From an uncultured Oscillospiraceae bacterium (GTDB taxonomy: Bacteria > Bacillota > Clostridia > Oscillospirales > Oscillospiraceae): a DNA stretch of 64,000 bases. Below, piece after piece: positions 1-64,000 of this stretch. The notes beneath the pieces were generated by a model. That model ran no database searches and was not told the DNA's origin. It was given only the letters and a program-made list of their open reading frames with translations. Numbering within the stretch: position 1 is the stretch's first letter; each line of letters starts with the position of its first letter. Where the stretch lies: NCBI GenBank assembly GCA_964586875.1, contig CAZPJH010000001.1:6721-70720 (forward strand), read 5' to 3'. Made by a program: the position numbers and the translations under genes.

Positions 1-201
1 TTCGACCGGGACAGATGTAAGGGCTGCGAGCTTTGCGCTCTGGTCTGTCCCAAGCACATCATCGTCATGGACGCTGATGCCACCAATCGCAAGGGCTATC
101 ACCCTGCCACCGTGAGCGCCGAGAACGCTGACAAGTGTACCGGTTGCGCCAGCTGTGCAAAGATGTGCCCTGATTCCATCATTACCGTAGAACGGGACTA
201 A
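1..201 (+). CDS. 2x[4Fe-4S] ferredoxin-like delta subunit of 2-oxoacid:ferredoxin oxidoreductase (5'-truncated by window edge)
   Basis: Frame 1 reads FDRDRCKGCELCALVCP...KCTGCASCAKMCPDSIITVERD*, giving two CxxCxxCxxxCP motifs; it lies directly upstream of the alpha subunit. Confidence 0.9.
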   Translation, partial: FDRDRCKGCELCALVCPKHIIVMDADATNRKGYHPATVSAENADKCTGCASCAKMCPDSIITVERD

Positions 202-211
202 GGAGGAAACC

Positions 212-1273
212 ATGGAAAAAGAACTGTGGAAAGGCAACGAAGCAGTTGCCGAAGCTGCCATTCGTGCCGGCTGTAAATATTTCTTCGGTTATCCCATTAC
301 CCCTCAGAATGAGATTCCGGAGTACCTGTCTTACCACCTGCCTAAGGTGGGCGGCTGCTTCCTGCAGGCGGAGTCCGAGGTCGCTGCCATCAACATGATC
401 TACGGCGCTGCCGGTTGCGGCGTGCGCTGTATGACATCTTCTTCCTCTCCCGGAATTTCCCTGAAGCAGGAAGGCATTACCTATATGTGCGGCGCAGAGC
501 TGCCTGCTGTTATCATCAACATGATGCGTGGCGGTCCCGGTCTGGGCACCATCCAGCCTGCCCAGGGCGACTACTTCCAGGCTACCCGTGGCGGCGGCAA
601 CGGCGACTATCGTCACCTGGTCTATGCGCCTGCCACCATTCAGGAAGCTGCTGACTATGTGCAGATGGCCTTCGATGTGGCTGACCAGTACCGTAACCCC
701 GTTATGGTCCTGGCTGACGGCATGATCGGTCAGATGATGGAAGCTATCGAATGGCGTGAAATGCCTAAGCGTGAACTGCCTGAGAAGACCTGGGCTACCA
801 CCGGCACCAAGGGTCAGAGAAAGCCCAATGTTATCAACTCTCTGTACATTGATCCCAACTTGTGTGCTGAACATAACGAGCGTCTGGCTGCCAAGTACAA
901 GGCTATGGAAGAGAACGAAACTCGTTGGGAAGAAGTGAACACCGAGAACTGTGAAGTTCTGTTCGTGGCCTATGGTACGCCTTCCAGAATTACTAAGGCT
1001 GCCATTAAGATGCTGGAAAAAGAAGGCATCAAAGCCGGCCTGTTCCGTCCCATTACCCTGTGGCCCTTCGCCGGCAAGCAGCTGAAGAAGGTGGCCTCTC
1101 AGGACAGTGTCAGGGCCGTTGTGGACTTTGAGCTGAGCATGGGTCAGATGATCGATGACGTGAAGATCGCCCTGGAGGGCTGCCGTCCTGTTTCCTTTAT
1201 CGGTAAGGCCGGCGGTGTGGTACCCACCCCTGCTGAGGTGGCTTCTGCGGCAAAAGCAGCTATCGGGAGGTAA
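212..1273 (+). CDS. vorB: 2-oxoacid:ferredoxin oxidoreductase alpha-type subunit (3-methyl-2-oxobutanoate dehydrogenase VorB-like)
   Basis: GNEAVAEAA, GYPITPQ, QAESE, SSSPG and RGGPGLG motifs; AGGAGG RBS. Confidence 0.9.
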   Translation: MEKELWKGNEAVAEAAIRAGCKYFFGYPITPQNEIPEYLSYHLPKVGGCFLQAESEVAAINMIYGAAGCGVRCMTSSSSPGISLKQEGITYMCGAELPAVIINMMRGGPGLGTIQPAQGDYFQATRGGGNGDYRHLVYAPATIQEAADYVQMAFDVADQYRNPVMVLADGMIGQMMEAIEWREMPKRELPEKTWATTGTKGQRKPNVINSLYIDPNLCAEHNERLAAKYKAMEENETRWEEVNTENCEVLFVAYGTPSRITKAAIKMLEKEGIKAGLFRPITLWPFAGKQLKKVASQDSVRAVVDFELSMGQMIDDVKIALEGCRPVSFIGKAGGVVPTPAEVASAAKAAIGR

Positions 1274-1279
1274 GAAAAC

Positions 1280-2032
1280 ATGGCAATTGTATATGAAAAA
1301 TCCAAGGGCTTGACAGATGCCGAGCTGCACTACTGCCCCGGTTGTACCCATGGTATTGTCCATAAGCTGGTGGCAGAGGTCATGGAAGAACTGGGTATTC
1401 TGGGCACCACCATCGGTGTTGCACCGGTTGGCTGTTCTGTCTTTGCTTATAACTACTTCAACTGCGATATGCACGAGGCCGCCCACGGCCGTGCTCCTGC
1501 TGTGGCCACCGCTATCAAGCGTGTTTCCGAGCCCGGCACCACTGTTTTTACCTATCAGGGCGACGGTGACCTGGCGGCCATCGGTACTGCTGAGGTGGTT
1601 CACGCAGCCATGCGTGGTGAGAAGATCACCACCATCTTCATCAACAATGCTATTTACGGCATGACCGGCGGCCAGATGGCTCCCACCACACTGGTTGGTC
1701 AGAAGGCTACCACTGCACCTCTGGGCCGTGATGCCGACCACTACGGCAAGCCTATCCGCATGAGCGAGATCATTTCCACATTGGAAGGCGCTGCCTACGT
1801 TACCCGTGTTTCCGTTCATGATCTGGCCAACTTGAACAAGGCCAAGAAGGCCATCAAGAAGGCTTTCCAGATGCAGATGGAAGGCAAGGGCTATACCTTC
1901 GTGGAAGTGCTGGCCTGCTGTCCTACCAACTGGGGTAAGACACCTGCCGCCGCCATCGATTGGCTGAAGGAAAATATGATCCCCTACTTCCCCTTGGGCG
2001 TGTACAAGGATGTTGACGAGGAGGTAAAGTAA
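1280..2032 (+). CDS. 2-oxoacid:ferredoxin oxidoreductase beta (TPP-binding) subunit
   Basis: YCPGCTHG, HGRA, GDGD...NNAIYGMTGGQ TPP motif, CPTNW. Confidence 0.92.
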   Translation: MAIVYEKSKGLTDAELHYCPGCTHGIVHKLVAEVMEELGILGTTIGVAPVGCSVFAYNYFNCDMHEAAHGRAPAVATAIKRVSEPGTTVFTYQGDGDLAAIGTAEVVHAAMRGEKITTIFINNAIYGMTGGQMAPTTLVGQKATTAPLGRDADHYGKPIRMSEIISTLEGAAYVTRVSVHDLANLNKAKKAIKKAFQMQMEGKGYTFVEVLACCPTNWGKTPAAAIDWLKENMIPYFPLGVYKDVDEEVK

Positions 2033-2033
2033 G

Positions 2034-2570
2034 ATGACCAATGAAATCATGATCGCCGGTTTCGGCGGACAGGGCGTTATGGCCATCGGCAAGACTCTGG
2101 CAGAAGCCGGCATGAAGGAGGGCAAGGACGTTTCCTGGCTGCCTTCTTACGGCCCTGAAATGCGTGGCGGCACGGCCAACTGTTGTGTGGTCATTTCCGA
2201 AGAGGAGATCATCTGCCCCATCGTGCTGGAGCCTACGGAACTGATCGCTATGAACCTGCCTTCTCTGCGGAAGTTTGAACCCAATGTGGTCAAGGGCGGC
2301 ACCATCTTTGTCAACAGCTCCATCATCACGGAGAAGGTAAATCGTGAAGATGTTCGTGCCATCTATGTGCCCTGTCTGGATATTGCCAACGAACTGGGCA
2401 ATGCAAAGGTGGCGAATATGGTCATGCTGGGTGCTTACATCGAGGCCATGGGCAATCTGGGTACAGACACCATCAAGGAAATGCTGGTGCATATGTTTAC
2501 CGGCCCCAAGGCGAAGCTGGTGGACCTGAACATTGAGGCTCTGCGCCGTGGCGCCGAGTGTGTGAAGTAA
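2034..2570 (+). CDS. 2-oxoacid:ferredoxin oxidoreductase gamma subunit
   Basis: [29 protein letters not shown]. Confidence 0.92.
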
Positions 2571-2590
2571 ATTTTAAGGAGAAAGTAGAA

Positions 2591-3667
2591 ATGCTGGATC
2601 TGGAAATCAAGATCATTAAAAACGAAACCCCCAAGCAAAAGCCTGCGGATGAGTCTAAGCTGGGCTTTGGCAAGTATTTTACTGACCATATGTTCATCGT
2701 GGAATACGATGAAGGTCAGGGCTGGCACGATGCACGTATTCAGCCCTATGGCCCTCTGCAGATCGATCCTGCTTCTCCTGTACTGCATTACAGCCAGGAG
2801 ATCTTTGAAGGTCTGAAGGCCTATCGCCGTGCTGACGGTCACATCCAAATGTTCCGTCCTATGGAGAACGCCATGCGTATGAACCGCAGCGCCGAGCGTA
2901 TGGTCATGCCTCAGTTGGATGCGGAATTCCAGGTGAAGGCCATGAAGCTGCTGGTGGAAACCGAGCAGGATTGGGTGCCCCATCGTGACGGTACTTCTCT
3001 GTACCTGCGTCCCACCATGATCTCTGATGGTGCAGAGCTGGGTGTTCACCCTGCTAAGCATTACCTGTACTATATCATCTGTTCTCCGGCCGGTTCTTAC
3101 TATAAGAACGGCATGGCTCCTGTTAACATCCACATCGAGGACAGCTATGTCCGTGCTGTCAAGGGCGGTACCGGTGCTGCAAAGACCGGTGGTAACTACT
3201 CCGCTTCTCTGCGTGCCGCTTACGAAGCTTCCAAGAACGGTTTCGACCAGGTTCTGTGGCTGGACGGCAAGCAGAATAAGTATGTGGAAGAAGTGGGCGC
3301 TATGAACATGATGTTCGTCATTGACCACAAGCTGTGTACCGCGCCCACCGGCGGATCTATCCTGCCCGGTATTACCCGGAAGAGCGTGCTGCGGCTGGCA
3401 GCCGATATGGGCATGGAAATCGAGGAGCGTCCTATCTCCGTGGCTGAACTGTATGAGGCGTATACCAGAGGCCACCTGACTGAGGCTTTCGGCACCGGCA
3501 CCGCTGCGGTTATTTCTCCCGTTGGCTTGCTGGAATATCGCGGCGATGTGATCCGCTTGTCTGACGGCAACATCGGCCCTGTGGCACAGGCCATTTACGA
3601 CAAGCTGACCGGCATTCAGTGGGGCAAAGAGGCCGATCTGTACGGCTGGATCGAGCAGGTCCTGTAA
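2591..3667 (+). CDS. ilvE: Branched-chain amino acid aminotransferase (PLP fold IV)
   Basis: LGFGKYFTDHM, FEGLKAY, AKTGGNY (PLP Lys), ILPGITR, GTGTAAV; start placed at ATG 2591 after AAGGAG. Confidence 0.95.
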   Translation: MLDLEIKIIKNETPKQKPADESKLGFGKYFTDHMFIVEYDEGQGWHDARIQPYGPLQIDPASPVLHYSQEIFEGLKAYRRADGHIQMFRPMENAMRMNRSAERMVMPQLDAEFQVKAMKLLVETEQDWVPHRDGTSLYLRPTMISDGAELGVHPAKHYLYYIICSPAGSYYKNGMAPVNIHIEDSYVRAVKGGTGAAKTGGNYSASLRAAYEASKNGFDQVLWLDGKQNKYVEEVGAMNMMFVIDHKLCTAPTGGSILPGITRKSVLRLAADMGMEIEERPISVAELYEAYTRGHLTEAFGTGTAAVISPVGLLEYRGDVIRLSDGNIGPVAQAIYDKLTGIQWGKEADLYGWIEQVL

Positions 3668-3672
3668 TTTAC

Positions 3673-3706
3673 AAAAAGCAGCTGAGGGGTTCCTCAGCTG
3701 CTTTTG
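3673..3706 (+). terminator. Intrinsic terminator after the vor-ilvE operon
   Basis: aaaagcagctgagg-ggtt-cctcagctgctttt hairpin. Confidence 0.8.
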
Positions 3707-3789
3707 ATATCTGCAACAGTGCCGCTGGGAAAAGGTTGACAACGGACAAGAAATGTGTTACTTTGGTAAAAAAGAAAAGGAGAAGCAGG

Positions 3790-4149
3790 ATGATCCGTTT
3801 TATTTCAAATATTATTTGGGCGATTTTGGGCGGTATTTGGCTGGCTCTGGCCTGGGCGCTTTGCGGCCTGGTACTGTGTATTACCATTGTAGGAATTCCC
3901 TTTGGACTGCAATGCTTTAAAGCTGCAAAACTGTCACTGTTTCCCTTTGGGAAAAAAGTGGAACTGCATTTTTCGGAGCATCCCATTGCCAATATCCTTT
4001 GGGTGATTATCGGTGGATGGGAAATGGCTATTTTCTATTTGATCTGTGGCGTTGCCAACTGCATCACCATCATTGGTATTGCCAATGGCATCCAGAGCTT
4101 TAAAATGATGAAACTGGCTTTGTTTCCCTTTGGGGCCAAGGTAAGATAA
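3790..4149 (+). CDS. YccF-domain inner membrane protein
   Basis: Two repeats of NI(I/L)W...CITI(V/I)GI...LFPFG; start at ATG 3790 after AGGAG. Confidence 0.9.
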   Translation: MIRFISNIIWAILGGIWLALAWALCGLVLCITIVGIPFGLQCFKAAKLSLFPFGKKVELHFSEHPIANILWVIIGGWEMAIFYLICGVANCITIIGIANGIQSFKMMKLALFPFGAKVR

Positions 4150-4205
4150 GGAGCATTTCCTGAAAAAATACATAAAAACAGGGAAAAACTTGTGGGAAAC
4201 GCCCT

Positions 4206-4234
4206 TTGATATTTTCCTGTGCCTGTGTTATAAT
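4206..4234 (+). promoter_or_regulatory. Sigma-A promoter (extended -10) for the MATE gene
   Basis: TTGATA-17 nt-TATAAT with TG preceding the -10. Confidence 0.75.
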
Positions 4235-4255
4235 ATCAAACAGTGCGTAGCCGAC

Positions 4256-4298
4256 AGGCGTAAGTCCAGCTAAATGGACTTACGCCTTTTTTGTTTTT
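4256..4298 (+). terminator. Leader terminator/attenuator between the promoter and the MATE start
   Basis: Perfect 13-bp stem aggcgtaagtcca/tggacttacgcct, 6-nt loop and T-tract, upstream of the RBS at 4301. Confidence 0.8.
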
Positions 4299-4310
4299 AT
4301 AGGAGGAATT

Positions 4311-5690
4311 ATGGATAATTTAAAAGAAAATAAAATGGCCACACAGCCGATCAAACCCCTGTTCTGGAAAATGGGCTTCCCCATGATCATATCCATGGTG
4401 CTGCAAGCACTGTACAATGTGGTGGACAGTGTTTTTGTTGCCAACATGGAGGGAACGGGTGCATTGGCAAACGAAGCGTTGACCATTGCATTCCCGGTGC
4501 AGATCATGATCATCGCCATTGGTGTCGGTACCGGCGTAGGACTGAATGCTATGCTGTCGAGAAGTCTGGGGGAGCGAAACCGTGAAAAGGTAAATACTGT
4601 GGCAGGCAATGGTATTTTCCTGGCAATGGTGATCTATGCTGCATTTTTGCTCTTTGGTATTTTCGGTGCAAAATGGTTCATTGGGCTATTTACCACTGAT
4701 GCTACCGTTGCAGCTATGGGCACGCAGTATTTGCAGATCTGCACCTGTTTTTCGCTGGGTTCTATTGGATTTACCATTTATGAGCGCTTTTTGCAGGCCA
4801 CAGGCAAGACGGTTTGTTCCACCATTGCCCAAATCTCCGGTGCGGTTGCTAATATCGTGCTGGACTATGTGTTCATTTTTCCTATGAATATGGGTGTAGC
4901 CGGTGCAGCTTGGGCAACGATCATTGGCCAGTTCATTTCCATGTTTACCGCTATGGCTTTCCATTATCTTACAAATCGGGAAATCAGCGGTAGCCTGCGC
5001 TATATTTGTCCCAGCACTGCCATCATCAAGGGTATTTATAAAATCGGTGCATCGGCTGCGCTGATGCAGGCACTGCTTTCGGTGATGATGGCAGGTATGA
5101 ATGCGATCTTAGGTGGCGCTGATGTGGACTCGGTGGTGCTGGTGGGATCTTTCGGCATTTACTATAAAATTCAGCAGGTAGCGTTGTTCTCTGCCTTTGG
5201 CCTGTCCAATACCATTATTACCATTTTGTCATTTAACTATGGAATGTGGCATAAGCAAAGGGCAAAGGAATGTGTGAAATGCGGGATCATCGACAGCCTC
5301 ATCACGACCTTTGCATTGACGGTGCTTTTTGAGCTGATCGCCCGGCCGATGTCGTCGCTGTTTGCCCTGTCCGGCGGTGCATCGGCAGCACTGGTGGATG
5401 TGTGTGCCACTGCCACCAGAATAGCCAGTCTGGGTTATGTTTTTATGGGATTTACGGTGGCGGTGCAGGGGGTGTTGCAGGCATTGGGATATGCAGGAAA
5501 GCCACTGGCACTGTCGTTCTTCCGATTGGTTCTGTTTGTTTTTCCGGTGGCCTACCTTTTTACACGGACACAGAACGTTCTGAGTTTGGTCTGGTGGACT
5601 TTCCCCATTGCCGAAGTGCTCAGCAGTATTTTTGCGATCATTTTCCTGAAGCGGGCTCTGCAGGATAAAATTGAAAAACTGGAAGGATAA
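4311..5690 (+). CDS. MATE family efflux transporter
   Basis: PMIISMVLQALYNVVDSVFV, NIVLDYVFIF..GVAGAAWAT; about 12 TM segments. Confidence 0.93.
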   Translation: MDNLKENKMATQPIKPLFWKMGFPMIISMVLQALYNVVDSVFVANMEGTGALANEALTIAFPVQIMIIAIGVGTGVGLNAMLSRSLGERNREKVNTVAGNGIFLAMVIYAAFLLFGIFGAKWFIGLFTTDATVAAMGTQYLQICTCFSLGSIGFTIYERFLQATGKTVCSTIAQISGAVANIVLDYVFIFPMNMGVAGAAWATIIGQFISMFTAMAFHYLTNREISGSLRYICPSTAIIKGIYKIGASAALMQALLSVMMAGMNAILGGADVDSVVLVGSFGIYYKIQQVALFSAFGLSNTIITILSFNYGMWHKQRAKECVKCGIIDSLITTFALTVLFELIARPMSSLFALSGGASAALVDVCATATRIASLGYVFMGFTVAVQGVLQALGYAGKPLALSFFRLVLFVFPVAYLFTRTQNVLSLVWWTFPIAEVLSSIFAIIFLKRALQDKIEKLEG

Positions 5691-5733
5691 AATGATCCGG
5701 CAACAGAGAAACACTGTTGCCGGATCGTTCGAT

Positions 5734-6513
5734 TTATGCAAGCAGATCAAATCCCAGAATGACAATGCCCAAAATCACCAGGATGACACCGGTGGCACGA
5801 TTAAGCGTTTTGGCACTGGCCTTATTGGCAAAGCGGGCTGCGATCCTTGCCCAGACCAATGTAAACAGGATGCAAAGACCCAGCACCATCCAATCGGGTG
5901 CGCCGCCGATGACAAAGTGACTGACAGACCCGGTCAGGGCGGTAAAAGTCATAATGAAAACACTGGTGCCGACAGCGGTTTTCAGCTCGTATCCCAGTAC
6001 GCTTGTCAGGATCAGCAGCATCATCATGCCACCGCCTGCACCAACAAAACCACAGATAAAGCCGATCAGTACCCCACAGCCGATGGACTGGATGATCCGC
6101 TTCTTGGCGCTGACTTGTCCCATGGCTTCTTTGGTGGTCATCACAGGCCGCAGGATAAACTTAATACCCAGCAGCAGGGTCATAAAGGTGGAGAAGCTGC
6201 CCATGGTGCTGCTGGGCACCAGACTGGATACCCAGCTGCCGATCAGCGTAAAGACCAGAACGGTGGCCATCATCACCAAGCCGTTTTTGATGTCCAGATT
6301 TTTATTTTTGCCATAGGTATAAGCACTGACGGCACTGGCCAGAACATCTGATGCAAGAGCAATACCCACGGCCATGTAAGGATCCATTTTTAAAAAGGTG
6401 ATGAGCATAGGGGAAATGACTGCGGCGGCACTCATACCGGCAAAGCCGGTGCCTAGGCCGGCTCCCATACCTGCAAAGAAACAGACCAAAAGGGTCACCA
6501 GAATTTCTACCAT
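5734..6513 (-). CDS. TauE/SafE (TSUP) family permease
   Basis: GLGTGFAGMSAA and GFVGAGGG..AVGTS duplicated motifs; hydrophobic 259 aa. Confidence 0.88.
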   Translation of the reverse strand: MVEILVTLLVCFFAGMGAGLGTGFAGMSAAAVISPMLITFLKMDPYMAVGIALASDVLASAVSAYTYGKNKNLDIKNGLVMMATVLVFTLIGSWVSSLVPSSTMGSFSTFMTLLLGIKFILRPVMTTKEAMGQVSAKKRIIQSIGCGVLIGFICGFVGAGGGMMMLLILTSVLGYELKTAVGTSVFIMTFTALTGSVSHFVIGGAPDWMVLGLCILFTLVWARIAARFANKASAKTLNRATGVILVILGIVILGFDLLA

Positions 6514-6939
6514 TTATTTTTCCTCCATTTTTTCAATGTTTTGTAAAATCTTTTCGCCCAAAGTATGCAAAAGAGCCAATTCCTGCTGAGAAAATCCTTC
6601 GATCAAAAGGCGGCCCATTGCTTGCTGAGCGATTTTTCCGGCATGAGCGGCAGGGAGGGCGCTTTCCGTCAGCTCCAGATGGACAGTGCGACGGTCTGCT
6701 GTGTCAATTCGCTTGCGCAGATAGCCACGATTTTCCAGATCGGCCACGGAAACGGATACGTGGCTTTTGGCAATTCCTCGGCGGGATACGATATCCGCTG
6801 CACGGTCATACTGGGGATTGTTATACAAAAAAAGCAAAACATCCAATTCGTTTCGGCTCAAATCCCACTGCCTGCAAACAGGCTCCAGCAATTTGCTATA
6901 GTTTTTTTGCAACTTTTGCAAATGATCAAAAAAATCCAC
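6514..6939 (-). CDS. MarR family transcriptional regulator
   Basis: LSRNELDVL...KSHVSVSVADLENRGYL...DRRTVHLELT; GTG start after AAGGAG. Confidence 0.88.
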   Translation of the reverse strand: MDFFDHLQKLQKNYSKLLEPVCRQWDLSRNELDVLLFLYNNPQYDRAADIVSRRGIAKSHVSVSVADLENRGYLRKRIDTADRRTVHLELTESALPAAHAGKIAQQAMGRLLIEGFSQQELALLHTLGEKILQNIEKMEEK

Positions 6940-6957
6940 TGCACATTTGCTCCTTTT

Positions 6958-6981
6958 AAAAAGTTCGTTTTTGAACTTTTT
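6958..6981. promoter_or_regulatory. Probable MarR operator (9-6-9 inverted repeat)
   Basis: aaaaagttc-N6-gaacttttt just downstream of a minus-strand ATGACA-17-TATACT promoter. Confidence 0.55.
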
Positions 6982-7109
6982 GGAGTATAGCATAAATTCA
7001 AAAGAGTGTCATGAACGGTTTGTTAAATTTATTGATGATCTGCGTTGACAGATGCTGGGGACGGGTGTAAGATAGCCTTGTTGCATAAAAACTAAAAAGA
7101 GGAAGAAAT

Positions 7110-8013
7110 ATGGAACAGTCCAATCTGTACGGTTCAGAAAAAATCAGTAAAATCCTGCTGAAACTGGCACCGCCTGTGATGCTGGCTCAGTTGATCCAGG
7201 CATTGTATAACATTGTAGACAGCTTGTTTGTGGGTCGATATTCAGACTCCGGATTGACAGCCCTTTCGATCGGATATGAAGACTCCGATGGTTGCACAGA
7301 TCCTGGGGGCGATCACCAATATTATTTTGGATCCGCTGCTGATCTTCGGCTTGTTTGGACTGCCGAAAATGGGTATCGGGGGCGCAGCGGTGGCCACGGT
7401 AGCCGGTCAGGTGGTGGCAGCGTTGGTGGTGATGAGAAAGGGATTTCAAAAATCACCGGCAAAGAGGCTTTATCCCGGCCATCTGAAAACGATCTACCAC
7501 CTGGGGGTGCCCAATATTTTGATGCAGTCGGCCTATACCTTCTACATTTTAGGGCTGAATTTGATCCTTGCATCTTTTTCTGACCAGGCAGTGACGGCGC
7601 TGGGGCTATACTACAAATGGCAGACCTTTTTCTTTATTCCGCTGGGAGCAATGCAGACTTGCATTGTGCCCATCATCAGCTACAATTATGCTGCCCATCA
7701 TGTGGAACGATGTAAGAAAACACTGTGGGCATCGGTGATTTTTGGCTGGGTGTTGATGGCGATGGGAACGCTGTGCTTTGTGTCGATACCGGAACAAATG
7801 CTGCGGGTATTTTCCTCTGATGAATTGGTGATATCCATTGGGAAAGTGGGATTTCGCTTTGTGGGGGTCAGTTTCTTGCCTCAGGTGACTTCTCTAATTT
7901 TTCCGGTGTTCTTTCAGGCGGTGGGCAAAAGCGTGAAAAGCTCGTTGCTGACGGTGGTGCGTACGGTGCTGTGCTTTGTTCCTTTCGGGGAATGCCAGCG
8001 CTTTTTGACTTGA
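7110..8013 (+). pseudogene. Disrupted MATE transporter (internal deletion with frameshift near 7273; C-terminus truncated)
   Basis: The N-terminus (PVMLAQLIQALYNIVDSLFV...ALSIG) jumps in another frame to MKTPMVAQILGAITNIILDPLLIFG; about 300 aa in total versus 459 aa for the intact MATE nearby. Confidence 0.8.
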
Positions 8014-8039
8014 CAAGCGATATGCTTGTTGAGTATAAT
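8010..8039 (+). promoter_or_regulatory. Sigma-A promoter for the pullulanase, with an internal inverted repeat
   Basis: TTGACA-18-TATAAT; acaagc-N5-gcttgt overlaps the -35 and spacer. Confidence 0.65.
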
Positions 8040-8100
8040 GATACCGTATGTCATCTGTGAAACAGAGAGCAAAATAACAAATTGATTATGGAGGCAAAAA

Positions 8101-10716
8101 ATGAAGAAACGACTGCTTGCTTGGCTTCTGCTGGTGTGCCTGATGCTGACCGCCTGCGGAACCGGGGAAACGACCGGTAGCAACATCGCATCCACTGCCG
8201 GCACCACTGCCGGTGGCACCACCACTGAGCCCCAGATTCCTGCGGCGGACGAGCCGTCTATCCAGATCCACTATAAGCGTAACGACGGCGCTTATGACCA
8301 GTGGGGTTTCTGGATCTGGCAACAGGGCGGCGAAGGCGCTGTGTATGAAATGAACTATGAAGATGAGTTCGGCGGCGTGGCTGTCTACGCACTGAGCCAG
8401 TTCGGCGCAGATGCACTGACAAAGGGCATCGGCATCATTCCCCGTATGCTGGACAGCTGGACCAAGGACTGCGATTCTGACCGTTTGCTGTCCTTTAAGA
8501 ACATGGTCATGGACGAGAACAACTACTACCATATCTACCTTACCCAAGGAGACGAGGCGATTTATATGGACAAGAATTTGACCGTAGCACCTGCAATCAG
8601 CAAGGCCAACTTCAGCTCTATGAAGCGGATGGTGGTTTTCACAAATAAGCCGATCAGCCATGTTGCGCTGTATGAAAACGGTGTAAAGATCGTAGAAAAC
8701 GATGTAGACAACAAGACCGGCGGCCGTTGCGACTTCCCCGATGGAAAGACTGTTGATTTTGGCAGCAGCTACGAAGTGGAAGTGACCTTTAGCGAGGATA
8801 AGTCCGTGGTCAAGAGTGCAGTTTCCATCGCAAGCCTGTATACGACCAACGAATTCAACAATACATACTATTACGATGGCGAGCTGGGCGCAATTTACAG
8901 CAAGGAGTCTACCACCTTTAAGGTTTGGTCTCCTGTTTCTTCCTCCATTGTGCTGAAGGTTTACAAAGAAGGCACCGATAATGGCAATGGCCCCATTGCT
9001 ACTGTGGAAATGACCAAGGGTGACAAGGGTGTATTCTCCGCAACGCTGGAAGGCGACTATGCCGGAAAGTATTATACCTACACCGTTACCAATGCACAGT
9101 ATCCCGATGGCTTTGAAATCGTTGACCCCTACGCCAAGAGCGCAGGTCTGAGCGGTATCCGTGGCCAGATCGTGGACTTTGATGCAACCAACCCCGATGG
9201 TTGGGAAACGGTTAGCCCCATTGCTTATGACCGTAAGGAACTGGTGGTTTGGGAAACCCATGTGGCAGACGTGACTTCCTCTAAGACCTGGACAGGTAAC
9301 GAACTGTGGCGGAAGAAGTTCCTGGGCATGATCCAGTCCGGCACTACCTATACCGACGGTGATGTTACGGTCAAGACCGGCTTTGACCATATCAAAGAGC
9401 TGGGTGTCAACGCTGTGCAGCTGATTCCCATTTTCGACCAGGCCAATAACGAAGGCAGTCCCAGCTTTAACTGGGGCTATAACCCCCTGAACTACAACGT
9501 GCTGGAAGGTAGCTATTCTACCAATGCACGTGATGGCTACACCCGTATCACCGAGTTTAAACAGCTGATTCAGGCTTTCAACAAAGAAGGCATCAATGTC
9601 ATCATGGACGTGGTGTATAATCACGTCAACTCTGCAAACGCCTCCAATTTTGATGTGCTGATGCCCGGCTATTATTTCCGTTATACCAGCACCGGTGCTT
9701 TGTCCAACGGTTCCGGCTGTGGCAACGAAATGGCCAGCGAGAACAAGATGGCTCGCAAGTTTATCATCGACTCTGTCTGCTTCTGGGCAGAGGAGTACAA
9801 TCTGGGCGGCTTCCGCTTTGACCTGATGGGTCTGCACGATATCGAAACCATGAACGAAGTGGCAAAGAAGCTGCAGCAGATCAACCCCAATATTGTTATC
9901 TACGGCGAACCCTGGACCGGTGGTACTTCCACACTGCCCAGCGACCAGCAGTCTGTTCAGGTCAATGCCAACAAGCTCAACGGTGTGGGCCAGTTCAACG
10001 ACCAGATGCGTGATGCTCTGATCAAGGGTGGTATGAACAGCAGTTCCTCTAAGGGCTGGATCACCAATACCTCCAAGGTCAACGACACGGATATTGACAA
10101 GATCCTGGCTGGTCTGAAGGGTATCACCCTCAACGACAATGCAACTATCTCCGATCCCAATCGGACGCTCAACTACGTGACTTGCCACGATAACTACACA
10201 CTCTATGACCGCATCAAGGCTGCGGGCATCACCGACGAGGAAACCGTTAAGAAGATGGCACTGCTGTCTAATGCTGTGGTTCTGACTTCCAACGGTACAA
10301 CCTTCATCCTGGCCGGTGAAGAGTTCCTGCGTACCAAGGGTGGCGACCACAACTCCTACGCCAGCTCCTATGAGGTCAATGAGCTGAACTATGCACTGAA
10401 GGCCAAGCATCTGGACCTGTTCCAGTCCTATCAGGCTCTGATCAAGTTCAAGATCGAGACCGGCAGCCTGCATCTGGAAGAAAACGAGATGTCTGCCTAC
10501 AACGCAAAGAGCGTAGCCAACGGTGCTGTCATTGAGATCACCTTCCATGACGCCAAGACCAACCGTGACTACAAGATCATTCATGCCAACGGCACGGTCA
10601 AGAATTATACTGCTGACTTTGCCGGTTACCAGCTGGTGCTGGATACCATCGGCGGTACTACCCTGTCCGATGCTACCAATGTTCAGGCATACCAGACCAT
10701 CATTGCATATAAATAA
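8101..10716 (+). CDS. pulA: Type I pullulanase (GH13), lipoprotein with N-terminal CBM41-like and CBM48 modules
   Basis: Lipobox LTAC; IHYKR..WGFWIW; FKVWSP; FNWGYNP, DVVYNH, GFRFDLMG, YGEPW, YVTCHDN. Confidence 0.93.
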   Translation: MKKRLLAWLLLVCLMLTACGTGETTGSNIASTAGTTAGGTTTEPQIPAADEPSIQIHYKRNDGAYDQWGFWIWQQGGEGAVYEMNYEDEFGGVAVYALSQFGADALTKGIGIIPRMLDSWTKDCDSDRLLSFKNMVMDENNYYHIYLTQGDEAIYMDKNLTVAPAISKANFSSMKRMVVFTNKPISHVALYENGVKIVENDVDNKTGGRCDFPDGKTVDFGSSYEVEVTFSEDKSVVKSAVSIASLYTTNEFNNTYYYDGELGAIYSKESTTFKVWSPVSSSIVLKVYKEGTDNGNGPIATVEMTKGDKGVFSATLEGDYAGKYYTYTVTNAQYPDGFEIVDPYAKSAGLSGIRGQIVDFDATNPDGWETVSPIAYDRKELVVWETHVADVTSSKTWTGNELWRKKFLGMIQSGTTYTDGDVTVKTGFDHIKELGVNAVQLIPIFDQANNEGSPSFNWGYNPLNYNVLEGSYSTNARDGYTRITEFKQLIQAFNKEGINVIMDVVYNHVNSANASNFDVLMPGYYFRYTSTGALSNGSGCGNEMASENKMARKFIIDSVCFWAEEYNLGGFRFDLMGLHDIETMNEVAKKLQQINPNIVIYGEPWTGGTSTLPSDQQSVQVNANKLNGVGQFNDQMRDALIKGGMNSSSSKGWITNTSKVNDTDIDKILAGLKGITLNDNATISDPNRTLNYVTCHDNYTLYDRIKAAGITDEETVKKMALLSNAVVLTSNGTTFILAGEEFLRTKGGDHNSYASSYEVNELNYALKAKHLDLFQSYQALIKFKIETGSLHLEENEMSAYNAKSVANGAVIEITFHDAKTNRDYKIIHANGTVKNYTADFAGYQLVLDTIGGTTLSDATNVQAYQTIIAYK

Positions 10717-10731
10717 GCAATAAACAAGGAC

Positions 10732-10767
10732 CAGGGCGTGTTGCAAAAGCGACACGCCCTGTTTTTT
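10732..10767. repeat. GGCGTGTTGCA-family palindrome / bidirectional terminator, copy 1
   Basis: cagggcgtgttgc-aaaa-gcgacacgccctg between convergent genes. Confidence 0.75.
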
Positions 10768-11473
10768 ATGTTTTACGGATAGATCTGCGATATTCCGAAG
10801 GAGAAAGCTGGGTCATGGATTTGAAAGCGGCGGTAAATTTGCTTTGGGTTTCGTATCCTACCTGAGCGGCGATCACACGAATGGATGCGTCTGTGGAGGA
10901 TAGCAGTTCCATAGCCTTCTTAAGGCGATACTCTTTTAAATATGTGGCAATTGGAAGTCCGTATGCCTGCCGAAATTCTCGTTTGAGGGTGGAACTGTCT
11001 ATGAAAAACTGTCTGGACAGGGACTCAATGGTGTGTCGCTGGCTTAAATCTTCAATCAGCAGTTGGTGAATGGCCTGGATTTGAGGAGAGGGGGGAGTGA
11101 CGGATGCCTGTGGCTCGTCAGGACAGACTACATGGTTCAGCTGCTCCATAAAGTGATGTAGAAGTTCTGCTTTTGCCGATCCGGCGGCTCGATAATAAAC
11201 TTCTTTGCCTGCCCGACGACTGACGACCAGGCCGCTGGCTTTTAATTGCTTAAGATGATGGGACAGAGCCGGACTGCTCATGTCCATCATGGCAGACAGA
11301 TTGATCAGGCACTCTTCACAGTGACACAAGATCCAGAACAGTCGCAGGCGGCTGCTGTCACCCAAAAGGCGAAACAGCTCGGCTATGACGGCAAAGTCCT
11401 GCTCCTCCGGCAACTGGGATAACATGGAGAAGGTGGTGTGATGGTGATCGTGGGGCAGTGTGGGTGTGTTCAT
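10766..11473 (-). CDS. ArsR/SmtB-AraC fusion transcriptional regulator
   Basis: N-half FRLLGDSSRLRL..CHCEEC..SSPALSHHLKQLK..RRAGKEVYY (ArsR); C-half TIESLSRQFF..STLKREFR..AAQVGYETQSKFTAAFK..SPSEYR (AraC). Confidence 0.88.
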   Translation of the reverse strand: MNTPTLPHDHHHTTFSMLSQLPEEQDFAVIAELFRLLGDSSRLRLFWILCHCEECLINLSAMMDMSSPALSHHLKQLKASGLVVSRRAGKEVYYRAAGSAKAELLHHFMEQLNHVVCPDEPQASVTPPSPQIQAIHQLLIEDLSQRHTIESLSRQFFIDSSTLKREFRQAYGLPIATYLKEYRLKKAMELLSSTDASIRVIAAQVGYETQSKFTAAFKSMTQLSPSEYRRSIRKT

Positions 11474-11580
11474 GGCAATTCCTCCTTTTGAATATCATAG
11501 CACCATAGTCGCCTAAAAGCAAGAAATTGTTCCAAACGGATGAAGTTTTGTTCCAAAAAGAACAGAAGATTTCCGATGGA

Positions 11581-11637
11581 TTGACATGGTAAAACTTCTT
11601 GATATAATAAAGTTACAGTTAAATAAATACTTAATTG
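11581..11637 (+). promoter_or_regulatory. Promoter of the metal-efflux operon followed by an ArsR/SmtB-type operator
   Basis: TTGACA-16-TATAAT (11581-11608); imperfect 10-2-10 inverted repeat cagttaaata-aa-tacttaattg (11616-11637). Confidence 0.65.
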
Positions 11638-11652
11638 ATAAGGAGAATGACC

Positions 11653-11871
11653 ATGATCAAAAAATATAATGTAGAAGTTGATTGCGCGAATTGCGCCGCC
11701 AAAATGGAAGAAGCTTGCCGTAAGATCCAAGGTGTCAACGGGGTTTCCATCAACTTTATGCTGCAGAAAATGACTGTGGATTTCGCCCCGGAGCAGGATG
11801 AAAAGACAGTGCTGAAGTTGATCGAAAAAACCTGTAAAAAAGTGGAGCGAGATTTTGAACTGAAGGCCTAA
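11653..11871 (+). CDS. Heavy-metal-associated (HMA) domain protein
   Basis: VDCANCAAKME CxxC motif, 72 aa, directly upstream of the P1B ATPase. Confidence 0.9.
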   Translation: MIKKYNVEVDCANCAAKMEEACRKIQGVNGVSINFMLQKMTVDFAPEQDEKTVLKLIEKTCKKVERDFELKA

Positions 11872-11877
11872 GGGGGC

Positions 11878-13755
11878 ATGGCCATGAATCGGAAACAAAA
11901 ACGGATGTTGTTTCGTATTTTGCTGTCAGCGGTGTTGCTGATCGGACTGCAATTTGTACCGGTAGATGGATGGATGAAATTTACTTTGTATATGGTTCCT
12001 TATCTGATCATCGGCTATGATATTCTGTGGGATGCTCTGCGCGGCCTGTGGAACCGGCAGTTGCTGGACGAGAACTTCCTGATGGCAGTGGCAACGGTGG
12101 GAGCGATCGTGTTGGCTGTCACCAAAACAGGGGATTATTTGGAAGCCATTGCCGTTATGCTGTTTTATCAGGTGGGAGAACTGTTCCAAAGCTATGCAGT
12201 TGGTAAAAGCCGCCGCAGTATTGCCGGATTGATGGATATTCGACCGGACTATGCCAATGTTCAAATCGATGGACAGCTGTATACCGTAGATCCGGAAACG
12301 GTTGAAGTTGGTAGCATTATCGTCATACAGCCGGGAGAAAAAGTTCCGCTGGACGGTGTGATCCTGGAAGGCGAATCCAGCATTAATACCTGCGCTTTGA
12401 CCGGTGAGAGCATTCCCCGGGATGTGGCGCAGGGGGATGAGATCATCAGTGGTTGCATCAATATGGTGGGCCTGCTGAAAGTGAGAACGACCAAAGCGTT
12501 CGGGGAATCCACGGTATCAAAAATTCTGGATCTGGTGGAAAACGCCAGCGCACGAAAATCCAGACAGGAAAATTTTGTTACCCGTTTTGCTAAAATTTAC
12601 ACGCCGGCGGTATGTCTTAGTGCATTGGCACTTGCAATATTGCCACCGTTGGTGCGACTGAGCCTGCTGGATCAGGCTGCAAACTGGGGAGATTGGTTTT
12701 ACCGGGCGTTAAATTTTCTGGTTATCAGCTGCCCGTGTGCCCTCGTGCTGAGTGTTCCGCTGACGTTCTTTGCAGGTCTGGGTGGGATCAGCCGGATCGG
12801 TGTGCTGGTAAAAGGATCAAATTATCTGGAAGCTTTAGCCTGTGTCGATACGGTGGCTTTTGATAAAACAGGAACTCTGACCCAGGGCGTATTCCGCGTC
12901 ACCGGGATTTATCATAATACCGTATCTCCGGAAAAATTGATCGAATATGCAGCTTTGGCGGAAAGCAGTTCCTCCCATCCCATTGCCAAAGGCCTGCAAA
13001 GCGCCTATGGGAAAGATCTGGATCGCCATCGTGTCGGCCAAATTCAGGAACTGGGCGGCAGTGGTGTCCTTGCGGATGTAGATGGCCATCGGGTAGCGGT
13101 GGGCAATGGACGTCTGATGGAACAGTTAAATTTGTCCTGTCCTCCGGCGGCTCGGGCCGGCACCGTCGTCCATGTGGCGGTGGATCAGAGCTATTGGGGT
13201 CAGATCCTGATTTCCGATGTGGAAAAGCAAAATGCCCGGGAAGCCATTACGCAGCTGAAAAAAACCGGTGTGAAGAACATTGTTATGCTGACCGGCGACA
13301 GCAAGGCTGTGGCAGCGCAGGTGGCGGAGTCTTTGGGGATCGATCAGTTTTACAGTGACCTTCTGCCGGGGCAAAAAGTGTCCAAAGTAGAGCAGCTGAC
13401 TGAAAAGGGTTGCCGTCTGGCATTTGTAGGGGACGGCATCAACGATGCGCCGGTGCTGTCCAGGGCAGATGTGGGCATCGCCATGGGAGCATTAGGCTCA
13501 GATGCAGCCATTGAGGCAGCGGATGTGGTGCTGATGGATGATGATCCGTTGAAGATTGCCCAAGCCATCGGACTGTCCAGACGGGTGCTTCGGATCGTTT
13601 ACCAGAATATCGTTTTTGCGCTGGTGGTCAAGATGGCTTGCCTGCTGCTGGGCGCATTGGGCGTGAGCAATATGTGGTTTGCAATTTTTGCAGATGTTGG
13701 TGTGATGGTGTTGGCAGTTCTCAACGGCATCCGTGCAATGCTGGTCAAAAAATAA
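11878..13755 (+). CDS. cadA: Cd/Zn/Co-translocating P1B-type ATPase
   Basis: LTGES, SCPC, DKTGTLT, SSHP, GDGINDAP, FADVG. Confidence 0.93.
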   Translation: MAMNRKQKRMLFRILLSAVLLIGLQFVPVDGWMKFTLYMVPYLIIGYDILWDALRGLWNRQLLDENFLMAVATVGAIVLAVTKTGDYLEAIAVMLFYQVGELFQSYAVGKSRRSIAGLMDIRPDYANVQIDGQLYTVDPETVEVGSIIVIQPGEKVPLDGVILEGESSINTCALTGESIPRDVAQGDEIISGCINMVGLLKVRTTKAFGESTVSKILDLVENASARKSRQENFVTRFAKIYTPAVCLSALALAILPPLVRLSLLDQAANWGDWFYRALNFLVISCPCALVLSVPLTFFAGLGGISRIGVLVKGSNYLEALACVDTVAFDKTGTLTQGVFRVTGIYHNTVSPEKLIEYAALAESSSSHPIAKGLQSAYGKDLDRHRVGQIQELGGSGVLADVDGHRVAVGNGRLMEQLNLSCPPAARAGTVVHVAVDQSYWGQILISDVEKQNAREAITQLKKTGVKNIVMLTGDSKAVAAQVAESLGIDQFYSDLLPGQKVSKVEQLTEKGCRLAFVGDGINDAPVLSRADVGIAMGALGSDAAIEAADVVLMDDDPLKIAQAIGLSRRVLRIVYQNIVFALVVKMACLLLGALGVSNMWFAIFADVGVMVLAVLNGIRAMLVKK

Positions 13756-13796
13756 TGGAAAGGACGTGCGGCAGGACTATGCAGCACGTCCTTTGT

Positions 13797-15098
13797 TTAT
13801 GGTCGATGAATGCCTTTTTGCGCCGGGCCGTCCAGCAATTCTCCGGTTTCGGAAAAACGGGAGCCGTGGCAACTGCAATCCCAACTGCGTTCGGAGGAAT
13901 TCCATTTCAGAGCACAGCCCAAATGTGGGCAGCGTGGTGCGGTGGGGCGCAGCAGATTGAAGGTGGATGTGAGGACATTGACAGCCAGCTGTGGGTGCAA
14001 CATGCTGCGAGATGGAGAAAAGAGCTGGCTGTAAGGGCTTTCTTTTCCGAGAATCAGATCTGTCAATAGGTTGGCAGCCACCATGGAGCCGGTCATCCCC
14101 CATTTGTGAAAGCCGGTGGCCACATACACATGGGGGGTGTGTCTGGAATAGGGACCTATATAGGGAAGGCAGTCCAGACTGGTGCAATCCTGGGTGGCCC
14201 AACGTGCTACTTCCCGACAGTGGGGGTAGGCCTGCTTTGCAAAGGTGGACAGTTCCTGCCAGCCGCCACCTTTTTGGCCGGTACGGTGGCCGCCGCCACC
14301 CAAAAGCAGAAGATCACCGTGCTTACGGAAGGAAAGACTGTTTTCTTCGGCGCCGATGTACATACCGCCGGAAAAATCCGTGTTTTCCAAGGCCAGAACA
14401 TAGCTGCGATGCTGATACAACTTTAAAAAATAGCTTCCATGGCTGTTGAGGAAGGGGAAATGGGTGGCAACGACCACATGATCTGCGATGATCTGTCCGT
14501 GATCGGTGATGGCTCTGGTGCCCTCTAATTGGCGGATGGGCGTATTTTCAAAAATGGTCAATTTTGCCGCAATGTGGGCGGCAAATTCCAGCGGATGAAA
14601 CTGTGCCTGATGCTTAAATTTGATCGCTCCGACTGTTTGGAAGGGCAGGGGTAAATCGGTTTTCAAAGAGGCCGGGTATCCCAAAAACCGCAAGGCGTGC
14701 AACTCTTGCTCTAAAAGTTTTTGATCTTGCAGGAAGTAGACATAGGCCGCCTGACTTTCAAAATGGCAGGGGATCTGCTTGCACAGCTGATAATACTGTG
14801 CTACTGCCACTTCGTTGGCCTGCAAATATCCTTTTGCCTGTTCTTTTCCCAGAGATTGGAGTAATTTGTGGTAAATAATACCGTGCTGAGATGTGATCTT
14901 TGCAGTGGTGTTCTGGGTCACACCGCTGCAGATGCGATTTGCTTCCACCAGTGTCACATCCAGCCCTGCTTGCTGCAATCGATATGCGGATAAAAGACCG
15001 GCCATGCCGCCGCCGATGACAAGTACATCTGTTTTACGGTCGGCTTGTAAGGCCGGAAATTGGGGCATCCGAGTATCTGCCCAAATGGAATTCATCAT
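13797..15098 (-). CDS. FAD-dependent oxidoreductase with C-terminal Rieske domain (YhfW-like)
   Basis: VIGGGMAG; TTAKITSQHG; CPHLGC...WDCSCHGSRF. Confidence 0.88.
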   Translation of the reverse strand: MMNSIWADTRMPQFPALQADRKTDVLVIGGGMAGLLSAYRLQQAGLDVTLVEANRICSGVTQNTTAKITSQHGIIYHKLLQSLGKEQAKGYLQANEVAVAQYYQLCKQIPCHFESQAAYVYFLQDQKLLEQELHALRFLGYPASLKTDLPLPFQTVGAIKFKHQAQFHPLEFAAHIAAKLTIFENTPIRQLEGTRAITDHGQIIADHVVVATHFPFLNSHGSYFLKLYQHRSYVLALENTDFSGGMYIGAEENSLSFRKHGDLLLLGGGGHRTGQKGGGWQELSTFAKQAYPHCREVARWATQDCTSLDCLPYIGPYSRHTPHVYVATGFHKWGMTGSMVAANLLTDLILGKESPYSQLFSPSRSMLHPQLAVNVLTSTFNLLRPTAPRCPHLGCALKWNSSERSWDCSCHGSRFSETGELLDGPAQKGIHRP

Positions 15099-15146
15099 TT
15101 ATATCACCGACAGAATTTTGCACATCTACAGCAGAAAATATACAAA

Positions 15147-15176
15147 AAGATGCACCGCAGCTGCGGTGCATCTTTC
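15147..15176 (-). terminator. Terminator after the phosphomutase gene
   Basis: aagatgcaccgc-agct-gcggtgcatctt. Confidence 0.7.
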
Positions 15177-15180
15177 AATC

Positions 15181-16863
15181 TTAAGAGAACAGGGGACGCA
15201 ATGCGTCGGACAATTCTTGCTTTTGCTCTTCGGCTTCAGCAAGGTCTTTGCCAAGAGTTGTGAAGTAGGCCTTGATCTTTGGTTCGGTACCGGAGGGGCG
15301 AACTACCACGGTGGCACCGTTCTTCAGACAATAAACCAGGACGTTGGAAGCAGGGAGACCGGTTTCTTCCGGCTTTGCATAGTCGATGGTGCGCTCAACC
15401 TCAATACCGGCAATGGCGGCAGGGGCATGATCACGCAGGAAGGACATAATGCCTGCCATCTTTTCCATGCCGTCCAGTCCAGGGAACTCGAAGGACTCTA
15501 CCTTGTTCAGATAACGGCCATACTGGGCATAGATCGCGTCCAGATGCTCCTTGATGGAAGATCCGATGGAGCGGTAGTAAGCAGCCATTTCACAGATCAG
15601 CATGGAAGCCACAACAGCATCTTTATCCCGAACGTACGGGCCAGCCAGGTAGCCATAGCTTTCTTCAAAGCCAAAAATGAAACGCTCCACTTCGCCTGCA
15701 TTTTCCAGACGGGCGATCTGATCGCCGATCCATTTAAAGCCGGTCAGCACGCTGCGTAGTTCCACACCGTAATGGGCAGCCACAGCATCAGCCAGGGGCG
15801 TGGAAACCAGAGATTTCACGGCCACGGCGTTTTTGGGCATTGTGCCCTTTTCAATACGGCCGGCACAGATGTAATCCAGCAGCAGAACGCCGACTTCGTT
15901 GCCGGAAACCAGCTCGTAAGAGCCATCGGGGCAGCGGATGGCAATGCCCACGCGGTCGGCATCCGGATCGGTAGCCAACATCAGGTCTGCGCCGGACTGC
16001 TTTGCCAGCTCCAGACCCAAATGGAGAGCCTCGTAGATCTCAGGGTTGGGGTAAGGACAGGTGGGGAAATTGCCGTCGGGCTTTTCCTGTTCGGGGACGA
16101 CGGTGATGTCGGTAATGCCGATATCATGCAAGATCCGCTTCACGGGTACAAGACCGGAACCGTTCAGAGGGGAGTAGACCAGTTTCAATCCGGCAGTCTT
16201 GCACAGATCCGGACGGACTTGGCAGGCTTTGATGGAATCATAGAGTGCTTCTTTGCAGTCGTCGCCTACATATTCGATCAGACCCTGTGCAACGGCAGCA
16301 TCAAAGGACATGATCTTTGCACCGGTGAGAATATCGGTGTTCAGGATCTGTGCATAGACAATAGCAGCAGCCTCGTCGGTCATCTGGCAGCCGTCGGGGC
16401 CGTAGGCCTTGTAGCCATTGTACTTGGCAGGGTTGTGGGAAGCTGTGACCATGATGCCTGCATTGGCCTTGTAATAACGAGTGGCGAAACTGAGGGCAGG
16501 CACGGGCATCAGTGCGTCATAGATCCGGACACGGATACCGTTGGCGGCCAGAACACAGGCGGCTTCCTTTGCAAAACAGTCGCTTTTGATACGGCTGTCA
16601 TAGGAAATGGCCACCAACTGATTGCCTCCTTGCGTTTTGACCCAGTTGGCAAGACCCTGGGTAGCCTGGCGGACCACATAGATGTTCATACGGTTGGAGC
16701 CTGCACCCAGCACGCCGCGCAAACCGGCTGTGCCAAATTTCAGACTGACGGCGAAGCGGTCTTTGATCTCGGCTTCATTGCCCTCGATGGAAGCAAGTTC
16801 GTCCTGTAGATCAGTGTCTTCCAACGGAAATTCCTTCCAACGGTTATAGTTTGTCATATACAT
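15181..16863 (-). CDS. pgm: Phosphoglucomutase/phosphomannomutase
   Basis: FGTAGLRG, TASHNP (phospho-Ser), DPDADR, FEESYG, RPSGTEPKIK. Confidence 0.93.
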   Translation of the reverse strand: MYMTNYNRWKEFPLEDTDLQDELASIEGNEAEIKDRFAVSLKFGTAGLRGVLGAGSNRMNIYVVRQATQGLANWVKTQGGNQLVAISYDSRIKSDCFAKEAACVLAANGIRVRIYDALMPVPALSFATRYYKANAGIMVTASHNPAKYNGYKAYGPDGCQMTDEAAAIVYAQILNTDILTGAKIMSFDAAVAQGLIEYVGDDCKEALYDSIKACQVRPDLCKTAGLKLVYSPLNGSGLVPVKRILHDIGITDITVVPEQEKPDGNFPTCPYPNPEIYEALHLGLELAKQSGADLMLATDPDADRVGIAIRCPDGSYELVSGNEVGVLLLDYICAGRIEKGTMPKNAVAVKSLVSTPLADAVAAHYGVELRSVLTGFKWIGDQIARLENAGEVERFIFGFEESYGYLAGPYVRDKDAVVASMLICEMAAYYRSIGSSIKEHLDAIYAQYGRYLNKVESFEFPGLDGMEKMAGIMSFLRDHAPAAIAGIEVERTIDYAKPEETGLPASNVLVYCLKNGATVVVRPSGTEPKIKAYFTTLGKDLAEAEEQKQELSDALRPLFS

Positions 16864-16879
16864 GGGATTTCACCTATCC

Positions 16880-17335
16880 TTATTTATTTTCGACAAGGGG
16901 ATGATCTTGAATGTATTCATCCAGAAGAGCGGCAGCCAGAAAAACCATCCGTGCACAGGGACGAGCGGCATAATACGCTGCGGTGCGGGGGGTGGGAGCG
17001 GGATCGGAGGGTGGATCGTTCAAAATCTCCCGACAAATGATGCTGCCTGCCTTTTCACGGAATTTCCGGCACAGCTGCTGGACATCTTCATAGACAGCCA
17101 GCTGACGGTCGGGATCCGGGGCTTCGTAACCATAGAGTGTGCCCAAAACAAAGCACATACCGCTGACTGCACCGCAGACCTCTCTCTGGCGGCCAAAGCC
17201 ACCGCCGAAGGGGGACAGCATTTTAGCGGTCTGTTTGTGATCCAGTCCGGTCACGTCACAAAAGGCTACGGCTACAGCCTGGGCACAGTTATAGCCTTCT
17301 ACAAAAAGTTGAGCAGCATATTGACTGTGATCCAT
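16880..17335 (-). CDS. C_GCAxxG_C_C family putative redox protein
   Basis: GYNCAQAV, FGGGFG..EVCGAVSG, GSIICREI, RPC. Confidence 0.88.
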   Translation of the reverse strand: MDHSQYAAQLFVEGYNCAQAVAVAFCDVTGLDHKQTAKMLSPFGGGFGRQREVCGAVSGMCFVLGTLYGYEAPDPDRQLAVYEDVQQLCRKFREKAGSIICREILNDPPSDPAPTPRTAAYYAARPCARMVFLAAALLDEYIQDHPLVENK

Positions 17336-17455
17336 AAAAATCAGCTCCTTCAAAGATCATTCACCCCCATTATAACATTGCTTGTCCGGAATGTACAGAA
17401 TATTTTCTTGCAAGTTGCGAAAATTTCTGTTATGCTGATCCCAGAGGTGATTTTT

Positions 17456-17866
17456 ATGAAGATCATGGTCAGCGCCTGTTTGCTGGGCAGAAATTGCAAG
17501 TATAACGGCGGTAACAATTTGAATGAAAAAGTTGTGGCTTTTTTGCAGGGACATGAAGTGATCCCGGTCTGTCCGGAAGAGATCCTCGGGGTGCCCCGGG
17601 TGCCTATGGAGATCGTAGACGGTGTGCTTGTCAATAAAGAGGGAACGGTGGTGGATGAACCTATCCGCCGAGCAGTGGCCGCAATTGTAGAAGAAAATCA
17701 GGATGTGGAATTGGCAATATTAAAATCCAGAAGCCCCACCTGCGGTGTCAAGCAAGTCTATGACGGCACCTTTTCAGGCAAACTGGTGGATGGCATGGGC
17801 ACATTGGCACAGGCATTGCAGAAAAAAGGCATTCGAGTGCTGGATGTAGAAGACATCCAAAAATGA
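17456..17866 (+). CDS. DUF523 / 2-thiouracil desulfurase family protein
   Basis: VSACLLG.NCKYNG, VCPE, LKSRSPTCG, GMG; GAGGTG RBS before ATG 17456. Confidence 0.88.
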   Translation: MKIMVSACLLGRNCKYNGGNNLNEKVVAFLQGHEVIPVCPEEILGVPRVPMEIVDGVLVNKEGTVVDEPIRRAVAAIVEENQDVELAILKSRSPTCGVKQVYDGTFSGKLVDGMGTLAQALQKKGIRVLDVEDIQK

Positions 17867-17927
17867 AAGGCGTGCAAAAGCACGCCTTTTTGTTAAGCAG
17901 GTATTATGGGGGCTGGCGGCAAAGACA

Positions 17928-18350
17928 TCAAATCAGTGCTTTGCCTAAATTCCGACAGGCGGTGACGGCCTCATCATCAGGGTATTCCTGGCAAATTACG
18001 CTGTCGCAGCAGAGTTTCGCACCACAGTTGTGGCAATCTTCCTCCCAGGAACGCATCCATTCACCGTCGCCCCAACCGTAAGAGCCAAACAGAGCGATGG
18101 GCTTGCCGGAAAGCAGAGACCGGCAACTGTCGAACATGGGCTGAAATTCGTCTTCCTCCAATACCTCTGCACCCATGGCAGGACAGCCAAAGGCAATGGC
18201 ATCGAAGTCGGCCACCATGGAGGGAGAAAACTCGCTGGCGGTCATCATGGAAATATCGGCACCGGCGGCCTTTGCACCCTCCGCCACGGCGGCAGCCATG
18301 GCTTCCGTGTTGCCGGTGCTGCTCCAATAAACAATTGCGATTTTAGACAT
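17928..18350 (-). CDS. Short-chain flavodoxin
   Basis: YWSSTGNTEAMA, GCPAMG.E, FGSYGWGDG. Confidence 0.95.
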   Translation of the reverse strand: MSKIAIVYWSSTGNTEAMAAAVAEGAKAAGADISMMTASEFSPSMVADFDAIAFGCPAMGAEVLEEDEFQPMFDSCRSLLSGKPIALFGSYGWGDGEWMRSWEEDCHNCGAKLCCDSVICQEYPDDEAVTACRNLGKALI

Positions 18351-18381
18351 AAAATTGACCTCTCATAAAAAATTTGGTATA

Positions 18382-18933
18382 TCAACCGGCTACTGTCAGC
18401 CGTTCAATATCGTGGGTTTGAGCAAAACGCTGGCAATAGATCCGGGTGCACTTTTTATACAGTGCAAACTTCTTTTTCGCCGCTTTTTCATCACCATAGA
18501 CCTTCCAGCAGCCAACACACTTGCATCCGGCGGCTTCGTTTTCGATGAAACCACGAACATCTTCTGCCGGATAGCCAAGAAACAGACCGATTTCGTGGGG
18601 GAAATCCTGATTTTGCTGAAGCCGCCGAATCAGCTGCACGACACACTGGTCACATTTATCCGGGGAATAGCCACGAGCGGAAAGCAATTGCTGAGCCTCC
18701 TGACATGAAAAATCCATAGAAAGCCGATGAGGGCGGTAAAGATAAATCAATGCTTTTTGATCGGAAAAACGCAGTGGGACGATACGAAGACCTTTGCGCT
18801 GTAAAAAGCTGTTTTGCTGTCGCAGAAAATGGGACAGAGCCTGACGATCATAGCAAGGGCAACTGAACAGATTTGCTGTTTTGAGTCCGGCTAAGGTGGG
18901 GGCACAGTGGCGCACCAGATACTCTTCTGACAT
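18382..18933 (-). CDS. DUF3793 family protein
   Basis: HCAPTLAGLKTANLF, FPHEIGLFLGYP.EDV.GFI, GCWKVY; upstream of flavodoxin. Confidence 0.88.
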   Translation of the reverse strand: MSEEYLVRHCAPTLAGLKTANLFSCPCYDRQALSHFLRQQNSFLQRKGLRIVPLRFSDQKALIYLYRPHRLSMDFSCQEAQQLLSARGYSPDKCDQCVVQLIRRLQQNQDFPHEIGLFLGYPAEDVRGFIENEAAGCKCVGCWKVYGDEKAAKKKFALYKKCTRIYCQRFAQTHDIERLTVAG

Positions 18934-18948
18934 AGTTTTTCTCCTGAG

Positions 18949-18999
18949 GTTAGCGTGTGCTAACTGATGAACGAATAAGTAGTTAGCATTTGCTAACTA
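18949..18999. promoter_or_regulatory. Tandem palindromic operators GTTAGC-N4-GCTAAC
   Basis: gttagcgtgtgctaac (18949-18964) and tagttagcatttgctaacta (18980-18999), between the promoter and the RBS of DUF3793. Confidence 0.7.
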
Positions 19000-19085
19000 A
19001 AGGTATCATATATCATTCCATTTCATTTGTCAAGAGAAAAATTTCGCAAATGAAAAACGAGGCCAATTCTGTTGGCCCCGTTCCG

Positions 19086-19631
19086 TTATTCATATTTCGG
19101 TAATCGCACGATGGTCGGTTGATGATTCAAAGCCGGGATGAGAACGTTTTGCACATCAGCAGTGGACAACAGCAGGGAGGAAGTGTTGATGCAGGGATGG
19201 CAGCCTAAGGTTTCACATTGAAGAATTTCTTCGTCGATCAGAAGCTGCACCTTCTGCTGCCTGTCGTTCATCAGGCCTAAAATGCTTAAAGAGCCGGGGG
19301 TGATGTCCAAAAACTGTTCCATATATTTGCCTTCGGCAAAACTTAAACGGGAGGAGCCGATCTGGGCAGACAGATCCTTGGTTTTAAAAACCTTATCCCC
19401 GGGCATCAGTAGTAGATAAAAAGCGGTGCATTGCCGATTGCACAGCAGCAAATTCTTGCAGATGGGGCCGCCCAGTACGGTGGCAATGGCGGCGCAGATA
19501 TCCATGGTATCTGCTTTTTCGTGATCCACCCGCTGATAGGGGATGTGCAAGCTGTCCAGCAAGTCGTAGCAGCGGATCTCTTTTTCCAGTCGGCCGGTGC
19601 AGTCGAGGGGGCGTCCTTGTTGCAATTCCAT
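19086..19631 (-). CDS. ProX/PrdX-type aminoacyl-tRNA deacylase (YbaK/INS superfamily)
   Basis: CKNLLLCN, RLSFA, PGSLSILGLMND, GCHPCINT. Confidence 0.88.
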   Translation of the reverse strand: MELQQGRPLDCTGRLEKEIRCYDLLDSLHIPYQRVDHEKADTMDICAAIATVLGGPICKNLLLCNRQCTAFYLLLMPGDKVFKTKDLSAQIGSSRLSFAEGKYMEQFLDITPGSLSILGLMNDRQQKVQLLIDEEILQCETLGCHPCINTSSLLLSTADVQNVLIPALNHQPTIVRLPKYE

Positions 19632-19641
19632 TCTATTCTCC

Positions 19642-20469
19642 TTATCTTATCCGTAATTCCCAGAAGGCCACGGCACTGGCAGCAGCTACATTCAGGGAAT
19701 CCACATCGTGATACATGGGGATTTTAACGGTAAAATCGCAGGAAGCGATGGTATCGTTGGTCAAACCATCCCCTTCCGATCCCATGAGGATAGCCAGCTT
19801 CGGCTCCTGCTGCAGGCGAGGATCGCTTACCGTGTAGGAATCGTCCCGCAGAGCCATGGAAACGGTCTTAAAACCCAGCTCACGCAACTGTTCCATGCCG
19901 GGATGAGGCCAGGAAGCGGTATCATTTCCGATAAATGTCCAGGGGATCTGAAAAACGGTACCCATGCTGACCCGAGCGGATCGGCGATACAGCGGATCGG
20001 AGCATCCGGCAGTCAGCAGGACAGCATCCATTCCCAATGCAGCGGCAGAGCGGAAGATGGCACCTACATTGGTGGGATTTTGTATATTTTCCAGCACCAC
20101 GACCCGGCGTGCATGACGGCAAACTTCCTCTACCGTAGGCAGGGCGGGGCGACGCATGGCACACAGCACACCCCTGGTCAGATGATAGCCGGTCAGGTTA
20201 CACAGCAGCTGCTCATCGGCGGTGAACACCGGAATGTGTGGGCAACGGGCGATGATCTCAGCGGCAGAGCCGTCAATATCCTTGCGTTCCATCAGCATGG
20301 ACACCGGGACGTAACCGGCATCCAGTGCTCGATGGATGACCTTGGGACTTTCGGCGATAAACATTCCTTTTGCCGGCTCAAAGCGGTTTAAAAGCTGGGC
20401 TTCGGTCAGCCGGGCGTAAACATCCAGTTCGGGAGCGGAAAAATCGGTGATTTCAATAATATTTTGCAT
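19642..20469 (-). CDS. TrmH/SpoU family RNA methyltransferase
   Basis: NPTNVGAIFRSAAALG, MGSEGDGL, IPM..VDSLNVAAA. Confidence 0.92.
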   Translation of the reverse strand: MQNIIEITDFSAPELDVYARLTEAQLLNRFEPAKGMFIAESPKVIHRALDAGYVPVSMLMERKDIDGSAAEIIARCPHIPVFTADEQLLCNLTGYHLTRGVLCAMRRPALPTVEEVCRHARRVVVLENIQNPTNVGAIFRSAAALGMDAVLLTAGCSDPLYRRSARVSMGTVFQIPWTFIGNDTASWPHPGMEQLRELGFKTVSMALRDDSYTVSDPRLQQEPKLAILMGSEGDGLTNDTIASCDFTVKIPMYHDVDSLNVAAASAVAFWELRIR

Positions 20470-20611
20470 GGTAACACCTTTCCTCCTTTGTATGAAAATA
20501 TTTTACCAAATATTGGGAGAATTGTCTATTGCATTTTTTGTCAAAATGTGCTACCCTTTGAAAGGTTTGAGTTAATCTGCCCCCCCGAATACAGATTAAG
20601 GAGATATTGTT

Positions 20612-22696
20612 ATGTCGAAAAAAATCCTTGCGTTCCTGCTGTTGGCTGCAATGCTGTGCAGTTTTGTGGCTTGTGGTGAGAAAACCGATGGTACTACTAC
20701 CGGAAATGCCGCAACCAATGCACCTACCACAGCACCCACCACAGCACCTACTGATCCCACCGATCCTGCTGATCCCTGGGAAAAGTATGAGATCATCACC
20801 ATCGCTCAGGCTTTGGAGCTGTGTGGTGAAGTAGGCAATGTGACCACCGATCGCTATTACATTGCTGCTACGGTGACTTCCATTGATAATGCCCAGTATG
20901 GTGCTATGACCATTCAGGACGAAACCGGAAGCATGTCTGTCTACGGTACTTACAGCGCCGACGGTTCTATCGGTTACGCTGAAATGACCGACAAGCCCTT
21001 CAAGGGCGACAAGGTGCTGCTGCACTGCATTCTCCAGAACTATAATGGTACCAAAGAAATCAAAAATGCCCGTCTGATCGACTTTGAACGTGCAAAGGTA
21101 GATGTGGACGAAGATGACTATACGGCAATGACCATTGCACAGGCTCGTGAAGCGGCTGATGAAACGCTGGTGAAAGTCAGCGGTGTGGTTGCTCGTGTTA
21201 CCTATGCCAACGGCAAGATTCCCAGTGGCTTCCTCCTGGTGGATGAAACCCAGGCGATCTATGTTTATGACAGCGATGCTGCACAGCGTGTGCATAACGG
21301 CAATACGGTCACCATCTTGGCCAGCCGTACCACCTGGATCCTGGATACCGAAAAGACCAATGCCGAAAAATTTGGTTATAAGGGATGTACCCAGCTGGAT
21401 CGTGTGACCCTGCTGGAAAACGACGAAAAGACCGATGGTAAGTTCGACACCTCCTGGATCACGGAGTCTACGGTGAAGGAGATTATGGACAACCCCGTGT
21501 CCGAAGACATCACTTCCACCATTTTTAAAGTCAATGCGCTGATTACCCGTCATGATGGTAATGGATTTATCAATTACTATATCAATGATCTGGATGGAAA
21601 GACCGGTTCTTATACCTACACCCAGTGCAACGGCGATGATTTTAGCTGGATGGATGAGTTTGACGGTAAGATCTGCACCGTTTACCTCAGCCCCCTGAAC
21701 TGCAAGTCTACTGCTTCCGGCTGCAATTACCGTTTCCTGCCTGTGGCGGTGGAGTATGAAGGCTTTGTGTTTGATACCAACAACGCTGCGGAACATGCAG
21801 TCAAATACTATGGTGTTGGTCAGTTCCAGAATTTGTATACCGGCAATCCTGCACTGAAACTGGTGACCTCTGTTTCTTCGGAGCTGCTGGGCTTTGAAAA
21901 TGCTACCTTGAGCTATCGCTCTTCCGATCCTTCCATTATCTCCATTGACAATAATGTGATGAACTGCCACAAGAGCGGTGTTGCCATCATTACCGTTGTT
22001 GGTGAATATGGAAACGTCACCCATGAGGAAACTGTCACCATCCGTGTGGAGATCGCTGAGCAGATCGATGCCGGCACGGTACAGGAAGCTGTGGCTGCAA
22101 AGATCGGGGACACTGTGACCATTCGTGGCGTGGTGGCCGCTTCTCTGGTTAATAAGGACGGCTTCTACATCATCGATGAAACCGGCGTGATTGCTGTTCT
22201 GACGGATAAAGAAACACTGTCAACGCTGAAGCTGGGTCAGGAGATCGTTATCGAAGGTACCCGTGCCTTTGACGGCAAGAAGGAAGACTCCACCTGGTGT
22301 ACGACCTGTGTCAAGAGTGCAAAGGTGCTGGCCAACTACTATGGTGATCACCAGTACAGCACTGCCACTTTCATCACCGGAAAGACCCTGGCTGACTTTG
22401 CAAGTTTGGATGTTAACGAAGATCATACCACAGAGGTTTATGTGGTCAAGGCAACCATCAAGTATGTAGAAACTGCCTTCTATACCCGTTACGACCTGAC
22501 CGACGGAAATGTTACAGTTTCTCTGTACTCTGCCAACGGCGGACAGTACAGCTTCCTGAAGCCCTACAGGGATCAGGAAGTGACCATCGAACTGGTGCCC
22601 TGTAACTGGAGCAGCAAGAAGAGCTATCCCGGCTGCATCCTGTCTATTACGACTGCTGACGGAACAAGAATCGTCAACAACTGCAACTTTGGCTAA
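20612..22696 (+). CDS. Lipoprotein with repeated OB-fold-like modules and an Ig-like (Big_2-type) domain
   Basis: Lipobox FVAC and a Thr/Pro linker; repeats TIAQA..(F/M)x(I/L)xDETG.I.V; YRSSDPSIISID. Confidence 0.7.
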   Translation: MSKKILAFLLLAAMLCSFVACGEKTDGTTTGNAATNAPTTAPTTAPTDPTDPADPWEKYEIITIAQALELCGEVGNVTTDRYYIAATVTSIDNAQYGAMTIQDETGSMSVYGTYSADGSIGYAEMTDKPFKGDKVLLHCILQNYNGTKEIKNARLIDFERAKVDVDEDDYTAMTIAQAREAADETLVKVSGVVARVTYANGKIPSGFLLVDETQAIYVYDSDAAQRVHNGNTVTILASRTTWILDTEKTNAEKFGYKGCTQLDRVTLLENDEKTDGKFDTSWITESTVKEIMDNPVSEDITSTIFKVNALITRHDGNGFINYYINDLDGKTGSYTYTQCNGDDFSWMDEFDGKICTVYLSPLNCKSTASGCNYRFLPVAVEYEGFVFDTNNAAEHAVKYYGVGQFQNLYTGNPALKLVTSVSSELLGFENATLSYRSSDPSIISIDNNVMNCHKSGVAIITVVGEYGNVTHEETVTIRVEIAEQIDAGTVQEAVAAKIGDTVTIRGVVAASLVNKDGFYIIDETGVIAVLTDKETLSTLKLGQEIVIEGTRAFDGKKEDSTWCTTCVKSAKVLANYYGDHQYSTATFITGKTLADFASLDVNEDHTTEVYVVKATIKYVETAFYTRYDLTDGNVTVSLYSANGGQYSFLKPYRDQEVTIELVPCNWSSKKSYPGCILSITTADGTRIVNNCNFG

Positions 22697-22704
22697 TATG
22701 TGCG

Positions 22705-22734
22705 ATCCCCACCGCAAATGCGGTGGGGATTTTC
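22705..22734 (+). terminator. Terminator after the lipoprotein gene
   Basis: atccccaccgc-aaat-gcggtggggat-tttt. Confidence 0.8.
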
Positions 22735-22809
22735 TATGTTCTGTTACTTGCAAAAGTAGAGCTGCTATGATATAATAAATTGGTTTGAGTAAAACACGGG
22801 AGGGATTTT

Positions 22810-23973
22810 ATGACAAAATTACTGCTGCGTTTGTTTGTTAAAAATTATACCGATGTGGATGCCTGTCGAACTGCGGTGGGAAAGTTATCCGGCGTAGTGG
22901 GCATTATTTGCAATCTGCTGTTATTTGCTTTCAAATTGGCGGTGGGCACGATCTCCGGTGCTGTTTCCATTACAGCTGACGCCATGAACAACCTGTCGGA
23001 CGCTTCCAGTGCGGTGGTGACTCTGGTGGGATTTAAGCTGGCGGAAAAGCCGGCGGATGCGGATCATCCCTATGGCCATGCCCGGTATGAATACCTGTCG
23101 GGATTGGCTGTGGCGGCGTTGATCGTGGTCATTGGTTTTGAATTGGCTCGATCCTCCGTTGAAAAGATCATCCATCCTACGGATGTGCTTTTCAGCACGC
23201 CTGTTTGTGTTGTGCTGGGCGCATCCATCCTGCTGAAACTGTGGCTGGGGATGTTTAATCGCCATCTTGGAAAGCATGTTCATTCAACCACCCTGCTGGC
23301 TACCGCAGCAGATAGCCGCAATGATGCCATTTCCACCACTGCGGTTCTGGCGGCAGGTCTGGTGGGAATGATCTTTGGCTGGAAGATCGATGGTTGGGTC
23401 GGTTTGGCAGTTGCGCTGTTTATCCTGTATAGCGGCGCCATGTTGGCAAAGGAAACCATTAGCCCCCTGCTGGGAGAAAATGCAAGTCCGGAATTGCGTC
23501 AGCAGATCGCAACGCTGGTGAGCCAAGTGCCTCAGGTGCTGGGCTACCATGACCTGATGGTCCACGACTATGGCCCGGGGCAGCGTTTTGCCAGTATGCA
23601 CGTGGAAATGGATCAGAAAGCAGATCCGCTTTTCTGCCACGAACTGATCGATAATCTGGAACGTGCCTGTCTGGAGCAGATGAATGTTCATCTGATCATC
23701 CACTATGATCCGGTAGTCACGGGCGATGCGGAAATGGATCGGATCCGTTCGGTGGTGCAGCAGCTTCTATGGCAACAGGATCAGCGTATTGGTATCCATG
23801 ATTTCCGTATGGTACGGGGACAGGGACACAGTAATCTGATTTTTGATATGGAACTTCCGCCGGAGCGAATGCAGGATCAGCGGGATATCCAGCGGAAGCT
23901 GGACGAGGATCTGGCGAAGGCTGAGCCGGGAAAATATTACACAGTCGTCACATTTGACATGGGAACGGCCTGA
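22810..23973 (+). CDS. Cation diffusion facilitator (CDF) transporter
   Basis: ADAMNNLSD, KPADADHPYGHARYE, DSRND, HDLMVHDYG. Confidence 0.92.
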   Translation: MTKLLLRLFVKNYTDVDACRTAVGKLSGVVGIICNLLLFAFKLAVGTISGAVSITADAMNNLSDASSAVVTLVGFKLAEKPADADHPYGHARYEYLSGLAVAALIVVIGFELARSSVEKIIHPTDVLFSTPVCVVLGASILLKLWLGMFNRHLGKHVHSTTLLATAADSRNDAISTTAVLAAGLVGMIFGWKIDGWVGLAVALFILYSGAMLAKETISPLLGENASPELRQQIATLVSQVPQVLGYHDLMVHDYGPGQRFASMHVEMDQKADPLFCHELIDNLERACLEQMNVHLIIHYDPVVTGDAEMDRIRSVVQQLLWQQDQRIGIHDFRMVRGQGHSNLIFDMELPPERMQDQRDIQRKLDEDLAKAEPGKYYTVVTFDMGTA

Positions 23974-23995
23974 ATGGCATATAAAGGAGAGAGAT

Positions 23996-25264
23996 ATGGA
24001 ATCTTTTGTACTGAAAGGAACAGTTTGTTACAGTAAAACCCCCACACAACTGGAGATTTTCCCGAACAGTTATGTGGTTTGTGTGGATGGGGTTTCGCAG
24101 GGCGTCTTTGAAACCCTTCCTGCGGTCTATGAAGCACTGCCTCTGATGGATTACGGCCATAGGCTGATCGTGCCGGGGCTTGTGGATCTACATATCCACG
24201 CACCCCAGTATACCTTCCGAGGCACAGGCATGGATCTGGAACTGATGGATTGGCTACAGAGTCAGGCTTTCCCGGAAGAAACACGCTTTGCCAACGAGGA
24301 ATACGCAGAAAAAGCCTATGAAATATTCGCCCGGCAGATGAAAAACAGTGCCACCACCCGTGCAGTGGTTTTCGGAACACGTCATACCCCGGCCACAAAG
24401 ATCCTGATGGAGAAACTGGATCAGACAGGCATCGTCAGTTTCGTGGGCAAGGTAAATATGGATCAGAATGGCCCAGAACAGCTGATTGAAGAAAGTCCGG
24501 AAGCCTCTGCAGAAGCGACTTTGCAGTGGTTGAAGGAAACCGTGGGGAAATATCAGCATACCAGGCCCATTTTGACTCCCCGGTTTATTCCCAGCTGCTC
24601 CCGGCCCCTGTTGGAAAAACTGGAAAAGATCCGCAAAGACCACAACTTGCCGGTGCAATCCCACTTGTCGGAAAACCCCGGGGAGATCCAGTTTGTAAAG
24701 GAATTGTTTCCGGAAGAGGCTACCTATGGCCACTGCTATGACCGCTATGGCATGATGAACAGCAATACCATCATGGCCCATTGCGTCTATTCTTCCGAGG
24801 AAGAAGTGAAACTGCTGAAAGAAAGCGGTGCGTACGTTGCTCATTGCCCGGCTTCCAATACAGATTTGTCCTCCGGTATCGCACCTATCCGCAGATATTT
24901 GGATGCAGGTCTTCATATGGGCTTGGGCAGCGATGTGGCCGGCGGCCATTCGGAGTCTATTTTTCATGCTATGGCTGATGCCATTCAGGTGTCCAAACTT
25001 TATTGGCGGCTGGTAGACAGCAACAGCAAGGCGTTGTGCTTTGCAGAAGCTTTCTATCTGGCAACATTAGGTGGCGGTTCTTTCTTCGGAAAAGTTGGCT
25101 CTTTTGAAGCAGGATATGCTTTTGATGCACTGGTGCTGAAGGAAGATGGATTGCCCCATTGGAGCCAGTTTACCCCCAAGCAGAGATTGGAGCGCTTTGC
25201 CTATCTGGAACAGGGAAGAGCATCCCTGGAAGCCAAGTATGTGGAGGGCAGAAAAATTTTTTGA
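23996..25264 (+). CDS. guaD: Guanine deaminase (amidohydrolase)
   Basis: PGLVDLHIHAPQY, TPRFIPSC, QSHLSEN, MAHC, HCPASN, GSDVAGG. Confidence 0.88.
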   Translation: MESFVLKGTVCYSKTPTQLEIFPNSYVVCVDGVSQGVFETLPAVYEALPLMDYGHRLIVPGLVDLHIHAPQYTFRGTGMDLELMDWLQSQAFPEETRFANEEYAEKAYEIFARQMKNSATTRAVVFGTRHTPATKILMEKLDQTGIVSFVGKVNMDQNGPEQLIEESPEASAEATLQWLKETVGKYQHTRPILTPRFIPSCSRPLLEKLEKIRKDHNLPVQSHLSENPGEIQFVKELFPEEATYGHCYDRYGMMNSNTIMAHCVYSSEEEVKLLKESGAYVAHCPASNTDLSSGIAPIRRYLDAGLHMGLGSDVAGGHSESIFHAMADAIQVSKLYWRLVDSNSKALCFAEAFYLATLGGGSFFGKVGSFEAGYAFDALVLKEDGLPHWSQFTPKQRLERFAYLEQGRASLEAKYVEGRKIF

Positions 25265-25272
25265 TCAAAAAC

Positions 25273-25298
25273 AAGCGCAGCGGTTGTCCGCTGCGCTT
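25273..25298. terminator. Bidirectional terminator
   Basis: aagcgcagcgg-ttgt-ccgctgcgctt between convergent genes. Confidence 0.75.
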
Positions 25299-25303
25299 GC
25301 TTT

Positions 25304-27196
25304 TTAGTTGTTGAGCAGTTGCTGCTTGTTAAATTGCAGGGTATACAGGTCGTAGTAGCGGCCTTTTTGTGCCAGCAGCTGTTGATGGTTGCCTTGTTCG
25401 ATGATCTGACCGTGGGACAGGAGAATGATGTTGTCGGAATGTTGAATGGTGGACAATCGGTGCGCCACGATCAGCATAGTGCCGATATTCTTCATCTTTT
25501 CCAGAGAGTCCTGGATCAGAACTTCTGTTTCGGTGTCAATATTGGCGGTGGCTTCATCCAAAATCATCACGCTGGGCTTGTGGATAATGGTACGGGCGAA
25601 ACTCAGCAGCTGCCGCTGACCGGCGGAGAAGTTGTTGCCTCGCTCACGGACGGGCTCATCCAGTCCCTTTTCCAGCTTATTGATAAAGGAGTCGGCGTTG
25701 ACATAGCGACAGGCTTCCATCACTTCTTCATCGGAAACCCCATCCATCCGCAGTAGGATGTTGCTGCGGATATCACCGGAGAACAGGAACACATCCTGAA
25801 GCATCTGGCCGAAGTGTTTCCGCAGAGAGGAGATCTTGATTTTCTTGATGTCGATGCCATCGATCAGGATCTGGCCTTTTTGAATGTCGTAGTTGCGGCA
25901 GATCAGGCTCAGGATCGTGGTTTTACCGGAACCGGTAGAACCAACAAAGGCCACGGTCTGCTTGGGGTAAACATGGAAGGAAACCCCTTGCAACACCCAT
26001 TCGTCAGGCTTGTAGGCAAACCAGACGTCCTTAAATTCGATCTCGCCTCGGATATCGTCCAGCTCGATAGCATCCTCTTCGTCTACCACTTCCGGTACCA
26101 TGTCAATGATGGTGAAGATCTTTTCGGCGGAAGCAAAGGACTGTTCCAGCATATCGAACTGCTCGGCCAGTGCCTGAATGGGATTAAAGAACCGGGAGAT
26201 ATACATATAGAATGCAACCACGGTCTTGGAAGTGATGACCGTACCCAGAAAACCGGTGTTCTGGATGTAACCCTTACAAGCAAAGTAGAACAGGAACAGA
26301 TTGGAACTGACATAAAGCATATATACCATGGGGCGGAAAATGCCGAAGACGTACATTCGGTTCATCTTGGCTTTCTGCATTTTGATACTGCGCTCGTTGA
26401 AATCAGCTTTTTTCTGCTCCTCCCGATTGAAGATCTGGGTGATCTTCATGCCGGACAGATTTTCCGACAGGAAGGTATTCAGATCCGTTCGGGTATTGGT
26501 GACCTGACGGTGGACATGCCGAGAGAATTTCTGGAAAATCAGGGTGAAGATGATGAGGAAAGGCACGAAGCACAGTACCATCAGTGTCAGTGCCCAGTTC
26601 AGCACCAACATGGCACCCAATACGCCGACGATCACCATGGTATTTTTTACCAGGGTCACCAAAATGTTGGTAAAGAGATAGCTGATGGAGTTGGGATCGT
26701 TGCTGACTCTTGTAACCAGCTTACCCACGGGAATGTGGTTGAGCTGCTCATGGGACAGCTGCTCAATGTGCGTAAAGGTATCCAGACGAATCTGGGACAG
26801 GATCTTCTGACCGATCTTCTGCAGGATCAGCGCCTGGAAATAGGTGCAGATCATACTGACCACCAGAATGCTGGCGTATACGCCTACATATACAAATAGG
26901 TTCTGTAGGGCGAAGCCTTCTTCTGCGCCGATCATTTCCTCGATTTCAGAGATCAGCAGGGGAGAGCATACATCGTAGATGATGGAGAAGATCATAATAA
27001 AGAAAATGATCAAAAACTCCTTGCCATAGGGCTTGGCGTAGTGGATCAGTCGGCGAACCAATTCGCCATCTTCCATGTGGCGGTCTTTCTGGTCGGTCTG
27101 CATTCGGTTTTTCAGAGCCAGATAGGCTACGAGAAAAATAATGGTAAATGCACCGATGATGGCGCCACATATGATCAGAGGCAGATACTCACGCAT
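25304..27196 (-). CDS. ABC exporter fused TMD-NBD, subunit B
   Basis: GSTGSGKT, FSAGQRQL, ILDEATANID, IVAHRLST. Confidence 0.93.
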   Translation of the reverse strand: MREYLPLIICGAIIGAFTIIFLVAYLALKNRMQTDQKDRHMEDGELVRRLIHYAKPYGKEFLIIFFIMIFSIIYDVCSPLLISEIEEMIGAEEGFALQNLFVYVGVYASILVVSMICTYFQALILQKIGQKILSQIRLDTFTHIEQLSHEQLNHIPVGKLVTRVSNDPNSISYLFTNILVTLVKNTMVIVGVLGAMLVLNWALTLMVLCFVPFLIIFTLIFQKFSRHVHRQVTNTRTDLNTFLSENLSGMKITQIFNREEQKKADFNERSIKMQKAKMNRMYVFGIFRPMVYMLYVSSNLFLFYFACKGYIQNTGFLGTVITSKTVVAFYMYISRFFNPIQALAEQFDMLEQSFASAEKIFTIIDMVPEVVDEEDAIELDDIRGEIEFKDVWFAYKPDEWVLQGVSFHVYPKQTVAFVGSTGSGKTTILSLICRNYDIQKGQILIDGIDIKKIKISSLRKHFGQMLQDVFLFSGDIRSNILLRMDGVSDEEVMEACRYVNADSFINKLEKGLDEPVRERGNNFSAGQRQLLSFARTIIHKPSVMILDEATANIDTETEVLIQDSLEKMKNIGTMLIVAHRLSTIQHSDNIILLSHGQIIEQGNHQQLLAQKGRYYDLYTLQFNKQQLLNN

Positions 27197-28970
27197 TATG
27201 CTCGCCTCCTTCCTCTTCCAGCTTTTGCAGGTCTACCATCTTTCGGTAGGCTTCATTGGTTGTATACAGGTGATCGTGGGTGCCGTAGGCAACCACTTTG
27301 CCATCGTCCATAAACAGGATCTTATCCATTTTTTCAATGGTGGAGATCCGGTGGGCGATCAAAATGGTGGTTTTGCCCTGACGGGTTTGGCGCAGGTTGT
27401 GCAAAATGGTGGTCTCCGTTTTGGTATCTACAGCGGAAACGCTGTCATCCAAGATCAGGATGGGGGAGTCCTTCATCAGCGCTCTTGCAATGGAAATTCG
27501 CTGCTTTTGGCCACCGGAAACGGTAACACCCCGTTCGCCTAAAACAGTGCCGTACCCCATCTGGAATTCGGAAATGTTGCTGTGAATATCAGCCATTTCT
27601 GCGGCCTTGATCACAGAACTGTGATTTCGCTCATTCACACCGAAGCCGATGTTGTTTTCGATGGTGTCTGAGAACAGGAAGTTGTCCTGAGGCACATAGG
27701 CGCAACCGTCACGGACGGAGCGAATGGTAACGTCGTTGACATCGTGACCGTCGATGAACAAAGTGCCGTCTGGCACATTGTAAGTACGCAGGATCAAATC
27801 CACCAAGGTGGTTTTTCCGCAGCCGGTTTTGCCGACCAGACCGACGTTTTCTCCTGCGTGGATGGTGAAAGACACGTTTTCCAGTGCATCAAATTCACCG
27901 TCGGGATAGCGGAAACTGAGGTTTCTAAACTCAATATCACCTTTGACATTGTCCAGCGGAACAGCATTTTCTTTATCCTTCACAGCCACAGGAGCGTCCA
28001 AAAGTGCGCTGATGCGGTTGAGGGAGGCTTTGCCTCGGGAGTGCATATCGATCAGCTCCGAAACGGCCATAATGGGCCAAACCACTGCGTTGAAGTAACC
28101 GATAAATTCCATCAGTTGACCGGCGTTAAAGCTGCCTTTGTACACCAGATAGCCGCCGTAGCCCAGGATCACGCAAATCACGCTTTCCACAAAACTGGTG
28201 ACCAGAATACGCATGAGAACACTGGTTTTGGTAAAGTCGATATTGGCATCCTCATTTTCCACATTCAATTTTTTAAAGGCCAGCAGCTCTTTGGTTTCTT
28301 TCACAAAGGCTTTGATCACGGCAATGCCGGAGAAACTTTCCTGAGAGAAATCGGAAAGGGCAGAGAAGCATTCCTGTCGTTTGTCCCACTTTTTCGTCAT
28401 CACAGAGCCTACGACACTGGCACTGGCAAAAAGCAAAGCCATGGGGATCATGGAAAGGATGGTCAGAAGACGATCCATCTGCCACATTTCCCGGATGGCC
28501 AGAGTACCCAGAATGATGGCATCAAAAAACTGCATAAAGCCCCAGCCGTAGCATTCCTGCACCGTGTCCAGGTCGTTGGTGTACAGGCTCATCAGATCGC
28601 CTACTTTGTTGACCTGATAATATTCCCGGCTGAGCTTTTCGGAATGGGCGAACATTTTGCTGCGCAGATCGTTTTCCATTTTGGTGGCGGCACCGAAAAT
28701 ACACACACGCCAGACAAATCGACCAAAAACGATGGCAATGATGATCCGGGCCATGGGCAGACAGATCCGATCCAGCAGGAAGTCCATGTCAAAGGCCATG
28801 CGGACACCGTCTACATCTACATAACCATAGTCCAGACCGTTGATGACCATTCGGTAGAGTTTGGGAACTTCCAGCTGCAAATAGTCTACGGTGAACAGAG
28901 CCGCAAGTCCTGCCAGCAACAGAAGGCCATAGCGTAGATAGTAACGATTGATATGTTTACCAAATACCAT
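27189..28970 (-). CDS. ABC exporter fused TMD-NBD, subunit A (degenerate Walker B)
   Basis: GKTGCGKT, VSGGQKQR, ILDDSVSAVD; start MVFGKHIN. Confidence 0.92.
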   Translation of the reverse strand: MVFGKHINRYYLRYGLLLLAGLAALFTVDYLQLEVPKLYRMVINGLDYGYVDVDGVRMAFDMDFLLDRICLPMARIIIAIVFGRFVWRVCIFGAATKMENDLRSKMFAHSEKLSREYYQVNKVGDLMSLYTNDLDTVQECYGWGFMQFFDAIILGTLAIREMWQMDRLLTILSMIPMALLFASASVVGSVMTKKWDKRQECFSALSDFSQESFSGIAVIKAFVKETKELLAFKKLNVENEDANIDFTKTSVLMRILVTSFVESVICVILGYGGYLVYKGSFNAGQLMEFIGYFNAVVWPIMAVSELIDMHSRGKASLNRISALLDAPVAVKDKENAVPLDNVKGDIEFRNLSFRYPDGEFDALENVSFTIHAGENVGLVGKTGCGKTTLVDLILRTYNVPDGTLFIDGHDVNDVTIRSVRDGCAYVPQDNFLFSDTIENNIGFGVNERNHSSVIKAAEMADIHSNISEFQMGYGTVLGERGVTVSGGQKQRISIARALMKDSPILILDDSVSAVDTKTETTILHNLRQTRQGKTTILIAHRISTIEKMDKILFMDDGKVVAYGTHDHLYTTNEAYRKMVDLQKLEEEGGEHNA

Positions 28971-29252
28971 ACTTTTACCTTTCTCCTTCTCTTTTGTACT
29001 AACACTTATTCTACCATGACGGAAAAATACTTTCAATATCCAATTTCAAGAAAATGCACATAAAACAGAAGAATGTTTGTATATGATTGTGGAATGTGTA
29101 AATTATATGCCGGATGATTTTGTGAAATCAAACAAATCTGTTGTTTGGTGAGATTTGAATGTCTGTGCAGCGATGACGTAAGAGATCTTTTGTGATCTCT
29201 TTTCTTGCCAACGGCGCAAGAATGTTGTATAATCATGCCATAAGGAGGCGCA

Positions 29253-30419
29253 ATGTTTATGAAAGAGATATTGACCTATGCCATTGATCATAAGATATTG
29301 ACAAAATTGACGCTGAGCAAGCCCACTGATCCGCAGACGCTCCGCACCACCGGACGACTGATCGAGATCAAAGGAAAGCTCTATCTGGCTTTGACCCGGT
29401 TCTGTACCGACGGAAAGGCGATCCAGAAGAATTACCCTGCGGAAGAAGCGGTACAGATCGTGGCAGACTGGATCCCGAGCGCATATGGGGCAATAAACAT
29501 TCAAACGCCTGCCGGAAACTGCGAAGTGAAAGTGTCCAAAAAGGGAAAAATCACTGTCCTTGATCGGATCAAGCGGGATCAGGCTGCACCACTGCCTTTG
29601 GAACATGATCGGCGGAAGCAGTATATTATCGGGGATGGGGAAGTGGTGGATTTCCTGGTGGAACTGGGCGTTCAAGACAAAAACGGCCAGATATTCGATA
29701 AAAAACGCTCTAAATTCAGGCAAATCAATCGGTTCCTGGAAATTGTGGCAGATGTGGAAAGCGTCATCGTCACGGGGGAGGAACTCTATATTCTGGATCT
29801 GTGCTGCGGCAAGAGCTATCTGAGCTTTGCGCTGTACTACTATTTCGCCCGCATTCGAGGGCTGAAAGTGGTGATGGACTGTGTGGATCTGAAAAAAGAT
29901 GTGATCGATTTTTGCAACAGCGTTGCCCAAAAGCTGCACTATGAGGGCCTGCACTTTATGGCCGGGGATATTCGGAGTTTTGAAATTCGCCGTGCACCGG
30001 ATTTGACGGTTTCCCTCCATGCCTGCGACATTGCGACGGATATCGTGCTGGCCAAAGGCATCGACTCCGGCTCTCGGGTGATTTTGTCCACGCCCTGCTG
30101 CCACCATGAAATGATGCACCAGTTGAAACCCCAGGGCAGACCAACGGATTTTTTGCTGGAACATTCCATTTTGAAGCAAAAGTTTGCAGATGCTGCCACC
30201 GATGCCCTGCGCTGCAAGGTGCTGCAGATCAAAGGCTATGATGTGTGCGCCATGGAATTGATCGACCCGGAAGAAACACCGAAAAATGTGTTGATCCGTG
30301 GAATCAGATCCAATGCATCCGGTGAAAAACGGAAGCAAGCGCTTTTGGAGGAATATCGACAGATCTGCACCATGCTGGAGATCAAGCCTTATCTTGGCTC
30401 TTGGTACAACTTGCTGTAA
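29253..30419 (+). CDS. Class I SAM-dependent methyltransferase
   Basis: KFRQINRFLE, ILDLCCGKSYL, SLHACDIATD, PCCHHE. Confidence 0.88.
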   Translation: MFMKEILTYAIDHKILTKLTLSKPTDPQTLRTTGRLIEIKGKLYLALTRFCTDGKAIQKNYPAEEAVQIVADWIPSAYGAINIQTPAGNCEVKVSKKGKITVLDRIKRDQAAPLPLEHDRRKQYIIGDGEVVDFLVELGVQDKNGQIFDKKRSKFRQINRFLEIVADVESVIVTGEELYILDLCCGKSYLSFALYYYFARIRGLKVVMDCVDLKKDVIDFCNSVAQKLHYEGLHFMAGDIRSFEIRRAPDLTVSLHACDIATDIVLAKGIDSGSRVILSTPCCHHEMMHQLKPQGRPTDFLLEHSILKQKFADAATDALRCKVLQIKGYDVCAMELIDPEETPKNVLIRGIRSNASGEKRKQALLEEYRQICTMLEIKPYLGSWYNLL

Positions 30420-30609
30420 AATACGCATCAATATTGTGCAAAATGACGGCTTTACCCCTGAAATCGGGGGAGAAGGCCGTTTTTTGCAGGTGAAAATTCA
30501 AAAATTAACGTATTCCTCGTTGACAAATCTTTCATTTCTTGTTAAACTTAGTACAAGTATTGTTATGCCTATTTCCGGGGCGTAGAGGAAACTTCATCAA
30601 AGGACGGTA

Positions 30610-31101
30610 ATGAATATGGGATTTTTTAAAAAGTTATTTGCAAAACCGATGGACGAGCTGTGCGCTCCTGTGGCAGGTCGCGCTGTGCCTGTGACCCAAG
30701 TGCCCGACCCCACTTTTGCAGAAGAGATGCTGGGTAAGGGGATTGCCGTTGAGCCTACTGAGGGCAAGGTCTACGCTCCCTGTGATGCCACTGTGGATAT
30801 GATGTTCACCACCGGCCATGCAGTCAGCCTGGTGGCTGATTGCGGCGCAGAGATCCTGATCCATGTGGGCCTGGAAACCGTCAGCCTGGAAGGTAAGCAC
30901 TTTACCGTGCGCGCCAACAATGGCGACAAGGTGAAAAAGGGCGATCTGCTCATTGAGTTTGATCTGGAAGCCATTAAGGCAGCCGGATTCAATACCATCA
31001 CCCCCATGGTGGTGTGTAACAGCGGTGATTATACCACCTTCAACACGCATGTGGATCAGACTGTGACCAACGGCGATGTGGTCATTGAACTTGCCAAGTA
31101 A
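30610..31101 (+). CDS. crr: PTS glucose-family EIIA component
   Basis: VPDPTFA..LGKGIAV, TGHAVSL, ILIHVGLETV. Confidence 0.9.
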   Translation: MNMGFFKKLFAKPMDELCAPVAGRAVPVTQVPDPTFAEEMLGKGIAVEPTEGKVYAPCDATVDMMFTTGHAVSLVADCGAEILIHVGLETVSLEGKHFTVRANNGDKVKKGDLLIEFDLEAIKAAGFNTITPMVVCNSGDYTTFNTHVDQTVTNGDVVIELAK

Positions 31102-31111
31102 GGAGTAACCT

Positions 31112-32725
31112 ATGAATCAAGGCAAAGGATTGCCGGTTTTCCCCGGCGTAGCCATCGGTAATGCGGTGGTTTACCGCAAGTCCGAGCGAAATCTTCCTGT
31201 TTCCAGCGGCGATCCTGCTCTGGAGCAGGCAAAGTTTGATGCCGCCCGTGAGACCGCACGGCAACAGCTGACAGCCCTGTATGAAAAGGCAAAGGCTGAG
31301 ATCGGCGAAGAGCAGGCAGCCATCATTGAAGTGCAGATGCTGATGGTGGACGACCTGGATTACCTGGATGCCGTATCTGCCGCCATTGCCGACGGTGCCG
31401 CCGCTGCACTGGCAGCACTGGACTGCGGTGAGGAATTTGCTCAGGTCTTTGCGGCCATGGACGATGAGTACATGAACGCCCGTTCGGCGGATATTCGGGA
31501 TATGTCCCACCGTATTTATGATATTCTCTGTGGAAACACCGGTTTCCAGCTGCAGGATGGCTCTTTCCTGCTGGTGGCCGAGGATCTGGCACCCAGCGAA
31601 ACGATTCAGCTTCCCAGAGAGCGGATCTTGGCCTTTGTTACCCGACAGGGTTCTTCTTCCAGCCACACGGCCATCTTGGCTCGTACATTGAATATTCCCT
31701 CCCTTGTCCAATCGGACATCAGTTTGGATGTGGCAGAAAACTGTAAGGTTTTGGCAGTGGATGGCTTCACCGGTACCTGGTATGCAGATCCCGACGAGGA
31801 AACCATGCAGATGCTGCTGCAAAAGCAGGCTGCCGCCGCAGATGCCAGAGCTGCACTGGAAGCTTTCCGGGGCAAAGAGAGCATCACCAAGTCCGGCAAG
31901 AAAGTGCTGCTGTGCGCCAATATTGGCAATCCCGAGGATGCCGAGGCTGCCCTCAAAGCCGATGCCGAGGGCGTTGGCCTGATGAGAAGTGAGTTCCTCT
32001 ATTTGGGTCGGGACAGCTTGCCCACAGAGGATGAACTGTTTGAAGCTTATAAAAAGGTAGCTGTGACCATGGGCGATCGTCCGGTGGTCATCCGCACCCT
32101 GGATATCGGTGCAGATAAGCAGGTGGATTATTTGGGTCTGGAGCAGGAGGAAAACCCGGCTCTGGGTCTGCGTGGCCTGCGGATCTGCCTGACCAGAGAA
32201 GAGATTTTCCGTCCTCAGCTGCGTGCCATTTATCGAGCCAGCGCTTTTGGTAATTTGAGCGTTATGTTCCCTATGGTGGCATCTGTTTGGGAGTTGAAAG
32301 CGGCTAAGGCACTGTGCTTCCGTATCCGCAAGGAATTGCAGGCGGAAGGTATTGAAACCAAGGAAGTACCCATCGGCGTAATGGTGGAAACCCCTGCCGC
32401 CGCCGTCATGGCACACGAACTGGCCAAGGAAGCTGCCTTCTTCAGCGTCGGTACCAACGATTTGACCCAGTATACGCTGGCTGTTGATCGTCAGAATGCC
32501 AAGCTGGACAAGTTCTATGATCCCTACCACCCGGCGCTGATGGCGCTGCTTGCCCACATCGCCAAGGCCGCCAACGATAATGGCATCTGGGCCGGTATTT
32601 GCGGCGAATTGGGCGCAGATACCAAAATGACAGAAACATTCCTGAAAATGGGATATACCGAGCTGAGCATGGCTGCCGGCCGTGTGCTGGAAGTGCGTAA
32701 GCTCGTCAGTGAAAGTGAGGTTTAA
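31112..32725 (+). CDS. ptsI: PTS enzyme I
   Basis: SSHTAILAR (phospho-His), GLMRSEFL, RTLDIGADK, GTNDLTQY, GICGE. Confidence 0.95.
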   Translation: MNQGKGLPVFPGVAIGNAVVYRKSERNLPVSSGDPALEQAKFDAARETARQQLTALYEKAKAEIGEEQAAIIEVQMLMVDDLDYLDAVSAAIADGAAAALAALDCGEEFAQVFAAMDDEYMNARSADIRDMSHRIYDILCGNTGFQLQDGSFLLVAEDLAPSETIQLPRERILAFVTRQGSSSSHTAILARTLNIPSLVQSDISLDVAENCKVLAVDGFTGTWYADPDEETMQMLLQKQAAAADARAALEAFRGKESITKSGKKVLLCANIGNPEDAEAALKADAEGVGLMRSEFLYLGRDSLPTEDELFEAYKKVAVTMGDRPVVIRTLDIGADKQVDYLGLEQEENPALGLRGLRICLTREEIFRPQLRAIYRASAFGNLSVMFPMVASVWELKAAKALCFRIRKELQAEGIETKEVPIGVMVETPAAAVMAHELAKEAAFFSVGTNDLTQYTLAVDRQNAKLDKFYDPYHPALMALLAHIAKAANDNGIWAGICGELGADTKMTETFLKMGYTELSMAAGRVLEVRKLVSESEV

Positions 32726-32728
32726 CTT

Positions 32729-32986
32729 ATGAAAGAATTTACCCATGTGATCGCTGACCCTCTGGGTCTGCACGCTCGTCCCGCCGGTATGCTGGTGAAA
32801 GCCTGCGCAGGCTACGCTTCCACCGTTACCGTCACCGCTCCCACCGGCAAGGCTGATGCCAAGCGGCTGATGGCTGTCATGCGTCTGGCTGCCAAGCAGG
32901 GCATGGAGTTGACCGTGTCCGTGGAAGGCGCTGACGAAGAGAAGGCAGCTGCCGAGCTGAAGGCTTTCCTGGAAGCCAATCTGTAA
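32729..32986 (+). CDS. ptsH: HPr phosphocarrier (Ser46 position is Arg)
   Basis: GLHARPA (His15); ADAKRLMAVM in place of NAKSIMGVM. Confidence 0.92.
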   Translation: MKEFTHVIADPLGLHARPAGMLVKACAGYASTVTVTAPTGKADAKRLMAVMRLAAKQGMELTVSVEGADEEKAAAELKAFLEANL

Positions 32987-33143
32987 TTTTTGTCAAATAA
33001 AGCAGAAAAGGGACGTCCCTTTTCTGCTGTTCCCGCAGGGGAACAGCAATGCTTTTTTGAAATTCCCTTATATTCATGACCGTTGTGGGCCAGCGGCCAA
33101 CAAGAAATACAAGGGTAGAGATTTTTAAGGAGGATATTTTTGT

Positions 33144-34631
33144 ATGATGAAAAAACTGCAAAAGCTGGGTAGCGCTCTGATGCTGCCTGTTGCTGCGCTG
33201 CCCATCTGTGGTATCCTGATGGGTCTGGGTTACGCCTTCGCTCCCGCTGCTATGGGTGCTGCAGGTGCAACTTCCGGTTTCGCTTATTCTCTGGGTCTGT
33301 TCCTGATCAAGGCCGGTGGCGCTCTGATCGATAACATGGCCGTCCTGTTCGCTGTCGGTGTGGCTGTTGGTCTTGCAAAAGAGAACAACGGTACTGCCGG
33401 TCTGGCAGGTCTGATCTCCTGGCTGATGATGACCACTCTGGTGGGCGCTGCCGGCGCTATCATCCCCAGCCTGGCTGAGGACAAGACCTGGGCACTGGCT
33501 TACCAGAAGATCGCCAACCCCTTCACCGGCATTCTGGCCGGTATCATCGGTGGCCTGTGCTACAACAAGTTTAAGGACACCAAGCTGCCCGACGTTCTGG
33601 CATTCTTCTCCGGCAAGCGTTCCGTCGCTATTGTGACCGGCGTTGTTTCCATCGTCGTGTCCGCTGTCCTGATGTTTGTCTGGCCCGTCATCTTCAGCGC
33701 TCTGGTCGCTGTTGGTAACGCTATCAAGGGTCTGGGCGCACTGGGCGCTGGTATCTACGCTTTCCTGAACCGTCTGCTGATCCCCTTCGGCCTGCACCAC
33801 GCTCTGAACAACGTGTTCTGGTTCGATACCATCGGCCTGGGCGACCTGACTGCTTACTGGGGCGGTCTGGTTGAAGGCGGCGTCATGGGCAACGGCACTG
33901 TCATCGACTGGTCCGTTGGTATGTACATGGCTGGCTTCTTCCCCTGCATGATGTTCGGTATCCTGGGCGGCGCTCTGGCTATGATCCTGACTGCTAAGTC
34001 CAACAAGCGTAAGGCTACCATCGGTATCGTTGGTTCTGCTGCTATCTGCGCTCTGCTGTGCGGCGTCACCGAGCCCTTCGAGTTCGCTTTCATGTTCCTG
34101 GCATTCCCCCTGTATGTCGTTTACGCTCTGCTGTACGGCATCTTCACCTACATCACCGTCGCTCTGGGCTTCCGCGCTGGCTTCTGCTTCTCCGCTGGCC
34201 TGACCGACCTGATCTTCTCTGCTTCTCTGCCCGCAGCTGCTAAGACCTGGCTGATCCTGCCTCTGGGCGCTGCTGCCTTCATCGTCTTCTTCCTGGTGTT
34301 CTACTTCGCCATCAAGAAGTTCGACCTGAAGACTCCCGGCCGTGAAGATGACGGTGAGGACGAGCTGAAGATCGAGCTGGCTAACGACGACTACACCGCT
34401 ATGGCTGAGATCATTCTGGAAGGCCTGGGCGGCAAGGACAACATCGTGTCCATCGATCACTGCATCACCCGTCTGCGTCTGGAAGTGAAGGACCGTCTGC
34501 TGGTTGACGAGAAGAAGATCAAGTCCTCCGGCGCCTCCGGCGTTATCCGTCCCGGCAAGACCTCCGTTCAGGTCGTTATCGGCCCCAAGGTCCAGTTCGT
34601 TCACGACGAATTCAAGAAGCTGTGCAAGTAA
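33144..34631 (+). CDS. nagE: PTS N-acetylglucosamine-type EIICB
   Basis: LQKLGSALMLPVA, FFSGKR, NRLLIPFGLHH, GVTEPFEF, HCITRLR; strongly biased codon usage. Confidence 0.88.
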   Translation: MMKKLQKLGSALMLPVAALPICGILMGLGYAFAPAAMGAAGATSGFAYSLGLFLIKAGGALIDNMAVLFAVGVAVGLAKENNGTAGLAGLISWLMMTTLVGAAGAIIPSLAEDKTWALAYQKIANPFTGILAGIIGGLCYNKFKDTKLPDVLAFFSGKRSVAIVTGVVSIVVSAVLMFVWPVIFSALVAVGNAIKGLGALGAGIYAFLNRLLIPFGLHHALNNVFWFDTIGLGDLTAYWGGLVEGGVMGNGTVIDWSVGMYMAGFFPCMMFGILGGALAMILTAKSNKRKATIGIVGSAAICALLCGVTEPFEFAFMFLAFPLYVVYALLYGIFTYITVALGFRAGFCFSAGLTDLIFSASLPAAAKTWLILPLGAAAFIVFFLVFYFAIKKFDLKTPGREDDGEDELKIELANDDYTAMAEIILEGLGGKDNIVSIDHCITRLRLEVKDRLLVDEKKIKSSGASGVIRPGKTSVQVVIGPKVQFVHDEFKKLCK

Positions 34632-34674
34632 GCACTCCTTCTGCGGCTATGGCCCACATAGTCTAACGAAAAAG

Positions 34675-34704
34675 AACAGCCCTCCGCTTGGAGGGCTGTT
34701 TTTA
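34675..34704. terminator. Bidirectional terminator
   Basis: aacagccctcc-gctt-ggagggctgtt-ttt. Confidence 0.8.
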
Positions 34705-34716
34705 TATTTGCCGGGT

Positions 34717-35754
34717 CTATTTTTCTTCTAAGATGACGGTGAATCGGCAACCACCCAGGGGGAGATTATCTGCTTTTACGCTGCCACCTTCCAAGGTCAG
34801 GATCCGCTTTACCAGTGCCAGTCCCAGACCGTTTCCCTGTTCCCGATGGGAACTGTCAGCTTGATAAAATTTGTCGAAGATGTGGGCTGCGGCTTCTTCC
34901 GGGATGCCGGGGCCAACATCGGCCACGGTGCAGCACAGGTGCCCGTTTTCTTTGCTCAGGCGGATCGTGATGCAGCCGCCGACAGGGTTGAACTTAATAG
35001 CGTTGGAAAGCAGATTGTCCCACACGTGGTGTAGCAGCATTTCGTTGCCATAGTAGGAAACTTCCTCCAGATCTACGTCAAACTCCATGTCTTTTGGTGC
35101 CCAAAGAGCCTCCAGCGCCAAAATGGATTGCCGGATCTGCTCATCCAGACGAAAGCGGCTTTGGTTGGTGGGGATGGATTGATTGTCGATTTTGGATAAA
35201 AGCAAAATGCTGCCGGTTAGGGAAGAAAGACGCTTGGTGTTAAAAATGATTTTCTCCACATATTCCTGTTGCTGGGGATTGAGATTGCTGCTGTTCTGGA
35301 GCAGGGTGGAATAGCCTTCAATGGCATTGAGGGGGGTCTTGAATTCATGGGAGGCGTTGGAAACAAAGTCGGTCTGCAAAATTTCTGTGTTGCCCAGTTC
35401 TTTTGCCATCAGATTGAAGCCGGCATAAATATCCTGCACTTCCGGGGCGGTAGATTTTCCATCCAATCGAACAGAAAAATCGCCTGTTGCCACTTGTGCC
35501 ATGGCGTTGGTCAGTTTTTTGATGGGGTGAAAGAACATCCGAGATAACAGATAAGTCAGGGCCGTACTCAGCAACAAACTTAATACGATCAATGTCAGCA
35601 GAGAGTGATCGCTCCAGCGGCCAAAAATGCTGTCCGGGAAAATAATGCTCAGCAAGTAGGCGATGCCCACGACCAGGACCATCTCCAAGGCTACCATCAG
35701 CAGCATTCGCCATTGCAGGCTCAGTCCCCGACGCTGCCTGCGCTCTTTATTCAT
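34717..35754 (-). CDS. HAMP sensor histidine kinase (intramembrane-sensing, HssS-like)
   Basis: Two close TMs, HAMP, SHEFKTPL, NLLSNAIKF, GNGLGL. Confidence 0.92.
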   Translation of the reverse strand: MNKERRQRRGLSLQWRMLLMVALEMVLVVGIAYLLSIIFPDSIFGRWSDHSLLTLIVLSLLLSTALTYLLSRMFFHPIKKLTNAMAQVATGDFSVRLDGKSTAPEVQDIYAGFNLMAKELGNTEILQTDFVSNASHEFKTPLNAIEGYSTLLQNSSNLNPQQQEYVEKIIFNTKRLSSLTGSILLLSKIDNQSIPTNQSRFRLDEQIRQSILALEALWAPKDMEFDVDLEEVSYYGNEMLLHHVWDNLLSNAIKFNPVGGCITIRLSKENGHLCCTVADVGPGIPEEAAAHIFDKFYQADSSHREQGNGLGLALVKRILTLEGGSVKADNLPLGGCRFTVILEEK

Positions 35755-36422
35755 AGCCGTACCACCTTATAACCTACGCCGCGCATGGTGATGATTTTGA
35801 AATCCGTATTATCCCGAAACCGTTCCCTTAGGCGGCCAATATGGACATCCACGGTGTGACTGTCAGAACCGGTGTCGTAGCCCCAGATCTCATCCATCAG
35901 CTGCTGACGGGTCAGGATCTTGCCGGGCAGAGAAGCCAGTTTGTACAGCAGCATAAACTCTTTTTGAGGCAGGACCAGGGTTTCTCTGGGGGTGGACACG
36001 GTAAGAGAGTCCATCTCCATGATGGTACTGCCCATGACCAGACGGCGATTGTTGATCATCTGGGCTCGACGCAGCAAGGCTTCCACTCGCAGTACCATTT
36101 CATTGACATTGATGGGTTTGACCATGTAATCATCTGTGCCGGAGAGAAAGCCCTGGCGCATATCATCAAAGGCATCCCGGGCGGTGATCATCATAATGGG
36201 AATGCTGTGTCCACTGTCGCGGAGCTGACGCACCAACGCATAGCCGTCTACCACAGGCATCATAATATCGGAGATGATCATGTCGAAATAATCATTTTCC
36301 ATGGCATCCAGTGCTTCCTGACCGTTTGCCACACCGGTAACGGCATAGCCATGGGAAATCAGCACATGGGAAAATAGCTGCCGCAGCTCTCGATCATCTT
36401 CAGCAATCAAAATTTTCATCAT
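35751..36422 (-). CDS. OmpR-family response regulator (HssR-like)
   Basis: AEDD, DIMMP, DDYMVKP, TVDVHIGRLR. Confidence 0.93.
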   Translation of the reverse strand: MMKILIAEDDRELRQLFSHVLISHGYAVTGVANGQEALDAMENDYFDMIISDIMMPVVDGYALVRQLRDSGHSIPIMMITARDAFDDMRQGFLSGTDDYMVKPINVNEMVLRVEALLRRAQMINNRRLVMGSTIMEMDSLTVSTPRETLVLPQKEFMLLYKLASLPGKILTRQQLMDEIWGYDTGSDSHTVDVHIGRLRERFRDNTDFKIITMRGVGYKVVRL

Positions 36423-36639
36423 AGGGTATTGCCTCCGTTCTCTGTGTGGATTTATGATAACACAGAAGATCTATTTTTGCCAATAGTAAATATGATCTTA
36501 TCAGAGAAATATAAAGAAAATGTCAACAGAAAATCAATAATTGTTGAAAAATAACCAGTATTTTCGGCGTTTTAGCCACATGAAAATTCCAATTTTTTAT
36601 GCTATTATATATAAAAACTTAGGAAAGCAGGGAAAAGCA

Positions 36640-37143
36640 ATGGGGTTTCAGTGCGGAGATCGGGTGGTTTATGGGGTGCATGGGGTATGCTGTGTCAGTG
36701 ATATCCAACGAAAAACGGTGGACAGGAAATCGGTGGAGTACTATGTGTTGACCCCTTGCAGCCAGGTGGATGCCACTTATTATGTGCCCACTCACAACGC
36801 TGCTGCTGTGGCCAAAATGCGTAGAATGCTGACAGCAGCAGAGCTGGATGCGCTGCTGGACTCGGATGAGATCCAGGCCGATTGCTGGATCGCCGAAGAA
36901 AATCTGCGTAAGGAATGCTATCGAAAAATGATCGCCCGGGCGGACTGTGCAGAGCTGATCGGGATGATCCGATCCTTACATCTTCATAAAAAGCGACAAC
37001 TGGAAGCAGGGAAGAAGTTTCATCTGTGTGATGAAAACTTTTTGAAAGATGCCCAGCGATTGATCGCATCGGAAGTGTCCCAAATCCTGGACATTCAGCC
37101 GGGAGAGGTGGAGGAATACATCCGCCGCCGGGTGGAAAAATAA
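36640..37143 (+). CDS. CarD family protein
   Basis: FQCGDRVVYGVHGVC..I, YYVLTP, YVP. Confidence 0.85.
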   Translation: MGFQCGDRVVYGVHGVCCVSDIQRKTVDRKSVEYYVLTPCSQVDATYYVPTHNAAAVAKMRRMLTAAELDALLDSDEIQADCWIAEENLRKECYRKMIARADCAELIGMIRSLHLHKKRQLEAGKKFHLCDENFLKDAQRLIASEVSQILDIQPGEVEEYIRRRVEK

Positions 37144-37181
37144 GAGATCGTTTGTGACAGTCTATGTAAATGTGTATTTTT

Positions 37182-37213
37182 AGGCGTATTGCGGTGGCAA
37201 TACGCCTTTTTTT
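37182..37213 (+). terminator. Terminator (variant of the GGCGTGTTGCA family)
   Basis: aggcgtattgc-ggtg-gcaatacgcct-tttttt. Confidence 0.75.
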
Positions 37214-37299
37214 ACCCGATTTCTGGAAAAAGAAACATATTTACATCTATACATGCGATATGGTATAATTACAGCAAATAAATGGGTAGGGGGCGGAAG

Positions 37300-37671
37300 A
37301 TGCGATTACAATTTCAAAAAGGGGACTGTATTGCCATCGCAGTGATTCTTTTGCTGGCTGTTGCACTGGTGATATTCTTCCTGCCCGGATCATCGGTGCC
37401 GGCAGCCAGCGTGGAGATCTATCAGAATGGCCAACTGGTAAAAACGATGCCCCTGTCCCGGGATGACAGCTATACCCTTGCAGGGGATTATACCAATGTT
37501 ATTGCTGTCAAGGATGGGAAGGTTTCTATGATCTACTCGGATTGCCCGGGGGGAGATTGCATACACAGCGGTTCGATTTCCTCCACAGGGCGTAGCATCG
37601 TATGCCTGCCCAATGGGGTAGAGGTACGCATTGTTGGAAAGACCGACAATGTGGACTTTGTAGTGGGGTGA
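37300..37671 (+). CDS. NusG domain II / DUF1312 membrane-anchored protein (EetB-like)
   Basis: KGD..I TM helix; SDCPGGDCIHSG.I.....IVCLPN. Confidence 0.88.
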   Translation: MRLQFQKGDCIAIAVILLLAVALVIFFLPGSSVPAASVEIYQNGQLVKTMPLSRDDSYTLAGDYTNVIAVKDGKVSMIYSDCPGGDCIHSGSISSTGRSIVCLPNGVEVRIVGKTDNVDFVVG

Positions 37672-37675
37672 TGTG

Positions 37676-38197
37676 ATGACCAAAACAAAAAAGATCGCAT
37701 TGTGTGCGGTGCTGATTGCTTTGGCACTGGCATTATCCTATTTGGAACGATTTATCCCACTGCAATTGGTCATTCCACTGCCGGGGATAAAACTGGGACT
37801 GGCCAATATCGTGACGGTGATCGCCTTGTATGTGTTGGGGGCAAAATATGCCTTTGCCATTTTGATCCCCCGTTGTATTTTGGGCGCTGTTTTTGGCGGC
37901 GGACTGACAGGTTTGCTTTTTTCGCTGACCGGGGGTGTGCTTGCCATGGGAGTGATGGCGCTGTGCCGAAAAATACGGATATTCTCTGTTTATGGTGTCA
38001 GCATTCTAGGGGCGGCGGCTCATAATATCGGGCAAATCATTGCGGCGATGGCAGTACTTGGTTCGGTTTATGTGGCATCGTACTTGCCTTACTTGCTACT
38101 GGTGGCGGTTGTGACAGGTTTTGCTACCGGTACGGCCAGTGCCGGCGTGTTAAAAATTCTAGGAAAAGTAAATTATTTGGCTTCATGGAGGGAATAA
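37676..38197 (+). CDS. Gx transporter / Hpre_diP_synt_I family membrane protein (EetA-like)
   Basis: LSYLE..IP..PGIKLGLAN, SLTGG, GVSILGAAAHNIGQ. Confidence 0.9.
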   Translation: MTKTKKIALCAVLIALALALSYLERFIPLQLVIPLPGIKLGLANIVTVIALYVLGAKYAFAILIPRCILGAVFGGGLTGLLFSLTGGVLAMGVMALCRKIRIFSVYGVSILGAAAHNIGQIIAAMAVLGSVYVASYLPYLLLVAVVTGFATGTASAGVLKILGKVNYLASWRE

Positions 38198-38198
38198 A

Positions 38199-39200
38199 AT
38201 GAAGAAAAAAGTGATGATATTTGTATCTGTTCTGGTGCTGGCAGCGATGCTGTGCGGTTGCGTAGGCACCACGGTGGTGGTCGGCGGTGATTGCACCTGC
38301 GACAGCACAAATAACCAGCCCTATGTTCCCAAAGCGGGTGAAGTGCAGGTGGGTCTGGCTGTGCTGACCGATGTTTCTGCTGCAGACGGTAAGATCAGCT
38401 ACAATATTTTGATGGCTGCGGTGGCTGTGGACGATGAAGGTGTGATCACGGATTGTGTGATCGACGGTGTTTCCACTGACGTGACCATGGAGGAAGTTAC
38501 AGCCGGCTGGACAAAGGATGTCAAGACCAAGAACGAGCTGGGGGACAGCTACGGTATGGTTGCCTGGGGCGGCGCAAAATATGAATGGGATCAGCAGGCC
38601 AAAAATTTTGCCGATTACGTCAAGGGAAAGACCGCTGATCAGGTTTCCGGCATTGCAATCGCTGAAAACGGCAAGCCTGCAGACAGCGATTTGGCAGCTT
38701 CTGTGACCATTGCCATTGGCGACTTTGTACAGGTAGTGAAAGCAGCTGCAAAGAATGCACATTATGTGGCAGACAGCTCCGATGCGCTGGTGTTGGCCGC
38801 TACGCCTGCACTCAGTGGCGGAGATGGCTATGCACAGCTGGATATGGACGTGACTGCTCTGAGTGAAAAAGACGGTGTCATCACCGGATGCTATATTGAT
38901 GCGGTGCAGGCGAAGGTGACTTTTGATGGCGAAGGCAATGTGACCACCGACCTGGCTGCCGGATTCAAGACGAAAAATGAACTGGGTAAGGATTATGGTA
39001 TGGTTGCCTGGGGCGGTGCAAAATACGAATGGTATCAACAGGCAGCGAATTTTGCCGACTATGTTAAGGGTAAAACAGCTGCTCAGGTGGTAGGCATTGC
39101 CGTCGGTGAGGGCGGCAAGCCCGGGGATGCAGACTTGAGCGCATCGGTCACCATTGCCATCGGCGGATTCCAGGCACTGATCCAGAAGGCACTGCAATGA
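38199..39200 (+). CDS. Lipoprotein with two tandem FMN-binding-like domains (candidate ApbE substrate, PplA-like role)
   Basis: Lipobox LCGC; two near-identical KTKNELG..YGMVAWGGAKYEW..QA.NFADYVKGKT...DL(A/S)ASVTI repeats; overlaps apbE. Confidence 0.65.
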   Translation: MKKKVMIFVSVLVLAAMLCGCVGTTVVVGGDCTCDSTNNQPYVPKAGEVQVGLAVLTDVSAADGKISYNILMAAVAVDDEGVITDCVIDGVSTDVTMEEVTAGWTKDVKTKNELGDSYGMVAWGGAKYEWDQQAKNFADYVKGKTADQVSGIAIAENGKPADSDLAASVTIAIGDFVQVVKAAAKNAHYVADSSDALVLAATPALSGGDGYAQLDMDVTALSEKDGVITGCYIDAVQAKVTFDGEGNVTTDLAAGFKTKNELGKDYGMVAWGGAKYEWYQQAANFADYVKGKTAAQVVGIAVGEGGKPGDADLSASVTIAIGGFQALIQKALQ

Positions 39201-40219
39201 AAAAGCTGAGCTTGATTTTGGCACTTTGTCTGCTGTTGACAGGCTGCGTTATGGCTCAGGAGTCGGAGAAAAAACAATACACGGCTTCTTTTTTGAACCT
39301 GTTTGATACAGTGACGACCATCGTTGGCCGGGCAGAAAATCAGAAAGAATTTGAGCAGGTCACCCAAAAGATCCATGACGAATTGGAGCATTATCACCAG
39401 CTTTTTGACATTTATCACGATTATGAAGGCATCCATAATATCAAGACTATTAACGATCAGGCAGGCCGTCAGTCGGTGAAAGTGGAGCAGACCATTATTG
39501 ATTTTCTGCAAGATTGCAAAAAATACGCTACTGTCACCGATGGCAAGGTCAATGTGGCTATGGGTAGCGTGCTGCGGTTGTGGCATGAGGCAAGAGAAAA
39601 TGCCATCAATGACCCTGCCAATGCTCAACTGCCTCAGGAAAATGCCCTGCAAGATGCTGCTACCCATACCAATTTGGATGCAGTGATCATTGATGAAGAT
39701 AATTCCACTGTATTTATCAGCGATCAGTACCTGCAATTAGATGTGGGAGCGATCGCCAAAGGATGGGCCACCCAACGGGTGGCGGAAAATGCGCCCGAAG
39801 GGCTTCTGATCAGCGTCGGTGGTAATGTTTGTGCCACCGGGCCGAAGATCCAGCCGGACACGCCTTGGGTAGTGGGTGTTCAGGATCCTCAGGGAACAGA
39901 TGCCTATTTACACAGGTTGAATGTGATGGGCGGCTGCGTGGTCACCAGCGGTGATTATCAGCGTTATTTTGTGGTGGAGGGGAAGACCTATCATCATATC
40001 ATCGATCCCCAAACCCTGATGCCCGGAACTTATTGGCGTTCCGTGACGGTGGTTTGTGCCGATTCCGGATTGGCAGATGCACTGTCGACGGCCCTGTTTC
40101 TGCTACCGATGGAAGAGGGAAACGCTCTGCTGAAGAAAACCGGTGCAGAAGCCATGTGGGTGGACGCAGAGGGCCGTATATCCTATTCGGAAGGTTTTAA
40201 ATCTTATATTCGAGATTAA
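39197..40219 (+). CDS. apbE: FAD:protein FMN transferase, lipoprotein
   Basis: Lipobox LTGC, LDVGAIAKGW, GGNV, TSGDYQRYF, YHHIIDP.T, ADALST. Confidence 0.95.
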   Translation: MKKLSLILALCLLLTGCVMAQESEKKQYTASFLNLFDTVTTIVGRAENQKEFEQVTQKIHDELEHYHQLFDIYHDYEGIHNIKTINDQAGRQSVKVEQTIIDFLQDCKKYATVTDGKVNVAMGSVLRLWHEARENAINDPANAQLPQENALQDAATHTNLDAVIIDEDNSTVFISDQYLQLDVGAIAKGWATQRVAENAPEGLLISVGGNVCATGPKIQPDTPWVVGVQDPQGTDAYLHRLNVMGGCVVTSGDYQRYFVVEGKTYHHIIDPQTLMPGTYWRSVTVVCADSGLADALSTALFLLPMEEGNALLKKTGAEAMWVDAEGRISYSEGFKSYIRD

Positions 40220-40230
40220 GAGGTGAAAAA

Positions 40231-41562
40231 ATGAGTAAACGCCTATTTCTTGGTGGCATTCACCCCAAGTATAACAAGGAAATGTCTACCGGGGTGGAAG
40301 ATTTTCAGATGGTTACCCCCAAACAGGTGATCATTCCCATGGTTCAGCATATTGGCGCACCCTGTACGCCGTTGGTTTGCGTAGGCGATCGGGTCCTTCG
40401 TGGTCAGAAGATCGGTGACGGAGAAGGTCTGTGTGTACCTGTTCACGCATCTGTATCCGGTACGGTGGTGGCAGTGGAACCCAGAAAGCATACCAGTGGC
40501 CGTGAAGTAATGGCAGTGGTGATCGAAAATGACTTTCAGGACAGCCCTATCCAAACGGAAAAAAGAGATGTCTCCCAGATGGATAACGACACGATCCTGC
40601 ATACCATTCGGGAGGCTGGCATCGTTGGTATGGGTGGTGCGGCCTTCCCGGGCAGCGTGAAAGCCGTTTCTGCCATGGGCCATGCGGATACCCTTATTGC
40701 CAATGCCTGCGAGTGCGAACCGTATATTACCGCAGACGACTCCCTGCTACGAACCAATCCACATCAGGTTCTGCAGGGAATGCAGATCTTGGCAAAGGTG
40801 CTGGAGCCGGAACGGATCGTTCTGGCGGTGGAGGATAATAAGCGTCGGGCAATTGAAATCTTAAAGCCCTTGCAAAAGGAATTTCCAAATATTGAACTGG
40901 TGATCTTGCCCACCCGTTACCCTCAGGGCTCTGAAAAGCAGCTGATCCAGGCGGTAACTGGACGGCAAGTACCTTCCGGCCAACTGCCGGTTTCCGTCGG
41001 TTGTGCAGTGTTTAATGTGGCCACTTTTGCAGCAATTTATCGGGCGGTGTGTCTGGGACTGCCCATGACACAGCGGATCGTCACTGTGACCGGAGAGGCC
41101 ATCCGTCAGCCCCAGAATTTTATTGTTCGCTTTGGTACCCCTTTCCATGACCTGATCGAAAAAGCCGGTGGCCTTCATGACGAAACGGAACGGGTTATCA
41201 GCGGTGGCCCAATGATGGGATTTGCACAAAGCGATTTGAACGTGCCGGTGGTGAAGGCTACCAATGCTATTTTGTGCCTGCACCGGGATGAGAACGGTGC
41301 TGCCCAAAATCCTGTTTGTTTGCGATGCGGCAAGTGTGTGGCGGTCTGTCCCATGGGATTGCAGCCGTTGTACATGGGGCGCTATGCCAAGGCCGGTAAT
41401 GTGAAAGAATTGGCTCGGCTGCATCTGCTTGACTGCATGGAATGTGGAAGCTGTGCCTTTACCTGTCCCGGAAAACTGCCCCTGGTTGAGATGTTCCGCA
41501 AGGGAAAGGGGCTTTTGCGTCAGGCAATGGCAGAGCAAAAAGCAAAGGAGGAGAAGAAATGA
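40231..41562 (+). CDS. rnfC: Rnf/Rsx electron transport subunit C
   Basis: QHIGAP, HASVSG, GIVGMGGAAFP, ECEPYITAD, YPQGSEK, GGPMMG, CLRCGKCVAVCP, CMECGSCAFTCP. Confidence 0.95.
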   Translation: MSKRLFLGGIHPKYNKEMSTGVEDFQMVTPKQVIIPMVQHIGAPCTPLVCVGDRVLRGQKIGDGEGLCVPVHASVSGTVVAVEPRKHTSGREVMAVVIENDFQDSPIQTEKRDVSQMDNDTILHTIREAGIVGMGGAAFPGSVKAVSAMGHADTLIANACECEPYITADDSLLRTNPHQVLQGMQILAKVLEPERIVLAVEDNKRRAIEILKPLQKEFPNIELVILPTRYPQGSEKQLIQAVTGRQVPSGQLPVSVGCAVFNVATFAAIYRAVCLGLPMTQRIVTVTGEAIRQPQNFIVRFGTPFHDLIEKAGGLHDETERVISGGPMMGFAQSDLNVPVVKATNAILCLHRDENGAAQNPVCLRCGKCVAVCPMGLQPLYMGRYAKAGNVKELARLHLLDCMECGSCAFTCPGKLPLVEMFRKGKGLLRQAMAEQKAKEEKK

Positions 41563-42506
41563 ATTTGATGGTTGCATCTTCTCCTCATATTCGAGGAGAT
41601 TTTAGAACCAGTCGGCTGATGCAGGATGTGGTGATCGCCCTGCTGCCTGCACTGGCGGTGGGAACATTTGTGCTGGGCTACCGTGCTTTGATCGTTACGG
41701 TGTTTTCGGTGGCAGCGGCGATCATCGGTGAGTGGCTCTATGGTGTCGTAACGAAAAAACGCAGCACATTGGCAGATTGCTCCGCCATGGTCACAGGAAT
41801 GTTGTTTGCCATGACTCTGCCTGCTTCCGTTCCTTATTGGGTAGCGATTTTGGGAAGCATGTTTGCAGTGGTGGTCACAAAAATGATGTGCGGCGGACTG
41901 GGACAAAATGTGTTTAATCCTGCACTTTCGGCCAGAGCACTGATGATGCTGTTGGTGCCGTCTGCGCTGACTCGTTATCAGACTTTGGGGGTGGATGGTG
42001 TGACTGCGGCCACACCGCTGCACCATATGGTGATGCCTGCACTTCCAGAACAGAGCTTGCTGGATATGCTCCTTGGTAATACGCCCGGTTCCATCGGCGA
42101 GATCTCTGCACTGGCATTGTTGGCAGGTGGACTGTACCTGATCGTGCGTAAGGTCATTTCTCCCAGGATCCCCCTGGCCTATTTGGGTACGGTTGCTGTG
42201 GTTACGCTGGTGTTCCATAAAACGGATCATGCGTTTGCGTGGATGGGATACCAGTTGCTTAGCGGCGGCTTAATGCTGGGTGCGATCTTTATGGCAACGG
42301 ATTACGCAACCTCTCCGGTAACACCGTGGGGACAAGTGATTTATGGCATTGGCTGCGGCTTGTTGACTGTGCTGTTCCGCTATTTTGGAATTTTCCCGGA
42401 GGGTGTAACGTATGCCATCCTGATCATGAATTTGGGGGCATGGGCCATTGATCGCATGACACCGCCCCGGCGTTATGGTCAGAAGGGAGGCCGGAACCAT
42501 GGTTAA
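41559..42506 (+). CDS. rnfD: Rnf subunit D
   Basis: SSPHI, GGLGQNVFNPA, DGVTAATPL (FMN-Thr), PGSIGE.S, FMATD..TSP, PEGV. Confidence 0.93.
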   Translation: MNLMVASSPHIRGDFRTSRLMQDVVIALLPALAVGTFVLGYRALIVTVFSVAAAIIGEWLYGVVTKKRSTLADCSAMVTGMLFAMTLPASVPYWVAILGSMFAVVVTKMMCGGLGQNVFNPALSARALMMLLVPSALTRYQTLGVDGVTAATPLHHMVMPALPEQSLLDMLLGNTPGSIGEISALALLAGGLYLIVRKVISPRIPLAYLGTVAVVTLVFHKTDHAFAWMGYQLLSGGLMLGAIFMATDYATSPVTPWGQVIYGIGCGLLTVLFRYFGIFPEGVTYAILIMNLGAWAIDRMTPPRRYGQKGGRNHG

Positions 42507-43035
42507 ATCGATTTTAACACCGCTGCTGGCTATTCTGTTGGCAGCAGCACTGCTGTTGGGTGCCCATTGGGGACTTTCTGATCTGCAGGAAGCCAATGCA
42601 GAGAAGGAACTGAATGCCAAGCTTCTGGAAATTCTGCCTGGCAATTCAGAATTTGCTTCTGAAGAATATACCGGCACAGATGCCAATATCCGAGCAGTCT
42701 ATAAAGGCAACAACGGCTATGTGGTGCTGACGGCAACACAGGGATACGCCGGGCCGATTACGATGCTGGTTGGTGTCAGCAATGAGGGCAAGGTCACAGG
42801 TTTGCAGATCCGCCAAATGTCAGAAACCTATGGCCTTGGCTGGAATGCGCTGACAGATGTTGAATTTCTAAAACAGTTTTTGAACACCAAGGGGGATGCT
42901 CAGGTGGGCGAAAATGTGGATGCCATTGCCGGCGCTACTGTTACATCCAAAGCAGTGACCCGTTGTGTTAATTCGGCAGTCGCTTTTGTCACCGGCGCGG
43001 ATGCAGACTCCGGCGCCACATCCTGGGGAGGCTGA
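42499..43035 (+). CDS. rnfG: RnfG-like FMN-binding protein
   Basis: N-terminal TM, GYAGPI.MLVGV, ETYGLG, VDAIAGATVTS, plus a C-terminal DADSGATS. Confidence 0.88.
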   Translation: MVKSILTPLLAILLAAALLLGAHWGLSDLQEANAEKELNAKLLEILPGNSEFASEEYTGTDANIRAVYKGNNGYVVLTATQGYAGPITMLVGVSNEGKVTGLQIRQMSETYGLGWNALTDVEFLKQFLNTKGDAQVGENVDAIAGATVTSKAVTRCVNSAVAFVTGADADSGATSWGG

Positions 43036-43038
43036 GCC

Positions 43039-43476
43039 ATGAAAAAAGTGAAGAATTTAAGAATGGTTTTGCTGACAGCGGTGTTGCTGGGACTTCTGAT
43101 GGTGATGATGGTGGTCAAAGCCTGCTATCCCGCTGTGATCCTGCCGATGCTGAATATTCCCAATATGGTACTGATCAGCGTAGTCGTGTTGCTGCTGGAA
43201 AACCGGCTGGATCCTTTGGCAGAGAGCAACTGGTGGTGCAACTTGCTGTTGGCGGTGCTTGCCTTTGGCCTGCTGCCACTGACGGCAGGGGTTACGTCCC
43301 TTCTTGATTTCTGGAAGGTGGGACTGGTAGGCGGTGGCGCCTTTACGCTGACGGCGCTTGCGATGGACTCTGTTCGAGAACGGTTGGCCTCCGGCACAAA
43401 AACAGGTGGCGCACTGTTGGTTACTGCCTTAGGAATATACTTGGCAGCGCAGTGCTTTTCCGGAATATTGGTGTAA
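43039..43476 (+). CDS. Small polytopic membrane protein, degenerate RnfA-like
   Basis: C-terminus AFTLTALAMDSVRERL...LAAQCFSGIL resembles the RnfA C-terminus; the conserved RnfA Cys motifs are not recognisable. Confidence 0.55.
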   Translation: MKKVKNLRMVLLTAVLLGLLMVMMVVKACYPAVILPMLNIPNMVLISVVVLLLENRLDPLAESNWWCNLLLAVLAFGLLPLTAGVTSLLDFWKVGLVGGGAFTLTALAMDSVRERLASGTKTGGALLVTALGIYLAAQCFSGILV

Positions 43477-43482
43477 TGTTTT

Positions 43483-43509
43483 AGGGCGTGTTGCAATGCA
43501 ACACGCCCT
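43483..43509. repeat. GGCGTGTTGCA-family palindrome / bidirectional terminator, copy 2
   Basis: agggcgtgttgca-a-tgcaacacgccct. Confidence 0.75.
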
Positions 43510-43513
43510 TGCT

Positions 43514-44347
43514 TTATCCAAATCTTCTGGCATAGCCACAGCGGCGACAGAGAGGTTCTACCGCTTCGTGGTTGGAAAACCCATGGTAAATGGCCTGTGC
43601 CCGGGAACCGGACAGGATCTGTTCCATCTCCTGGGTGAAAAGATTGCCCAGTGCCAGATCTCCGTCGTGATCCAGGCAGCAGGGGACCACTGTTCCATCG
43701 CACAGAATGCCCAGCTGATCACGCAGACCATAGCAAAAACGAGGGATCTCTCCTTCTGATGCAGACAGATCCGGCCAGTCAAATTTATCGCCGTATTCCA
43801 AATAGATCTTTGGAGCAATTTGGGTCCCTTGCCGTTGGGGAACCCAGTCCTGTGGGAAAAAGGAAGCCATTCGTTTTAAAATCTGATCGTTCATAGCATC
43901 TTGACCACCCTGATTCCACAGCCGGTAGACCACCAGCTTTTCCCCACCGGCTGCGACACCAAAGCGGAAGCAATTGTCCAAATAATCTTCAAAGGGGATG
44001 GGACAATCGTTTGCTTCAAAGGCGTGGAGGGAAATGTTGACCTTGTGCAACGCAGGGGAAGACAGCAAAAGTGCCTGCTGTTTCGGTAACAGTGTACCGT
44101 TGGTGGTGATGATCACACGAAAACCAAAGCTGTGGGCGATTTTCAAAAACTGATCCAGCTGCGGGTGGCACAGTGGCTCCCCCATCAGATGAAAATAGAT
44201 AAAATCGGTGTATGGGCGAATTTTGGAGAGCAGGACAGAGAATTCTTCGGCATTCATCCGCCGACCGGGGCGGCGTGTGCCCGGACAGAAGCTGCATTCT
44301 AAGTTGCATAGATTGGATATTTCAATGTAAACTTTACGAAAACGCAT
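43514..44347 (-). CDS. Radical SAM protein with SPASM/twitch domain
   Basis: CNLECSFC, MGEP, TTNG, DGTVVPCCLD, CRRC. Confidence 0.92.
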   Translation of the reverse strand: MRFRKVYIEISNLCNLECSFCPGTRRPGRRMNAEEFSVLLSKIRPYTDFIYFHLMGEPLCHPQLDQFLKIAHSFGFRVIITTNGTLLPKQQALLLSSPALHKVNISLHAFEANDCPIPFEDYLDNCFRFGVAAGGEKLVVYRLWNQGGQDAMNDQILKRMASFFPQDWVPQRQGTQIAPKIYLEYGDKFDWPDLSASEGEIPRFCYGLRDQLGILCDGTVVPCCLDHDGDLALGNLFTQEMEQILSGSRAQAIYHGFSNHEAVEPLCRRCGYARRFG

Positions 44348-44466
44348 GGTATTCTCCTCAATGGTTCTTTTCTATGACTATAACTGCCCGAAGTGAAAAA
44401 TGCAACTATAATTTGTGTTACAGATGTTGACATTTGGTTTATAATAGAAGAAAAGGGAGGCAGATT

Positions 44467-45837
44467 ATGGAAATTGATGTGTTGTTAGAAAAACAGAAAA
44501 TGTTTTTTCAATCCGGTCAAACGCTGGATATCCAATGGCGTATTGCCGGACTGAAAAGGTTGAAAATATGGATCAAGACCCACGAAGATGCCATTGCAGC
44601 CGCACTTTATGCTGACCTTGGAAAAAGCAAAGAGGAAAGCTATATGTGTGAAACAGGAATGGTGCTGTCGGAACTGTCTTATCTGATCAAGCACACAGCC
44701 TCCTTTGCAAGGAAAAAGCGGGTGCATACGCCCATGGCTCAATTCTGCGCCAAAAGCTATACCATAGCGACACCTTACGGAAACACGCTGATCATGAGCC
44801 CTTGGAATTATCCCTTCTTGCTGACGGTTGGCCCCCTGGCTGATGCCATTGCCACAGGCAATACGGCAATTATAAAGCCCAGTGCATATAGTCCTGCCAC
44901 ATCGAAGCTGATAGCGGATATGGCAGTGGCCTGCTTTTCCGGGGAGCATGTGGCGGTGGTACTGGGCGGGCGAAAGGAAAACGCAGATCTTCTGAAAAAG
45001 AAGTTTGACTTTGTTTTTTTTACCGGCAGTCAGGAAGTGGGGAAAGTGGTACTGCGGCATACTGCAGAGCATTTAACGCCGGCTGTGCTGGAGTTGGGGG
45101 GAAAAAGCCCTGTGATCGTGGATGCCACGGCCAATATTCCGCTGGCAGCCAAACGGATCATTTTTGGAAAGATCATCAACTGTGGGCAGACCTGCGTTGC
45201 ACCGGACTATATCCTGTGCCATGCCTCTGTCAAAGCACAGCTGATCATCGAACTGAAAAAGCAGATCAGCGTACAGCTGGGCGACCGCCCTTTGGAAAAT
45301 CCAAACTATGGCCATATGATCAGCCAAAAGCATTTTGAACGGGTATGGAATTTGATCGACTATGAAAAAGTGGTCTGTGGCGGACTGTGTGATCCGGAAA
45401 AGTTAAAAATTGCACCGACCATCATGGCTGATGTTACTTGGGAAGATGCGGTCATGGGGCAGGAGATTTTTGGCCCGGTGTTGCCCGTGCTGACCTTTGA
45501 AAATCTGGGTGAGGTTTATGAGCAGCTGAAAAACCGACCCAAGCCTTTGGCACTATACCTGTTCTCCACAGACCGAAATGTCATTAAATTCATCACTACC
45601 GGCATTTCCTACGGCGGCGGATGTATTAACGATACCATTATTCATCTGGCCACGGAGCAAATGGGCTTTGGCGGCGTAGGAGAGAGCGGTATGGGCGCAT
45701 ACCATGGAAAGGCCGGTTTTGAAACCTTCAGCCACCGAAAAAGCATCGTGGACAAGAAAAACTGGATCGATATGCCTATGCGCTATCAGCCTTACAGGAA
45801 AATACACGATCAATTGGTGCATCTCTTCCTAAAATAA
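44467..45837 (+). CDS. Aldehyde dehydrogenase (ALDH3/YwdH-like)
   Basis: PWNYP, FTGS, LELGGKSP, GQTCVAPD, EIFGPVL, FGGVGESGMG. Confidence 0.95.
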   Translation: MEIDVLLEKQKMFFQSGQTLDIQWRIAGLKRLKIWIKTHEDAIAAALYADLGKSKEESYMCETGMVLSELSYLIKHTASFARKKRVHTPMAQFCAKSYTIATPYGNTLIMSPWNYPFLLTVGPLADAIATGNTAIIKPSAYSPATSKLIADMAVACFSGEHVAVVLGGRKENADLLKKKFDFVFFTGSQEVGKVVLRHTAEHLTPAVLELGGKSPVIVDATANIPLAAKRIIFGKIINCGQTCVAPDYILCHASVKAQLIIELKKQISVQLGDRPLENPNYGHMISQKHFERVWNLIDYEKVVCGGLCDPEKLKIAPTIMADVTWEDAVMGQEIFGPVLPVLTFENLGEVYEQLKNRPKPLALYLFSTDRNVIKFITTGISYGGGCINDTIIHLATEQMGFGGVGESGMGAYHGKAGFETFSHRKSIVDKKNWIDMPMRYQPYRKIHDQLVHLFLK

Positions 45838-45840
45838 TCA

Positions 45841-45882
45841 CCAGGGCGTGTTGCAAAAGAATGCAGCACGCCCTGGCTTTTT
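45841..45882. repeat. GGCGTGTTGCA-family palindrome / bidirectional terminator, copy 3
   Basis: ccagggcgtgttgca-aaagaa-tgcagcacgccctgg. Confidence 0.75.
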
Positions 45883-47911
45883 ATGCTTTCGGGAATGTAA
45901 GCGTTACTTTAAATAAGTCGCCGTCCAGAGTCAGATCCAGATGACCGCCCTGTACCTCTGTCAGACTTTTTGCAATGTTCAGTCCAAGGCCGCTTCCTTC
46001 TGTGTTTCGAGCGGTATCGCCTCGCACAAAACGCTCCAGTAGCTCTTCTGCTGTCATGTTCAGCTCATTTTGGGAAATGTTGCGGATAGAAAGATGCACA
46101 TGCTCTTCCGTGGAAGAAAGATCAATGTACACTCTACTATTGGGGGCAGCGTATTTGACCACGTTACTCAGAAGATTGGACAACACACGCCATAGAAGCC
46201 GTCCGTCCGCAGCGATCAGCAACGGCTCAGCCGGTGCGCGTACCACAGCGGCCAGGGTAGCGGACTCCAGTTTGTCGGCAAACTCCCCCAATGCCTGATT
46301 GGCAGTTTCGACAGCATCCAGGGTGATAAGATTGACATTGAGATTTCCGGTATTGGCTTTGCTCAGTTCCATCAGATCTTCGATCAGCTTTTTCAGCCGC
46401 TGAGATTGGCGAGAAAGCACATCCAAATATTGTACTTCATCTTCTTCGGAGTGGGGCTTTTCCAAAAGATCAACAAAGTTGATAATGGAGGTCAGGGGTG
46501 TTTTAATGTCGTGTGAAACATTGGTGATCAGCTCCGTTTTCATCCGTTCAGAACGCAGCTGATTTTGCATGGCGGTGTTGGCTGCACTGGAAAGGGAATT
46601 GAGTTGCTGGGCACAGGTTTTAAAAGCACCGGATAGGTATTTTTCGGGGATCTGATAATCCAGCGCACCCTGTGCCATCTTCTTCGCACCGATCAGGACG
46701 ACACCGAAGCAGTAGCCGCCGTAGCAAATAAGAAAAAGACTGGCCAAACCACACAGAAGGAACAAAAGGCGAAACACCGGTTCTCCATCCATCACGCCTA
46801 AAACAAAGCCGGCGAAGGTTGCAATGAACATGGCACAGCCGGTAATCAGCCATTGCCAAACCGTTGGCAGCATCTGCAACAGAGCCTGAGCCCCGTGGAA
46901 ACAGAGGCGACAGCATCGGCCAATCATACTGTGACTCCACCAATAGGCACCCTTGCATTTCCACTGGGCTGCCAGAATATAGATAAATCCCAACAGTAAC
47001 GGCATGGCCAGCGCAATGCCGATGAGATTGAATACAAGAACATGGAAGGTGTATATGGTGTCAAAAAGCCCATAGAACAGATGATGCAGAGCTAGGAAAA
47101 GCAGGAAAATAAAGAAAAGATAGATGTCCAGCGGAAGTTTGCTTAATCCATGTAGTTCTACAATGCCGCCTTTGCTGCAGCCGGCCACCCAAATCAGATA
47201 GACCAGCAACGCTATGCCCAGTAACAGGCTGAAAGCAAAGCCCCAGATGAACAGATACCGATAGGGGAAAAAGGTAGAGAGCATTTGGTAGTTGGTATTA
47301 TTAAGCTTACTTTGATCCAATGTGACTGTAGCAGTGAGGGTTATTTCCGTATAGCGAACCTGATAAGAGATCCGCTGGCCACTGACCAGCACTTCGTAAG
47401 TGTAGATGGGCCGCTGGGTGGTGTCGGGGGAGGAGGGGGTAGTGGCTGCCGCCGGTTCTGTGGTCTGGGTGTCTTCTCCGGGGCCCGGATCGCCGCCCTG
47501 ATTGTTGTCCTCGTTGTCACTTTCCGTGGGCACGATCACGGGGCAATCAATGCTCAGAGAATAATCGATGGTGATTCCATCTTTCACATTGTCGCCTCTG
47601 GTGAATACTTCTTCGCCGTCTTCGGTGATGCTGACCAGAGAGCCACCGTAATATGTCAAACCGTAAAGGTGATTGACCAATTCTTTGGGACAATTACCAA
47701 TGCTGGTGGCGGCATATTCTTTGGCGGCGGCCATAGCCAATTTTCGTCCTTCCTCGTAACAAAGGCTCTGGGCCAGAGAATCGGGATATTCCTGGTACAG
47801 GTTGGCGGAAAACAGGGATACTGCGCCGTAGCCGCAAAACAGGGTGGTTAGAAAACAAAGAGTGGCCAGCATAAAGGCGAGCAGTTTTAACAGAAGACTG
47901 TATCGCTTCAC
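45881..47911 (-). CDS. Multi-TM sensor histidine kinase
   Basis: TNVSHDIKTPLT, NLLSNVVKY, RFVRGD, GSGLGL. Confidence 0.92.
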   Translation of the reverse strand: MKRYSLLLKLLAFMLATLCFLTTLFCGYGAVSLFSANLYQEYPDSLAQSLCYEEGRKLAMAAAKEYAATSIGNCPKELVNHLYGLTYYGGSLVSITEDGEEVFTRGDNVKDGITIDYSLSIDCPVIVPTESDNEDNNQGGDPGPGEDTQTTEPAAATTPSSPDTTQRPIYTYEVLVSGQRISYQVRYTEITLTATVTLDQSKLNNTNYQMLSTFFPYRYLFIWGFAFSLLLGIALLVYLIWVAGCSKGGIVELHGLSKLPLDIYLFFIFLLFLALHHLFYGLFDTIYTFHVLVFNLIGIALAMPLLLGFIYILAAQWKCKGAYWWSHSMIGRCCRLCFHGAQALLQMLPTVWQWLITGCAMFIATFAGFVLGVMDGEPVFRLLFLLCGLASLFLICYGGYCFGVVLIGAKKMAQGALDYQIPEKYLSGAFKTCAQQLNSLSSAANTAMQNQLRSERMKTELITNVSHDIKTPLTSIINFVDLLEKPHSEEDEVQYLDVLSRQSQRLKKLIEDLMELSKANTGNLNVNLITLDAVETANQALGEFADKLESATLAAVVRAPAEPLLIAADGRLLWRVLSNLLSNVVKYAAPNSRVYIDLSSTEEHVHLSIRNISQNELNMTAEELLERFVRGDTARNTEGSGLGLNIAKSLTEVQGGHLDLTLDGDLFKVTLTFPKA

Positions 47912-48603
47912 TTGGATCCCTCCATTTTATAACCTTGCCCCCATACAACTTTGATGTAACGGGGCTCGGAAGGATTGATCTCAATTTTTTCCCGTAGGTG
48001 TCGGATATGTACGGCCACAGCGCCTTCGCTGCCCAGTGCGGTTTCCTGCCAAACGGACTCGTAGAGTGCTTTGGTGGAATAGACCTTGCCGGGGTTTCGG
48101 ATCAGCAGATTTAAAATGCTGTATTCCGTGGGAGTCAGGGTGACAGGGTTGCCGTCAACAGTAACATTTTTGGTGCGGTCGTTGAGGACGATGCCGCCGA
48201 TGGCGATAGTGTCCGGGGCGGCCTGGGACTGGGTGCCCAGAAGGGCATACCGCCGAAGATGGCTGCGCACACGAGCCAATACTTCCAATGGGACAAAGGG
48301 TTTTGTAATATAATCATCTGCGCCGATGTTCAGTCCCAAAACAATATCCTCAGTTTCGGATTTTGCCGTCAGGAACAGAATAGGCACATTGGAAAATTCT
48401 CGAATTTTAGAAGCGGTGGTGATGCCGTCCATGCCAGGCATCATGATATCCAAGAGGATCAGATGGATCTCATTGTTTTTGACAATGCTCAGGGCTTCGG
48501 CACCGTTATAGGCCACATGGAGTTGATAGCCTTCGGGTTTCAAGTAAATCGTTAAAGCACTGACAATATCTTTTTGGTCATCGCAGATCAGAACGTGATA
48601 CAT
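47908..48603 (-). CDS. OmpR-family response regulator
   Basis: CDDQ, LDIMMP, GADDYITKPF, VAVHIRHLREKIE. Confidence 0.93.
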   Translation of the reverse strand: MYHVLICDDQKDIVSALTIYLKPEGYQLHVAYNGAEALSIVKNNEIHLILLDIMMPGMDGITTASKIREFSNVPILFLTAKSETEDIVLGLNIGADDYITKPFVPLEVLARVRSHLRRYALLGTQSQAAPDTIAIGGIVLNDRTKNVTVDGNPVTLTPTEYSILNLLIRNPGKVYSTKALYESVWQETALGSEGAVAVHIRHLREKIEINPSEPRYIKVVWGQGYKMEGSK

Positions 48604-48671
48604 GGGGCGATCCCTCCTTTCCAAACATTATAGCAGATATCCACGAAAGATGAAAGTGGTATTTCAAAACA

Positions 48672-48705
48672 AATTTGGGGTGACAGCATTGCTGTCACCC
48701 CAAAA
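48672..48705 (-). terminator. Terminator after the CNNM gene
   Basis: tttggggtgacagc-att-gctgtcaccccaaa. Confidence 0.75.
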
Positions 48706-49959
48706 TCAATTTTCTACAGGTTCTTCTGCTTTCTCCTGCCGCAGGACGGATACCCGCTCTGCCCGGTGATTTTCCACAGCAGTAACGGTGATCTGCAAAT
48801 CCTGATAGATGAACTGATCGGATTCTTCCGGAATTCTGCCCAGCTGTTCGGCGATCCAGCCGCCCAGAGATACCATTTCGGAGTCGGCCTCAATGTCGAA
48901 ATGTTCACAGAATTCGTCCAGATCCATGGAGCAGTCCACTTCAAAGTGGTCGTCGCTGACCTGGTTGAACTCCTCGACAACGTCGTCGTGTTCATCGTAA
49001 ATGTCGCCGACCAGCTCCTCTAAAATATCCTCCATGGTAACGATGCCATATGTTCCGCCGTATTCGTCCAGCACCACAGCAATATGAGATTTGTTCTTTT
49101 GCAGCTGCCGCAAAAGAGGACTGATCTTTTCGTTTTTCAGAACGAAGATGGTGGGACTGATGATATCCTTGAGCTTTTTGCCGGTAATGCCGTTGCCGGT
49201 GTAGAAATCTTTCAGATGGATAACACCGACGATCTTATCGATGCTTTCCTCGTACACCAAGATTCGGGAGAATTTACTCTCGGAGAAGACCTGAGCGATC
49301 TGCTCTTTGGTGGCGGTGATGGGCACAGCTTCCAGATCCACCCGGTGGGTCAGGATATCCTCAGCTTCCAGCTCGGTAAATTCGATGGCATTGCGTAGCA
49401 GTTCGCCCTCATTTTGGTCGATGCTGCCGTCCTGCTCGACCTCGTCCACCAGCATCAGCAGTTCTTCCTGGCTCATCTTGGTGTCGGACTCTGTTTTGAA
49501 GATCTTGGCCACCAGCTTTTTCCAGGCGGAGAAAACGGCGGTCAGGGGGGTCAGTACAATGATCAGCGCATTCAGGAAGGGTGCGGAGAACATGGCGAAT
49601 TTTTCCGGTATATCCTTGGCAATGCTCTTGGGGGTGATCTCACCGAAGATCAGCACCACCACCGTGATGACTACCGTGGAAACAGTGGCACCGGTATCCG
49701 GGTTTTGCAGCAACTCCACAAACAGCAGTGTACCCAGAGAAGATGCACCGATGTTGACGATATTGTTGCCGATCAAAATAGTGGAGATCAGCTTGTCGTA
49801 ATTATCAGAGAGTTTACAGGCAAGGATCGCCTTTTTGTTGTCCTTTTCGGCAAGGGTCTTCGTTCTGGTCTTATTCATGGAAGAAAAGGCTGTTTCTGTG
49901 GCGGAAAAATAGGCAGAAAACAGCAGACATATTGCAATAATGATGATATAAGCGGTCAT
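48706..49959 (-). CDS. CNNM/DUF21-CBS-CorC (hemolysin family) transporter, probable Mg2+/Co2+ exporter
   Basis: FSATETAF, ILIGNNIVN, FGEITPKS, CBS pair, LDEYGG..GIVTMEDILEELVG. Confidence 0.92.
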   Translation of the reverse strand: MTAYIIIIAICLLFSAYFSATETAFSSMNKTRTKTLAEKDNKKAILACKLSDNYDKLISTILIGNNIVNIGASSLGTLLFVELLQNPDTGATVSTVVITVVVLIFGEITPKSIAKDIPEKFAMFSAPFLNALIIVLTPLTAVFSAWKKLVAKIFKTESDTKMSQEELLMLVDEVEQDGSIDQNEGELLRNAIEFTELEAEDILTHRVDLEAVPITATKEQIAQVFSESKFSRILVYEESIDKIVGVIHLKDFYTGNGITGKKLKDIISPTIFVLKNEKISPLLRQLQKNKSHIAVVLDEYGGTYGIVTMEDILEELVGDIYDEHDDVVEEFNQVSDDHFEVDCSMDLDEFCEHFDIEADSEMVSLGGWIAEQLGRIPEESDQFIYQDLQITVTAVENHRAERVSVLRQEKAEEPVEN

Positions 49960-50007
49960 GGAAACAGTAACTCCTTATTCTATGTTCAAAAATCTCCAAA
50001 AAGGTGC

Positions 50008-50049
50008 AAAAAAACACATCCACCCTGCTTCTTAGCAGCGCAGATATGC
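50008..50049 (-). terminator. Leader terminator overlapping the uORF stop codon
   Basis: mRNA cauaucugcgcugcu-aaga-agcaggguggaugug-uuuuuuu (several G-U pairs, one mismatch). Confidence 0.65.
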
Positions 50050-50109
50050 CATACAAACAGAACACATTATGAAGTTACAATTGGGCGCGTCACTACTGTC
50101 GCCGTCCAT
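50032..50109 (-). CDS. Putative 25-aa leader peptide MDGDSSDAPNCNFIMCSVCMAYLRC
   Basis: AGGAGGT RBS 8 nt upstream; lies between the promoter and the CNNM gene; below the ORF-track length cutoff. Confidence 0.65.
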   Translation of the reverse strand: MDGDSSDAPNCNFIMCSVCMAYLRC

Positions 50110-50144
50110 TTCAGACTACCTCCTGTCAAAATGATATTGCGACC

Positions 50145-50173
50145 ATTGTAGCCTAAGTGGGGACAGAAGTCAA
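50145..50173 (-). promoter_or_regulatory. Sigma-A promoter for the uORF-CNNM transcript
   Basis: TTGACT-17-TACAAT on the minus strand. Confidence 0.7.
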
Positions 50174-50337
50174 GGGCAGAAGTGTAAATTGTATAAAATG
50201 GACAAAAAAGGGGGATCATGTCCGATTTTCTCCCGGATTATACTGTGCGAAAATGGCAAAAACAGGGAAGGCTTAAAAGCCGCGTTTACAAGCAATGGCG
50301 GTTATGGTATAATGGACGAAAAAATGGAGGTATTTTT

Positions 50338-50871
50338 ATGAATACATTTGAAACCTTATTTTGCCGGAAGTCCGTCCGCAGCTATACCGGGCAACAGGTG
50401 ACGGAAGAAGAGCTGACGATGGTTTTAAAGGCGGCCAATGCTGCACCCATCGGACGTGGCATTTACGATGGGGTGCATCTGACGGTGGTTCAAAATCCGG
50501 ATCTGCTCCGGCAGATCGATGCCAATGGCGCAGCCTTCTTTGGCAATCCCAGCCTGACACCTCTGTACCATGCGCCCACATTGATCCTGGTGTCCTGCCA
50601 AAAGCCTGCCCCCGGTATGGAGAATGTGACATTCTCTAACGGGGCGATCGTGGTGCATAATATGGCTTTGGCAGCGGTAGAATTGGGCCTGGGTCAATGC
50701 TGCATCTGGGGTGCAGCCATGGCACTGTCCAAAAATGAAGATCTGGTGAAAAAACTCCACTTGCCCGAGAGTTTTACGGTCTGCTGCGGTCTGATTTTGG
50801 GAAAAACCGAGGAAAACTATACCTTACGACAGGTAGCAGAGCATCGCATTGGCTGCAATTTTGAGAAATAA
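50338..50871 (+). CDS. Nitroreductase family protein
   Basis: RKSVRSY, AANAAP, NMALAAVELGLG.C. Confidence 0.9.
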   Translation: MNTFETLFCRKSVRSYTGQQVTEEELTMVLKAANAAPIGRGIYDGVHLTVVQNPDLLRQIDANGAAFFGNPSLTPLYHAPTLILVSCQKPAPGMENVTFSNGAIVVHNMALAAVELGLGQCCIWGAAMALSKNEDLVKKLHLPESFTVCCGLILGKTEENYTLRQVAEHRIGCNFEK

Positions 50872-51030
50872 AGCAATTTTTTTCATGCAGAGGAGGTAAA
50901 ATCCTACATTACGTGTAGTTTGCCTGAAGATTGGCCGGGAAGCATTGATTTTCAAAAATGCCTGTGCTATAATCGCATACACAGAGGTTAAAAGATCATA
51001 TATAGGTACACCGTTTGGACAAGGAGGACA

Positions 51031-51624
51031 ATGATGTTTTTAAATCGATCAGGCAAACGTCAAATCATTGTATTGTCATTGGCCATCCTATTTTGCGTTG
51101 GTTGCTTGACTGGTGCGACGCTGGCGCTGTTCACCAATGAGCCGGAAAAAGGCACCATTGGTGTGGTCACCGTCGCCGGCAATGTAAAAATGGATATTGT
51201 GGATGCCTCTGATTCGCCCCAGTCGTTGGTGGGGAGTGTGCTGGATTTCCAGACCTCTGGCGGCCAACGGGAGGTGCGTTTTGAGCCGGGTGCTTCCTTC
51301 TGTACCCAGGGCTTTCGGATGAAAAATGACGGCACTGTGACGTTAAATTTCAGACTGTCCATCAGCGAGGATGAACAGATGGATATGGAGGCATTTGAAG
51401 AAGCGTTTGAACTGTGGATCACCACAGACCCCACCGACTTGAATGGGGCTACCCGGATCACCTCTTTTACAGACCGACTGGAACCGGGGCAGAGTACCGG
51501 TATCTATTATTTGATCCTGCGTATGAAGGAAACAGCCGGAAATGATTTTCAGGGTGCTGCTTATTCCGGTATCGGCGTTACAGCCTATGCAGTACAGGGC
51601 AATGTCCACCAAGGGCAATGGTAA
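51031..51624 (+). CDS. TasA/camelysin-like secreted protein with a SipW-type signal
   Basis: Signal ending GATLALFT; FEPG..KNDG..; LRMKETAGNDFQG....I..TAYAVQ. Confidence 0.75.
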   Translation: MMFLNRSGKRQIIVLSLAILFCVGCLTGATLALFTNEPEKGTIGVVTVAGNVKMDIVDASDSPQSLVGSVLDFQTSGGQREVRFEPGASFCTQGFRMKNDGTVTLNFRLSISEDEQMDMEAFEEAFELWITTDPTDLNGATRITSFTDRLEPGQSTGIYYLILRMKETAGNDFQGAAYSGIGVTAYAVQGNVHQGQW

Positions 51625-51653
51625 GACAGTGACATCCGGCTCCATACAACATA

Positions 51654-51689
51654 AAAAAGCGTGTTGCATTTATTTGCAACACGCTTTTT
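51654..51689. repeat. GGCGTGTTGCA-family palindrome / bidirectional terminator, copy 4
   Basis: aaaaagcgtgttgca-tttatt-tgcaacacgcttttt. Confidence 0.7.
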
Positions 51690-51690
51690 C

Positions 51691-51867
51691 TTATACCCGG
51701 TGGCCATCGCCAAATGCGCAGATCAGCACATCCTCTTCCCGATAACCGTTGCCCCACCAGGAGGCAAACTTCTTGTGTACCTTGGCCTTTGCTTCCTCGT
51801 CGTTTTCTGCTAAGACCAGTGTTTTAAAATCCTGAGCGCTGTTTTTGATCATGCCGACATATGTCAT
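51691..51867 (-). CDS. Small hypothetical protein (58 aa), absent from the ORF track
   Basis: MTYVGMIKNSAQDFKTLVLAENDEEAKAKVHKKFASWWGNGYREEDVLICAFGDGHRV*; AAGGAGG RBS; terminator directly after the stop. Confidence 0.7.
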   Translation of the reverse strand: MTYVGMIKNSAQDFKTLVLAENDEEAKAKVHKKFASWWGNGYREEDVLICAFGDGHRV

Positions 51868-52029
51868 ATCAATTCCTCCTTCTTGTGGTGCCGTGTTTTC
51901 TTGTGTTTATCTTATCACAAGAATGAGAGAAAAGCGACAATTATTTTTGCCAAAAATAAAGAGTCGCAAAAACACGACAGTTAAACAAGAATGTAGGCGT
52001 GATGCACCCAAAAATACATCACGCCTGTG

Positions 52030-52509
52030 TTATAAAAGGCATATATCGGCCAGAGAAAAGTCAATGACCTTCCCCAGATCTTCCAACGTCAGTTCTACCT
52101 GATAGCCAATTTTTCCACCGCTGAACAGGATGGTCGTTTGGGCTTGGGCGGATGAATGGATGGTGGTGGTAAAAAACTTTTTCATGCCGATGGGGGAACA
52201 GCCCCCGTGAACATATCCGGTCATAGACAGAAGATCCCTGGATCTAAGCATTTCAATGCTCTTTTCGCCGACGGCTTTTGCCGCCTTCTTCAAATCCAGT
52301 TCCCTGCAAACGGGAATAACGAAGACGTAATGGTTTTTGCTGTGTCCCACGGTTACCAGGGTCTTGAATACCTGCTGTGGATCTTGATGGAGAACTTTTG
52401 CCACTTCTTCGCCGCTGATGGCATCGGTGTTGGCATAGCAGTGGGATCGGTAGGGGACTTTCTTTTGATCAAGAATACGCATGACATTGGTTTTTTCCTG
52501 TTTTTTCAT
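52030..52509 (-). CDS. ybaK: Cys-tRNA(Pro) deacylase
   Basis: KTNVMRILD, VFKTLV, LDLKKAAK, TGYVHGGCSPIG. Confidence 0.93.
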   Translation of the reverse strand: MKKQEKTNVMRILDQKKVPYRSHCYANTDAISGEEVAKVLHQDPQQVFKTLVTVGHSKNHYVFVIPVCRELDLKKAAKAVGEKSIEMLRSRDLLSMTGYVHGGCSPIGMKKFFTTTIHSSAQAQTTILFSGGKIGYQVELTLEDLGKVIDFSLADICLL

Positions 52510-52663
52510 GGCTAATACCTCGTCGGAACTTTTCGAATAGTATAGCACGATCTGTCTGTCATTGCAAATCCAATGGCCAATTTCCCAAATGTGAAATTTT
52601 TATTATCTTTTTTGGTAGTCGCTTGACTTTTGGGGAGAATGGAGTATAGTTAGGATAAAAGAA

Positions 52664-52690
52664 TTAGCACTCTCGACGGTAGAGTGCTAA
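52664..52690 (+). promoter_or_regulatory. CIRCE element (HrcA operator) upstream of clpB
   Basis: Exact TTAGCACTC-N9-GAGTGCTAA, downstream of TTGACT-16-TATAGT (52623-52650). Confidence 0.95.
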
Positions 52691-52710
52691 AATGGAAAGG
52701 AAGGATGGCT

Positions 52711-55302
52711 ATGACATTCAATAACTATACCCAGAAATCTCTGGAAGCTATCCAGAGCGCACAGGAAATTGCTGTGCAGAATTCTAATCAGCAACTGGAG
52801 CAGTCCCATCTCTTGCTGGCACTTCTGCAACAGGAGGGAGGCCTGATTGCCCAATTGCTGCGGAAGATGGGTGTCAATGTGGAAAGCTTTCAGGCTGCCA
52901 CAAAAGCGGAAGTTCAGAAACTGCCCGGTGTGACAGGTAGCCGGGAGGCTGACCGATTTTATATCAGTGCCGATGTGGATACCACATTGAAGGCTGCCCA
53001 ACAGCAGGCTCAGTCCATGAAGGATGATTTTATTTCCGTGGAGCATCTGCTGCTGGCACTGATGGAAACGGCCAAGGGCGGCGTAAAGGAGCTGTTTGAA
53101 ACCTATCGCATCACAAAAGAGGGGGCACTGCAGGCGTTGCAGGGCATCCGTGGCAATCAGCGGGTGACCACTGATCATCCAGAGGGAACTTATGACGCCC
53201 TTGAAAAGTATGGTACGGATCTGGTCAAACGGGCACGGGAGCAGAAGCAGGATCCGGTCATCGGCCGTGATGAGGAAATACGAAATGTGATTCGAATTTT
53301 GTCCAGAAAAACAAAAAACAACCCTGTTTTGATCGGTGAACCCGGTGTTGGTAAGACTGCCATTGCCGAAGGCCTGGCTCAGCGGATCGTGAAGAAAGAT
53401 GTGCCTAAAACCTTACAGGATAAGACGATATTCTCTCTGGATATGGGTGCGCTGATCGCCGGTGCAAAATATCGGGGCGAATTTGAAGAGCGGCTGAAGG
53501 CGGTTCTCAACGAAGTGAAGGAGTCGGAAGGCCGTATTATTCTATTTATTGACGAACTGCACACCATTGTGGGCGCAGGCAAGACCGAGGGAAGTATGGA
53601 TGCAGGCAATTTGCTCAAGCCCATGTTGGCACGAGGGGAATTACACTGCATCGGTGCAACGACTTTGGATGAGTACCGCCAGTATATCGAAAAAGATCCG
53701 GCTTTGGAGCGGCGGTTCCAACCGGTACAGGTTGACGAACCGACGGTGGAGGAAACCATTTCCATTTTAAGAGGATTGAAAGAGCGGTATGAGGTGTTCC
53801 ATGGTGTAAAAATTGCGGATTCGGCAATCATTGCAGCGGCAACATTGTCCCACCGCTATATTACGGATCGTTTTCTGCCGGATAAGGCCATTGACCTGGT
53901 GGATGAGGCTTGTGCCCAGATCCGTACAGAGCTGGATTCCAGCCCTGCTGCATTGGATGCGGTGTCCAGAAAGATCATCCAGATGGAAATTGAGGCTGCT
54001 GCACTGAAAAAAGAGGATGATGAACTTTCTAAGGGAAGACTGACCCAACTGCAAAAAGAACTGGCAGAGGAACGGGATAATTACAATGCCATGAAAGCCC
54101 AGTGGGAAAATGAAAAAAATGCCATTGGTCGTGTGCAGCAGCTGCGGGAACAGATCGAGGATCTCAGACGACAGATCGAGGCTGCTCAACAGCGTTATGA
54201 TCTGGAAAAGGCAGCAGAATTGCAATATGGTCAGTTGCCCAAAATGGAAAAGGCGTTACAGGAAGAAGAGTGGCGTGCCCAGACGAGAAAAGATACCGTC
54301 ATGCTCCGGGATCGAGTGACGGAGGAAGAAATTGCCCGGATCGTGGAACGATGGACAGGCATTCCTGTTTTCAGACTGGTGCAGAGTGAACGGGAGAAAC
54401 TGTTGCATTTGGATGAAACTCTGCATCAAAGGGTCATCGGGCAGGATGAAGCGGTGCGAGCGGTGGCAGAGGCTATCCAGCGCAGCCGTGCCGGTATTCA
54501 GGATCCCAATCGTCCCATTGGCTCGTTTTTGTTCCTTGGCCCCACAGGCGTCGGCAAGACGGAATTGGCGAAGGCGTTGGCTCAGACTCTTTTTGATGAT
54601 GAACAGAACATGGTTCGGATCGATATGTCCGAATATATGGAGAAATACGCTGTGTCCCGTCTGATCGGTGCGCCTCCCGGATATGTGGGTTACGACGAAG
54701 GCGGACAGCTGACGGAAGCGGTTCGCCGGAAACCCTACTGCGTGGTGCTGTTTGATGAGGTGGAGAAGGCCCATCCGGATGTGTTCAATGTGCTGCTGCA
54801 AGTGCTGGATGACGGACGGATCACCGATTCCCAAGGCCGGACGGTGGATTTTAAGAATACCATTATTATTCTGACCTCTAATTTGGGTTCAGAGTATTTG
54901 CTCGGTGGCATCAATGCGGATGGTACCATCGACGAAAAGGCAAAACAGCAAGTCCATGGACTGTTGCGCCGTTCCTTTAGACCGGAGTTTCTGAACCGGT
55001 TGGATGAGATCGTGTTCTATAAGCCCCTGACCAAGGAAAATGTCACCGGCATTATTGATTTGCTGGTTGAAAAATTGAATCAGCGGCTGGCAGAGCAGCA
55101 GATCCTCGTAGTGTTGACGGAAAATGCGAAAACTGCCATTGTGGATGCCGCTTACGATCCCCAGTTCGGCGCAAGGCCGCTGCGCCGCTATTTACAGCAT
55201 ACGGTGGAAACCATGCTCAGCCGAAAACTGCTTCGTGGGGACATTCTGCCGGGCAGTACCGTGACCGTGGACGAAGAAAACGGAGAACTGGTGATCAGAT
55301 GA
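52711..55302 (+). CDS. clpB: ATP-dependent chaperone ClpB (alternative start at 52705)
   Basis: [14 protein letters not shown], coiled-coil M domain, [24 protein letters not shown]. Confidence 0.97.
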
Positions 55303-55308
55303 CCAAAG

Positions 55309-55341
55309 ACCGCCGATGCCCTCAAAGGGCATCGGCGGTTT
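55309..55341. terminator. Bidirectional terminator
   Basis: accgccgatgccct-caa-agggcatcggcggt. Confidence 0.8.
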
Positions 55342-55343
55342 GC

Positions 55344-55904
55344 TTATTTCAGGGTTAAACCATCGTGGAAGGCTTGACCTACCTGTTCTCCCAGAACCAG
55401 GTAAGTGTGGTGGAAGGAATCGTAGGTAATGGGGCGCAGTTTGGCAACGTCCACTTTGCCATGCTGATCCAAAATGGACTCATCGGCGCAGACATTGACG
55501 ATTTGCCCCACCAGACGGCAGGTTTCGGCATCGTAGGAGATCAGTTTGCACTCTAAAGCCAGGGGAAGTTCGTCGATAAGAGGTGCATCCACAAATTCAG
55601 AGGGGGCTGCGTGGAAGCCGGCCTTGGCAAACTTATTTGGCTCTTTGTTGCCGGACACCAGACCTACATAGTCGCAGGCAACCAGATGGTCAGCGGTGGC
55701 CATGGATACGGTGAAGGCCTTTCTTGCCAGAATATTTTCAGTGGTTTTGTGGTCGGCACTGACGCAGATGGAAATTTCCGTTTCCTCGCTGATGCCGCCC
55801 CAGGCAGCGTTCATGGCATTGGGAGTGCCGTCAACGCTGTATGTGCCGATGATGTAGACCGGCATAGGATAGCAGGCTGCTTTTGCTCCAAAATTTTTAC
55901 GCAT
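55344..55904 (-). CDS. Flavin reductase / flavoredoxin family protein
   Basis: PMPVYIIGTY..DGTPNAMNAAWGG, HKTTENI, DYVGLVSG, APLIDELP. Confidence 0.9.
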   Translation of the reverse strand: MRKNFGAKAACYPMPVYIIGTYSVDGTPNAMNAAWGGISEETEISICVSADHKTTENILARKAFTVSMATADHLVACDYVGLVSGNKEPNKFAKAGFHAAPSEFVDAPLIDELPLALECKLISYDAETCRLVGQIVNVCADESILDQHGKVDVAKLRPITYDSFHHTYLVLGEQVGQAFHDGLTLK

Positions 55905-55926
55905 GATTTGTCCTCCAAATGAAAAA

Positions 55927-56058
55927 TTAGTAACAGCCGTTGCAGCTGGAACAATCGCCGCAGCATCCGCCTTTTTTTCGGCGGTTGCGAATGATAAGAA
56001 TGGCTCCAACCACGGCGCAGATGATGCCGGCAATCAGCAGGTAATCGGAAAGGCTCAT
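55927..56058 (-). CDS. FeoB-associated Cys-rich membrane protein
   Basis: MSLSDYLLIAGII...RRKKGGCCGDCSSCNGCY; overlaps the feoB stop. Confidence 0.85.
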   Translation of the reverse strand: MSLSDYLLIAGIICAVVGAILIIRNRRKKGGCCGDCSSCNGCY

Positions 56059-58394
56059 AAGATCCCTCCTAAAACCAAACGCACCAGCAGGGTGACCAGC
56101 CATGCAATGGCACATTGCCACAGCACGACACCTGCTGCCCATTTGCCGCCTAACTCTCGACGGACGGCGGCGATTGCAGCTATGCAGGGGGTATACAGCA
56201 GACTAAAAACCAGCATGCTGGCGGCGGTCAGGGGAGTGATGGCGGTGGTGATGGATGTGCCAAATAGCACCTCCATGGTGGCTACCACACTTTCTTTTGC
56301 CATAAAACCGCTGATCAGGGATGTACAGATCCGCCAATCTCCCAGGCCGATGGGCTGAAACAGGGGAACAAGAAGCCCTGCCAGTACAGCCAAAATGCTG
56401 TCTTGAGAGTTGTCCACCATGTTCAGCTTCAAATCAAAGCTCTGCAAGAACCAGATAGCAATGGATGCCAGCAGAATTACGGAGAATGCACGCTGCAAGA
56501 AGTCTTTGGCCTTTTCCCACAGCAGTTGGGATACATTTTTTGCCCCGGGCAAACGGTAGTTGGGCAATTCCATGACGAAGGGGACCGCCTCGCCTTTAAA
56601 GGCAGTTCCTTTCATCAGGTAGGCCATGCCGATGCCCACGGCGATCCCAAGGAAATACAGCCCTGTCATAATAAGACCACGATAGGCCGGGAAGAAACTT
56701 GCTACAAAGAAGCCGTAAATCGGCAGTTTTGCAGAGCAGCTCATAAAGGGGGTCAGCAAAATGGTCATTTTTCGGTCACGTTCGCTGGGCAGTGTCCGGG
56801 TGGACATGACCGCCGGAACAGTGCAACCGAAGCCGATGAGCATCGGAACGATACTCCGTCCGGAAAGACCCATTCGCCGCAAAAGCTTATCCATAAAGAA
56901 GGCGACCCGGGCAATATAGCCGCTGTCTTCCAACATGGACAGGAAGAAGAACATGATGACAATGATGGGCATAAAGCTGAGAACGCTGCCCACACCGGCA
57001 AAAATACCGTCGATGATCAGGCCGTGGATGGCGGAATTGACGTTGGCAGAAGACAAGGCGCTGTCCACGATTGCGGAAAGATGATCAATGCCTGTTTCCA
57101 GAAGCCCCTGAAAAAATGCACCGATGACCTCAAATGTCAGATAAAAAACCAGCAGCATAATGCCGATGAAGCAGGGGATGGCAGTATATTTACCGGTGAG
57201 GATCCGATCGATCTTTTGGCTTCGCATCCGCTCCTTACTTTCGTGAGGACGGGTCACCGTTTGGGCACAGAGCCTTTGAATGAAGGCAAAGCGCATATCT
57301 GCAATGGCAGCAGAACGGTCAAGGCTGCGCTCGGCTTCCATTTGCAGCACGATGTGTTCCAGCATTTCGCCTTCGTTTTTATCCAGCCTCAGCTGTTCCA
57401 AAATCAGACTGTCACCTTCGATGGCTTTTGCAGAAGCGAAGCGCAGAGGCAGATCTGCTCGTTCAGCGTGATCTTCGATCAGGTGATCCACGGCGTGCAG
57501 GCAGCGGTGAACAGCACCGCCATAATCGTTTTTATCGCAGAAATCCTGTTTTTTCGGCTTTTCCTGATATTTTGCCACATGGATGGCGTGCTTGATCAGC
57601 TCATCGACGCCGAAATTTTTGGCTGCGGAAATGGGTACGACAGGAACGCCCAGCAGGGCTTCCATGCCGTTAATGTCGATAGAACCGCCGTTGCCGGTGA
57701 CTTCATCCATCATGTTCAGCGCCACCACCATAGGCACATCCATTTCCAAAAGCTGCATGGTCAGATACAGGTTGCGCTCGATATTGGTGGCATCGAGAAT
57801 ATTGATGATGGCCTTGGGCTTATCCAGCAGAATATGGTTTCGGGACACGATCTCCTCGCTGGAATAGGGGGACATGGAGTAGATGCCCGGAAGATCCACC
57901 ACAGAGGTGTTGGCATAGCCCCGAATGGGGCCGTCCTTTCGGTCAACGGTGACACCGGGGAAGTTGCCCACATGCTGATTAGAACCGGTCAGTCGATTAA
58001 ACAGAGTGGTTTTGCCGCAGTTCTGGTTGCCCACCAAAGCAAAAGTCAGCTCCGTGCCTTCGGGCAGGGGATCGCCGTCCCCTTTTTCGTGGTATTTGCC
58101 GCCCTCGCCAAGACCGGGATGCTGGAATTTGCTGAAGTTAACGGCACTTGTGTGGTTTTTGGTCCGCTTGGCAATGGGCTCGATGGTGATTTGAGCAGCA
58201 TCATCCAGACGGAGGGTCAATTCATAGCCATGGATCTGCAATTCCATGGGATCACCCATGGGTGCAAATTTTACCACGGTGACTTCCGCTCCGGGGATCA
58301 CGCCCATGTCCAGAAAATGCTGCCGTAGGCTGCCTTGGCCGCCCACAGCGGTGACAACGGCAGAAGCACCTACTTGTAATTCTTTCAGGGTCAT
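56055..58394 (-). CDS. feoB: FeoA-FeoB fusion ferrous iron transporter
   Basis: FeoA (FLDMGVIPG..APMGDP), GNQNCGKT, GNFPGVTV, DLPG, NMMD, GFGCTVPA, YTPC. Confidence 0.95.
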   Translation of the reverse strand: MTLKELQVGASAVVTAVGGQGSLRQHFLDMGVIPGAEVTVVKFAPMGDPMELQIHGYELTLRLDDAAQITIEPIAKRTKNHTSAVNFSKFQHPGLGEGGKYHEKGDGDPLPEGTELTFALVGNQNCGKTTLFNRLTGSNQHVGNFPGVTVDRKDGPIRGYANTSVVDLPGIYSMSPYSSEEIVSRNHILLDKPKAIINILDATNIERNLYLTMQLLEMDVPMVVALNMMDEVTGNGGSIDINGMEALLGVPVVPISAAKNFGVDELIKHAIHVAKYQEKPKKQDFCDKNDYGGAVHRCLHAVDHLIEDHAERADLPLRFASAKAIEGDSLILEQLRLDKNEGEMLEHIVLQMEAERSLDRSAAIADMRFAFIQRLCAQTVTRPHESKERMRSQKIDRILTGKYTAIPCFIGIMLLVFYLTFEVIGAFFQGLLETGIDHLSAIVDSALSSANVNSAIHGLIIDGIFAGVGSVLSFMPIIVIMFFFLSMLEDSGYIARVAFFMDKLLRRMGLSGRSIVPMLIGFGCTVPAVMSTRTLPSERDRKMTILLTPFMSCSAKLPIYGFFVASFFPAYRGLIMTGLYFLGIAVGIGMAYLMKGTAFKGEAVPFVMELPNYRLPGAKNVSQLLWEKAKDFLQRAFSVILLASIAIWFLQSFDLKLNMVDNSQDSILAVLAGLLVPLFQPIGLGDWRICTSLISGFMAKESVVATMEVLFGTSITTAITPLTAASMLVFSLLYTPCIAAIAAVRRELGGKWAAGVVLWQCAIAWLVTLLVRLVLGGIL

Positions 58395-58469
58395 AAAGTT
58401 CCCCCTTTCTATATCTGGGGTTATTATAATACTTTCTGCACCGCTGTACAAGAGAAAATATGAAAAATA

Positions 58470-58504
58470 TTGCCCCACCGATTTTTAAAAAATCGGTGGG
58501 GCAA
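58470..58504 (-). terminator. Terminator after the XRE regulator gene
   Basis: ttgccccaccgattttt / aaaaatcggtggggcaa. Confidence 0.75.
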
Positions 58505-58522
58505 CACAAATAGATGGTAAGC

Positions 58523-59698
58523 TTACAACTGTCGGATTTTTGTAACCCAGGCATTCCAACGGGGATCTTTCTGCATTTCGGCTTTGACCGATTCTGCTTC
58601 CGGCACACTCCACCAGGGCCAGTCTTCCGGCATGGACAACAGATCCGTTTTGGCGACTTCGGGGGCGCAGGGGGCTTTTTCCTCAGCCAGACGAATCAGT
58701 GGGGCAGTGTAGTGGGCGGCACCATTTTCGCAGACGGCAAGAAGTTTCTTCCCGTTATCCAGTGCACGGTCCAGTGCTTCAAAAGCCGCCTCCTGCTGAC
58801 CATCCAGCCAGAGATACAGCGAATGCAGCATTTCCAGACTGGCGACATAGCCATGGTGGCCGCCGTAGTTTCCGTCGGGACAAACAACGGCAAACAGCCG
58901 GATGGCACTGGCGATGCAATCCGCCTTTTCGTGGGCGGACAGATGCCGTTGATCGCCGGTGGTGATATTCACGATGAATACGGCACAGGCACGCAGGGAT
59001 GCCAGCAGAGTTTCACTGTGGGCTTTGACATACTGCTTTCCATCGCAGGCATAGGCTCGCAAAAATTCCCGACTGTTCCACAAATCCGGGGCAGAGTCTG
59101 CCAGCGCCATGGCTTTTTCGTGCTCTCCCAGATTTAGATAAAGCTGGGAAAGTTCATTGATCGCACGGTTTCGTGCAGCACCATTGGGCAGAGTTTCCAG
59201 AGCTTTTTCATAAAGGGGTACAGCTTCCAGCCATTCTTTGTAGGTTTTGTGCTTTTCGGTGTCGTAGACACTGTAGCCTTCTTCGTCGATCAAATGGCAC
59301 TCGCCGTAGCGGACATAGCCGGCGGTGTTTAGAACAGAAGCCAGGCAAAGCATCAGCTTTTCATTACCCGGAAATTCAACGAGGGCATTTCTGGCGAGTG
59401 CGATACAGGCATCGATATTCACGTCCACGCCCCTGTTTTGACGATCCATTTCGTCGATTTGTGAAACGAAGGCGTCAATGCGCTGCTCACGCCGGTTGGT
59501 ATAGCCGAACAGTTCGTCAATGGTGATGCCGAAGTAATTGGCAATAGAGGGGATCAAATTCATATCGGGATAGCTGCCGCCGGACTCCCATCGGGAAACG
59601 GCTTGCGAAGTGACACCCAAGGCGTTGGCCAGATCTTCCTGGGTTCTGCTGTCACGGTGGCGCAGGGTGCGGATCTTACCGCCCAGATCAAGTTGCAT
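58523..59698 (-). CDS. XRE (Cro/C1) HTH regulator with a TPR-like helical C-terminal domain
   Basis: TQEDLANALGVTSQAVSRWESG.SYPD; EAVPLYEKALE..LSQLYLNLGEHEKA. Confidence 0.85.
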   Translation of the reverse strand: MQLDLGGKIRTLRHRDSRTQEDLANALGVTSQAVSRWESGGSYPDMNLIPSIANYFGITIDELFGYTNRREQRIDAFVSQIDEMDRQNRGVDVNIDACIALARNALVEFPGNEKLMLCLASVLNTAGYVRYGECHLIDEEGYSVYDTEKHKTYKEWLEAVPLYEKALETLPNGAARNRAINELSQLYLNLGEHEKAMALADSAPDLWNSREFLRAYACDGKQYVKAHSETLLASLRACAVFIVNITTGDQRHLSAHEKADCIASAIRLFAVVCPDGNYGGHHGYVASLEMLHSLYLWLDGQQEAAFEALDRALDNGKKLLAVCENGAAHYTAPLIRLAEEKAPCAPEVAKTDLLSMPEDWPWWSVPEAESVKAEMQKDPRWNAWVTKIRQL

Positions 59699-59934
59699 TT
59701 TTCTTCCTCCTTGTGTTTGATCACCGGTGTAGCCTTATCATAACATATTTTCCGGGAGAAACAATTATCAATTGGTTGTTTCAAAATCAATCAATGGTTG
59801 GAAACGAAATCTTTATTGAACATTTTGGAAGGACAACTGTTGACGAAATCCGGTTTTTGCAATATAATATATTTAATAACCCCCAAAAGAGAGAAATTTT
59901 GCGGAGAAAATCTTAGAAATTGGTGGTGGAATGA

Positions 59935-60357
59935 ATGATGGATCCATTCTTGGCACGGACGATGGTGGAATCCCTGCGTAACGGTATCAACCCGGTGACG
60001 GGGCAGGTGCTGAGCAGTAACGATAGCTGCTCTAACGAGGAAGTGCAGGCGGCATTGCAGGCAGTGCTGGAGCATTGCACCATTGCGTCGGTGGAGCAGT
60101 ATATTCTTCAGGAACAGGAGGATAAGCAGTCTGCCCGGAAAAATCGTGGGTTGAAGAATGCCCAGCGGTATCCCAGAGGTGGCGAAGTGTGGTCGGCCAA
60201 GGAGGAGCAGGAGCTTCTGACCATGCTGCGGCGAGGGAAGAACATCTATCAGATCGCCCATGTCCTCAAGCGAACTCCCAGAGCCATTTCCGAGCGGATG
60301 AAGAATTTGCAGTGCGTTCCAACCCGGCAGATTAAAAAGACTGACAATCAGGAATAA
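59935..60357 (+). CDS. Hypothetical protein with a C-terminal Myb/SANT-like HTH
   Basis: GINPVTGQVL; WSAKEEQELL...IAHVLKRTPRAISERM; has its own promoter and terminator. Confidence 0.65.
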   Translation: MMDPFLARTMVESLRNGINPVTGQVLSSNDSCSNEEVQAALQAVLEHCTIASVEQYILQEQEDKQSARKNRGLKNAQRYPRGGEVWSAKEEQELLTMLRRGKNIYQIAHVLKRTPRAISERMKNLQCVPTRQIKKTDNQE

Positions 60358-60534
60358 AAATCGACACAGGATCGGAAATGGCTTTCTGATCCTGTGTTTT
60401 CGTTTTTTGAGGGCGGAATTTCTGCCACTGAGGGGCTGATTTTGACCAGTGGGTGAAAATCTTATGACAAGAAGAAAAAAGCAGTGTATAATAAGGCCAG
60501 TTCTTAAGAACGAGATCGGAAAGGAGCTGATGAT

Positions 60535-60969
60535 ATGAAAATCAAATTGGAATCGGCAGTGCTGGACGAAACGGAAGTCATCATCCGAGGGGATGTGGCA
60601 AGTCAGGAAGTGGCATCACTTCTGCAAATGCTGGGAAAGCGGAACACGGGTAAGATTCTTTTCTACAAGCAGGAGGAGCAATGTATCCTCAATGCAGATG
60701 AAATTGTATTTCTGGAGGTGCAGGACAGCCGAGTGTACGCCTATACAAAGTTGGATACATACGAAACCAAGCAAAAACTCTACGAAGTGAAGGAGCAGCT
60801 GCCCAGCCGCAGCTTTGTGCAGATCAATAAGAGTGTTATTGTGAACATCAACTGTGTCAAGTCCATCCAAGCGGAGTTCAGCGGAAACTATCGGCTGAAA
60901 CTGAAAAACCGCAAGGAGGTTCTAACCATTTCCCGGAAGTATTTTAAGGAATTTAAGGATCGTATTTAG
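60535..60969 (+). CDS. Stand-alone LytTR regulator
   Basis: KLYEVKEQL, FVQINKSVIVN, ISRKY; no receiver domain. Confidence 0.9.
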   Translation: MKIKLESAVLDETEVIIRGDVASQEVASLLQMLGKRNTGKILFYKQEEQCILNADEIVFLEVQDSRVYAYTKLDTYETKQKLYEVKEQLPSRSFVQINKSVIVNINCVKSIQAEFSGNYRLKLKNRKEVLTISRKYFKEFKDRI

Positions 60970-60980
60970 GAGGAACGGAT

Positions 60981-61373
60981 ATGAAAAAGAATTATTTGTT
61001 CAATGCAATTATGGGGATGGGCTTTGGCTTTCCGATCACCTTACTGTGCATGGTGTTGATCGGGGGCTATAACGAAGTATTGAGAGAGTTCATTGTTTGG
61101 ATGGTGGCATCTGCCTTGTACGGTGTGCTGTCCGGCGTGATTTATAACTGGAAAAATGACCTGCCCTTGTGGGGGGCGGTGGGACTTCACGCCCTGGGGT
61201 GCCTGACGATCACGATGGCGGCGGCTATGATCTGCGGTTATGTCAAAAGCGTTACAGATGTGCTGCCGGTGCTGATTCCTGCGGTGATCGTCTATCTGGT
61301 GGTTTATGCCATTTGCGTGCTGATGATGAAGCGCAGCGAAAAGCAGGTCAATAAGGCACTGGAAGAAAAGTAA
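60981..61373 (+). CDS. DUF3021-like membrane protein (LytTR regulatory system partner)
   Basis: Four TMs, a His in TM3, C-terminal KQVNKALE; downstream of LytTR. Confidence 0.75.
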   Translation: MKKNYLFNAIMGMGFGFPITLLCMVLIGGYNEVLREFIVWMVASALYGVLSGVIYNWKNDLPLWGAVGLHALGCLTITMAAAMICGYVKSVTDVLPVLIPAVIVYLVVYAICVLMMKRSEKQVNKALEEK

Positions 61374-61496
61374 AAAATATCCCGGAATTGGTGGGGCTTA
61401 CGCTTCCAATTCCGGGATTTGTTGTGGTCATAGGCTGGGCTTTCCTTGCAAAGAAAAGCCCAATGTGCTACAATGAAGAAAAAATGGGTGCTGCAA

Positions 61497-61802
61497 ATGA
61501 AAAAAGTAAAAATTACGGCCATTCGCAAGGCCTGCTATCCGAATTTGATAGAGAAGTACGAAAATCCCATTACCCACGCCTGCGATGTATCCGAAGGGCA
61601 GGTTTGGGTGTCGGAAAAGGGCTGCAAGCCAGAGGGCTTTTGTGACAGTGCATGGGAAAGCATGGCAGCATTTGTGGAGGAACTTGCCCATGGAGGCGGC
61701 AATTTTTACGATGGTTGGATGAAAGATCCCCATTCTGCCATGATCTCCTGCAACGACGGCTTTCGCCCGGTCAGCTTTTACTTGGAAACCATGGAGGAAT
61801 AA
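61497..61802 (+). CDS. TIGR04076 family protein
   Basis: KVKIT, PEGFCDSAW, SCNDGFRPVSF. Confidence 0.85.
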   Translation: MKKVKITAIRKACYPNLIEKYENPITHACDVSEGQVWVSEKGCKPEGFCDSAWESMAAFVEELAHGGGNFYDGWMKDPHSAMISCNDGFRPVSFYLETMEE

Positions 61803-61804
61803 AA

Positions 61805-62443
61805 ATGGCTTTCGACTTCAAAAAAGAGTACAAGGAATTTTACCTGCCCAAGAATAAACCCCAAATCGTGACCCTGCCGCCTATGAACTACATTGCAGTC
61901 TCCGGTAAGGGGGATCCCAACGAGGAAGGCGGGGCGTACAAGGCATCCATCGGCGTGCTGTATGCCATTGCCTACACCATCAAAATGAGCAAGATGGGCG
62001 ATCACCGCATAGAAGGGTATTATGATTATGTGGTGCCGCCGCTGGAGGGCTTCTGGTGGCAGGAGGGTGTGGACGGCTTCGATTATGGGAATAAGTCTAC
62101 CTTTCACTGGATCAGTGTCATTCGACTGCCGGATTTTGTGACGAAATCGGAATTTGACTGGGCGGTGGCGGAAGCCACCCGGAAGAAAAAGCTGGATTGC
62201 TCGATGGCGCAGTTTCTGACCATAGACGAGGGGCAGTGCGTCCAAATTATGCATCTGGGTGCCTTCGATGATGAACCAGCCACGGTAGCCGTCATGGATG
62301 CGTATTTGGAAGAAAACGGCTATGAAAATGACTTTTCTGGGACCCGACTGCACCATGAGATCTATCTGTCCGATGCCAGAAAGGTGGCACCGGAGAAATG
62401 GAAAACCGTCATTCGCCATCCCATTCGGAAGAAAAATGGATAA
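61805..62443 (+). CDS. GyrI-like small-molecule-binding domain protein
   Basis: DFKKEYKEFY.P, GKGDPN, VVPPLEGFWW, MHLGAFDDE, HHEIYLSD. Confidence 0.9.
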   Translation: MAFDFKKEYKEFYLPKNKPQIVTLPPMNYIAVSGKGDPNEEGGAYKASIGVLYAIAYTIKMSKMGDHRIEGYYDYVVPPLEGFWWQEGVDGFDYGNKSTFHWISVIRLPDFVTKSEFDWAVAEATRKKKLDCSMAQFLTIDEGQCVQIMHLGAFDDEPATVAVMDAYLEENGYENDFSGTRLHHEIYLSDARKVAPEKWKTVIRHPIRKKNG

Positions 62444-62480
62444 AAACCAATGCCGCCGGATCTCCGGCGGCATTTGATCT

Positions 62481-63032
62481 TTATAGGGGATGATATTTGC
62501 CGATTTCCCAGCCAAGCAGGCGCATGATTTCCAGCTCGTCCAGGGCATCAAAGAAGGCGTTGTGGCTTTCGTGGTATGTATGGTTATCGCTGAGCAGGCG
62601 GAGCATGGCTTCCACGCCGTAGCCCCGTTTCAGCCGCCCGGTGGAACAGCAATCGGCGGTGGAGGGGATTTTTGGGTTGTGCTGGCGATAGGCGGCAAGG
62701 CGCATAATGTCGTGCCAGCGCAGAGAGCGAAGCTCCGGCAGGTGATTGCGGTCAAAGCAGGCGTTGTAGGCGAAAACGGACTGGACACCGTGGCTGGCAA
62801 ACCAGCTTTGCAGATCGGCGATGGCCTCGGCTCTGGTGCAAAGAATGGGCGGCACCGGGGTGTCGATATAGAGGGTGCTTTCATACATGCCGCCGATTTG
62901 ACATTCTATGGGCAGGATATGGTATTTGGCTTCGATCAGCTCGAAGTTATCCTCGTCTGCAATGCAGCAGCCAATGCTCATGACCTGATCGGCCCAGTTG
63001 GTCTCGGTATCGATGACGGCGAATTTGCCCAT
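62481..63032 (-). CDS. DEDDh 3'-5' exonuclease-like protein
   Basis: VIDTET, AYNACFD, HNAFFDALDE. Confidence 0.8.
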   Translation of the reverse strand: MGKFAVIDTETNWADQVMSIGCCIADEDNFELIEAKYHILPIECQIGGMYESTLYIDTPVPPILCTRAEAIADLQSWFASHGVQSVFAYNACFDRNHLPELRSLRWHDIMRLAAYRQHNPKIPSTADCCSTGRLKRGYGVEAMLRLLSDNHTYHESHNAFFDALDELEIMRLLGWEIGKYHPL

Positions 63033-63146
63033 AAACGCTCTCCTTTCGGCGGTTGTAAGGATAGTATAGCGGAAAAGAATGAAAAAGGCAAGTTTACAAT
63101 GCAGATGTCAGTGTGCTATAATAAGAAAAAAGCGTGGGGTGGAAGA

Positions 63147-63662
63147 ATGGAACAGGCGGTACAGGTGGTCACCATTGAAAAAATGACCAAGCAGCTATGT
63201 CGGCAGTTTTACAAAGACTTTCAGATGGACCCGGCTCTTTATCTTGACCCAGCGGAATTTCGTCCCTTCGTTTACGAGGAAGCGGAGCGAGATGCCTATT
63301 TTGAGCGCTATCAGCAGTTGGGGCGAGTCCATCTGGCGGTGATGCTGGAAGGACAACCTATCGGGGAAATCGTACTGAAGAAAATGGATTGGAAACAGCG
63401 GTGCTGCACCATGGGCATTGTTATGCAGTGCGATGCCTACAAAAACCGAGGCCTTGGTACACAGGCGGAGCGTTTGGCACTGCAATATGCCTTTGGCGAG
63501 CTGGGGCTGGATACTGTGTATGCCGATGCAGTCCGCACCAACACCAGAAGTCAGCATGTTTTGGAAAAAGTGGGTTTCCGTTTTGTTAGGGAAGATGAAA
63601 CTCTCAAGTATTATGCAATTACAAAAGGGGAATGGCGGCAGTTTTGGTCCCAATTACGTTGA
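63147..63662 (+). CDS. GNAT (RimJ/RimL-like) acetyltransferase
   Basis: YKNRGLGT, NTRSQHVLEKVGF. Confidence 0.88.
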   Translation: MEQAVQVVTIEKMTKQLCRQFYKDFQMDPALYLDPAEFRPFVYEEAERDAYFERYQQLGRVHLAVMLEGQPIGEIVLKKMDWKQRCCTMGIVMQCDAYKNRGLGTQAERLALQYAFGELGLDTVYADAVRTNTRSQHVLEKVGFRFVREDETLKYYAITKGEWRQFWSQLR

Positions 63663-63896
63663 ATTTCCTGCGGAAACTGCCGCAGGACGAATAAAAATGC
63701 TCCCTCTTTGGGGGAGGTGAAGCCGCCGAACATCGGCGGCTTTTTCGTTCTTCGGGGAGAATATGCACGCTTTACATTGGAAACGAGCGGTGGTACAATA
63801 GGAGAAAATGCTGGAAGCGGAAACAAAGGTTTCCAAATTAGAGCCTTATCGGAGCGTTGCATTCTTCCATCATGTGATTTTGAGGAAAAACAGCCT

Positions 63897-64000
63897 ATGA
63901 AAGATTGGTACACGGTTGAGCAACTGGACGAAGCCACATTCGTCATCAGCGAATATGGGCATTGGGAGCAGACCCACTGCTATCTGCTGATCGGACATGA
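63897..64000 (+). CDS. Probable MBL-fold metallo-hydrolase (3'-truncated by window edge)
   Basis: MKDWYTVEQLDEATFVISEYGHWEQTHCYLLIG N-terminus. Confidence 0.7.
   Translation, partial: MKDWYTVEQLDEATFVISEYGHWEQTHCYLLIGH

Follow-up and report, generated by a model that had tools for sequence, protein, structure and literature searches.

Canonical Rnf is the RnfCDGEAB ferredoxin:NAD+ oxidoreductase, in which RnfG shuttles between RnfA/E and RnfD. Its electrons pass from the RnfA/E cluster to FMN-RnfG, FMN-RnfD, riboflavin-RnfD, the RnfC clusters and NAD+ (PMC12174285), so that C-D-G alone bridges the membrane, with the NAD(H) site at one end and an FMN facing outward at the other. The idea that partial Nqr/Rnf systems export electrons in one direction has already appeared in print, for an architecture unlike this one (PMC8238504, PMC11334425), and one-way partial Nqr/Rnf-like systems are a precedent for the locus described here (PMC8238504). 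In the parts of the published accounts that treat Listeria monocytogenes EET, extracytosolic flavinylation is supported by FAD export (PMC9973259, PMC8238504). Listeria EetB binds FAD and is required for FAD export; it is an ECF-S-like FAD-binding export component and no electron carrier, its gene is defined by family PF07456, and eetA adjoins eetB in 3,328 genomes (PMC9973259). ApbE flavinylates a C-terminal 7-residue tag, D-x-x-[ST]-G-A-[ST] (PMC12052999).

Operon layout and flavin-supply genes

An ORF check of the window (the whole 64,000-nt stretch of DNA analysed) found eight genes on the plus strand at 37282-43476, in the order NusG_II, EetB family, lipoprotein, ApbE, RnfC, RnfD, RnfG and a 145-aa protein (Table 1). 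Adjacent genes are 1-3 nt apart or overlap by 4-32 nt, with a single gap of 11 nt. In a consensus scan of 36000-45000 the promoter-like site was the top site (11/12 matches, TG-extended); it starts 33 nt past a terminator-like hairpin with a T-run (37182-37207) that closes the upstream CarD-like gene. The hairpin at the operon end has a poor T-run and lies immediately next to the stop codon of a radical-SAM/SPASM gene that converges on the operon from the minus strand (43514-44347). The original prediction, an eight-gene tightly coupled operon with a promoter-like site and an end hairpin, was borne out in gene content and structure by the ORFs and family matches, and its observation is confirmed. 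It had also claimed that RnfE and RnfB are missing; indeed, no rnfE, rnfA or rnfB follows the operon or lies within 9 kb of the cassette.

Table 1. Predicted genes and signals of the cassette, in window coordinates.
Feature	Position	Strand	Evidence
Sigma-70-like promoter, TTTACA-18-TATAAT, TG extension	37240..37269	+	Consensus match, predicted
NusG_II-domain membrane-anchored protein, 129 aa	37282..37671	+	PF07009, 91.8 bits, 3.8e-26
EetB-family (Hpre_diP_synt_I / Gx, ECF-S-like) membrane protein, 174 aa	37673..38197	+	PF07456, 131.6 bits, 2.9e-38
Lipoprotein, 333 aa, two FMN-bind2-type domains	38199..39200	+	Lipobox L-C-G-C
ApbE/FmnB-type FAD:protein FMN transferase, lipoprotein, 340 aa	39197..40219	+	PF02424, 218.9 bits, 1.2e-64
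RnfC paralogue, 443 aa, NADH/FMN site and two [4Fe-4S] motifs	40231..41562	+	TIGR01945, 522.5 bits (cut-off 246)
RnfD paralogue, 315 aa, flavinylation threonine T152 in T-A-A-T-P-L	41559..42506	+	TIGR01946, 288.6 bits (cut-off 207)
RnfG paralogue, 186 aa, TM anchor, FMN_bind domain and C-terminal tail	42475..43035	+	PF04205, 66.5 bits, 3.5e-18
Five-helix membrane protein, 145 aa, unnamed family	43039..43476	+	Profile likeness to RnfA
Terminator-like hairpin, operon end, common to convergent gene	43483..43509	+	12-bp stem, 8 GC pairs, 3-nt loop

The 174-aa protein, which has an additional weak ECF_trnsprt match, had been labelled EetA; PF07456 is the EetB family, and the Eet labels had been swapped (PMC9973259). 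By analogy with Listeria it is probably the FAD-export component that supplies ApbE. The 129-aa NusG_II protein is likely the EetA-type partner, since its gene adjoins the PF07456 gene as eetA adjoins eetB; a NusG_II gene lies upstream of the six-gene core (lipoprotein to 145-aa protein) in 14 of the 38 loci whose sequence extends to the lipoprotein gene. ApbE carries an L-T-G-C lipobox, and in the neighbourhood comparison its gene follows that of the lipoprotein in every locus. With EetB an export component, 'hybrid Eet' comes down to a module that supports flavinylation together with a PplA-like lipoprotein.

Electron-carrier subunits and the last membrane protein

The three Rnf paralogues are 42-51% identical overall to the canonical subunits of the same genome (RnfC 51%, RnfD 48%). 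The NADH-loop motif G-M-G-G-A-A-F-P and both [4Fe-4S] motifs, C-x2-C-x2-C-x3-C-P, are retained in all full-length RnfC orthologues. In RnfD, A151-T152-P153-L154 is invariant or nearly so among 26 sequences (mean column identity 76%), and a fused NqrF-like domain is absent. RnfG scores 69.6 with TIGR01947, under the cut-off of 102. Its FMN_bind motif D-A-I-A-G-A-T-V-T holds T155, and its C-terminal tail, D-A-D-S-G-A-T-S-W-G-G, holds T182 in a flavinylation-type motif (D-x-x-S-G-A-T). Across 25 orthologues D149, G153-S158, D176, A181 and T182 do not vary; the canonical RnfG on contig C90 ends without such a tail. From these motifs, the conserved tail is likely a second flavin site, new here.

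The lipoprotein matched no Pfam or NCBIfam model. Its AF2 model has a pLDDT of 88.9 and a pTM of 0.81, and the top structural matches were 2KZX (Z 7.8), 3O6U (Z 7.4) and 8P2A (Z 6.9), with NqrC and RnfG scoring lower. A profile match to 2KZX (E 2.6e-7) aligned D-A-I-S-G-A-T-I of that structure with the lipoprotein motif. Each domain ends in D-L-x-x-[STG]-[AV]-T-I, whose positions 5 and 6 do not follow the D-x-x-[ST]-G-A-[ST] consensus; neither T170 nor T318 varies among 32 homologues. Published two-domain FMN-bind2 proteins offer a likeness for its FMN-bind fold (PMC11334425). The lipoprotein is a probable doubly flavinylated surface electron carrier with a PplA-like role.

The 145-aa protein likewise matched no Pfam or NCBIfam model. 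We found 638 homologues, nearly all of 145 aa, and 366 clusters at 50% identity among 1.84 billion representatives; in every locus the gene directly follows rnfG, i.e., at the rnfE/A position. When 113 aligned members of the family were compared with RnfA in hhalign, the probability was 87% (E 3.7e-6, score 40.9), compared with a maximum score of 21.3 in 40 local shuffles, and the resemblance, at profile level, is to the C-terminal two thirds of RnfA. The best Foldseek matches were RnfA/NqrE, but with E values of 1-3. In the family alignment, conservation of Cys and His stays at or below 40% in every column, and the RnfA cluster cysteines are missing. That the cassette has no RnfA is not quite correct; the protein is probably a cysteine-less RnfA relic that would form the last membrane subunit of the complex.

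Conservation and independence from RnfA, RnfE and RnfB

The core lipoprotein-ApbE-RnfC-D-G-145aa was found in strict order in 46 species-representative genomes, and in the same order on metagenome contigs with unrelated flanks. The carriers belong to 8 of 134 sampled genera. RnfC and RnfD of the other carriers are 60-92% identical to those of the window, which indicates purifying selection. Relatives show the same cut-down cassette at this locus, not an intact rnf. Two other studies yielded 6.1-kb contigs that cover 37795-43943, including the operon end, at ~99.3% identity, and so the cassette is not a misassembly. We concluded that in some uncultured gut Oscillospiraceae the cassette is a conserved operon and neither a decay product nor an assembly artefact.

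The source genome is a fragmented MAG (214 contigs, 80% complete). Apart from the cassette it encodes a complete canonical rnfCDGEAB, located on contigs C90 and C57, to which its rnfE/A/B genes belong; they are not orphans that complete the cassette. Searches of this 80% complete genome turned up neither a UbiA-family prenyltransferase nor a full-length fumarate-reductase-like flavoenzyme. Canonical Rnf accompanies the cassette in 29 of 38 carriers, and in 13 of the 15 carriers with quality figures, and subunit sharing is possible in those genomes. The other nine of the 38, for which completeness figures are lacking, have no PF02508 gene and the cassette's RnfD as their sole RnfD; five of the nine form one clade with 100% support. 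Two carriers, 99 and 96% complete, lack RnfA/E and any RnfB above the cut-off and encode a single RnfD. The cassette thus works without RnfA/E/B.

Proposed electron route and known systems

On balance, we favor the reading that the operon is a self-contained cut-down Rnf derivative, a one-way conduit from NADH to outer-face flavoproteins without ferredoxin, the RnfA/E [2Fe-2S] or quinone. NADH would reduce the FMN of RnfC and then its two [4Fe-4S] clusters, from which RnfD would receive the electrons at its riboflavin/FMN sites (FMN on T152) and hand them to the covalent FMN of RnfG (T155). They would then move, possibly by way of a second FMN on the RnfG tail (T182), to both FMN sites (T170, T318) of the lipoprotein, which may donate to an extracellular or cell-surface acceptor, e.g., free flavin, Fe(III), quinone-like compounds or oxygen. 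ApbE would attach FMN extracellularly, with FAD delivered by the EetB-family protein and its NusG_II partner, and the 145-aa protein would be a structural membrane subunit of RnfA descent that has lost Fe-S cluster binding. The originally predicted quinone-independent route from NADH through RnfC/D and RnfG to the lipoprotein would fit the published Rnf path (PMC12174285), and that interpretation as a whole is partly supported. No acceptor gene is linked to the cassette, and hence the outside partner and the flow direction are guesses. The physiological role is likely NAD+ regeneration in a quinone-less fermenter.

Among other readings, an energy-conserving pump, with Na+ or H+ moving through RnfD as NADH is oxidized by a more positive outside acceptor (a respiratory coupling site), is unlikely yet deserves some weight: RnfD/NqrB of NQR has a proposed Na+ path and binding site (PMC12174285), the cassette RnfD is highly conserved, and electron flow from NADH to flavin, Fe(III) or O2 is exergonic. 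However, models tie ion movement to a redox-driven inward/outward switch of the RnfA/E [2Fe-2S] (PMC12174285), which is missing here, and the 145-aa protein offers no conserved Cys or His. Somewhat less probable again is a second ferredoxin/NAD+-coupling isoform assembled from cassette RnfC/D/G and canonical RnfE/A/B, with the lipoprotein as a side branch. The one canonical operon in the source genome and in most carriers would permit it, and a side branch has been proposed for published, complete multi-flavinylated Rnf clusters (PMC8238504), but the five-species clade and the 99 and 96% complete genomes lack both RnfA/E and RnfB, the cassette's own membrane protein occupies the rnfE/A position in every locus, and the paralogues share just 42-51% identity with the canonical subunits.

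Electron uptake, in which a surface donor or reduced shuttles outside the cell would deliver electrons for NAD+ reduction, is a direction left open originally and seems very doubtful: Rnf chemistry is reversible in principle, but with no ion-motive site for coupling, flavin-level donors would have to reduce NAD+ (∼-320 mV) uphill, and a donor-oxidising enzyme is linked in none of the 46 loci. The fragmentation and incompleteness of the source MAG could suggest a decaying or misassembled, functionless rnf operon; this is hardly credible given that all frames are intact, synteny and sequence are conserved in 46 species and 8/134 sampled genera, independent contigs of other studies span the operon end, and the 145-aa family is constant in length.

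The cassette shares with canonical Rnf (7ZC6, 8AHX, 9ERI) homologous RnfC/D/G, the NADH/FMN site, two 4Fe-4S motifs, both flavinylation threonines, the C-D-G order, ApbE dependence and, in its last gene, a probable RnfA derivative. It differs in having no RnfB or RnfE and a single RnfA-like protein of 145 aa without the cluster cysteines (canonical RnfA, ∼194 aa), which leaves no ferredoxin entry and no intramembrane [2Fe-2S]. Its predicted extras are the double-FMN lipoprotein, the in-operon ApbE, the EetA/EetB pair and the flavin-tag-like RnfG tail; it coexists with the canonical operon, and replaces it in some species. We found no published description of this architecture in the literature, and published definitions (RnfB for RNF; a PF03116+PF00175 fusion for NQR/RNF-like) would miss it. 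In the Nqr/Rnf-like two-subunit systems, mostly of Actinobacteria and CPR, the RnfD-like membrane domain is fused with an NAD-binding domain of the NqrF type (PF00175), and the RnfD flavinylation threonine is absent (PMC8238504, PMC11334425), whereas the Oscillospiraceae cassette has a separate RnfC with Fe-S clusters, keeps the threonine, and adds a relic RnfA-like subunit and a lipoprotein. As far as the published accounts cover the flavin-based Listeria monocytogenes EET locus (Light et al. 2018, as cited in PMC9973259 and PMC8238504), both loci encode a surface lipoprotein with two domains that are, or in the cassette probably are, flavinylated (the PplA role), ApbE/FmnB, and EetB (PF07456) with a conserved partner gene; the cassette lacks the Ndh2, DmkA/DmkB and FmnA described there, its lipoprotein domains are of the FMN-bind2 type missed by PF04205, and electrons would enter through RnfC-D-G instead of the quinone pool. 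Multi-flavinylated Rnf clusters likewise join Rnf subunits to extra outward-facing FMN domains, with a proposed diversion to extracytosolic acceptors, but they are complete, with RnfB and RnfA/E (PMC8238504), whereas the cassette dispenses with the ferredoxin half.

The cassette operon and its distribution

On the + strand, the eight cassette ORFs span 37282-43476; neighbours overlap by 4-32 nt or are separated by 1-11 nt. ORF calls together with Pfam and NCBIfam searches bore out the eight-gene operon and the gene content given in the original prediction; its promoter-like site proved to be the best of the region, and the terminator hairpin placed at 43483 is real, though its T-tail is weak. 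The flanking two-component system, CarD-like, radical SAM/SPASM and aldehyde dehydrogenase genes were set aside: they are unrelated and vary between loci.

Features of the cassette and its flanks in the window
Feature	Position	Strand	Match or remark
Second hairpin	37182-37207		End of the preceding CarD-like gene
Promoter-like site	37240-37269		Best of the region
NusG_II protein (cassette gene 1)		+	PF07009
Hpre_diP_synt_I protein (cassette gene 2)		+	PF07456, 2.9e-38
Lipoprotein, 333 aa	38199-39200	+	No Pfam/NCBIfam match
ApbE (cassette gene 4)		+	PF02424
RnfC (cassette gene 5)		+	TIGR01945, 522.5 bits (cut-off 246)
RnfD, 315 aa (cassette gene 6)		+	TIGR01946, 289 bits; only PF03116 in Pfam
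FMN_bind protein, RnfG type	42475-43035	+	PF04205; TIGR01947 69.6 bits, under the cut-off of 102
145-aa protein (cassette gene 8)		+	No Pfam/NCBIfam match
Hairpin	43483-43509		Real, weak T-tail
Radical SAM/SPASM gene	43514-44347	-	Convergent on the cassette terminator
Aldehyde dehydrogenase gene	44434-45837	+	After the radical SAM/SPASM gene

The 145-aa protein has 638 homologues, almost all of exactly 145 aa, and its family forms 366 clusters at 50% identity (1.84 billion representatives searched). For the lipoprotein we found at least 2,794 homologues, none of which has an informative name or any Pfam domain; contigs of the distant ones carry the same six-gene core (lipoprotein-ApbE-RnfC-RnfD-RnfG-145-aa gene) between unrelated flanks. 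Scanning species-representative genomes with the 145-aa family gave 46 loci, all in MAGs from human or animal guts labelled Faecousia, Lawsonibacter, Oscillospiraceae or Clostridia. The six-gene order is identical in every sufficiently long locus, RnfC and RnfD of the other loci are 60-92% identical to those of the window, and, of the 38 loci extending as far as the lipoprotein gene, 14 have the NusG_II/PF07456 pair upstream of the core. RnfE, RnfA and RnfB were found within 9 kb of none of the 46 loci, and no operon contains a PF02508 gene. The cut-down operon that had been proposed, lacking RnfE and RnfB, recurs in the relatives, where no intact rnf operon takes its place. Two other studies contributed 6.1-kb Logan contigs that match 37795-43943, including the operon end, at ∼99.3% identity, which excludes misassembly. 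Among 400 other genomes sampled from the same family, the 145-aa marker occurred in 15, covering 8 of 134 genera and one of five congeners. We concluded that the cassette is a patchy accessory module. One marker-bearing genome, G237 (7 contigs, 99% complete), has the marker on a contig of >1.1 Mb, next to which the genome encodes RnfA/E of canonical type elsewhere as a pair; G237 may come from a cultured isolate that could be used for genetics.

Relation to RnfA, RnfE and RnfB

The window's own genome is a MAG of 1.81 Mb in 214 contigs, 79.7% complete with 2.1% contamination. The original prediction of a half-Rnf called for a genome-wide check for orphan rnfE, rnfA and rnfB. These genes were found, but inside a second, complete rnfCDGEAB operon; they are therefore not orphans that complete the cassette, and the half-Rnf claim stood. 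The canonical rnfC-D-G-E genes reach the end of contig C90 (L004) and continue as rnfE-A-B on contig C57 (L001), with a ∼55-bp identical overlap inside rnfE, and the two contigs can be joined into one complete canonical rnfCDGEAB. RnfB occurs in this genome only in the canonical operon on C57. Cassette and canonical paralogues are 51% (RnfC), 48% (RnfD) and 42% (RnfG) identical. On a 1.1-kb contig, C187 (L006, 1-1146), a third rnfC, truncated by the contig edge at its start (344 aa), precedes the first part of an rnfD; this RnfC is only 41% identical to the canonical and 37% to the cassette RnfC, and the contig may represent either contamination or a third locus of Rnf type.

PF02508 genes, usually two and equivalent to one canonical Rnf, were present in 29 of 38 genomes with the cassette (carriers). 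The nine carriers with none have exactly one RnfD each, the cassette's own. On a tree of cassette RnfC plus RnfD, five of the nine group in one clade (support 100%), the sister group of that of the window, and the remaining four are scattered. Quality figures cover 15 carriers, including G400 (window's genus, 99% complete) and G415 (96% complete); both have no RnfA/E and a single RnfD, which adjoins the 145-aa gene. No RnfB scored above the cut-off in G400, G415, G152 or G168, the window's own genome serving as positive control. Since there are carriers without RnfA/E and RnfB, we concluded that the cassette can dispense with RnfB and RnfA/RnfE, the ferredoxin half of the canonical complex.

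Predicted flavin carriers and the 145-aa protein

The NADH/FMN site and the two [4Fe-4S] motifs of RnfC are kept in the orthologues, and RnfD T152 and RnfG T155, both within invariant motifs, are putative flavinylation threonines. The C terminus reads T-G-A-D-x-x-S-[GS]-A-T-[ST]-W-G-G in every cassette RnfG orthologue, with D176, A181 and T182 invariant; in the window this tail (residues 172-186, with D-x-x-S-G-A-T-S-W-G-G) contains a perfect seven-residue flavinylation motif at the C terminus. The canonical RnfG of the window's genome has no such tail. The motif leads us to infer that a flexible arm bears a second FMN. The tail may be a natural 'flavin-tag' and would then be the natural counterpart of the engineered C-terminal flavin-tags that are fully modified by ApbE (PMC12052999).

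The lipoprotein has a lipobox and is built of two ∼145-aa repeats. In a confident AF2 model (pLDDT 88.9, pTM 0.81) each repeat shows helices and three long strands; the pTM suggests that the repeats are packed as a pair. Foldseek returned nothing for this model at E up to 0.001. The family profile matches one solved chain, 2KZX of Clostridium thermocellum (E 2.6e-7), whose D-A-I-S-G-A-T-I is aligned with D-L-S-A-S-V-T-I of the lipoprotein repeat. Exhaustive structural comparison ranked 2KZX first (Z 7.8), followed by 3O6U (Z 7.4) and 8P2A (Z 6.9), the last a domain of a multi-flavinylated protein; NqrC and RnfG scored lower. For FMN-bind1, 3O6U is the flavinylated reference protein in Huang et al. 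(PMC11334425). IscU-like matches were attributed to a shared alpha+beta arrangement, and FMN-bind was preferred because of the profile match and the motif alignment. Published FMN-bind2 domains are ∼160 aa, with an extended beta-sheet, and are paired with a flavinylation site in each (PMC11334425); the lipoprotein is compatible with this description. Its candidate FMN sites T170 and T318 are invariant, and flavinylation is likely, although the motif differs from the ApbE consensus D-x-x-[ST]-G-A-[ST] (PMC12052999) at positions 5 and 6.

Besides the lipobox Cys, the disordered N-terminal linker of the lipoprotein (residues 21-34) contains a conserved C-x-C, with C32 nearly invariant and C34 invariant, and each FMN-bind domain has one invariant Cys at an equivalent position (C86 and C231). 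A thiol/disulfide or metal role for these cysteines is possible. Some homologues (P0008-P0011, P0019 and P0117) measure 507-521 aa, a length that would suit a third repeat of the FMN-bind2 type.

The 145-aa protein was modelled as five helices (pLDDT 79). The top Foldseek matches were RnfA/NqrE chains (8AHX_A, 9ERI_A, 7ZC6_A and 8A1W_E), at E 1-3. Profile-profile comparison with an RnfA alignment from the carrier genomes gave a probability of 52% and a score of 33.0 (shuffled maximum 22.8, reversed 12.7). With the 113-sequence family, hhalign against RnfA reached a probability of 87% (E 3.7e-6, score 40.9, 40-shuffle maximum 21.3), covering RnfA residues 81-191 with a common core G-G-x-x-F-T ... 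S-x-R-[ED]-R; hhalign against RnfE gave no signal. Hmmscan of 32 members found no consistent Pfam family (PF02508 at E 1.9 in one of them), and the family profile matched nothing among PDB sequences at E up to 10. VIA-align of the model against 48,161 chains yielded generic helical bundles only (Z up to 8; TetR, MlaE, ABCG), which are uninformative. The RnfA T-N-C ligand region falls in a gap and the family has no conserved Cys or His column, and an Fe-S role was rejected for want of such a column. We consider the 145-aa protein probably a shortened RnfA descendant retained as a structural subunit. Complex prediction scored 0.66 for RnfD, RnfG and the 145-aa partner and 0.48 with RnfD replaced, which counts neither way for binding.

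Proposed electron path and comparison with known systems

The original prediction had taken the NusG_II protein for EetB and the Hpre_diP_synt_I protein for EetA. PF07456 is the family that defines eetB (PMC9973259), and the mapping was therefore swapped: the PF07456 protein belongs to the EetB family, and the adjacent NusG_II protein is presumably the EetA partner. EetB is an ECF-S-like FAD-binding protein required for FAD export to FmnB/ApbE; eetB is colocalised with eetA in 3,328 genomes and, in 572 genomes of Clostridia, with Rnf genes (PMC9973259). The two genes accordingly support flavinylation, not electron carriage.

In Rnf, electrons pass from RnfB through the RnfA/E [2Fe-2S], FMN-RnfG, FMN-RnfD, riboflavin-RnfD and the RnfC clusters to NAD+ (PMC12174285). 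Removing RnfB and RnfA/E would leave the NAD(H) site connected without a break to an FMN that faces outward, and this path plus the lipoprotein would predict electron export from NADH. Neither a UbiA-family prenyltransferase nor an extracytosolic fumarate-reductase-like enzyme was found in the window's genome (79.7% complete), FAD_binding_2 matches being N-terminal Rossmann-motif only; no terminal reductase candidate was found in it, FMN_bind occurring only in the two RnfG proteins. Given that neither enzyme type was found in this genome, the lipoprotein is likely the terminal carrier, by analogy with PplA in Listeria.

Many gut Clostridia have no quinones and cytochromes, yet must shed NADH electrons, and some reduce extracellular acceptors by unknown routes. 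It is conceivable, though on present evidence doubtful, that the cassette is a self-sufficient new class of NADH-driven extracellular electron exporter, derived from Rnf through loss of the ferredoxin half, with five covalent FMNs in a row (one on RnfD, two on RnfG and two on the lipoprotein, one of the RnfG pair sitting on a swinging C-terminal tail); as such it would be a respiratory-like electron sink for quinone-less, cytochrome-less gut Oscillospiraceae, possibly still ion-coupled through RnfD. If true, a module wiring NADH to surface flavoproteins would offer gut Clostridia a concrete, testable route, and the C-D-G arm of Rnf would be able to act as an independent transmembrane wire, which bears on the evolution of the Rnf/Nqr family and on the location of ion coupling.

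The literature already describes partial one-way systems of the Nqr/Rnf-like kind, in which an RnfD-NqrF fusion is joined by an RnfG-like protein, as well as complete Rnf clusters that are multi-flavinylated (PMC8238504, PMC11334425). A full-text literature search returned nothing relevant on rnfCDG-type partial complexes, and a 2025 RNF/NQR review makes no mention of them. One-way partial systems being already known, the cassette architecture is a variant on that theme; it fits none of the operational definitions published for flavinylation-associated systems and so is probably under-counted in surveys.

The cassette shares RnfC, RnfD and RnfG with canonical Rnf, including the cofactor motifs (for flavinylation, at the sequence level). 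Canonical Rnf holds an intramembrane [2Fe-2S] through four RnfA/RnfE cysteines and is linked to ferredoxin by the polyferredoxin RnfB, whereas the cassette has neither the RnfA/RnfE pair nor RnfB. The Nqr/Rnf-like systems of Meheust (2021) combine PF03116 and a C-terminal PF00175 in one protein, whereas the cassette has a PF03116-only RnfD and a separate RnfC as NADH module; both have an extracytosolic FMN_bind subunit adjoining ApbE (RnfG and the PF02424 ApbE in the cassette). Listeria EET is fed by Ndh2 and a DmkA/DmkB demethylmenaquinone, and none of these genes is in the cassette. The two systems have in common a PplA-like lipoprotein with FmnB/ApbE, that of the cassette with two predicted flavinylated domains, and an EetB (PF07456) with its EetA partner, the latter assigned in the cassette from adjacency.

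Follow-up and report, generated by a model that had tools for sequence, protein, structure and literature searches.

A candidate leader-peptide attenuator, possibly responsive to Mg2+, ahead of a CNNM/CorC-family gene in gut Clostridia

We have analyzed a stretch of 64,000 nucleotides (the window) from an uncultured Oscillospiraceae bacterium, in which a gene of the CNNM/CorB/CorC family is preceded by a short leader that combines a putative translated upstream open reading frame (uORF) with a predicted intrinsic terminator. We interpret this leader as a ribosome-terminator leader-peptide attenuator whose peptide N-terminus would sense Mg2+, and we put the probability of the reading as a whole at roughly one half. 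Comparison with related loci indicates that the architecture, and the logic by which a ribosome would block the terminator, are probably correct; sensing of Mg2+ or other cations through ribosome destabilisation has about even odds. The features of the locus, in the order of transcription, are the following.

50145 to 50173, minus strand: sigma-70-type promoter, with -35 TTGACT (50173-50168), a 17-nt spacer and -10 TACAAT (50150-50145)
50118 to 50124, minus strand: Shine-Dalgarno sequence of the uORF, AGGAGGT, with the ATG 8 nt downstream
50032 to 50109, minus strand: leader uORF, 25 codons plus TAA, product MDGDSSDAPNCNFIMCSVCMAYLRC
50083 to 50106, minus strand: N-terminal motif, codons 2-9 (DGDSSDAP), acidic and small residues, the proposed sensor
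50050 to 50082, minus strand: A/T-rich spacer (27% GC) of low sequence conservation, which sets the distance from start codon to hairpin
50015 to 50049, minus strand: terminator hairpin, fold of -19.3 kcal/mol
50049-50035, minus strand: 5' arm of the hairpin, identical with the last five sense codons of the uORF
50034-50029, minus strand: hairpin loop TAAGAA, opening with the uORF stop codon
50028-50015, minus strand: 3' arm of the hairpin
50008 to 50014, minus strand: U7 tract (T7 run), at which a terminated leader RNA of ~130 nt is predicted to end
49971 to 49976, minus strand: Shine-Dalgarno sequence of the CNNM gene, AAGGAG, ahead of its ATG at 49959
48706 to 49959, minus strand: CNNM / CBS pair / CorC_HlyC transporter gene (Pfam), 417 aa, the regulated gene
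48674 to 48704, no strand assigned: strong bidirectional terminator with a 14-pair stem, closing the CNNM transcription unit

The promoter, the uORF with its Shine-Dalgarno sequence, the hairpin with its U7 tract and the ribosome-binding site of the CNNM gene had all been named in an earlier annotation of this DNA (the original prediction), and a letter-by-letter check confirmed every one of them. The promoter site scored 10 of 12 in a promoter scan and places the predicted transcript start about 30 nt ahead of the uORF; the intrinsic terminator lies 60 nt past the uORF start codon. A simple consensus terminator scan did not list the leader hairpin, which contains one G-G mismatch and several G-U pairs, and the hairpin was called from folds together with conservation and covariation. 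The promoter scan picked up no promoter-like site in the 48 nt that separate the U-run from the CNNM start, so that passage through the terminator appears to be the sole route to the CNNM gene.

The regulated gene is a member of the CNNM/CorB/CorC family. Its product matches the Pfam entries for the CNNM (DUF21) membrane domain, the CBS pair and the CorC_HlyC domain with E-values of 2e-53, 1.5e-13 and 5e-18, respectively, and the closest solved structures are 7m1t and 7m1u (E = 3e-51, with residues 5-324 aligned). The protein scores below every cut-off of the NCBIfam models GldE, PaeA and CorC. Judged from its family alone, it probably exports Mg2+.

Orthologs of the CNNM gene were identified at E<=1e-100 in 114 of 401 genomes of an order-level sample. 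The upstream DNA was inspected at 110 ortholog loci, 45 of which encode a protein with at least 55% identity to the CNNM protein of the window. The check that had been proposed, a search upstream of orthologous CNNM genes for a conserved uORF plus terminator, gave a positive answer: the same leader is found upstream of 43 of these 45 close orthologs, and the terminator is clear in 41 of the 43 (40 called by script and one, L004, by eye). An independent DNA-pattern scan, with one genome per species and M-D-x-D fixed, led to the same result. At least 120 matches were obtained and 80 loci were examined; true leaders make up 62 of the 80, with the CNNM gene next in all 62, and the remaining 18 are chance matches outside the Clostridia with weak hairpins. 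Judged from this recurrence, the leader arrangement is not due to chance. The Asp at position 2 is partly conserved by construction, because the uORF finder took only ORFs with D or E as second residue and the pattern scan fixed M-D-x-D. Among the pattern-scan matches the carriers belong to the Oscillospiraceae, Acutalibacteraceae, Ruminococcaceae and unclassified Clostridia, and the predicted leader is widespread in abundant Clostridia of the gut and rumen. More distant ortholog clades have leaders of the types MDEPPP, MDEPPL, MDIPPL or MDEGPDP (20 loci, with a terminator in 13). When the window's own genome was scanned for similar leaders, two of 16 candidates passed all filters and the CNNM leader alone is real; the second was rejected as the C-terminus of a 208-aa ORF.

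Several features point to translation of the leader. In 37 of 39 related leaders the corresponding position holds a promoter-like site, as against 4.5 +/- 2.0 in shuffles; the end of the -10 element and the uORF start are separated by a median of 37 nt. The Shine-Dalgarno core is found in 36 of 40 related leaders and in 56 of the 62 pattern-scan leaders, and the start codons across relatives are ATG or GTG. Of 40 relatives, 37 keep frame 0 of the uORF open as far as the hairpin and the other three stop only 3-7 nt short of it; ahead of the hairpin, stops occur in frame +1 of 15 leaders out of 40 and in frame +2 of 39 out of 40, 99 stops in all. Spacers of the relatives have a mean GC content of 30% (49.7% for the genome), and frame-0 stops are few despite this low value. 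The comparative evidence supports the central claim of the original prediction, that a translated leader ORF is coupled to an intrinsic terminator gating the CNNM gene.

Conservation of the kind expected at the protein level is seen in the Shine-Dalgarno sequence, the start codon, the Asp/Ser-rich N-terminus and the open frame. Residues 2-8 of the relatives are 44% D and 28% S, compared with a genome background of 4-6%. Asp is encoded by GAC or GAT in this motif and Ser by AGY, except in one clade that uses TCG; over codons 2-8 the mean entropy of third positions is 1.27 bits, against 1.02 and 0.90 bits for the first two positions. Four or more D/E/P residues are present among residues 2-8 in 23 of 40 leaders versus 11 of 1966 long ORFs of the window's genome. 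The window's own peptide has only three in this interval (D2, D4 and D7), with P9 just outside.

The terminator is conserved as a structure. Across 39 leaders, compensatory changes affect 9 of the 11 pairs of the consensus lower stem, and a T-run lies 3' of the hairpin in all aligned relatives. Among relatives the start codon is 45-85 nt (median 58) from the hairpin. The placement of the UAA at the stem-loop junction, also part of the earlier description, holds in the window, where the loop starts with UAA, but not as a general feature, since the position of the stop varies. It falls after the hairpin in 22, inside it in 15 and 3-7 nt before it in 3 of 40 leaders; the corresponding numbers for the 62 pattern-scan leaders are 34, 21 and 7 (4-12 nt before). 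Every leader in both sets (40/40 and 62/62) has its stop at most 12 nt ahead of the stem, inside it or beyond it.

An antiterminator was searched for by computing duplex energies between the leader and either terminator arm; the values were those of shuffled sequences (z +0.13 and +0.06, n=42). RNAalifold returned the terminator stem as the only conserved fold of the related leaders. Since arm complementarity equals that of shuffles and RNAalifold shows the terminator only, we assign the leader to a pyrBI-like subtype of attenuator and not to the trp/his type. The predicted logic, in which a ribosome at the hairpin gives read-through and its early loss gives termination, is supported by the failure to find an antiterminator and by the constant relation of stop to stem. 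In the E. coli pyrBI leader (pyrL), as here, the leader ORF extends through the hairpin of the terminator and there is no antiterminator; the variable in pyrBI is the speed of the polymerase, with UTP-sensitive pauses that let the ribosome catch up. A closely trailing ribosome is reported to block formation of the pyrBI hairpin physically (PMC5021804, PMC4824070). Unlike pyrBI, the present leader precedes a different class of gene and has no conserved pause signal, and its conserved element is the peptide N-terminus, for which reason we propose ribosome progress as the variable here. A NusG-type TTNTTT pause motif is present in 10 of 40 leaders (2.8 in shuffles), the window being without it, and no universal pause element was found in these 40 leaders.

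In the mechanism that we propose, transcription would begin at the putative promoter, some 30 nt ahead of the 25-codon uORF. By analogy with pyrBI, the first ribosome would follow close behind RNA polymerase and, at the end of the uORF, would cover the 5' arm of the hairpin; no terminator would form and CNNM mRNA would be made. A ribosome slowed or lost on the first codons would allow the hairpin to form and the ~130-nt leader RNA to be released. The sensor would be the conserved N-terminus after Met, made up of Asp and small residues here and of Asp-Glu-Pro-Pro in other clades, and would act in the context of nascent-chain ribosome destabilisation (IRD), as in MgtL, which would be greater at low Mg2+. 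High free Mg2+, or ribosome-stabilising cations generally, would consequently turn the exporter ON, the inverse of mgtL-mgtA.

The likeness to MgtL, which is mgtA's leader peptide in E. coli and Salmonella, lies in the placing of a short leader ORF, 5' in the mRNA of a known or probable Mg2+ transporter, and in the ribosome, whose fate would here too govern transcription of the transporter gene; abortive translation of MgtL (IRD) is more pronounced at low Mg2+. MgtL acts on an importer, a P-type ATPase that is ON at low Mg2+, and works through alternative stem-loops and Rho-dependent termination. E. coli MgtL has an acidic/Pro motif right after Met, reported as MEPDPT (bioRxiv 10.1101/2021.02.02.429294), and the window's peptide has its acidic, small-residue motif there. 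The present leader differs in that it precedes an exporter-type CNNM gene that is predicted to be ON at high Mg2+, in that an intrinsic terminator is overlapped by the ORF with no alternative RNA structure, and in that the motif of the window's clade is Asp/Ser-rich, not Pro-rich; we claim no homology of sequence. The leader falls outside the MgtL family and may work as an inverted MgtL. By analogy, it is plausible that the acidic N-terminus acts as it does in MgtL, and Mg2+ is a plausible signal; the MDEPPP-type leaders of the more distant orthologs fit a ribosome-destabilising sensor of the MgtL kind. As a more tentative extension, in gut Clostridia the translating ribosome may sense excess cytoplasmic Mg2+, or ribosome-stabilising cations, through diverse leader peptides and terminators, and CNNM/CorB exporters would then be transcribed only if ribosomes are stable enough to complete the peptide. 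The leader-peptide family in such a ribosome-sensor reading would comprise MD-S/G-D-S-S-D-D, MDEPPP, MDEPPL, MDIPPL and MDEGPDP.

Published experiments bear on several steps of this proposal. In E. coli, termination is reported to fall from ~90% to <10% when the stop codon is shifted to a point 5 bp ahead of a terminator (PMC4824070), and a stall motif ahead of the pyrL hairpin is reported to raise termination 26-fold when EF-P is lacking (PMC5021804). With an E. coli terminator 30 bp past the start codon, the relief provided by translation was only ~10%, and the same report describes the E. coli ribosome as seldom drawing level with the polymerase within 100 nt if no pause couples the two (PMC4824070). 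The window's terminator lies inside this 100-nt zone of poor coupling in E. coli, which counts against the proposal, as does the runaway transcription reported for B. subtilis-like Firmicutes (PMC13323073). IRD is described as acting on N-terminal DE/P runs and as stronger at low Mg2+ (bioRxiv 10.1101/2021.02.02.429294). It also counts against the proposal that the window's peptide has three D/E/P residues only within residues 2-8, and that the Ser/Gly content of its N-terminus, like Ser-rich runs in general, falls outside the published definition of the DE/P motif. We know of no demonstration of abortive translation by a D-S-D-S-S-D N-terminus.

The same ribosome-versus-terminator architecture could respond to an input other than Mg2+. 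Polyamines, EF-P or ABCF-type factors together with energy state, the supply of Asp-, Ser- or Pro-tRNA, translation capacity and ribosome-targeting drugs could all act on the early codons, and architecture alone cannot name the factor that sets ribosome speed. Nor is the substrate of the CNNM protein assignable: the PaeA model, which describes a polyamine exporter, matches it at 1e-44, under the cut-off. The pausing modulated by the ABCF factor EttA is said to be located at acidic N-terminal residues. Modulation of ribosome pausing by EttA has itself been reported (PMC11282234); polyamines are reported to be able to stand in for Mg2+ on ribosomes (PMC12421838), and loss of EF-P to raise termination after polyproline (PMC5021804), which bears on the MDEPPP leaders. 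We nevertheless consider an input other than Mg2+ unlikely. Leaders as unlike as D-S-D-S-S-D and D-E-P-P-P have only their DE/P character in common, both kinds occur in front of CNNM genes and nowhere else (62 of 62 true matches of the pattern scan), and the window's own genome yielded no other real leader among its 16 candidates; amino-acid supply, moreover, offers no rationale for the control of a cation exporter.

A second alternative is that nothing is sensed, the uORF being a gene for a small protein, or an ORF whose translation is constitutive, and a leaky terminator fixing CNNM transcription at a low level. Promoter, Shine-Dalgarno sequence, ORF and terminator do add up to a complete small gene, and several relatives have versions of 41-47 codons. 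This explanation is improbable in view of what is conserved in the peptide. Conservation is limited to about the first eight residues, the remainder is read in three frames and the length ranges from 17 to 47 codons across relatives, so that no folded or functional peptide appears to be maintained; an independent gene would also have no need of a fixed relation between stop and hairpin or of an association with CNNM genes only. The conserved terminator arm GCRTAYY falls in frame 0 in 18 leaders, in frame 1 in 5 and in frame 2 in 6, and the C-terminal residues, including the Cys, therefore do not appear to be selected as peptide. The Cys residues had been put forward as an alternative route for sensing metal or cysteine. 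Of 40 leaders, 20 have Cys within residues 9-14 and 11 have Asn-Cys; a conserved Cys sensor was rejected because the C-terminal half of the peptide is read in three frames among relatives.

At the RNA level, conserved structure appears confined to the terminator stem. Codons 4-7 are kept as nucleotides (GAC AGT AGC GAC, codon 5 being AGT in 24 of 25 Ser), a sign of some constraint on the RNA or the codons for which the peptide model offers no account. The ACAGU of codons 4-5 complements the ACUGU of the recurrent Asn-Cys pair, and the resulting hairpin inside the uORF, a candidate pause hairpin, is seen in some MFE folds. It is not established, its stability being no greater than that of shuffles and the alifold consensus lacking it. 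Sequestration of the CNNM Shine-Dalgarno sequence by the uORF was rejected as well, since the 8-bp match of the window (z -1.86) is not conserved: the relatives have a mean z of -0.54, with 1 of 25 below -2, and 15 of 40 were left unscored, as the rule gave no CNNM start. Folding energies of the leader were not better than those of shuffles (z -0.28 and -0.52). A search of Rfam with positions 49800-50450, both strands, at E<=10 gave no credible match. Of the two weak ones (E 0.4-0.64), BTnc201 was rejected as simply a terminator (score 19.9 bits, gathering score 105) and bxd_1 as a chance-level match far under its gathering score. A switch at the RNA level (a riboswitch, or a leader targeted by an sRNA or an RNA-binding protein), with the ORF incidental or secondary, might be favoured by the fact that GACAGTAGCGAC and the terminator arm GCRTAYCTG are conserved as nucleotides, and by the ACAGU/ACUGU complementarity with its replacement by UUCGG/CCGAA in one clade, but is highly improbable given these Rfam and folding results, the lack of a detected antiterminator or of any conserved structure besides the terminator, the clear coding signals, and a pre-hairpin leader of only ~90 nt that is largely A/T-rich and variable.

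The M-box resembles the present leader as a 5' leader with an intrinsic terminator controlling Mg2+ transport genes in Firmicutes. It is a structured RNA of ~170 nt that binds Mg2+ directly and turns importers OFF, whereas the CNNM leader is apparently translated and has no conserved fold. The M-box covariance model (ykoK, RF00380) gave no match in the leader at E<=10 and none across the whole 80%-complete genome; control genomes matched.

Sensing of low Mg2+ in bacteria is well known from PhoPQ, the M-box and MgtL. To our knowledge, the sensing of excess Mg2+ and the induction of exporters in bacteria are not well known, and in the openly accessible literature we found no account of CNNM/CorB genes preceded by a leader peptide and a terminator. 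The leader is a concrete and small (~130 nt) candidate mechanism for controlling a CorB-type gene. If our reading is right, it would provide an answer to how bacteria detect high Mg2+, and nascent-chain ribosome destabilisation would serve both directions of Mg2+ homeostasis. It would also mean that Firmicutes can use a pyrBI-like attenuator with the ribosome as antiterminator, and that the leader is a compact cation-responsive ON switch.

YoaL of Salmonella and E. coli is likewise a small leader ORF before a gene for a CorC-domain cation exporter (mgpA/yoaE), for which the authors suggest higher expression at high Mg2+ (PMC12421838). Unlike the CNNM leader, YoaL overlaps the mgpA upstream region and affects mgpA translation, and no terminator mechanism is described in the discussion passage on it (PMC12421838). 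IRD has also been proposed for E. coli ybeX/corC, which encodes a Mg2+/Co2+ efflux factor of the CorC family whose acidic or Pro-rich N-terminus is suggested to raise its expression as Mg2+ increases (bioRxiv 10.1101/2021.02.02.429294; PMC12421838). In YbeX/CorC the motif forms the N-terminus of the protein itself and would influence the translation of that protein, whereas in the CNNM leader it is in a separate ORF and would act on transcription through a terminator. Some leaderless CNNM orthologs start with MDDPPL or MDS..., an arrangement that resembles that of YbeX/CorC.

The leader of the CNNM transporter gene is read on the minus strand. Each of the elements in the original prediction (promoter, ribosome binding site, 25-codon leader ORF or uORF, hairpin with U7, and transporter ribosome binding site) was found at its claimed position, as follows.

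Leader features in the window
50173-50145, minus strand: promoter, TTGACT, 17-nt spacer, TACAAT (promoter scan score 10/12)
50124-50118, minus strand: Shine-Dalgarno (SD) sequence of the uORF, AGGAGGT (from sequence)
50109-50032, minus strand: uORF, 25 codons, product MDGDSSDAPNCNFIMCSVCMAYLRC (from sequence)
50049-50015, minus strand: terminator hairpin, 35 nt (fold, -19.3 kcal/mol)
50014-50008, minus strand: run of seven T (from sequence)
49959, minus strand: CNNM ATG, 48 nt past the T-run and preceded by AAGGAG

The 5' arm of the hairpin is made of the last five sense codons of the uORF and its loop, TAAGAA, opens with the stop codon; the arm and the UAA at the stem-loop junction are thus as had been proposed. 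This hairpin, with its G-G mismatch and G-U pairs, was not listed by a simple terminator scan of the window. The protein encoded downstream carries CNNM, CBS and CorC_HlyC domains. In the promoter scan nothing promoter-like lay between the T-run and the start of the CNNM gene, which must therefore be reached by read-through. That the hairpin terminates an upstream gene can be dismissed, since the neighbouring nitroreductase gene (plus strand, from 50338) is divergent. Further along lies a strong bidirectional terminator (48674-48704); past it, also on the strand of the CNNM gene, come genes for a response regulator (48624-47908) and a histidine kinase (47911-45881).

The leader is conserved, and its attenuator architecture is well supported (probability about 0.8). 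The CNNM protein was searched against 401 genomes of the same order, 114 of which gave a match at E<=1e-100, and upstream DNA was read for 110 loci (CNNM identity 42-100%). The anticipated M-D uORF and terminator did recur upstream of orthologs, the same leader (promoter, SD, M-D uORF and terminator) being present in 43 of the 45 loci of at least 55% identity; the exceptions are L052, where no leader was seen, and L054, with a long MDEPPRR ORF. Of these 43 leaders, 41 have a clear terminator, and L030 and L042 have a degenerate one. A second sample was drawn by a DNA pattern of uORF start plus terminator, with one genome per species, which gave at least 120 matches; 80 loci were fetched. A stable hairpin (<= -11 kcal/mol) is present in 62 of the 80, and the next gene on the same strand belongs to the CNNM family in all 62, although three of these genes are distant paralogs (26% identity). 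The remaining 18 loci, which have weak hairpins and lack a CNNM gene, were set aside as matches due to chance; nearly all are in records not titled Clostridia, and two have Lachnospiraceae titles. Record titles of the matches listed are Oscillospiraceae, Acutalibacteraceae, Ruminococcaceae and unclassified Clostridia, mostly gut-sample assemblies. The leader is unique in the window's genome, where one of 16 candidates was real.

Any CNNM match at all occurs in just two of the 24 other genomes of the window's genus, many of them incomplete, and the closest orthologs (66-67% identity) belong to other families. Other genera of the same family have 16 loci with orthologs of 42-59% identity; of the ten that were fetched, seven (48-50%) have an MDEPPP-type leader and three have no leader that could be seen. 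Gene and leader may have moved horizontally, or may often have been lost.

Selection was analyzed in 40 unique leaders of the protein-based sample, three of the 43 being exact duplicates. In 37 of 39 leaders a promoter-like site occupies a constant position (4.5 +/- 2.0 in shuffles), with a median of 37 nt from the end of the -10 element to the uORF start (36 nt in the window), and 36 of 40 have an SD core. The stretch from start codon to hairpin is 30% GC, yet frame 0 is rarely stopped: stops occur in frame 0 in 3/40 leaders, each 3-7 nt before the stem, compared with 15/40 in frame +1 and 39/40 in frame +2 (99 total). Asp makes up 44% and Ser 28% of residues 2-8, compared with 4-6% in the genome's long ORFs, and at least four D/E/P residues are found there in 23/40 leaders versus 11/1966 background ORFs; the ORF finder required D or E as the second residue and the DNA pattern fixed M-D-x-D, and both features are therefore partly built in. 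Among relatives the start codon is ATG or GTG; Asp codons are GAC or GAT, and Asp at times gives way to Glu; Ser is encoded by AGY except in one clade, which uses TCG. Third positions vary most. The variation of the N-terminal codons is that of coding sequence.

The C-terminal half, in turn, is not selected as peptide: the conserved arm GCRTAYY is read in frame 0 in 18 leaders, in frame 1 in 5 and in frame 2 in 6, and the uORFs vary between 17 and 47 codons in length. The endings that recur, AYL..., YAFLR and MPFCV, are just the terminator translated in one frame or another. The stem itself is selected as RNA, its consensus having 11 pairs, nine with compensatory changes, in 39 of 40 leaders (L017 was omitted because its hairpin differs).

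Nucleotide conservation at codons 4-7 (GAC AGT AGC GAC) exceeds the prediction from pure peptide constraint. Of 25 Ser codons at position 5, 24 are AGT. The ACAGU at this place (window 50095-50099) is the complement of AYUGU in an Asn-Cys pair that recurs at residues 10-12 (window 50077-50081; Asn-Cys in 11/40 leaders versus 2.2 in shuffles); one clade has UUCGG/CCGAA in place of these two. The complementarity may reflect either weak hairpin formation or a constraint on codons; folding is no better than in shuffles.

There is no RNA alternative to the terminator. Complementarity between the leader and either terminator arm is at the level of shuffles (z +0.13 and +0.06, n=42), leader structure shows no excess over shuffles (z -0.28), RNAalifold of the whole leader gives nothing but the terminator stem, and an Rfam search of the leader gave no credible match. 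In the window, GUAACUUC within the uORF (50071-50078) can pair with GGAGUUAC (49967-49974) covering the CNNM SD (8 pairs, -12.8 kcal/mol, z -1.86), but relatives do not conserve the pairing (mean z -0.54).

The position of the uORF stop follows a rule, falling inside, beyond or at most 12 nt before the hairpin in 15, 22 and 3 of the 40 leaders and in 21, 34 and 7 of the 62 pattern-scan leaders (80 loci fetched). The distance from start codon to hairpin is confined to 45-85 nt (median 58). In E. coli, bringing a stop codon closer to tR2, from 28 bp to 5 bp ahead of it, is reported to lower termination from ~90% to <10% (PMC4824070); the pyr leader hairpin is presented as the classic example of termination being inhibited by a ribosome as it advances, and a stall motif before it as raising termination 26-fold without EF-P (PMC5021804). 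From the stop-codon rule and the geometry of a ribosome blocking a terminator, we infer competition between ribosome and hairpin, and the element is most likely a pyrBI-type attenuator. The ribosome would be the antiterminator, its advance preventing the hairpin, and delay or removal of the first ribosome on early codons would lead to termination. Against such coupling, translation in E. coli is reported to do little to relieve a terminator this near the start codon unless ribosome and polymerase are coupled by a pause (PMC4824070), and runaway transcription is reported for B. subtilis-like bacteria (PMC13323073).

No universal pause element was found among the 40 leaders, and a possible small hairpin within the uORF lacks statistical support. 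TTNTTT, the NusG-dependent pause signal of B. subtilis, is present in 10/40 leaders (2.8 +/- 1.6 in shuffles) and absent from the window's leader; it lies mostly 13-22 nt before the stem (L002, L017, L019, L023, L027, L028, L033, L034, L035, L041).

The conserved part of the peptide is an acidic, small-residue run right after Met. Intrinsic ribosome destabilisation (IRD), published for just such a context, is reported to act on N-termini rich in D/E/P as long as the exit tunnel remains empty and to be stronger at low Mg2+, and MgtL to rely on it for switching mgtA; for E. coli YbeX/CorC, those authors suggest that an IRD N-terminus causes this efflux factor to rise with Mg2+ (bioRxiv 10.1101/2021.02.02.429294; PMC12421838). 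Distant CNNM orthologs at 20 loci have other leaders, starting MDEPPPSNN, MDEPPL..PPP, MDIPPLC or MDEGPDP, with the terminator placed likewise in 13; these and the D-S-D-S-S-D-D leaders have in common only D/E/P character, post-Met position, gene and terminator. Mainly because these differing leaders converge on CNNM genes, Mg2+, or ribosome-stabilising cations in general, is our preferred signal, a plausible one at about even odds. High Mg2+ would then turn the CNNM exporter on, as would suit an exporter. The window's own acidic motif is weak by D/E/P count (three in residues 2-8), and its CNNM protein scores under the cut-offs for CorC, PaeA and GldE and is not assignable to a substrate; among solved structures its nearest relatives are 7m1t and 7m1u, an archaeal CorB. 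The true input could instead be polyamines, EF-P, ABCF factors or tRNA supply.

The leader resembles pyrBI in mechanics and an inverted MgtL in sensing, but is a member of neither family, and no M-box riboswitch matched the leader or the 80%-complete genome of the window. Full-text literature searches returned no description of a leader peptide with terminator before CNNM/CorB genes, and a 2026 preprint reports high-Mg2+ induction of Salmonella corB by a mechanism it states as unknown; the attenuator is apparently undescribed so far.

A different leader class occurs at L064, L070, L072, L074, L076, L077, L078, L083 and L088 (orthologs of 48-50% identity) and at L089, L100, L101 and L091. Here the start codon is GTG or TTG, the peptide begins MDEPPPSNN, MDQPPPS, MDIPPLC or MDEGPDP, an N-terminus nearer to MgtL than the window's, and the terminator holds or directly follows the uORF stop. 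In many leaderless orthologs (L058, L059, L066, L068, L079, L080, L082, L105, L114, L118, L121 and others) the CNNM protein itself starts MDS, MDP, MDG or MDDPPL, which recalls the proposed IRD N-terminus of E. coli YbeX/CorC. Two-tier leaders are seen at L060 with L106 and L085 with L108: a first uORF (MEDSG...) stops 4 nt before a GGCATAAC...TATGCC terminator, and an Arg-rich second uORF (MDSVPRRRR or MDSIPRRGW, ~49 codons) precedes the CNNM gene. L071 has the Arg-rich uORF alone.
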